Part shown: piece after piece, positions 1 through 27,310 of the stretch | How positions within the stretch are numbered: the first letter of the stretch is position 1 | Layout of the letters: every line of letters begins with the position of its first letter | Virus record (IMG/VR): IMGVR_UViG_3300031673_000385 | Location: 1 to 27,310 of that record | Source of the DNA: a virus | Lineage: Duplodnaviria; Caudoviricetes | Direction: 5' to 3' (one strand) | DNA: 27,310 nt | The notes under the pieces: model-generated | Database searches by the model: none | Told to the model about the DNA's origin: nothing | Seen by the model: the letters and a program-made list of their open reading frames with translations, nothing else | Translations under genes and position numbers: made by a program

Positions 1-810
1 GATCGACTTCAGTTGCTGCGGCGAATCCAAGTTGAAGGTCTCGCCAGCGATGTCCCAAATTCTTTTCTTCTCGCTGCGCGCTAGCTTCGAATACTTCTTG
101 AAGTTGAGCTTGCAGAACTCGCGATCAGCGTAGATCCCGTTATCCTCCATGTCTGCAACGAACGGGACGAGCGCGGTATCCGTTTCGAATGGCGTCCTGA
201 ACTTGGTAGTGCAGCCGACGCGGAACTGTAACGCAAGCCGCAGCGTATGATCCAAATCCTTTTCAAGGTAGCAGCTCATCACGTCAGGGTGCTGAGCGTA
301 ATAGTCTTCGTAGGTCGGTTCAGGCGCGTCGTCATGATCCCAACCTTCGTTGCGATAGTGCTTGCGCCGTGCGCGTCGCTCTTGCGAAAGCCATTCCGTA
401 ATCAAGTGGTCTTCGGTATACTCCTCCTTAAAGTATCGCTGCGCAAGCCAATCAAGCGAGAGCCTTGAATACTCGTCATGGAGCACGGTCATGTTCATCG
501 TGCACCACCACGGACCGCGCGGCTTGAGGTATATAGCTCGCAACATTCTGATTTCGAACTTAGCGTTATGCGCGACTTTGATAACGGATTCGTCTTCAAT
601 GTCGTTCATGAACTCGCGAAGCTTGGGATGGTCAGCGCCAAGAATATCATCGGCCTTGGGCGCGTTGCCACGCATATCGAACTTCCAAGTACGGCCTTCG
701 CCTTCGCGTTGGAACCCGATCAAGAACGGCGTATGACCCTTCTCAGGATCAAGGCCGTTGGTCTCTAGATCAACGACAAGCAGCAGACCTGAGCCGAGCG
801 GATCAGCCAC
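1..810 (-). CDS. polA: Family A DNA polymerase, N-terminal part (3'-5' exonuclease domain and start of polymerase domain); runs off the window start
   Basis: Not in the ORF track; translated by hand from GTG at 810: MADPLGSGLLLVVDLETNGLDP (ExoI DxE) ... KVAHNAKFE (ExoII) ... YLEKD (ExoIII YxxxD) ... PFVADMEDNGIYAD ... GETFNLDSPQQL. Open to base 1. Confidence 0.93.
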   Translation of the reverse strand, partial: MADPLGSGLLLVVDLETNGLDPEKGHTPFLIGFQREGEGRTWKFDMRGNAPKADDILGADHPKLREFMNDIEDESVIKVAHNAKFEIRMLRAIYLKPRGPWWCTMNMTVLHDEYSRLSLDWLAQRYFKEEYTEDHLITEWLSQERRARRKHYRNEGWDHDDAPEPTYEDYYAQHPDVMSCYLEKDLDHTLRLALQFRVGCTTKFRTPFETDTALVPFVADMEDNGIYADREFCKLNFKKYSKLARSEKKRIWDIAGETFNLDSPQQLKSI

Positions 811-1312
811 GCGCGTAGAACCCGAAGTCTTCGAGAGCTTCGAACGAGTCTCTAGGTACGCTGAGCGAGTCATTGGCTTGGTCCCAGATTATCACATGGA
901 CTCCGCTGTTCTTTAGCGCCGCGCGGCACGGCAGGCAGGGCGCTTTGGTCACGTACGCTATCGAATCGAGTACTGAAACGCCGATGCGCGCAGCGTTCGC
1001 GAGCGCGTTAACTTCCGCATGAACGGCGACGCAGTTCTCCATGCACCAGCCCTTGCGCTTGCCTTCGCAAACGCACTCCGGCTCTTTGGTCGCAGTCCCG
1101 TTATAGCCGGTCGAGATGATGTACTTCCCCTCGAGCGTTAGAATGCAGGCATGCTTTCGACCGATGGGACAGTTGCTCCAGCTCGCGACTTCAGCGGCGA
1201 AGCGTTGCATGCGATCAACGTGGCTGCCGAAGCTAGAGAGGCGTCGAAGAATCTGCACTTGACCTATTGAGCCTTCGTTGAACTGGAGATAGGTTTGCGC
1301 TTCGTCATTCAT
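803..1312 (-). CDS. dCMP deaminase family (zinc-dependent cytidine/deoxycytidylate deaminase)
   Basis: SNC..HACIL..IISTGYNG, HAEVNA and PCLPC motifs. Start placed at ATG 1312 (AAAGGA RBS; ATGA overlap with the upstream stop). Confidence 0.92.
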   Translation of the reverse strand: MNDEAQTYLQFNEGSIGQVQILRRLSSFGSHVDRMQRFAAEVASWSNCPIGRKHACILTLEGKYIISTGYNGTATKEPECVCEGKRKGWCMENCVAVHAEVNALANAARIGVSVLDSIAYVTKAPCLPCRAALKNSGVHVIIWDQANDSLSVPRDSFEALEDFGFYARG

Positions 1313-1524
1313 CGTGTTTCCTTTGCTCTCATTCGCTTGGCCTTCTGATTGCACGCGTTGCTGCAGTACTTCGACTGTCGTCGACGCCCGCCAGGAATGC
1401 GAGAGGAGATCGTCATGACTTCAAAGCATACTTTGCACGGCCGCAGCTCGATTCGTATTAGCTGCGCGGGAGCTTGAACTAGCGCAAAGGTAGGCTTAGA
1501 CTTATCGTTTCGTATACACCGCAT
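1309..1524 (-). CDS. Small zinc-finger protein (CxxC...YCSxxC, CGNR-like)
   Basis: CKVC...RQSKYCSNAC with a basic tail; its stop overlaps the deaminase start. Confidence 0.65.
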   Translation of the reverse strand: MRCIRNDKSKPTFALVQAPAQLIRIELRPCKVCFEVMTISSRIPGGRRRQSKYCSNACNQKAKRMRAKETR

Positions 1525-1999
1525 GGATAGTCCCTTCTGCGTTCAGTTGCTTAAGCCGCTCGATCTGCAGGAAGACTGGAATGCGGTTCTTGTCGTCTGC
1601 AAGCAACGGAAAGAGCGACGGCCCCGACGCCAACAGAACAGGCTCAGTCGTAATGTTCCAGCAGTGAATAACATGGCGGAAGAAGTAGAACGTCTTCGCG
1701 CCGCCCAAGATCAGAACCTCTTCGTCCACGCTGCAACTGAGCGCATGCTTTAGAAGATCCTCGGAGTGCGTGCTGTTACGGCCGGAGTAGAGCAAGACCC
1801 TGGAGTTGGCGACCAAGCGAGTCTTTGTTGACGCAGAGAAGCCGTTCCAAGTATTCGCGCCGACGATTGAGAGCTGCGACTGCTTAACCAGCTTCCAGAA
1901 CTTAGCCTTGTCTTCGCTGCTCGTCCAGCCGCCGTGCTCAATGCTATTCGGCTTTCCAATTCGTCCATCCAAGCTAACCACTATACTTGCGCTAATCAT
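1502..1999 (-). CDS. Dihydrofolate reductase family protein
   Basis: VVSLDGRIG, W..EDKAKF (catalytic Asp position), IVGANTW (cf. MGRKTW), VLILGG; directly downstream of the TS-fold gene. Confidence 0.85.
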   Translation of the reverse strand: MISASIVVSLDGRIGKPNSIEHGGWTSSEDKAKFWKLVKQSQLSIVGANTWNGFSASTKTRLVANSRVLLYSGRNSTHSEDLLKHALSCSVDEEVLILGGAKTFYFFRHVIHCWNITTEPVLLASGPSLFPLLADDKNRIPVFLQIERLKQLNAEGTIHAVYTKR

Positions 2000-2834
2000 T
2001 CACGCCCCCTATGATTGCAATCCCCCTATGAGACTTGGGTGGATTGAACTTCAGATAGTCAGCCTCGACTACGCGATGCAAATCAAATACTAGCGTTGGC
2101 TCGCCTTGGATCGCGCGCTTCCATTCTGCCGTGCAAGACGGAACTATAGAATCAGCTGACGCGATACCAGTTCGAGTTGAAAACTTCTCGACCATCGCGT
2201 GAGCTGCAAAGTACTGATTGGCGTAGACGTGCGCGTTGGCCACCGTCCAATAGATCGCGCCGATCTTCAAGTTGAGATAGCGAGCGATCCAAGCGCGGAT
2301 GATCGCGATGCCGGCGACGTCATGCGGAAGTCCGAAGTAGAGGTCAGCGCTTCGTTGGAGCACCGTCGTATGCAGCGTTTCACCGATAACCGAAAGCGCC
2401 ATGGACGAGATGCAAGGCCGATGCGAACGGCCAATGTCGTCGCGCTCGAAGAGCTGGAAGACGATGGACTTCTTGGTGCGATCATGTCGTAGCGCAGCGA
2501 CGCCCTTAAGCAGCAAGTCAATGCCATCGCCGCGGCCGCGAAATGTCGGACCCCAATTCATCGACTGCGGGAATTTACTCCAAGCGTTGAAGCCGTAGGT
2601 CTTCATGAAGTCGGGATCGCGGCCGCCGCTCATATGCCAAACCGCTTCGGCGCAGAACCACTTGGTGTTGATGTTCCGCAGCGAGACGAGCGGCAGTCCG
2701 CCGCCATGGCCGCAGCTAAACGAAAGGCCGGGACGCGCGCGGTAGTAGATGCCGGTCCGTTGGTCTTGCTCCTCTTTTGCTGCGAGCACGAAGTCGAGTA
2801 GCTCGACATAGACTCCATCAAACGCGGTATTCAT
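1992..2834 (-). CDS. Thymidylate synthase / dCMP (hydroxy)methyltransferase-family enzyme, predicted to be dCMP-specific
   Basis: QRTG, AEAVW, catalytic PC, QRSAD and AHVY motifs. The specificity position is Asp (GLPHD), as in T4 dCMP hydroxymethylase, not Asn (GLPFN) as in ThyA. Confidence 0.9.
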   Translation of the reverse strand: MNTAFDGVYVELLDFVLAAKEEQDQRTGIYYRARPGLSFSCGHGGGLPLVSLRNINTKWFCAEAVWHMSGGRDPDFMKTYGFNAWSKFPQSMNWGPTFRGRGDGIDLLLKGVAALRHDRTKKSIVFQLFERDDIGRSHRPCISSMALSVIGETLHTTVLQRSADLYFGLPHDVAGIAIIRAWIARYLNLKIGAIYWTVANAHVYANQYFAAHAMVEKFSTRTGIASADSIVPSCTAEWKRAIQGEPTLVFDLHRVVEADYLKFNPPKSHRGIAIIGGVND

Positions 2835-3436
2835 TCTGACACCTCTATCAGCGTTTCTTCAATCATCACTTTGATAACTTCAGCGACTAGAACGCCTTCG
2901 TCGGCAGGCTTATTAACCGTTAGAATATCAAGCCCTTCCGCGCCAGAAAGCAACCTAAGCTGATTCGTGTTTGCGTAGAACTTGTCGACGTCTCTTCGCT
3001 CGAGCGCATGCGTTGGCTTGCGATGGCGATACCTCAGAACGAATAGCAGATCGACCAGCGGCCAATGCTGAGTTTCGGTAAGCCCAATCCAACGATCCGT
3101 ATGCGCTGCGAGTTCAGCCGATGCGCTGCCGTAGCACCAGTCGCTAACGGGGTGCAGTCGATCAAGCAGAATCAGCGACTCGTTCCACTTGCTATAGACC
3201 AGTTCAAGCGCCTCTTCCGCTGCCGCAGCCATCAGATAGCGGCGGGTCATTTCGTTGCCGTCGTGGTCGCGCGCGAGATCATACGCGGCGCGGCCCGTCT
3301 CTGATGCTCTGTAATCAACCACAGTAACAGGAACGCCCTGCCGCAGAAGCTCTACCGCGACTTGATTAAGCAGCGTCGTCTTCCCAACCCCATCAGGGCC
3401 TTCGAATGCGATAATAGATCGAGCTCTGAAGTTCAT
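2831..3436 (-). CDS. Thymidylate-kinase-family dNMP kinase
   Basis: IAFEGPDGVGKTT P-loop and LLDR..S..CY motif. Start at ATG 3436 (AAGGAG RBS; ATGA overlap with the primase stop). Confidence 0.85.
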   Translation of the reverse strand: MNFRARSIIAFEGPDGVGKTTLLNQVAVELLRQGVPVTVVDYRASETGRAAYDLARDHDGNEMTRRYLMAAAAEEALELVYSKWNESLILLDRLHPVSDWCYGSASAELAAHTDRWIGLTETQHWPLVDLLFVLRYRHRKPTHALERRDVDKFYANTNQLRLLSGAEGLDILTVNKPADEGVLVAEVIKVMIEETLIEVSE

Positions 3437-5955
3437 CTCTTCTCCTTGGTCAGAACTGTGAGCATGCGGCCTGAAACCATCTTCTTTGATCGCGTCCAAC
3501 CTGCATTGGAAAGCATAGACTCCGCGTCAACAAGGCGGACTCCAAGCTGTCTAGCATTGCTCCAAGGACAGCGCTGACCGAGATGCTTTGCAAGGATCTG
3601 AAAGTCTGTCAAGAGCTGGTTGGCTTGCGCGCGTAGGTAGGTCTTGCCATCGCGCTCAGTAATCTTGACGCGCGTATCGCTTAGCGATCCATGCCGATCG
3701 ACTAGCGTCTCCAGATAGTAGAGCAGCTCGCTCGTTGATTGCTTGCGTTCTGACGCGCTGCGGTCTTGCTCTTCCAGCCATTCACTTACCAAATCGCGAG
3801 CGGTGTTCCACTTGTTTGACGGTCTGAACGCGAAGCAGATATCTGAGCAGATCGCCATCAGCGCCCAATGGTCGTTGAAGCGTTCCATTGAATGGTGCGG
3901 GAATTCGTGCGCGATCCTTGAAACTTCGCCGCTCTTGATTCGCGGTAGGATGGATTGCTGCGCGAGCTTCAACCAGCCTGATAGAATCTGATGGCGCTGC
4001 TCTGATGCTCGCTTGACTTCTCGGTACTCATGGAAGTTCGCGCGGCCATACTTCTCGAGGTCAAGCTCAATCTCAATGGTCCGCGCGATCAGTTCGTTTC
4101 TGGAGAAGGGCTCGATACCGTTGGTCCCAATCAAGCAGTTGACTTGCTCCGTTACGATGGCGCTGTCAGTTCCTGACGCGCGCTTCGTCTTTGATCCGCC
4201 GGTCGCAGCGGTCAGCAGGAAGTCTTCAAACGGCTGCGTTAGGTTGCGAGTCTCGACGTTATCAAACAAAAGGATTGGGTGCGACTGAGCCATCGCGTAG
4301 CTACTTGCGATCGTGCTCGCGGAGTGCGACATGACTTCTTCGCCATAGATCAAGTGCGAAATCAACTTGGTCGCAGTGGTCTTGCCGCCGCCGCTGCTCG
4401 CAACGAATCGAAGGATTGGCTTCGCCCGAATATACTCCCTGAAGTACAGGCTCATGATCCAACACATCGAGAGATAGCGGTACGAATCGTCGCAAGCGAT
4501 ATTCCTACCAACGATGGACCACGCCGCAGCAACAGCTTCGTTTGGCTGCGCGGACTTGATCCACTTAACCGCAGCATGCTCGCGCGGCGTATCAATCAGC
4601 ACTGAGTGCGTCTGCACTGAGTCGTCCAGCATCGTGACCGACTTCGGCGTCGCGCAAAGCGTTCGGCCCTTGCCCGCGTAGAGGTAAACGCTTTGGTTAT
4701 GATAGAGCGACCAAGCGCCCATCGTGACTTTGCTTGCGCGCCCTAGCGCAGCTGACTTCAAGTGGTTGATAACGAAGCGACCGGACGACGTTGCTGAATT
4801 GATTGCAGGATTGATTCGCGACAGATGCCCAAGGAAGTGAGCGCCGCCGACAGCCATTGATCCACTGCCCGCTCGCTCCGCGTAGTAGGATTCGCCGTCG
4901 TTGCCGCGAAAGAATCCACCGCGTGATTCAAGCAGCGACAGAACCAGCTCCGCGCGCTCGACCATTTCGTTTTCAGCTTCTGAAGTCTCGAACTCCAACG
5001 CAACGGACGCGACGGGCTTAGCCTCTTCTTCGCCAACGCCTGACGCTGCTTGTCTCAGCAGCTCAGCATTGCCGCCGCCGCCATGCAGCCAATCGCCCAA
5101 GTCTTTGCCTTTCGGCCAAGGCGGGGGGTCAAGCAGAATCACTCGCGCGCCTGCTTTGGTTAAGGCCTTGGCTCGCTTGCGTGCGCCCGCCAATCCAGCC
5201 TTATCGTTGTCCGGCACGACTAGAACCTTCAAGCCTTTGAACTTCTTCGCAAGCTCAGCGGGCATCGTGTGCGCGCCGCTCGTAATGGTCACGGCGTTGA
5301 TCCCGCGGTCGATAGCTAGGATCGCGTCTAGCTCGCCTTCGCAGAGCACGACCACGCTGCGCTTGAGCGAGCTCAACGGATAGATCCGCGCGCCTCCAAA
5401 GCCATCGCCCTTCTTGCCATAGCTGAAGATCTTGGGCGCGCCTGCTTTTCTGCGACCCAGTAGATCGTGCTTGCGAACGTCGACGACAAGGCCTTGCTCG
5501 TTCTCAATTGGAATCCAAAGGCGATCGCCAGCCCAGCCTAGCCTATGCCGCAACACGGCAGCTTCAGAAATACCGCGCTTTTTCTTGAGTCGTCCAATCA
5601 AGAGCGGATTATTCGCGAGCGCTCCATGAGCATGCGATACATTGGAGTCGGGGACTAGCTTCTCGACATGCTCAGTCCAGAGATGCTTAATTGCGTTGCG
5701 ATACGACAGGCCTAGCAAGTCTTGCGCTAGCCCAACTATCGTCGACGACTTATAGCCGCAGCCTTGGCAGAACGAGCGGCCGGCGTTGTCAGGGTCTACT
5801 CCAAACGATGGAGTGCTGTCGTTGCCGGACTCATGGCGCTCAGGGAAAGGGCAGCAGACGTTATCGCCGGTGGACGCGCCTTCAACCAAGTCATCGATAG
5901 CGTCAGTCAAGTTGATTCGACGCAGTAGTTCCTTGCTAATCTTTTTGGAGTTCAT
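3433..5955 (-). CDS. Primase-helicase (CHC2-type Zn finger + TOPRIM + P-loop helicase)
   Basis: CPFPERH..D.TPSF..FCQGCG zinc finger; CEGELDAI, PDND.AG and KDLGDW TOPRIM motifs; ASSGGGKTT Walker A and ILLFDN Walker B. Confidence 0.9.
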   Translation of the reverse strand: MNSKKISKELLRRINLTDAIDDLVEGASTGDNVCCPFPERHESGNDSTPSFGVDPDNAGRSFCQGCGYKSSTIVGLAQDLLGLSYRNAIKHLWTEHVEKLVPDSNVSHAHGALANNPLLIGRLKKKRGISEAAVLRHRLGWAGDRLWIPIENEQGLVVDVRKHDLLGRRKAGAPKIFSYGKKGDGFGGARIYPLSSLKRSVVVLCEGELDAILAIDRGINAVTITSGAHTMPAELAKKFKGLKVLVVPDNDKAGLAGARKRAKALTKAGARVILLDPPPWPKGKDLGDWLHGGGGNAELLRQAASGVGEEEAKPVASVALEFETSEAENEMVERAELVLSLLESRGGFFRGNDGESYYAERAGSGSMAVGGAHFLGHLSRINPAINSATSSGRFVINHLKSAALGRASKVTMGAWSLYHNQSVYLYAGKGRTLCATPKSVTMLDDSVQTHSVLIDTPREHAAVKWIKSAQPNEAVAAAWSIVGRNIACDDSYRYLSMCWIMSLYFREYIRAKPILRFVASSGGGKTTATKLISHLIYGEEVMSHSASTIASSYAMAQSHPILLFDNVETRNLTQPFEDFLLTAATGGSKTKRASGTDSAIVTEQVNCLIGTNGIEPFSRNELIARTIEIELDLEKYGRANFHEYREVKRASEQRHQILSGWLKLAQQSILPRIKSGEVSRIAHEFPHHSMERFNDHWALMAICSDICFAFRPSNKWNTARDLVSEWLEEQDRSASERKQSTSELLYYLETLVDRHGSLSDTRVKITERDGKTYLRAQANQLLTDFQILAKHLGQRCPWSNARQLGVRLVDAESMLSNAGWTRSKKMVSGRMLTVLTKEKR

Positions 5956-5981
5956 TGCCCTTCTGCCCTTGGGTTAGAGAA

Positions 5982-6040
5982 GTGGAGGGTGCAGCGGGAA
6001 TCAGGGAAGCAAGCTGATTCAAACCGCTGCACCCTCTCAC
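5982..6040 (-). other. Long interrupted stem-loop between SSB and primase (RNA processing site or attenuator)
   Basis: GAGGGTGCAGCGG (5985-5997) pairs with CCGCTGCACCCTC (6024-6036); inner GAATCAG/CTGATTC; no strong U-tract. Confidence 0.65.
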
Positions 6041-6069
6041 AGCTGACTGCGTTGCGATAGGGCTAATCG

Positions 6070-7104
6070 CTACGCAGCCAACTTGGCCTTGATACTCTTC
6101 GCAAGCGCTTTGGGAGTAACGCCCTTGATGATCTTCACACCAATTGCGGCAGCCAGAATCTTCAGCCGCCCGAGCGGGAGGGCAGCACCTTCATCAACCT
6201 TGCAAAGGTCGACGAGAAGTTTCTTCGGCTGCTTATCAACCGCGAAACCGAACGCTTCAAGGCACTCGCCTGCGGTTGCTTTCGTGAAGTCTTTGGACGC
6301 AGCGGCAGAACTCTCGGGCCATTCCGCCTCATCGCCTTCCTCTTCGTCCGCCTCTTCTTCGCCAGCCTCTTCGTCCTCAGTCTCTTCTTCGTCGTCGTCG
6401 CTCTCTTCTTCGCCTTCCGCATCGTCGTCGTCGTCGTCGTCGTCGCTCTCTTCTTCTTCATCCTCCTCTTCGTTTTCGTCGTCCGCGTCCGCAGACAGAA
6501 TCGTCAGCGCGCTGAACTTCTTGGAGCTGACCTTGCCGTCGTCCTCTTCGCAAACCGCGGTCTCTTCGTCTTCGTCGACTTCGATGACGGTTGCTTCAAC
6601 GACTGCACCCTTGCGCTTGAAGGTCACGCGAGCTCCATCCGAGACTTCGCTTGACTCCTCTTCCTCTTCGTCGTCGTCGTCGTCGCCGTCCTTGGAGACT
6701 AGCTTGTTCACGTAGAGGTTCTGGAAATCGTTTGCAGTTCGCAGGACGCCTTCGAATACGCGGCCATTCATTTCCTCGCAAACGGTTCCGTCAAGCAGCT
6801 CACCGATATCTGCAGGCACCTTGATTCCAAGCCGTCCAAGCTTGCGCTTGAACCAGCCCATGTTGTCAGGCGTCTCCAGATTATCGAACTGCGAACCCTT
6901 GACGCCTACGTACTCTTCGTCGCCGCCAACGATTTCGTAAACAGCCGAAACCATGGGCTTGCCGGTGCCGCTCACTTTGAAAACCGCCTTGGCGATCTTG
7001 AACTGATACGTCCCATCGGGCGCGTCCAACTGATTGCCGCCGGTATCCTTTGCGCCCTTCCACATCTTCTGAAGGGTTTTCTGTTCCTTTGCGCTAACGC
7101 TCAT
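6070..7104 (-). CDS. Phage single-stranded DNA-binding protein (DUF669-like) with long acidic tracts
   Basis: APDGTYQFKI...SGTGKPMV...YEI N-terminal pattern, position next to the Sak4-like ATPase, long D/E runs. Confidence 0.7.
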   Translation of the reverse strand: MSVSAKEQKTLQKMWKGAKDTGGNQLDAPDGTYQFKIAKAVFKVSGTGKPMVSAVYEIVGGDEEYVGVKGSQFDNLETPDNMGWFKRKLGRLGIKVPADIGELLDGTVCEEMNGRVFEGVLRTANDFQNLYVNKLVSKDGDDDDDEEEEESSEVSDGARVTFKRKGAVVEATVIEVDEDEETAVCEEDDGKVSSKKFSALTILSADADDENEEEDEEEESDDDDDDDDAEGEEESDDDEEETEDEEAGEEEADEEEGDEAEWPESSAAASKDFTKATAGECLEAFGFAVDKQPKKLLVDLCKVDEGAALPLGRLKILAAAIGVKIIKGVTPKALAKSIKAKLAA

Positions 7105-7901
7105 TCAGTGGTCCTCTTCTTTTTGGTGGCCGTCTTCTTCTTCTTCTTGCGGTGCGGGGTGGCCGTTGACCCGCGCCCTTCTGAAAGCAAGTGCTTGGTG
7201 AGCTCCGCATAGTTTGCTGCGGGATCCTTGACTAGCTCCATCTGCTTCGGCAAGCGATCAGTCCAATCCTTTGCTTCGATGATTCTAGTCGGCTGAAAGA
7301 AGATGCGGCGCTTCCCCGTATCTTCGTCAACGTCTTCAGCAGAAAAGCCCAAGTAGCCTTCGACATCGCAGATTGGAAGGATGATCCCCTTCGCAGAGTC
7401 TTGCAGCGTCGGAACAATGCGATCCATTCGCACGCCGCGACCGCCTTGGTTGGAGTCGCGAACCTTTGCATGCGAAACGAAAACGACGCCATAGCCGCAG
7501 GTGGTCAGCTTCGCGATAACCGGAATGAACTCTCGCCGCACCATGTCGAAGCCTTTGCCATGCGACAGATCGGTTTCGTGCTCAATGCCGCGCGCTTCAA
7601 GGACATGCTGCCTGCAGAGCATCCAAAGAAGATCGATCGTATCCACGACGACTGCGCTATACCGCTTGCCGTTCAACTTCTGAAGTTCGCGGACGGCCTT
7701 GACGAAGCTGCGCCAGTCCATGATTGGCTGCTTGTACGCGTCGATATACTTGACGCTACTAGTCCAAAGGTAGAGCACTGAGCTGCCGAACCCCGACGCT
7801 AGCAGCGACTTTCCAATTCCCGGCGGGCCGTACAAAAACCAAACGAGCTTGCGCGGGTCCACTGTTTCTCCACTTGACTTGTCAGTCGGCAGGGCGCTCA
7901 A
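7101..7901 (-). CDS. AAA_24 / Sak4-like ATPase (single-strand annealing protein)
   Basis: LYGPPGIGKS Walker A, VVVDTID Walker B, VVFVSH and AKD motifs; TTG start after GAGGAG. Confidence 0.85.
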   Translation of the reverse strand: MSALPTDKSSGETVDPRKLVWFLYGPPGIGKSLLASGFGSSVLYLWTSSVKYIDAYKQPIMDWRSFVKAVRELQKLNGKRYSAVVVDTIDLLWMLCRQHVLEARGIEHETDLSHGKGFDMVRREFIPVIAKLTTCGYGVVFVSHAKVRDSNQGGRGVRMDRIVPTLQDSAKGIILPICDVEGYLGFSAEDVDEDTGKRRIFFQPTRIIEAKDWTDRLPKQMELVKDPAANYAELTKHLLSEGRGSTATPHRKKKKKTATKKKRTTE

Positions 7902-8034
7902 AATTCCTCTCCTCTTCTTGGACTTCGTTGATGATCTGACGGACGCGTTCGCGGACTTCAGGATCTGGATGATTGACGGCGAGCAAGAGTTCGGACTTCA
8001 GGTTGTTGAGCGCATGCCCAAGCTCCGGCGTCAT
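7882..8034 (-). CDS. Hypothetical protein (50 aa)
   Basis: Hand translation MTPELGHALNNLKSELLLAVNHPDPEVRERVRQIINEVQEEERNFERPAD; ATGA-coupled to the upstream ORF and fills the gap. Confidence 0.6.
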   Translation of the reverse strand: MTPELGHALNNLKSELLLAVNHPDPEVRERVRQIINEVQEEERNFERPAD

Positions 8035-8255
8035 CCTGGGATCTTGTCGCCAATGAAGTTGAGCGACTGGATGACGCTTTCCAGCGCAGCCCGTAGTGCC
8101 TCGTTCTCGGCCTCAAGCTTATTCACGTCGGCAGCGAGTAGACGTAGGGTGAACGCTGCGGAGTCCAGGATTCGTGACGCCTCGTGGTTCTTCGGGGGAA
8201 TGACGCTGCGAAGCTCTGAGGCCAGCCGCCGCGCCTCTTCGGTCTTGGGGTTCAT
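8031..8255 (-). CDS. Hypothetical coiled-coil protein
   Basis: ATGA overlaps on both sides; KLEAENEALRAAL heptad pattern. Confidence 0.65.
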   Translation of the reverse strand: MNPKTEEARRLASELRSVIPPKNHEASRILDSAAFTLRLLAADVNKLEAENEALRAALESVIQSLNFIGDKIPG

Positions 8256-8560
8256 CGGGTCGGCAACTCCTGCGGCCTTTCTGCTAGCTCGCGTTTGAGT
8301 CGCAAGTTTTCGTTTGCGTTTTCTCGGTTATTCCGTGACCAATACGATTGGCAGTCTTGGCAACGATCGGTGTGTCTGTCGTATCCGATATCTTCCAAGC
8401 GCTCAATATAGCTTGCGAACGCGTCCAACTGCGTTGCTAGCTCTTGAGAGAATCGATCGCTCAGCTTGATGAACCGCGCGCCTTCGGGGTCGTCAATAGG
8501 CTCGCCTTCGCGGTCAGCGTCCCGCAGCTCTTGCGCTAGCTCTCGTGCGATGTTCTTCAT
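8252..8560 (-). CDS. Hypothetical protein (CxxC, coiled-coil C-terminus)
   Basis: Start trimmed to MKNIARELA (ATG 8560), 4 nt after the nuclease stop. Confidence 0.6.
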   Translation of the reverse strand: MKNIARELAQELRDADREGEPIDDPEGARFIKLSDRFSQELATQLDAFASYIERLEDIGYDRHTDRCQDCQSYWSRNNRENANENLRLKRELAERPQELPTR

Positions 8561-8564
8561 TCGC

Positions 8565-9587
8565 TCAGTCCAACAAATCGAAGCGGTCAGTGTGAGTGGA
8601 GTCTCGCTTTGAAAATCCAAGCAGCGCCTCGTCAAGATCGCTTGAGCCGTCGCAGATAGGCATGAACTGACAAAGCCCGCGCAGCGTGCACTGATTGGTA
8701 TTCTTGGAGAAGTAGTTCGTCGCGATCGTCGGCTCAAGATCCAAGATTATGAATTGAGAGAGCTCATCGACGAAGCCCTGCATTGCGGTTGCAGCAAACT
8801 TCAAGCGCTCGCGGTAGAAGTACTTGGCAGGGTCCAAGCGATAGTCGCTCTCGACGCGATTCAAGAACTCCCCGAAGCTTTCGTTCTTTTTCAGCCGCAG
8901 CCGGCTCTTGAGCGCAGCGTTGTAGAGCACGAAGCTCGGCTTGACCCCGTACTCTTCGAAGTAGCTCCAAACGTAGCTGAGGATTTGATAGTCGAGCGGC
9001 AGCTTCGCAACGTAGCTGGTATCCAACGCGCCGGTCGTCTTGTTTTCAACGATCCCAATCTCGCCTTTGGTATAGCCGTTCCCGCTGCGCTTGACGCGAA
9101 CTACCATGTCCCGCGTTCCGATGTAGCTCCAATCAGTTCCAGGAATCGTTATCTTGAAGTCGCCTTCGCACTCCAGGATTTCGAACTGATCTAGGTCGCG
9201 CTCCAAGAACTGGTCGACATAAGTGGGGAGCAGCCCTTGAGCTATCGCGCTCGCTCGCCAAATCTTTTCTTCTTGGTATTCGTTCGTGCACTGAGTAACA
9301 GCTTCGCGAGTCTGCTTGTCGATGCGCTTGCGGCATGCCGTCGCGCTAAACGCTCCGCGCGTATACATCCGCTCCCACTCCGCATGGACAACGCGGCCAA
9401 TCCAGAAGTAGTCCACGACGCCGCGTTTGCCAAGGCCATGGCCATAGCTCAAGCGGTACTTCTGACGGCAGTCCATGAAGGTACTGCGGCCGGAGTTGGA
9501 AATAGTGCGGCGCTCAAAGTCAGGCTCGCCGAGCTTTTGGACTACGCGAACGTAGTCGTTGATAGGAGCTTGCTGACGGTCAGGCAT
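8565..9587 (-). CDS. PD-(D/E)XK exonuclease, Cas4/RecB-like, with four-Cys Fe-S cluster ligands
   Basis: ISNS..STFMDC..KY, G.VVH, E...GTRD...VENKT, YQ..SY and C-terminal C..LCQF..IC; start trimmed to ATG 9587. Confidence 0.85.
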   Translation of the reverse strand: MPDRQQAPINDYVRVVQKLGEPDFERRTISNSGRSTFMDCRQKYRLSYGHGLGKRGVVDYFWIGRVVHAEWERMYTRGAFSATACRKRIDKQTREAVTQCTNEYQEEKIWRASAIAQGLLPTYVDQFLERDLDQFEILECEGDFKITIPGTDWSYIGTRDMVVRVKRSGNGYTKGEIGIVENKTTGALDTSYVAKLPLDYQILSYVWSYFEEYGVKPSFVLYNAALKSRLRLKKNESFGEFLNRVESDYRLDPAKYFYRERLKFAATAMQGFVDELSQFIILDLEPTIATNYFSKNTNQCTLRGLCQFMPICDGSSDLDEALLGFSKRDSTHTDRFDLLD

Positions 9588-9795
9588 TGCGGAGCAGCAG
9601 CTCAGGCTTTCCTTCGTACCTCGCAAGCTCGCGTTCCAAGATTGCTCGCATGACTTTGGCTCGCGCGAGACCTGTTGAATACGCGAGGTTATCAATGCGG
9701 TCTAGAACGCTCCTATCCAAGAAGTAGAGCGAACAGCTCGCGGTTCGTAGCTGACCCGTGGCGGGCCGCTTTCGCTTCGTCGGTTTGCGGGGCAA
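9580..9795 (-). CDS. Ribbon-helix-helix (CopG/Arc-like) DNA-binding protein
   Basis: SCSLYF strand followed by LDRIDNLA...ARAKVMRAILE helices; AAAGGA RBS before TTG. Confidence 0.65.
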   Translation of the reverse strand: MPRKPTKRKRPATGQLRTASCSLYFLDRSVLDRIDNLAYSTGLARAKVMRAILERELARYEGKPELLLRNA

Positions 9796-9852
9796 GTGCT
9801 TTTCCTTTCAGCTATTTCCGCTCGTATCGAACGGAGCTGCATTAAAGCACGG

Positions 9853-10353
9853 TCAGCCGCCGCTGTAAACTCTGGACTTTCTGTCGCCAAAAGCTGAATC
9901 GTTTCGCAGGCTTGCGCGCTTTTGGCTGCGCGCTTGTCGGTGAAACGCTAGCAGGAACGCCTCTATAAACGCCGCGGAGCCGTACCGATCGCCGGCTAGA
10001 ACGAACGCGACGCCGAGCTGCGCGCAGCGTGTTGAGATGCTGCCGAGCAGCGAATGACCGTTGACCGCAGTCCGCTTTGAACCGCGCGCTACATCCAACG
10101 CGGTTGCTTCAACTACGATCGCAGCCGCAGCGAGCTCGCCCAGCTCTTGCAGCCGTTCATCCATTCGGACGCGGGTGCGGGTGAACGAACCAAACAGGTC
10201 ATCTAAGCTCTTGCGCTCAACAGCAACGCGACTTTCCAATCCTGCGATTGAGTAGTCGCCGAAGTCCAGCTTACTCACTGAAGTCGGCAGCGTGAACTCA
10301 AGCGGTCGCTGCTCGCGCGTATCAATCACGATCGTGGGCTTGCGTTGGCGCAT
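9853..10353 (-). CDS. ERCC4/XPF-domain endonuclease (candidate junction resolvase)
   Basis: IDTREQ, GDYS and VERKSLDDL signature motifs. Confidence 0.9.
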   Translation of the reverse strand: MRQRKPTIVIDTREQRPLEFTLPTSVSKLDFGDYSIAGLESRVAVERKSLDDLFGSFTRTRVRMDERLQELGELAAAAIVVEATALDVARGSKRTAVNGHSLLGSISTRCAQLGVAFVLAGDRYGSAAFIEAFLLAFHRQARSQKRASLRNDSAFGDRKSRVYSGG

Positions 10354-10364
10354 GCCCGCCAATA

Positions 10365-10400
10365 TAGAAAAGGGCGCCCCGCTTTGCAACAGGACGCCCT
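10365..10400 (-). terminator. Rho-independent terminator after the H1-like gene
   Basis: Minus strand reads AGGGCGTCCTG-TTGCAAAG-CGGGGCGCCCT followed by TTTCTAT. Confidence 0.75.
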
Positions 10401-10419
10401 AAAGAGTAACCGCGCTGGA

Positions 10420-11190
10420 TTACGCCTTCTTTTTCTTCGCGGTCTTCTTCTTGGACGCAGCCTTCTTGGACGCCGTCTTCTTGGACGCCTTCTTCTTCTT
10501 GGGCTCCGCCGGCGCCGCCGTCTTGTTTTCTCCGGCGATCGTGCGAGCCTTGCCCTTCGCCATTCCGCTGAGCAGCCCGCGGCGGAACTGACTCTTGTAC
10601 CAGCTCAGATGCGTTCCGCTGAACCGGCTAGCCGGGAACTCGTCCTGCACCTGCTTTGTCAGTGCCTCGTTGGTCGGCATGTTGGACTGACCGAGCAGCT
10701 CAATCATGCGAGCGGAAATGGACTTGCGTTTTTCGGTCGCGGGCTTGGACTTCTTTGCGGCCTTCTTCTTCACGGTCTTGGGCATGTCGTCTTCCTTCTT
10801 GTTTATGGCGAGGTCAAGATAGAATCTCAGCCTCTCGTCAAACGCAGCGGCCTTGTAGCGTGTACTAGCTAGCCGTCGCGCTATCACTTTTGGATGGAGC
10901 TCGCTGAGCGCGTTCGCTTGTTGGTAGCCCAACCAAATTAGCTCATAGCCTACGCGTGTCGCAAGCAATTTGGGATGGACGTCAGGAACTTCTTCGTCTG
11001 GAAATATCTCTGCGAATTTCTGGAGTACCACCATGCGGTAGCCTTTGCTGCCGACTTCAAACGGATGCAGCGACTCCAGAAAGTCAACAACGCTCTTCTT
11101 GGCTCCCGCCGGTTCAGTCGCGGTTGACGTTGCAGCTTGAGCCTTCTTGGAAACCGCGCGGCGTCGCAGTGAACTTTTTCTAGCCGGCAT
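10420..11190 (-). CDS. Lys/Ala-rich, histone-H1-like DNA-binding protein
   Basis: KKKAAKK and KKKKASKKTASKKAASKKKTAKKKKA tails flank a small helical domain; possible internal start at 10785. Confidence 0.65.
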   Translation of the reverse strand: MPARKSSLRRRAVSKKAQAATSTATEPAGAKKSVVDFLESLHPFEVGSKGYRMVVLQKFAEIFPDEEVPDVHPKLLATRVGYELIWLGYQQANALSELHPKVIARRLASTRYKAAAFDERLRFYLDLAINKKEDDMPKTVKKKAAKKSKPATEKRKSISARMIELLGQSNMPTNEALTKQVQDEFPASRFSGTHLSWYKSQFRRGLLSGMAKGKARTIAGENKTAAPAEPKKKKASKKTASKKAASKKKTAKKKKA

Positions 11191-11386
11191 GGAGTCGGCT
11201 CAAGAATTCCTGCTCCAGCACGTGCTCCCTTTGCTGCGGCAGATCTTCATCGTACAAATCGCGCGCCCAGCCGTATACGCAGCCGCGGCGTTTCTGCGGC
11301 GCGTCAGCAGGCGTAGTCTGTTTTGTTTTCGGCGCAAAGCGCCACGGCCAAAGCGCTGTCGCAATAGGCCGCTTGCTAATCATCAT
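11180..11386 (-). CDS. Hypothetical early protein
   Basis: AAAGGGG RBS before ATG ATG; overlaps both neighbours. Confidence 0.5.
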   Translation of the reverse strand: MMISKRPIATALWPWRFAPKTKQTTPADAPQKRRGCVYGWARDLYDEDLPQQREHVLEQEFLSRLHAG

Positions 11387-11588
11387 CAGTAACCCCTTTG
11401 CGTTTGTTTGCTGCTCGCGCTCGCGCAGCCATGGTATTCTGTTTGATTGCATGCTGCGCGCAGTCTGTTGGATTGATCTGCTGCGCGAACCAAGTTACGC
11501 CGCACGGGCAGCGCAAGTCTGTTTCGTTGAATGAGTGCCCGCCTGAATTCGCGTGGCATCGGCAGGGCTGACCCGCGAACTTGCTCAT
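11376..11588 (-). CDS. Small Cys/His-rich protein
   Basis: CRCH..H..CPC..C pattern; TGATG-coupled to the upstream gene. Confidence 0.55.
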   Translation of the reverse strand: MSKFAGQPCRCHANSGGHSFNETDLRCPCGVTWFAQQINPTDCAQHAIKQNTMAARARAANKRKGVTDDD

Positions 11589-11863
11589 CAATCAATCCTG
11601 TCGTCGTCGCAGTCGCGGCAGCGCTTGCCGGTCATATAGCAGCCGCAGAACGAGCACGTGCGGATCGCAGCGGCTACAGAAGCGCATGCGCGGACAGCAG
11701 CCGCGCGGCCCCGCGCTTCCGCTTCGTCAACGTAAACCGCGAGGCACGGCTGCAAGCATGCGACGCAGATCAAGCAGCGCAGATCGGACGGGATCGGATC
11801 AACCGCCAACCCGCTGCCGCAGCAGCTTGAAACTTCTGAGCTTATTTCCATGGTGGGCATCAT
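11588..11863 (-). CDS. Small Cys-rich (double zinc-ribbon-like) protein
   Basis: SCCG...CLICVACLQPC and CSFC...CRDC; AAAGGTG RBS. Confidence 0.6.
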   Translation of the reverse strand: MMPTMEISSEVSSCCGSGLAVDPIPSDLRCLICVACLQPCLAVYVDEAEARGRAAAVRACASVAAAIRTCSFCGCYMTGKRCRDCDDDRID

Positions 11864-11864
11864 A

Positions 11865-12080
11865 TCACCTTTCTGAAGTCGGCGGCCATGATTTGAATTC
11901 GCAGTCTTCAACGCTGCGCTCGCCGATGTTGACCAAGAAGTCGCAGCCGTCCGGACTTCGGACTGCCCAAACGCCGGTCAGCCACGGATCCGGATAGAGC
12001 TCAAGCGGGCCGCAGTCATAGCCGGCTTCGTCGCGAACGAGCTCAGTGACGAGCAGCCGCTCCGTTTCAAGCGCGCTCAT
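11865..12080 (-). CDS. Hypothetical early protein
   Basis: ATGA-coupled member of the early operon. Confidence 0.6.
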   Translation of the reverse strand: MSALETERLLVTELVRDEAGYDCGPLELYPDPWLTGVWAVRSPDGCDFLVNIGERSVEDCEFKSWPPTSER

Positions 12081-12286
12081 TCTGAAACTCGCACGCGGCC
12101 GCGTCCACTGAGGAACGATCCGCAGTCAAGCCAATCGACGACTTCATTCTGCCAATCGGCGTGCTGCTCGCAGTGGATGCGCGCGTCGGCCATGGACTTG
12201 TCAGTCTGTCCATCCAGCGGCTTGCCGTTGAAGTAGGTCTTGAACCGGCCGGTATTTCCAAGCCGCTGCACTTCATAGTCGCTCAT
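12077..12286 (-). CDS. Hypothetical early protein
   Basis: AAGGAG RBS; ATGA-coupled. Confidence 0.65.
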   Translation of the reverse strand: MSDYEVQRLGNTGRFKTYFNGKPLDGQTDKSMADARIHCEQHADWQNEVVDWLDCGSFLSGRGRVRVSE

Positions 12287-12417
12287 GATGCTGCTCCTTC
12301 TTCAACCGATGCAAAGTTGCCGGTCTGATAGGTGTAGAGCGCAGCTTCTGCTTCCGCGCGCTCGCGATCGCTGAATTCAGCAAGCAGAACGAGATTGTGG
12401 TTGAACACTTGAAACAT
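12283..12417 (-). CDS. First gene of the leftward operon (44 aa, hypothetical)
   Basis: Hand translation MFQVFNHNLVLLAEFSDRERAEAEAALYTYQTGNFASVEEGAAS; AAGGGAG RBS; ATGA overlap with the next gene. Confidence 0.7.
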   Translation of the reverse strand: MFQVFNHNLVLLAEFSDRERAEAEAALYTYQTGNFASVEEGAAS

Positions 12418-12451
12418 CTTCTTGGCTCCCTTTGCTTTCCTTGCTCTTTAT

Positions 12452-12487
12452 AGCTTATCGGCGTTTGATTGGAATGCCGTAGCTTTA
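12452..12487 (-). promoter_or_regulatory. Leftward early promoter with GCCGATAA (sigma-28-type -10)
   Basis: Minus strand reads TAAAGCTACGGCATTCCAATCAAAC-GCCGATAAGCT, about 35 nt upstream of ATG 12417. Confidence 0.6.
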
Positions 12488-12555
12488 ATTGAAAAAGGCT
12501 GAAAAAAGATTATAGGCATGCGCCTGTAGGATTGCAATAGCTAACCGCGCGAATA

Positions 12556-12579
12556 TGCAACAAAAGTGCAACAAAAGTG
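12556..12579. repeat. 11-bp tandem repeat (TGCAACAAAAG x2) in the divergent control region
   Basis: TGCAACAAAAG TGCAACAAAAG TG read directly. Confidence 0.8.
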
Positions 12580-12743
12580 GACTCCAGACTCGCGCTCTGC
12601 TGGACTTTCTTTGGGGCACCTTGAGCAGCTACAGGCTGGCTTGGAGAAGACGCGTCTGGGGGCATCCTGGAGAGCCTGCCAAAAAGCCCTTTGATTTCAG
12701 CTAGTTAGAAAGCAGTTTATTTTGATCTATTTGGTCTTTTTTG

Positions 12744-12774
12744 CTTGATTTTGGTTGCGAAAGGCCGATAAGCT
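12744..12774 (+). promoter_or_regulatory. Rightward early promoter with GCCGATAA
   Basis: CTTGATTTTGGTTGCGAAAG-GCCGATAAGCT, about 42 nt upstream of ATG 12817; same 11-mer as the leftward promoter. Confidence 0.6.
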
Positions 12775-12816
12775 TGGTACGCTTCTAGTTGAGCAGCGAG
12801 TCTAAGGAGAGAAAAG

Positions 12817-13890
12817 ATGCCGGCACCCACCAACAGCGAGCGCGGTTACGAGCGCAGCGCGCCGGTTATCCGCCGCGATGGCCGCGGGCATGAGCAGAAC
12901 GCGTTCCGCGTCCGCTGCGAATGCGGATACCCCCTCTATCTTTCAGGCCTTGGGATCTCGCGCCGCACGTGCACAAGTTGCCGCCGCTCTTGGAATATCC
13001 GCTTTATCTATGCAGACCAGCCCGCGGTCATGACGCTGAGCGGGATTCGCACTTCGCGTCGCACTGTGTCGCGCCCCCGCCGCTCCGCCGCTGCTCAGAC
13101 GCAGACGGCAGCGATCGCGCGCCTCTTCCCTGAGTTGAGCACTGAAGGTCGCGCCTTTGGCGTTGAGCTTGAATTGATTGGCGATCGCTCGCGAATGCAG
13201 ACCGCCATAACCGGCAGCGGCATTCCCGCAGCGGTTGAAGGCTACAATCATTCGCTGCGAGACCATTGGAAGATCGTGACGGACGCTAGCGTGTACGGCG
13301 GCAGCGAAGTGGTTAGCCCCAAGCTGAGCGGCGAACAGGGCTTCGCGCAGCTTTATAAGGTTTGCGAAGCAACGACCAACGGCGGCGCGACTATCAACGC
13401 AAGCTGCGGTTTGCATGTCCACTTGGACGCGCGCGAGATGAGTGAGCAGAGCTACTGCCGGTTTTTCGCAGCCTACGCACTCTTTGAAGAGGCGATCAAC
13501 GGATTCATGCCGCGCAGCCGCCATAACAATCAGTACGCGCACCCCATCAACAGCGCGCTTCGCGGACAGACTTTCAGCACGCGAGCAGCATGTCGCAATC
13601 TTCTGAGCTCGCACGCTGGCCGGTATTGGACAGTCAACCCCCGCAGCTTCGCCGTTCATGGAACGATTGAAGTCCGCCATCACAGTGGAACGACTGAGTG
13701 GGGCAAGATCAGCAATTGGGTTAAGCTGCTCCTCTCCATGATGGACGCGGCGACCGCGATGAAGGCGTTGCCCGCGACAGGCACGCTGACTGATCTTCTG
13801 GAGTGGAGCGGCTGCACCGCGGACGTTGCTAGCTTTTTCAAGATGCGAACTTCGCACTTCGCTGCGGACGGCGCCCGCCGCTCCGCTTAA
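12817..13890 (+). CDS. Putative amidoligase (COOH-NH2 ligase, Amidoligase_2 family) with N-terminal Zn ribbon
   Basis: FGVELE, WKIVTDAS, EVVSP, NASCGLHVH and GTIEVRHHSGT motifs; N-terminal CECG...CTSC; TAAGGAG RBS. Confidence 0.88.
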   Translation: MPAPTNSERGYERSAPVIRRDGRGHEQNAFRVRCECGYPLYLSGLGISRRTCTSCRRSWNIRFIYADQPAVMTLSGIRTSRRTVSRPRRSAAAQTQTAAIARLFPELSTEGRAFGVELELIGDRSRMQTAITGSGIPAAVEGYNHSLRDHWKIVTDASVYGGSEVVSPKLSGEQGFAQLYKVCEATTNGGATINASCGLHVHLDAREMSEQSYCRFFAAYALFEEAINGFMPRSRHNNQYAHPINSALRGQTFSTRAACRNLLSSHAGRYWTVNPRSFAVHGTIEVRHHSGTTEWGKISNWVKLLLSMMDAATAMKALPATGTLTDLLEWSGCTADVASFFKMRTSHFAADGARRSA

Positions 13891-13913
13891 CTTTCAAGAC
13901 CAAGGAGAAGACC

Positions 13914-14162
13914 ATGCTGAACTATGTTGACAAGTCAGACGGGCAGATTCTAGCTGCCGAAACTCACAAGGAAATCATTGAGCTGCTCCGCAAGGGAGCG
14001 CTTGATCCGCTGAACAGCTTGGAAGACTTCATGGATGACGTCTCAGACCGCGCGGAACTTGACTGGTTTGCGCGACCGCAGGGCATCAGTGAAAACTTCA
14101 GGAGCTTTGTTGACGCGCTCGTCAAGGCGGGCCTGTTGGAGAAGCTGCATGACGAATCGTAA
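13914..14162 (+). CDS. Hypothetical acidic protein
   Basis: AAGGAG RBS; lies between the amidoligase and the GGCT. Confidence 0.7.
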   Translation: MLNYVDKSDGQILAAETHKEIIELLRKGALDPLNSLEDFMDDVSDRAELDWFARPQGISENFRSFVDALVKAGLLEKLHDES

Positions 14163-14718
14163 GCGCAAGCGCGTGCATAAGCGGAAGCGAAAGCAGCCGC
14201 AGCAAGAGCAGCCGCGCACGCTGTACTTTTCCTATGGCTCCAACATGGATCATTCGCAGATGGCGGATCGCTGCCCGCGAGCTCGCTTCGTCCAAAGGAA
14301 CGCGCTGCCGGATACCAAGCTGGTATTCCGCGGCGGGCTTGCGGACATAGACGCGGCGGAAGGCGAGTATGCTTACGGCGCGATCTGGTCCATCACTCCA
14401 GAGTGCGAGCGGATCTTGGACATCTATGAGGGAGCGCCGCGCCTGTACGTCAAGGAGTGGCTGCGCGTTCGCCAAGAGGGAACCATCAAGCGCATGCTCG
14501 TCTATGTGATGCGAAACAAGAAGATCGCATTGCGCCCGCCGCCGAGCAGCTATCTCGCTGGAATTGCGAGAGGCTACGCGGAGAGCGGTTGGGGCGAGCT
14601 CATCGACACAGTTTTGGATCGCGCGGTCGCGAATGCCCACAAAGTGTGGGATATGACCGATCGCGTGGGGCAGCTCGTTGGACGGGCTGCGCGACAAAAG
14701 AAGGAAAGCAAGTCATGA
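14149..14718 (+). CDS. Gamma-glutamylcyclotransferase (AIG2/GGCT-like)
   Basis: LYFSYGSNM..QM..RCP and LDIYEG..Y motifs, PPSSYL..I..GY; start trimmed to ATG 14149. Confidence 0.9.
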   Translation: MTNRKRKRVHKRKRKQPQQEQPRTLYFSYGSNMDHSQMADRCPRARFVQRNALPDTKLVFRGGLADIDAAEGEYAYGAIWSITPECERILDIYEGAPRLYVKEWLRVRQEGTIKRMLVYVMRNKKIALRPPPSSYLAGIARGYAESGWGELIDTVLDRAVANAHKVWDMTDRVGQLVGRAARQKKESKS

Positions 14719-15044
14719 AGTTTGGATTCACCATCAGGAGTTCTCAGAACGCGGAAACCGGAGCGCTCAGCTTCGTCCTCTACCATCAGCACAAGGCCTT
14801 CAACTGCGAAACGGTAGACGCCGCGATCGACAAGGCGCGCGATTTGGTGATCGCTCGCATTCCGCAGCCGCGTTGGGAAGTAGGCATCGAACTGGACGGA
14901 CAGACGTCCATCACCAACGTGCTGATCGCGGCGACGGAAGTGGATGCAGCCGGTGACGCGCTCGCCTCCGCAGCTCAGACCTATCCCAACGCACGCGTGA
15001 CAGCCGTGCGGCGTTTGGGAGACGACGAGCGCGGCGACGAATAG
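14715..15044 (+). CDS. Hypothetical protein
   Basis: MKFGFTIRS start, ATGA-coupled to the GGCT, AAGGA RBS. Confidence 0.65.
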   Translation: MKFGFTIRSSQNAETGALSFVLYHQHKAFNCETVDAAIDKARDLVIARIPQPRWEVGIELDGQTSITNVLIAATEVDAAGDALASAAQTYPNARVTAVRRLGDDERGDE

Positions 15045-15066
15045 CGCTAAAGGGAGGAACTGAATT

Positions 15067-15116
15067 GGGTGGCGGCGCAAGGGAGAAGCTTGCGTCGCTG
15101 CCCCCTGCCCCCTTTC
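15067..15116 (+). terminator. GC-rich hairpin closing the rightward early operon
   Basis: GGGTGGCGGCGCAAG-GGAGAAG-CTTGCGTCGCTGCCC; the T4 tract is displaced about 9 nt from the stem. Confidence 0.55.
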
Positions 15117-15121
15117 GCTAA

Positions 15122-15247
15122 TTCACTGGTAGTAGTAGGGGGGGGTCGGAGTGTGTGCCCTTATAAGGGCTATTTCAAAGATTCAGCTTTTTGAATCTGC
15201 TGCTATACAAGGCACGTCTGCACCTACTATTACCTACTACCAATGAA
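15122..15247. repeat. AT-rich nested inverted-repeat element
   Basis: TTCACTGGTAGTAG / CTACTACCAATGAA outer arms; internal palindrome GCCCTTATAAGGGC (15157-15170) and AGATTCA/TGAATCT. Confidence 0.7.
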
Positions 15248-15280
15248 ATATATATAGGCTACTAAGGAGCATAGAAGAGA

Positions 15281-15607
15281 ATGACTGATAGAGTGCGAAG
15301 TGAAGATCTGCTGCCGCTGCGACCGTTCCATTCGCTCGCTGAGCTTGGGGATGCGGCTGCGCTTCCGCCGAGCAGCGATGATGAGAATTGGCCGAATAGT
15401 TCAGATAGCGTCGCATATGCGAGTCCGAAGCTCAAGGCGCGCAGAACGCGACCGACGCAGCCTGACAGCGACTCACCGGAACTCGGTTCGGACCTTTGGG
15501 CGATCGCAGAAATCAGAGCAGCGCTCAATGGACTGCCGAAAGAGCTCGCCAAAAAGATTCTGGAGTACGTGCTCGCAACTGAGCCGGATGGAGCTTGGAC
15601 CAAATGA
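15281..15607 (+). CDS. Hypothetical protein
   Basis: TAAGGAG upstream; helical C-terminus (IAEIRAALNGLPKELAKKILEYVL). Confidence 0.5.
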   Translation: MTDRVRSEDLLPLRPFHSLAELGDAAALPPSSDDENWPNSSDSVAYASPKLKARRTRPTQPDSDSPELGSDLWAIAEIRAALNGLPKELAKKILEYVLATEPDGAWTK

Positions 15608-15869
15608 ATTGGACGCTGCTCGCTCAGTTCGCGATTGCTATTGGTCTCAGCTTCGCTTGGGGTTGGAGGCTAGGGGTGATGGTCTATGTCTTCAATCACG
15701 CCTGCGAGCATAACCTCTATGAAGGGAGGGGAAAGCCTTGGGGCTAATGCTTGGCAGCGGCATTGGCATCGGTAGGTGCTGATATACGAGCAGGGCCGCC
15801 ATTCTACTAGCGGATAGGCCAAGGGAAAGCTGGACTGGGCTCCTCAGAATTGGGGGGCCCTTTCCAATT

Positions 15870-16510
15870 TGACGCTGCCGACATTGCCGACATCGGCTGA
15901 CACCGGCTCTTGGGCCTTCTGAGCGCTGCGTCGCGATTGACACCGCGCGTGCGAGCTGACATTCTGGAGTTGGGCTTGAGCGCTGCTCCCCTAGCCCTAT
16001 CTGGATTTGACATTGCTAGCGCAGCTCCTCTAGCGCTATTCCGGCATTGACACCGATTGACATCGCTGACATCGCGATGTCAAGGCCTACATTGCCGGTT
16101 TGGCCTATGTAGCCGATGTTGAATTTGACATTGCTAGCGCTGCGGCCTAGCTCGCCCTAGCAGCGGCCAATCCGATTTGACATCGATGTCGCTGCGCACG
16201 TCGCCCTACATCGCGATGTCAACCGATACGCTGCGCGCTGCTAGCCCTAGGGCCTGTGTCAGTCCGTGTGCAGCGATGTAGGCCCTACCAAATCCCTGTA
16301 GGCCCGCAGAGCGGAGTTGCGCGAATGTGCAACTTGCCAAATGTCTGTGAGCTTGCAGCGCCCGCCGCAATGCAGCCGGCTAAGTTGCCTTGACATAGCG
16401 ATGTCTGCCCCAACACCGCGATGTCAGCCGATGTCAGCCGATACATTCGATGTCAAGGCCTACATCGCCCTACACCGCGATGTCTCCGGATACGCTGCGC
16501 GCTGCTAGCT
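15870..16510. repeat. Cluster of TGACAT/ATGTCA half-sites and TGACATCGCGATGTCA-type palindromes
   Basis: Perfect 16-bp palindrome at 16067-16082; variants at 16179, 16206, 16391, 16411 and 16470; longer duplications within the region. Confidence 0.85.
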
Positions 16511-16581
16511 CCGCAGCCGCTGTTGGCCCGCGTGCGCCGTTGTGCCGCCAGAGCCTCCGGCCTGGGCAGCGCCCCCGGGAA

Positions 16582-17000
16582 GTTGCCTAGTTACTAGGTA
16601 GCCGTTGCCTGCTTACCAGGTGGGTGTTGCCTGCTTACCAGGTAGCTCACCAGGTCGGCTAGTTGCCTGCTTACCAGGTAACCGTTGCGCGTCTACCAGG
16701 TAGCTTGAGCCGGTTGCCTGTCTACGAGGTAGCCGTTGCCGCTTTACTAGGTAGCTCACCTGGTGTGCCCGTGACAGAGTTGCCTGCTTACCAGGAGACC
16801 GTTATGCGGAGTTGCACGCTTACCAGGAAGGAGTTGCCGCTCTACCAGGTGACGGTTGCCTATCTACCAGGAAGACACTGGAAGTTGCCTGGGTGTGTTC
16901 GCGTGCTTGCCTGTTCGAGACCCTGGAGTTGCCTGCTTACTAGGAAGACATCGGGAGTTGCCTAGGTGTCTCCTAGTGACGAACGCGTGGTTGCCTATGT
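16582..17000 (+). repeat. Iteron-like array, consensus GTTGCCTGCTTACCAGGT, frequent 22-bp period
   Basis: GTTGC units start at 16582, 16604, 16626, 16662, 16684, 16713, 16735, 16779, 16811, 16833, 16855, 16884, 16928, 16957 and 16990. Confidence 0.9.
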
Positions 17001-17091
17001 CAGCCGTGTCGAGCCGTGTCGAGAGCAGCCCGGGGCGTTTCACGGTCTTAACGAGCTTTTTCACGGTCTTAATCGAGCTCTCTGCCCAGGA

Positions 17092-17181
17092 AAGCCTAAT
17101 GATTTCAGGTAGTTAGCCTAGGGCCTGGCTCGACCAGGCAAGCCTGTATTCCACAAAAGCTAATGAAATCAGGTAGTTAGC
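17092..17181 (+). promoter_or_regulatory. Two copies of an IHF-site-like motif upstream of terS
   Basis: TGATTTCAGGTAGTTAG (17100) and TGAAATCAGGTAGTTAG (17164); the second matches WATCARNNNNTTR. Confidence 0.5.
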
Positions 17182-17249
17182 TCTCGAGCGCGGGCCAGTT
17201 TGCTAGCAGGCTGTTGCAGCTTGCAGCGCTAACCGACAGCTTGCGTCTA

Positions 17250-17735
17250 ATGGCCGTCAAAAAGAAGAGCTCCAAGAAGAGCGTGCGCCTCAAGGCTCGG
17301 GCCAAGGCGGAGCAGCTCAAGCCCGCCCGCGGCACGCAAGCCCGCAAGCGGAAGAAGCCCGCAAAGGTCAAGCACGTTCCGTCCGATGCAGCGCGAGCTA
17401 AAGCGGCTAGGACCAACAACCCTGGATTCTTCGCGCATAGCATTCAGATCGGGGAAGTTCGCAATCCGCGCGGTCTCAATCAGTACACCTACCGACGCGA
17501 TGCAGAGCAGACGTTTGCTCGCATTCTCCAGTCGGCTCGCGGTGACAAGCGCAAAGGCACGGTCAGCGAAGAGATCCTTGAGATCATCATGACCATGGCT
17601 CAGAACAAAGATCGTTGGGCATTGGAGCGCGTACTCGAGCGGATCCTCCCCAAGATCGAAAAGCATATCCACGAGGATGAGCCGGATGCAGACCGACTCG
17701 CTAGTGAGCTCGCTGCTCTTATTGCCAGAGGTTGA
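17250..17735 (+). CDS. terS: Terminase small subunit
   Basis: Directly upstream of and overlapping TerL; Lys-rich N-terminus; GEVRNPRG motif seen in phage TerS-like (DUF5681-type) proteins. Confidence 0.7.
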   Translation: MAVKKKSSKKSVRLKARAKAEQLKPARGTQARKRKKPAKVKHVPSDAARAKAARTNNPGFFAHSIQIGEVRNPRGLNQYTYRRDAEQTFARILQSARGDKRKGTVSEEILEIIMTMAQNKDRWALERVLERILPKIEKHIHEDEPDADRLASELAALIARG

Positions 17736-19077
17736 GCAGCGTGCGATCGCGCATCAGCTCTCGACGCCGGCACGGATGGCGCTTTGGGACGAGCTCAAAA
17801 CCTGGAGTAGGTGGGCGCGACCAAAGCAGCTACCGCCGGACGGCGAATGGTTCTATTGGCTCATTCAGGCCGGGAGAGGTTGGGGCAAGACCCGCACCGC
17901 CGCGGAATATATTCGCGGGCGTATTGACCGCGGTGAGTGGCGAACGGTCAACGTTGCTGGGCCTACATGGATGGACGTCATGGATACCCAAGTCAACGGA
18001 AGTCCCAGCGCTCCCGGCCTTCTCGATATCTGGCCGCCTCACAAGCGACCAGTTCTAAAGCTCTCCAGTGCGAATCCCCATCTGCTTTGCTGGAACGGTG
18101 CGGTCATTCGACTGCGCGCAGCCAAGGAGGCTGAGCGATTCCGCGGTACGCAAGCCGAGGGGGCCTGGATTGACGAGATCGACTCTTGGGCGCCGAACCG
18201 TATGAAGCCGGCCGAAGCGTTGGCGCTCTTCGAATTTGGTATCCGACTTGGGAGCGATCCTCGAATCGTCGCGACCTCTACTCCAAAGCGTGGACGATTG
18301 GTTGCGAAGCTGCTCAAACGCGGCGATTGCGTAGTGTCTCAGGGCGCGATGCAGGAGAACGCTGCGAATCTCAGCGCGAAGTTCATCCGCGCGGTGGAGA
18401 CTGAGTACGGGGGCACGCGACTTGGTCGTCAGGAGATTGAAGGCATTCTGCTCGAAGACGTTGAAGGCGCGCTCATTACCCTTGACATGATCGCCGACAA
18501 CCGCCTTGAAGCTAAGCTGCGACCCAAGCTCGGCGACTATGACAGCATATGCGTTGGAGTCGACCCGTCTGGTACCGAAACCGGAGACGCTAAGGGAATC
18601 ATCGCCTGCGGGAAGATTGGCAAGGTCGGCTACGTAATCACTGACAAGTCGACCCATGCAGGGCCTGACGGTTGGGGGCGCGCAGTCGTCCAGCTCTACT
18701 ACACGCTGCAAGCCGATCGCGTCGTAGCGGAGGTGAACTATGGCGGCGACATGGTGCAGCACGTAATCCATGCAGCCGCAGACAAGATGGGAGTCCCGCG
18801 CCCGCGATTCGTCAAGGTCACCGCATCGCGTGGCAAGCATGTTCGAGCGCAGCCGATTGCAGCGCTGCACGAACAGGGCCGCGTCAAGTACTGCGGAAAC
18901 TTTCCCCACCTTGAAGACGACATGACCGGCTTCACGGATTCAGGTTGGGAAGGATCGGGCAGTCCCGACCGCGGCGACGCGTGCGTTTGGTCGCTGACGA
19001 ACCTGCTCGTTCGAAACACTGGACTGTCGCCGTCGGATCTGTACGGCGATGATGACGAAGAAGAGGAGGCGGCCTGA
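17677..19077 (+). CDS. terL: Terminase large subunit
   Basis: Q motif (PKQ), AGRGWGKT Walker A, WIDE Walker B, TSTP coupling motif, GVDP and SPDRGDA nuclease motifs. Confidence 0.95.
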   Translation: MSRMQTDSLVSSLLLLPEVEQRAIAHQLSTPARMALWDELKTWSRWARPKQLPPDGEWFYWLIQAGRGWGKTRTAAEYIRGRIDRGEWRTVNVAGPTWMDVMDTQVNGSPSAPGLLDIWPPHKRPVLKLSSANPHLLCWNGAVIRLRAAKEAERFRGTQAEGAWIDEIDSWAPNRMKPAEALALFEFGIRLGSDPRIVATSTPKRGRLVAKLLKRGDCVVSQGAMQENAANLSAKFIRAVETEYGGTRLGRQEIEGILLEDVEGALITLDMIADNRLEAKLRPKLGDYDSICVGVDPSGTETGDAKGIIACGKIGKVGYVITDKSTHAGPDGWGRAVVQLYYTLQADRVVAEVNYGGDMVQHVIHAAADKMGVPRPRFVKVTASRGKHVRAQPIAALHEQGRVKYCGNFPHLEDDMTGFTDSGWEGSGSPDRGDACVWSLTNLLVRNTGLSPSDLYGDDDEEEEAA

Positions 19078-21203
19078 TGGCGCTATTGGATCGGCTTCGC
19101 GGACCTAGCAAAGCAGCTCAAGCAGCGCAGGCACTCGCGTTTGAAGAAGGCTTTGCTCGGGCGATTGCAGCGATTCCGTACCATAGCCGCACCGATCGGT
19201 TCGGAACAGGCCTTGGAAACCAGCCCAATACGAAGACGCTGCTACGCGAGTCCAAAGGCGTAGCCGATACTGCGACGCGTGCGATTGCCAATCGGCTAAG
19301 CATGCTCAACCCGCAAGTGATGGTCAGCCGTCGCGATCGCAAGGGAACGGTCATTGACGAGATCATTGACGACAACCCGCTGAAAATGCTACTTGATCGC
19401 CCGCATCCGAACTATTCGAGAGCTCAGATGCTGCGATTGGTCGGTCAGTACGTCGTCACGTGCGGCGAAGCCTATTGGCAGAAGGTTGGCTCGGGCCTTG
19501 GCATTCCGGTTGAGCTCCACCCCGTTCCGCCTTGGTTGATGGAGCCGATCATCGAACAGAATATCATCGTCGCATACTGGGTGACAGACGGTGATGGCGG
19601 CCAACGCGCAGTCGACGCAAACGAATTCATCCGATTCTTCTACGCTGATCCTGAAGATCCTTGGAATGCAGAGGGATATCTCGCCCCGTCCGCAGTGACA
19701 GCCGACTCTCTGAAGTTCGCCGGTCAGACGATGCGCGAGCACTACATGAACAACGCCACGCCCAAGACTGCGCTTGAAGCAGGCGAGCAAGCGCAGCCGT
19801 TCACGAAGGACGAAAAGGAATCGTTCCTTACCCGTTGGCGCAAGCGATACAACAATCGGGTGGGAACGAGCGATGGATTGCCGGTCATTCTGCCCACGCA
19901 CTACAAGCTCATCCAAATGGCGATGGAGAGCGGCGCGGACATCACTCCGCTGCTTGAGTACTGGTCCAACATGCAGCTCATGGACTTTGGCGTTCCGAAG
20001 TCTATCCTTGGCATGGTAGTCAGCGGCGATCGTTCAAGCGCTGAAACCAACCAGTATGTCTTCGATCGTCATACGATTCTGCCGATTTCAACGATGATTG
20101 AAGACGCGCTCACGTTGCAGCTCGCACCGGACTTTGATCCCGCACTCTTCGTCAAGTTCGAGAAGTTCGTGTCGGACGACAAGGCATTCGAGTTGGCGCA
20201 AGAGACCGCGGACATCACCAATAAAGTTCGCTCGCCTAACATGATTCTTGAAGCGCGCGGCGAAGATCCTGTTCCGTGGGGCGATCGACCGCCTGCGAAG
20301 GTTGGCGAGACCTGGTACGAGCCTGAGATCGAGGATGAGCTACTGCCCGCTGACGATCCCGGTGCAATCTCAGATCCTGAAGTCGACGACGACGAAGTTG
20401 ATCTTGAGTTGGATAAAGACGACGACGGCGATCGCATGCGAGCAGCAGAGTCCTACTTCAGCAAGGCTCGTGCGTGGGAGCGTCAAGTCAACGCAGAGCG
20501 GACGTTTGTACCTGCGTTCACGCGTGAGATGCGGAAGATCTTCCTACTTCAGAAGAACGAAACGCTCAAGAAGCTGGAAGCGACTAAGCCGCGCTCGCGA
20601 GTGACCGCTGACGAGATCTTTGACGACGAGGCATGGGACAAAATCTTCAACGCACGCGTCGAGCCGATTCGCCGATCCGCTACCAACGCAGCTGGAAGCG
20701 AAGCGATCGCAGGTATCAGCGATGATCTGGAGTTCATATTCAACACGAAGGTCACCGCGCAGCTACGAAAGCAAGCGGGCGCACTGATTACCAACGCGAA
20801 TCGTACGACACAGAAGGCTATCGCTCGCGAGCTTGCTACCGGTAACTCGGCAGGCGAAGGCGTTGGTCAGCTCGCTACCCGCATCCGTCGGGTGTTCGAT
20901 GTTCGACGCCAGCAAGCTCGCACGATTGCACGCACTGAAGTTCTGAAAGCTACGCAGACAGGCCAGCTCGCAGGCTTTGAACAGAGCGGCGTAGCTCGAA
21001 AGCAATGGAATACCAGTTTGGATGCAGACGTTCGCGACTCGCATCTGATCGACGGCCAAGTCGTTGACCTTGATGAGTCGTTCACTCTGACTGACGGCGA
21101 GCGAGCCGACGCGCCCGGCATCGGCGAAGGCGGCAGTTCTCTCTCTGCGAGCAACTCAATCAATTGCCGGTGTTTTGTTACGCCGGTTGAGGAGAAGAAG
21201 TGA
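19077..21203 (+). CDS. Portal protein fused to a MuF/SPP1-gp7-like minor head domain
   Basis: Portal motifs (GEAYW, ELHPVPP, FGVPKSILG, SPN..LEARG.DP), an acidic linker, then ARTIARTE, KQW...VRDSH..DGQ and INCRC. Confidence 0.9.
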   Translation: MALLDRLRGPSKAAQAAQALAFEEGFARAIAAIPYHSRTDRFGTGLGNQPNTKTLLRESKGVADTATRAIANRLSMLNPQVMVSRRDRKGTVIDEIIDDNPLKMLLDRPHPNYSRAQMLRLVGQYVVTCGEAYWQKVGSGLGIPVELHPVPPWLMEPIIEQNIIVAYWVTDGDGGQRAVDANEFIRFFYADPEDPWNAEGYLAPSAVTADSLKFAGQTMREHYMNNATPKTALEAGEQAQPFTKDEKESFLTRWRKRYNNRVGTSDGLPVILPTHYKLIQMAMESGADITPLLEYWSNMQLMDFGVPKSILGMVVSGDRSSAETNQYVFDRHTILPISTMIEDALTLQLAPDFDPALFVKFEKFVSDDKAFELAQETADITNKVRSPNMILEARGEDPVPWGDRPPAKVGETWYEPEIEDELLPADDPGAISDPEVDDDEVDLELDKDDDGDRMRAAESYFSKARAWERQVNAERTFVPAFTREMRKIFLLQKNETLKKLEATKPRSRVTADEIFDDEAWDKIFNARVEPIRRSATNAAGSEAIAGISDDLEFIFNTKVTAQLRKQAGALITNANRTTQKAIARELATGNSAGEGVGQLATRIRRVFDVRRQQARTIARTEVLKATQTGQLAGFEQSGVARKQWNTSLDADVRDSHLIDGQVVDLDESFTLTDGERADAPGIGEGGSSLSASNSINCRCFVTPVEEKK

Positions 21204-21784
21204 TGAAACGTTTCATGATTTGGAAGTGGTGGTGGGGTGTTGCTGTTACGCTAAGCCTTGCAACGCCGGCGATGGCGGTTGATCCCGCTGCGTATCCGTT
21301 GGCGCTGCACCTGGCGGGCTGCGTCGATCTGTTCGACACGGTGACAGCAGGCTCGGTCGAGAACCAAGTCCAGACCACGGGCAGTCCCGACGGTCAGTGC
21401 GACTACGACAAGCGGGTTAAGGAGGATGCCAACTCCGCTAGTCAGCTATACGGACCAATCTCACGCGCTCAGCTCGGCAACCCGCATGCAATCCGTGTAC
21501 GCGCGTTCCGATCGGACGCTGGTGGCGGCCAATGGCTGCTCACCGTCTCCTACGTAAGCCCGATCGATCGAGACGCGGCCCCGATTCTGCTGGATACTTC
21601 AGCAGCCGCGACGGGATCCGTGGTCAACGTAGTGGATATTGGAGTGGACGCTGCGTCCCTCGCGTCGTCTTCCACCGACATCATGGCGGTTGACGGCTTG
21701 CCGGACGTGTTCTACCTCACGATTCTTCTAACAAGCGCAACCGCGTGGGATGGTTCATTGGTAATCATTCCGCTCTATCACTAA
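21203..21784 (+). CDS. Hypothetical exported protein with Sec signal peptide
   Basis: MKR-FMIWKWWWGVAVTLSLATP-AMA|VDP; beta-rich mature part with two Cys; TGATG-coupled to the portal. Confidence 0.7.
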   Translation: MKRFMIWKWWWGVAVTLSLATPAMAVDPAAYPLALHLAGCVDLFDTVTAGSVENQVQTTGSPDGQCDYDKRVKEDANSASQLYGPISRAQLGNPHAIRVRAFRSDAGGGQWLLTVSYVSPIDRDAAPILLDTSAAATGSVVNVVDIGVDAASLASSSTDIMAVDGLPDVFYLTILLTSATAWDGSLVIIPLYH

Positions 21785-21795
21785 GGAGAACGGCC

Positions 21796-22746
21796 ATGCC
21801 GCGATCATTCGCAAGAGTCAATAGCTTCAACAGAGAGTCGGGGACTTTCGATATGACGCTCGCCACCGAAGGCGAAGCGAGCGACGGCGACATCCTCGAG
21901 ATCGCTGGCGGAAGTATCCCGGCGCGCATGCCGCTGCTCATCTCTCATACAAACGATCCAACCCTGCAAGCGGGCTCGATTACCAACCCTATCAAGGTTG
22001 CGGGCTCGCGACGCAAGCCACCGCAGTTGACGGCGACAGGCGAAATCGAAATGGCTGGCGAAGGTCCGAGCTCAGAGATCCGTCGGGACATGGCGCTGAT
22101 GATCGAGAAGGGACACGTCAACGCAGTCTCGATTCGGTGGGATCCAATCGAGTCGACGCGACGGGTCAACCTGCCGAGCGATCACGCCTACTTCGTCGAC
22201 GCTGACTCCGAGAAGGATTGGCGCAAGCGCTACGGACTCTATCACTCCAAGTGGCGAGCGCTCGAAGGCTCAGTCGTCAGTCTCGGTGCGGATCCGGCTG
22301 CGCTCATTCGCTGCGCGGACGCGGCGGAGTCGGACATTGCCGAAACCTTTTGGCGACACCTAGCCTTCGAAGCCGACCGACCGACAGAGGGAAGCGTCTG
22401 GACTCGCTCCGCAGCGCAGGACGATACGCTTGCGGCGGACGACGACGACACCGTGCTCGCGAAGATCTTGGGCGTTGAGCTCTTGATTGCGCCGGCGCAG
22501 CGGGATTCGTTGCAAGCGGCCGTCGACACTCTGGAGTCGGAAGTCCTTGACAAAGTAAACGCGTTGCTCAAGGGGCAGCGTGAGATTCAGAAGCGCGGAC
22601 CAGCGCCAACGAAGGGAGGCAGCGGACTTGCTGCCTCAGCAAGCGTCTTCGCAGACCTTCAGCGAGAGCTGACGCGCAGCGAGGATCGCATGCGTACTCG
22701 GATGAAGAACATCCTTGACGCAGCTACTGGAAAGGTATCACGATGA
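21796..22746 (+). CDS. HK97-family prohead protease
   Basis: PLLISH, AVSI and LEGSVVSLGADP motifs; TAAGGAG RBS before ATG 21796. Confidence 0.88.
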   Translation: MPRSFARVNSFNRESGTFDMTLATEGEASDGDILEIAGGSIPARMPLLISHTNDPTLQAGSITNPIKVAGSRRKPPQLTATGEIEMAGEGPSSEIRRDMALMIEKGHVNAVSIRWDPIESTRRVNLPSDHAYFVDADSEKDWRKRYGLYHSKWRALEGSVVSLGADPAALIRCADAAESDIAETFWRHLAFEADRPTEGSVWTRSAAQDDTLAADDDDTVLAKILGVELLIAPAQRDSLQAAVDTLESEVLDKVNALLKGQREIQKRGPAPTKGGSGLAASASVFADLQRELTRSEDRMRTRMKNILDAATGKVSR

Positions 22747-24101
22747 AAATCACTGTCTACTGCCGATCGACTGGCGATGAGCTGGAGATCGAGCATACGG
22801 AGCTCAACGAAGAGCTTCATTCCATGGAGCCGGTAGAGGAAGGCGAGCGCACCGAAGGCGAGCCGAAATCTGCGGGTGGAGAGGGCATCGCGTCGCTCTT
22901 CGCCACGGCGCTCGAGAATCGCGAAGCTGCGGTACTCGAAGAGATGCGTTCGGAGATTGCCAAGCTTGGGCAGCCTCGCCGCGCGGTTTCGACCACGCGA
23001 CCGAGTACGCCTTCGCGCGGCAGCGACCACGTGGTGTCTCGCAATCAGCCGACGGATCCGCTCTACCGAGCGCTCTATCGGAAGAACGCGGAACTCCGCG
23101 AGGTTCGAACTCCGGACCTCGATCATTGGGGAGCCAAGTGGTTTCAGGGACTGGTCGCACGCGATCGCACCCTGATGCAGCTCGCCAAGGACAAGCTCAA
23201 CGCCATCACGGGTCGTGCCGTGACGTCGTATCTGGAAGGTGACGTGAGTGGCACGGATCTTCTGGACGGCACGGCAGGCGACGCGCTTCCGCAGAACGTC
23301 AACGCAGTGGTAGCCATTGCGCGTGATAGTGCGGCGGTGCTGGCTCCGCTGGTCCAGAACATCACGTTGACGAGTGCGACGCAGCGGGTCCCCACTGCGA
23401 ACGCGTTCACGACTGGAATGGTCGCAGAAGGCGCGACTTCGACGGGCGCTGGGCCCACGGTCGCAAGCGTGATGTTCAAGGCTCAGAAGGCGCAGGCCTT
23501 CGCGAAGGTCAGTGTGGAAGCGATGGCCGACGCCGCTTTCAACCTGATGAGTCTGCTCGCTGTCAAGGCTGGCTCAAGCCTCGGTGCGTTGGAGGATACC
23601 CAGATCTGCACTTCGAATGGGACGACTCCGAACATCACCGCGGCGATCGTCGGACAGAACGTCGACGAAGCCTCGACCACGGTTCTGGTCTACGAGGATC
23701 TGGTCAAGCTCTACTTCGCACTCGGCAAGGCCTATCGAACGAGTCCGATCTGGCTGGGCAACGCGGTAACGCTGCGCCTCGTCTCTCAGCTCGTCGATGG
23801 CAATAGCAACCCGGTTCTCTCGTTCCCCGGCGCGGCGAACGTGGTGACCGACGTTGTTGGCGCGACTGGGTTCATCTTCAACAAGCCGGTCTACGAAGTC
23901 CCGCTTGCTGACGGTCAGCTCATCTTCGGCGATCCCTCGGGTTACGGCTTCGGCCGTCGCGCGGGAATCACGGCTGCGGCCAGCGAGCACGCGGACTTCG
24001 CGAGCGATCTGATTCAGCTGAAGTTCACGGAGCGATATGATGGCAACATGCTCGATGCGGTTGCCCTCAAGCAGATGAGCGCCCTCGCGACCGTCGCGTA
24101 G
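22743..24101 (+). CDS. Major capsid protein (HK97 fold)
   Basis: Follows the protease; N-terminal scaffold-like region; GMVAEG, VSVEAMADA and FNKPVY...LIFGD...ERYDG patterns. Confidence 0.9.
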   Translation: MKITVYCRSTGDELEIEHTELNEELHSMEPVEEGERTEGEPKSAGGEGIASLFATALENREAAVLEEMRSEIAKLGQPRRAVSTTRPSTPSRGSDHVVSRNQPTDPLYRALYRKNAELREVRTPDLDHWGAKWFQGLVARDRTLMQLAKDKLNAITGRAVTSYLEGDVSGTDLLDGTAGDALPQNVNAVVAIARDSAAVLAPLVQNITLTSATQRVPTANAFTTGMVAEGATSTGAGPTVASVMFKAQKAQAFAKVSVEAMADAAFNLMSLLAVKAGSSLGALEDTQICTSNGTTPNITAAIVGQNVDEASTTVLVYEDLVKLYFALGKAYRTSPIWLGNAVTLRLVSQLVDGNSNPVLSFPGAANVVTDVVGATGFIFNKPVYEVPLADGQLIFGDPSGYGFGRRAGITAAASEHADFASDLIQLKFTERYDGNMLDAVALKQMSALATVA

Positions 24102-24116
24102 GTTCTCGACAAGGAC

Positions 24117-24174
24117 TGAGGGCCGCGTCGCCAATTCAGAGCTCCGCGGCGCGGCCCTCAAACTTCAAGTTTTT
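24117..24174 (+). terminator. Hairpin after the capsid gene (probably a partial terminator)
   Basis: TGAGGGCCGCGTCGC / GCGGCGCGGCCCTCA stem; T5 tract 9 nt downstream. Confidence 0.6.
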
Positions 24175-24199
24175 CAAAGCCTGCAAAAGGAACTGAATC

Positions 24200-24445
24200 A
24201 TGGACAACACACAGATTCGACACGCCATGCGAGCTATCCGACGCCTTGCGAATCCCATGCCCAGCACGACCGCTCAGGAACGGCTGGATAAGATCATCGC
24301 AATCGCAACCGGCGAGACTGATGCGAGTCCGAATGCTGCGGCTGCGGCTGCGGATGCGGCAGCCAAGAAGGCGGCTGATGAGCGCATGCAGCCGGCTTCA
24401 CCTGATCGCATGACGCGTGGTGGGCGCAAGCGTGAGAGCAAGTAG
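24200..24445 (+). CDS. Hypothetical small protein
   Basis: AAAGGA RBS; Ala-rich linker; typical post-capsid position. Confidence 0.65.
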   Translation: MDNTQIRHAMRAIRRLANPMPSTTAQERLDKIIAIATGETDASPNAAAAAADAAAKKAADERMQPASPDRMTRGGRKRESK

Positions 24446-24450
24446 CAGGA

Positions 24451-24511
24451 GGAGCTAAAGGAGCGGGCCTAGCTAGTCTGCCCTTCCCATAGCTAGGTTT
24501 CGCTCCGCTCC
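24451..24511 (+). other. Interrupted stem-loop before the connector gene
   Basis: GGAGC..GGAGCG-GG-CCTAGCTA pairs with TAGCTAGG-TTT-CGCTCC-GCTCC. Confidence 0.55.
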
Positions 24512-24527
24512 CTTTGAAAGGAATCCA

Positions 24528-25082
24528 ATGCTGACTACCCTAGCGCGCGTCAAGAACTTCCTCAAGATTGAGAACGATTCCAAGGATAGCCTCTTGGACG
24601 AGCTAATCTCTGGAGTCTCCGCGCTACTCGAAACCGAGATGCAGCGCTCAATCCTTTCGTCGCAGACCAAAGGCGAGCAACAGATCGTCATGAGTTCTGC
24701 TGAAGTCAATCTCCCGCTAGAGCATGGCCCAATCATTAGCGTGGAGTCCGTAACTGAGAGCGGTGACTTGGTGGCTAGCAACGGCTACAAGATCAACGGC
24801 TACATGCTGCAACGAATGTCAGGTATCGACCTTGACGGTTGGACTCCAGGGATTGTGCTGGTCGACTATACTCATGGATTCGACCAAGTCCCCGAAGATA
24901 TCGCGCTGGCTGCAACCTCTGAAGTCGCCCTAGCCTACCAGCAATCCAACGAAGGCGGCGGCCGCTTGGGTCTTGCTGCGAACGAAGTCGAAAGCCAAGC
25001 AAGCGCGACCTTCACCGCGTGGCGTTGGCAGCCGCTTACGCTGCGAACGATCCTCAACTATCGCCGCATCCGGACAATCTGA
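24528..25082 (+). CDS. Head-tail connector (gp6-like)
   Basis: MLTTLARVKNFLKI...DSLLDELI; PIISVESV; VDYTHGF..VPEDI..A. Confidence 0.85.
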   Translation: MLTTLARVKNFLKIENDSKDSLLDELISGVSALLETEMQRSILSSQTKGEQQIVMSSAEVNLPLEHGPIISVESVTESGDLVASNGYKINGYMLQRMSGIDLDGWTPGIVLVDYTHGFDQVPEDIALAATSEVALAYQQSNEGGGRLGLAANEVESQASATFTAWRWQPLTLRTILNYRRIRTI

Positions 25083-25504
25083 TGGCCCAAGCAAAGATTA
25101 CTGTTGACGACGCTGAGCTCAAGCGCATGTTCCGACGGCTAAACCTTAAAGCTCGCAATTCAGAAGCGAGCATCGGGATTGAAAAGGCGTTGGACCGTGG
25201 AGCTCGCCGCGTTCAAGTCAGCTCGACTACGAAGCAAATCATTCGCGGCGGCGGTCGCAACGCGCCTGTCCATCCTACTCAGTTGACTTCTCGGACTGGC
25301 TCATTGCGGCGCAGCATCCGAATCAACAAGACCGCTCGATTCATAAGGGCAATCGGTACCGACTTGATCTACGGCGGCGCGCATGAGGATCCGCAGAGCG
25401 GGCAGCGGCCGCGACCGTTCTTGAAGCCGGCGTTAGCTGAAGAGATCGATGCTATCCGAAACGATCTAGCGCGAGAGATTCAACGCGCGATCGACAGGTC
25501 TTAG
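25082..25504 (+). CDS. HK97 gp10-like neck/tail-completion protein
   Basis: RTGSLRRSI and RPRPFLKPAL motifs; start at ATG 25082 (TGATG). Confidence 0.8.
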   Translation: MAQAKITVDDAELKRMFRRLNLKARNSEASIGIEKALDRGARRVQVSSTTKQIIRGGGRNAPVHPTQLTSRTGSLRRSIRINKTARFIRAIGTDLIYGGAHEDPQSGQRPRPFLKPALAEEIDAIRNDLAREIQRAIDRS

Positions 25505-25507
25505 CCT

Positions 25508-25915
25508 ATGTCCCATCAAGCCGAAGTTTCCGCGCAGCTCATCGTCTATATCGAAGCTGCACTGGGAGCAGGAACTATCGTTGAAGAGCCCGAGTCGATT
25601 GCTCAGCTCGCGCCGGATACTGGTACGCTCTTCGTCGAAGACTATGATCCTGTTGGGCTAGACTATCGGCAAGAGCTTTCGACCTATACCTACATCCTGC
25701 TGTTCAAGCGGCAGACCAGCGTAGACGAAACGCTGGCAGGTCGCGAGCGGATGACCGACGACCTTGAAGCGATTCGCGATGCGATCCGCGTAGACGAAGG
25801 CGATCTTGGTGGAACGGTCTGGGCTGCGCGCGTATCTGATAGCAATGTCCAATCATTGAAAGGCTCAAACGAAATCATCGGCTTGGTTCGCATTGAAGTG
25901 GAGGTCATGTTCTAA
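25508..25915 (+). CDS. Putative tail-completion/terminator protein
   Basis: Size, position and acidic alpha/beta pattern (IRDAIRVD..LGGTV). Confidence 0.55.
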   Translation: MSHQAEVSAQLIVYIEAALGAGTIVEEPESIAQLAPDTGTLFVEDYDPVGLDYRQELSTYTYILLFKRQTSVDETLAGRERMTDDLEAIRDAIRVDEGDLGGTVWAARVSDSNVQSLKGSNEIIGLVRIEVEVMF

Positions 25916-26358
25916 TGCCTACCCCGCTCGGCAATCTACGAACTAACGTCGAAGCTTGGGTGCTGGCTGGGCCTATCGCTGCAACCGCGTTGAGCGCGTC
26001 AGCTGTTGCGGATAACAAAGTCTTGAGCGCTGACTTCAGAGTACCAAGCGGCGAACTCAAGTATTCAGTTGCGGTTGGACTTGCTACGCAGACCGGCGAT
26101 TCAAACGTAAACTATTCATCTGCTGAAGTCCGAATTCGAATCCACTACAACCCGCCGCTCGCGTCAGACGCAACGACTTTCATGGAAGATCATTTGTGGA
26201 CTATCGGCTTGGTGCTGCTCGATCGCGCGCAGTGGCGAGCGAATGTGGCCAACGAGTTCTATGAAGTGACGGGCGGGCCTGAAGCGGCATTCCCTGAAAT
26301 CGAAGGCAACGTAATCACGGTTGAATACGTAGCCATCGTCAGCATTCTGCAAAGCTAA
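25915..26358 (+). CDS. Putative virion neck/tail protein
   Basis: TAATG-coupled; lies immediately before the tail tube gene. Confidence 0.5.
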   Translation: MPTPLGNLRTNVEAWVLAGPIAATALSASAVADNKVLSADFRVPSGELKYSVAVGLATQTGDSNVNYSSAEVRIRIHYNPPLASDATTFMEDHLWTIGLVLLDRAQWRANVANEFYEVTGGPEAAFPEIEGNVITVEYVAIVSILQS

Positions 26359-26369
26359 GGAGATCAGTT

Positions 26370-27310
26370 ATGGCGAAGTTTGCTTTTGACGTTGCGGCCG
26401 CGTTTGCGCCGCAAGTAGCAGAGGGTACGTACAACGCGAATCTGGATGCGATCGTCGCGACGCTTGACGGCGATCCGGATGCGACGGACGACGGCCTACT
26501 GCTCGGCGATTCCGGCAGCGGCGTTGGCGAGAGCGGTCTGAGTCTCAGCATCGGCAGGCGGTCGCGGGACAAGGCTGTGATTGGCGCGTCGTTCACGCGA
26601 TCGCTGTCAGACTTCTTGGCCGCAGAGGTTCGAACCTTTAGCTTCTCCTGGCCTTGGGGCGGAGGGCTGAAGACGACGACGATCACGACTCCGGTTGACG
26701 CAGACTTTCTGCCGCTGACTGGCGTGCACGCGCTGCTCAACGGCGTTGGCTTGCAGGCTGCGGTCTGGGGTTCGGGCGTTGGATACTCGATCGTACCTGA
26801 CAACACGGTCTTCCCGTTCAGCGCGCTGGTCTACTACTTCGGCAATCGTCTTGAGCTGCTCGACTGTCGGTGCAGTTCGCTTGCGATCAAGTACACGCCG
26901 GGAACCATCGCAATCGCGACCGCGGAGATCGTCGTCGGGTCAATCAAGGATCCGTCCTCGAAGGTAATCACTCCAGTCGCGCTACCGACGCTGGACTACG
27001 GCGCGCAGGCAACGCAGTCGATGCCGACCATTGAATCGATTGGCAACGCTTGGAATGCGACTCGCGGTTTCAGTGACTTGACGCTGACCTTCGCGCCGAC
27101 GATTGACGACATCCCCGATTCGAACGCAGTCGACGGTATCGTCAAAGAGCCGAGCGCCATGGAGATCGGCGTTGAGGCTACGCTCTTCGCGGACGACGCC
27201 GGAAGCGGCGAGACCTTCGAGCTCTCTCAAGCGCTCTCGGATGCGATCGGCGACTTGCTGCCGCTGACCTTCACGGTCGGCAGCGCAGCGACGGGCGCGC
27301 AGGAGTTGGC
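26370..27310 (+). CDS. Major tail (tube) protein, truncated by the window end
   Basis: Not in the ORF track. TAAGGAG RBS, ATG 26370 (MAKFAFDVAAAFAPQVAEGTY...), open for 313 codons; acidic, Thr/Ala/Gly-rich, beta-patterned; follows the neck genes with no sheath gene before it. Confidence 0.75.
   Translation, partial: MAKFAFDVAAAFAPQVAEGTYNANLDAIVATLDGDPDATDDGLLLGDSGSGVGESGLSLSIGRRSRDKAVIGASFTRSLSDFLAAEVRTFSFSWPWGGGLKTTTITTPVDADFLPLTGVHALLNGVGLQAAVWGSGVGYSIVPDNTVFPFSALVYYFGNRLELLDCRCSSLAIKYTPGTIAIATAEIVVGSIKDPSSKVITPVALPTLDYGAQATQSMPTIESIGNAWNATRGFSDLTLTFAPTIDDIPDSNAVDGIVKEPSAMEIGVEATLFADDAGSGETFELSQALSDAIGDLLPLTFTVGSAATGAQEL

Follow-up and report, generated by a model that had tools for sequence, protein, structure and literature searches.

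A minus-strand replication operon at the start of the window, the whole 27,310-nucleotide stretch analysed here, probably encodes a module that converts dCMP to 5-methyl-dCMP, giving 5-methylcytosine (5mC) DNA and, via deamination, dTTP. The window and its sister record G001 join into a circle of 39,164 bases (about 39.2 kb), and we propose that the source is an uncultured soil phage, small, tailed and of lytic type. The operon comprises the following genes:

3433..5955, minus strand: primase-helicase, 840 aa, the most upstream gene of the overlapping replication operon (Toprim and PHROG primase matches)
2831..3436, minus strand: TMK-like P-loop dNMP kinase, 201 aa, candidate 5-methyl-dCMP kinase (PF02223, E 5e-7)
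1992..2834, minus strand: ThyA-fold enzyme (TS), 280 aa, predicted dCMP C5-methyltransferase (PF00303, E 1e-26; residue map, model and tree)
1502..1999, minus strand: DHFR-fold protein, 165 aa, predicted dihydrofolate recycler (PHROG 316, E 5e-5; fold search)
1309..1524, minus strand: four-Cys ORF, 71 aa (reading of a CxxC-x20-CxxxC motif only)
803..1312, minus strand: PF00383 Zn-dependent deaminase, 169 aa (PF00383, E 7e-13; PF14437, E 2e-8)
1..873, minus strand: N-terminal part (3'-5' exonuclease) of the family A DNA polymerase PolA (PF01612, E 1e-7)

The gap-free run from kinase to PolA described in an earlier note on this DNA was confirmed in both order and overlaps. Each ORF overlaps its neighbour, by 4 nt (primase–kinase and kinase–TS), 8 nt (TS–DHFR-like), 23 nt (DHFR–71-aa ORF), 4 nt (71-aa ORF–deaminase) and 8 nt (deaminase–PolA, if PolA starts at GTG 810, the alternative to ATG 873). 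PolA is truncated by the window edge and is complete in L004 (666 aa; PF00476, E 9e-63). The primase also lies directly upstream of TS in the relatives L010-L012, L043-L045 and L048. Promoter and terminator scans gave chance-level signal only. One contig of sequencing run X2, possibly the run from which this DNA derives, covers the whole stretch with a single letter different, and runs X7 and X8 share only pieces of 150-250 bases with it.

From published rules and homologues we infer the substrate and product of the synthase, the substrates of kinase and deaminase, and the DNA modification. The ThyA-fold enzyme would bind dCMP via Asp172, Cys141 would attack C6, and the methylene group would be taken from CH2-THF, with hydride transfer finishing the reaction and releasing dihydrofolate for recycling by the neighbouring DHFR. 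The resulting 5-methyl-dCMP, made before replication, would be phosphorylated by the TMK-like kinase and brought to the triphosphate by a host NDP kinase, after which PolA would incorporate 5mC into the phage genome, where it may serve as resistance to restriction enzymes blocked by 5mC. Part of the 5-methyl-dCTP would be converted to dTTP by the PF00383 deaminase, and the phage would therefore not need a dUMP-specific synthase. For the chemistry that the earlier note had put forward (dCMP as substrate, methyl rather than hydroxymethyl transfer, deamination to thymidylate), this remains the best-supported reading: residues 143, 147 and 169, the tree and the relatives' genes favour it, and low identity and odd residues count against it. 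Calling the pathway complete was an overstatement: no enzyme for removing dCTP was recognised, and the two closest operons lack the Cys-rich ORF.

The synthase was compared with known enzymes using E. coli ThyA numbering for positions 143, 147, 169, 177 and the like. Its motif RSADLYFGLPHD is present, with Asp172 (codon 2319-2321) at position 177, and the motifs quoted earlier for comparison, RSCDVFLGLPFN of E. coli ThyA and RSNDVVFGFRND of T4 dCMP hydroxymethylase, are correct. The catalytic set of the fold is kept as C141 (Cys146), E63 (Glu58), R161 (Arg166) and D164 (Asp169), and Ser is retained at position 167 (S162). With canonical ThyA-FolA systems the window shares the fold, R21/E58/W61/W80/C146/R166/S167/D169/H207/Y209 and a neighbouring DHFR; the model (pLDDT 87) has the TS fold and canonical ThyA as its best PDB matches. 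In contrast to the canonical trio Asn177/His147/Leu143 it carries D172/I142/H138, together with W94 at Tyr94, K122 at Arg126 and Ser at Arg127, and it scores under every NCBIfam ThyA cut-off. Asp177 occurs in 29 of the 30 best TS matches, and among 101 Asp177 matches Trp at Tyr94 occurs once and His at 143 three times.

Modified-C contigs have been reported to associate most strongly with Asp at 177 and a non-His residue at 147 (PMC8670742), and the window enzyme has Asp and Ile there; by the Asp177 rule its predicted substrate is dCMP. With T4 gp42 and the RB69 gp48 5-hydroxy-dCMP synthase it has in common the TS fold, the catalytic Cys and Asp177, but it differs from them in what would set the product. 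T4 is reported to need a carboxylate at 143, its D145N mutation eliminating hydroxymethylation (PMC6400193), whereas the window enzyme has H138 instead of D/E three residues ahead of the Cys, hence no acidic residue at 143, and M92-N93-W94 instead of S/T-x-Y (T4 94-96). D169N is described as the 5-hydroxylase signature (PMC13326640), and since Asp169 is retained (D164) this signature is absent. Of the residue pair typical of MilA-type CMP hydroxymethylases (Lys126 with Ala167), it has the Lys (Lys122) but not the Ala, Ser162 being retained. No glycosyltransferase or hypermodification gene was found among the ORFs scanned.

Relatives were gathered by exhaustive search and pattern scans; word-index protein searches with TS and deaminase returned the query itself only, and GTDB genomes gave one weak, unrelated match. 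The alignment and tree with ThyA, T4 gp42 and Xp12-type enzymes, suggested earlier as a check, grouped the window enzyme with reductive methylases and set it apart from seven acid-143 enzymes including T4 gp42 and RB69 gp48 (branch 96/99), but placed it outside the Xp12/PaMx74 clade (100/100), in a clade of its own (96/91). In the careful tree this clade is not firmly joined to either Xp12 or ThyA. It comprises nine distinct loci, counting once each L047 (on a contig shared with L011) and the pair L046/L049 (identical TS) and excluding L039-L042, which are the window's own phage. Asp177 is present in all nine; residue 143 is Asn, as in Xp12, in seven, and His in two, the His enzymes being nested among their Asn143 relatives. 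The slot ahead of TS holds DUF5664 (three loci), an unnamed helical protein (three) or a kinase (window and L043) and is empty in L044. A pyrophosphatase is present in 4/9 loci, and the T:G endonuclease Vsr lies within 4 kb of TS in 6/9. A single TS and no ThyX were found in each of five records examined, all with a deaminase, and none of the five has a C5 DNA methyltransferase. In the literature searched, we found no description of Vsr travelling with Asp177 synthases in genomes lacking a DNA methyltransferase.

The kinase model matches PF02223 clusters (TM 0.81, feature score 0.95; Atlas), and L043 has a PF02223 gene in the equivalent slot. Xp12 gp56 was considered as a homologue and rejected (BLASTP E 7.6), so that no kinase is identified in the Xp12 cassette. 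In Pfam the DHFR-like ORF gave only RibD_C (E 0.003), under the cut-off; its model matches solved DHFRs, best that of Thermotoga (E 7e-11, TM 0.74), and W25/D30/F34/T50/G99-G100 are common to E. coli FolA (W22/D27/F31/T46/G95-G96) and the AXL1 DHFR. On this structural likeness it is predicted to recycle dihydrofolate. As to the earlier argument that an adjacent DHFR implies methylation, DHFR adjoins TS in 7/9 clade loci and 4/5 Xp12-group phages and in none of eight acid-143 loci examined, but adjacency alone is a weak argument because JWX, of the Xp12 clade, and two of the nine clade loci are without it.

The Zn site of the deaminase is intact (HAE and PCxxC). In a deaminase tree it forms its own long-branched clade with the enzymes of L043 and L044 (SH-aLRT 99), at 25-27% identity to Xp12-group enzymes, and among 21 loci from an alignment search of IMG/VR none except its own record fell in this clade. 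It is a candidate for 5-methyl-dCTP to dTTP or, alternatively, dCTP to dUTP. In a 2024 preprint, a tested homologous deaminase acts on 5-methyl-dCTP and not on the monophosphate, 34 of 194 soluble candidates are 5mC-selective, with selectivity polyphyletic, and of seven Asp177 synthases tested that neighbour deaminases of this kind, five produced 5-methyl-dCMP and two gave none (10.1101/2024.12.05.627091). The deaminase route to thymidylate is the favoured one, though the tested homologue does not use the monophosphate. The 71-aa ORF, previously called a Zn finger, does carry four Cys in the CxxC-x20-CxxxC motif but matched no Pfam, PHROG or NCBIfam family, with unnamed viral/bacterial clusters only in the Atlas; in L043 and L044, the two closest operons, DHFR directly abuts the deaminase. 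It is probably an accessory insertion and not a pathway enzyme.

The pathway is already known, and the lineage is what is new. The Xp12 cassette (also in PaMx74, AXL1, RcSimone-Hastad and, without DHFR, JWX) shares with the window the ThyA fold with Asp177, Phe83, non-His147 and a non-acidic 143, the PF00383 deaminase and DHFR in one cluster, and a PolA replicase. The window TS differs in its separate clade (27-28% identity) and in His143/Ile147/Trp94/Lys126 for Asn/Pro/Tyr/Arg, and the window carries a TMK-like kinase in the position of Xp12's PRA-PH pyrophosphatase, lacks an HhH-GPD gene, has the gene order TS-DHFR-deaminase and belongs to a genome of about 39 kb against 58-64 kb. Like the mSCD-type modules reported by Yang et al. 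(10.1101/2024.12.05.627091) and MetaGPA (PMC8670742), it places a PF00383/PF14437 deaminase no more than 3 kb from an Asp177 TS and PolA, matching the screen criteria as given there; PRA-PH, a top neighbour in those modules, is missing, and the window deaminase is only a candidate for 5mC selectivity. The novelty claimed earlier for both lineage and gene set stands for the lineage (nine distinct loci) and fails for the gene set, because Xp12, PaMx74 and AXL1 carry TS, dCMP deaminase and DHFR as neighbours and the 2024 preprint tested synthase/deaminase pairs and published the synthase–deaminase–PolA association and biochemistry (10.1101/2024.12.05.627091). If our reading is true, an uncultured soil-phage lineage would join the 5mC-genome phages, correcting a 'thyA-folA' annotation; it would also give screens for 5mC-sequencing enzymes a new clade of deaminases to draw on, and provide a candidate 5-methyl-dCMP kinase and, in His143, Trp94 and Lys126, natural variants that test the methyl/hydroxymethyl rules.

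Profile searches recognised no PRA-PH, MazG, DUF5664, dUTPase or Vsr in the window or G001. The NTP pyrophosphatase (PRA-PH/MazG-like), a common Xp12-type companion with a presumed dCTP-removing role, is thus not found, and because neither it nor Vsr is recognisable, full replacement of C by 5mC is less certain in this phage; a dCTPase may hide among the many small ORFs lacking a family. Six-base palindromes containing C show no avoidance (O/E 0.95, against 0.88 for Xp12 and 0.48-0.80 for five unmodified controls), a weak proxy that is compatible with 5mC DNA; the controls are few, and control D3 (0.80) overlaps the relatives G002 and G003 (0.82 and 0.80). Palindromes of four bases failed to tell modified phages from unmodified ones, and near-identical records differ by SNPs at 24 sites, most of them in two clusters and 15 of them transitions, which is too small a number to test for C->T change.

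The annotations of deaminase, TS, DHFR and kinase also spell the textbook dTMP pathway, in which a dCMP deaminase would supply dUMP, TS would make dTMP, and DHFR and TMK would follow, with Asp177 tolerated and the DNA unmodified. The AXL1 authors interpret the same cassette so (PMC9206674), the kinase is TMK-like and canonical ThyA gives the best PDB matches, yet we consider this very unlikely: Asp177 is constant in the clade and nearly so among the best matches, His147 is lost, TS falls under all ThyA cut-offs, relatives have Vsr without a DNA methyltransferase, and the AXL1 genome is itself reported as resistant to most C-containing restriction enzymes (PMC9206674). It is highly improbable, too, that TS yields 5-hydroxymethyl-dCMP or some other C5 adduct, with His138 and the unusual Trp94 pocket activating water in place of hydride transfer. 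A polar, ionisable His rather than Leu at 143, the substituted Tyr94 and the deaminases that also adjoin acid-143 synthases (L150, L153, L155 and L158) would fit such a product; the carboxylate reported as needed in T4 (PMC6400193), the nesting of His among Asn143 relatives, the tree, the conserved DHFR and Vsr and the lack of hypermodifying genes among the ORFs scanned argue against it.

Rather unlikely is a reading in which TS does methylate dCMP but dCTP persists for want of an enzyme to remove it, leaving the genome partly or hardly methylated and the module serving mainly to supply dTTP via cytosine, or in which the deaminase acts on dCTP without the methyl group and so drains the dCTP pool itself. 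The gene inventory that closes into the circle has no pyrophosphatase, none was seen in any of the three clade loci with an in-operon deaminase (window, L043 and L044), and their deaminases branch apart. Against this, the contigs of L043 and L044 are only 6.5 and 4.8 kb long, Vsr being present even so on L043, a dCTPase might go unrecognised among the small ORFs, and the dedicated kinase and the unavoided palindromes fit incorporation into DNA. Within the preferred 5mC-genome pathway, we tentatively suggest, as a doubtful elaboration, a pyrophosphatase-free variant in the sub-lineage of window, L043 and L044: the distinct deaminase clade would replace the dCTPase by deaminating dCTP (or both forms), the TMK-like kinase would select 5-methyl-dCMP, and the His143/Trp94/Lys126 synthase would be a new active-site solution. 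Such a phage would either replace all C by 5mC with no dCTPase or have a genome methylated in part and to a tunable degree, in both cases lacking the Vsr T:G repair found in most relatives. The genome of the window's phage shows a strong, strand-symmetric avoidance of CC/GG, to which its lack of Vsr may be linked.

The module is real and lies on the minus strand of the window (tailed-phage record G000), in a replication operon ordered Sak4-like protein, SSB, primase-helicase, kinase, ThyA-fold enzyme (TS), DHFR-like protein, 71-aa ORF, deaminase and PolA; terminase, portal and HK97 capsid genes occupy the plus strand. From primase-helicase to PolA (seven genes), neighbours overlap by 4 to 23 bases, or by up to 71 with PolA's first ATG.

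Genes of the operon from primase-helicase to PolA (window coordinates)
3433-5955, minus strand, primase-helicase
2831-3436, minus strand, kinase
1992-2834, minus strand, TS
1502-1999, minus strand, DHFR-like protein
1309-1524, minus strand, 71-aa ORF
803-1312, minus strand, deaminase
cut at the window's edge, minus strand, PolA

The full 666-aa PolA was taken from the sister record G001, which is 99.8-99.96% identical to the window. CheckV completeness was 47% and 64% for the two records. Since each record bridges the two ends of the other, closing a circle of 39,164 bases, the gene inventory of this phage is probably complete; the longest recorded contig with the same protein has 39,401 bases. 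Six of eight listed sequencing runs, labelled soil metagenome, contain over half of the window's words, and five runs are flagged as possible sources.

The TS motif, RSADLYFGLPHD, and the E. coli and T4 reference motifs were as quoted in the earlier note. Relative to E. coli ThyA (whose numbering is used here), TS keeps R21, E58, W61, W80, C146, Q165, R166, S167, D169, G173, H207 and Y209, and carries W83F, Y94W, R126K, R127S, L143H, H147I, F176H and N177D; its predicted structure (pLDDT 87) adopts the TS fold. In the literature, Asp177 selects dCMP and position 147 is the second most discriminating (PMC8670742), an acid at 143 marks hydroxymethylases, T4 D145N having lost hydroxymethylation (PMC6400193; PMC13326640), D169N marks 5-hydroxylases (PMC13326640), and Lys126 with Ala167 favours CMP, the preference moving to dCMP once Ser is restored (PMC5175136). 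By these published residue rules TS would be a dCMP enzyme, and the identities of T4-type hydroxymethylase and hydroxylase are rejected. Ordinary dTMP synthesis is quite improbable.

Asp177 was found in 29 of the best 30 of 3,243 TS matches and in 101 of the best 150 (Asn177 in 47 of the 150), and it occurs across several separate TS lineages. Among these 101 sequences position 143 was Asn in 56 (as in Xp12), Asp in 12 and His in 3, and Trp94 was confined to the window, five close relatives having Thr and others Ala or Ser. In two close homologues, P0014 and P0047, position 146 is Ser or Asn in place of the catalytic Cys, and Asp177 is absent; these TS-fold proteins have probably lost activity or taken on another role. 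Other viral TS groups combine Asp177 with a site that otherwise resembles that of ThyA (e.g. Leu143 and either Tyr147 or His147), namely L020-L025, L028, L029, L051, L052, L114, L115, L123, L129 and L110, and several of them have DHFR, or kinase and deaminase, nearby.

In the main tree (IQ-TREE mixture model, 30 rows), TS fell inside a clade of 10 (support 96/91) with the Xp12 clade apart (100/100), and a 96/99 branch parted both clades and ThyA from seven enzymes with Asp or Glu at 143 (acid-143). T4 gp42 and RB69 gp48 formed long branches, and the three methylating groups took no settled order; in a quick 42-row tree the window clade and Xp12 came together at SH-aLRT 91, unstarred. His143 was nested within Asn143 members. 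In this comparison with ThyA, T4 gp42 and Xp12, which the earlier note had proposed, separation from the acid-143 enzymes held but TS stood outside the Xp12 clade. DHFR adjoined none of the eight acid-143 synthases seen (L005, L006, L150, L153, L155, L158, L159 and L160, with L150 and L159 looking like one phage), and T4 carries a DHFR elsewhere in its genome. For TS, a hydroxymethyl or other product is very unlikely. At one acid-143 locus, the viral L005:7815-9744, a Glu143/Asp177 TS (RSNDAYFGLPHD) adjoins an aGPT-Pplase3/amino acid:DNA transferase gene, a candidate cytosine hypermodification locus.

Three scans based on clade alignments gave 30, 25 and 54 loci, the majority distant; the clade comprises nine distinct loci (the window, L010, L011, L012, L043, L044, L045, L048 and L046/L049). 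All nine have Asp177, and DHFR-like genes lie directly behind TS in seven, PolA downstream in eight, Vsr within 4 kb in six, and DUF5664 or a MazG-like pyrophosphatase in four. The TMK-like kinase is present in two (window and L043), and a deaminase within the operon in three; the long relative records G002-G004 have a deaminase elsewhere. L043 (primase, kinase, TS, DHFR, deaminase, Vsr, PolA) is the nearest match to the window, the Cys-rich ORF being absent. Kinase, Asp177 TS and deaminase also recur in the unrelated loci L097, L098, L110 and L155, so the kinase is not unique to the window's module.

Vsr endonuclease genes between the Asp177 TS cassette and PolA
L010:7763-8191
L012:9381-9860
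L043:5642-6235
L045:3289-3804
L048:3526-3990
L049:445-921

In L011 an Endonuclease VII-like ORF takes the Vsr slot. The five long records hold one TS each, and ThyX, dUTPase and C5 DNA methyltransferase were not found in them; Vsr there is therefore without a Dcm-type partner. As Vsr is described as repairing T:G mismatches that arise by 5mC deamination, its presence in relatives fits a methyl product. The slot before TS holds a 140-aa protein in three relatives (L010:5952-6377, L046:176-616 and L048:2229-2675) and DUF5664 in others; Pfam, PHROG and NCBIfam searches gave no match for this protein, which is a candidate unrecognised NTP pyrophosphatase.

The module would work like that of Xp12, which shares with PaMx74 and AXL1 a single cluster of pyrophosphatase, TS, dCMP deaminase and DHFR, but the usual pyrophosphatase was not recognised in the window's phage; an HhH-GPD gene lies near TS in Xp12 and AXL1, where six of the nine clade loci have Vsr instead. 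PMC9206674 reports a functional AXL1 DHFR and AXL1 DNA resistant to 26 of 31 restriction enzymes, and full 5mC substitution in Xp12 DNA is cited there and in PMC6449724. In a preprint (10.1101/2024.12.05.627091), 104 of the 149 deaminases on modified contigs have a TS nearby, PolA is a top neighbour, five of seven tested synthases made 5mdCMP, the 5mC-selective deaminase mSCD-B5 deaminated 5m-dCTP and not monophosphates, and a dTTP route is proposed; since IMG/VR was mined there for the same TS/deaminase arrangement, the window's contig may belong to its set.

We consider it likely that the window holds a dCMP methylase module. A variant of dCMP methylation serving thymine supply or partial substitution is rather unlikely, and bears on the missing pyrophosphatase, which matters because full replacement of C needs dCTP kept from the polymerase. 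Pfam searches of the window and G001 (for PRA-PH, a search of G001 only, the window being covered by Pfam scans of its ORFs) found none of PRA-PH, MazG, DUF5664, dUTPase, Vsr or HhH-GPD, nor did profiles built from relatives over 1,263 six-frame segments of both records. As many small ORFs have no family, these negatives amount to an absence of recognition. A separate long-branched clade (SH-aLRT 99) unites the deaminases of the window, L043 and L044; they share only 25-27% identity with the Xp12 group, and their substrate could be 5m-dCTP, dCTP or both.

C-containing 6-mer palindromes in the window's phage numbered 534 against 562 expected, a ratio of 0.95, compared with 0.88 in Xp12, 0.80-0.85 in relatives, and 0.48 in phiKMV, 0.53 in L5, 0.54 in T7, 0.63 in lambda and 0.80 in D3. 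Based on 40-45 kb per genome and five controls, of which D3 overlaps the relatives' range, this frequency is compatible with protected DNA. CC/GG was strongly depleted genome-wide (window 1-27310 and G001; rho 0.67), against 0.81 in L043 (a milder depletion), 0.88-0.95 in G002-G004, 0.91 in Xp12 and 0.86-0.94 in controls. The depletion was symmetric at codon junctions (CC 0.59, GG 0.65), extended to synonymous third positions and was accompanied by raised CG and GC; a host signature, PAM avoidance and a cost of adjacent modified C are candidate causes.

Elsewhere in the window, the SSB-like protein (6070-7104, minus strand) has a very long acidic Asp/Glu tract and differs from its G001 counterpart by a 3-base indel. 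Other differences from G001 cluster at 22320-22362 (13 sites) and 17140-17175 (6 sites), with a handful elsewhere, possibly a recombined patch or an assembly-end artefact. The stretch 15800-17100, with small plus-strand genes on one side and those for terminase on the other, has no assigned ORF, its short ORF translations look repeated, and it is possibly a packaging or origin region. On the plus strand, 12817-14718 carries paired genes for an amidoligase (PF12224) and a gamma-glutamyl cyclotransferase (PF06094), with no relation to the dCMP module, and 19077-21203 encodes a portal fused with a Mu gpF-like head morphogenesis domain.
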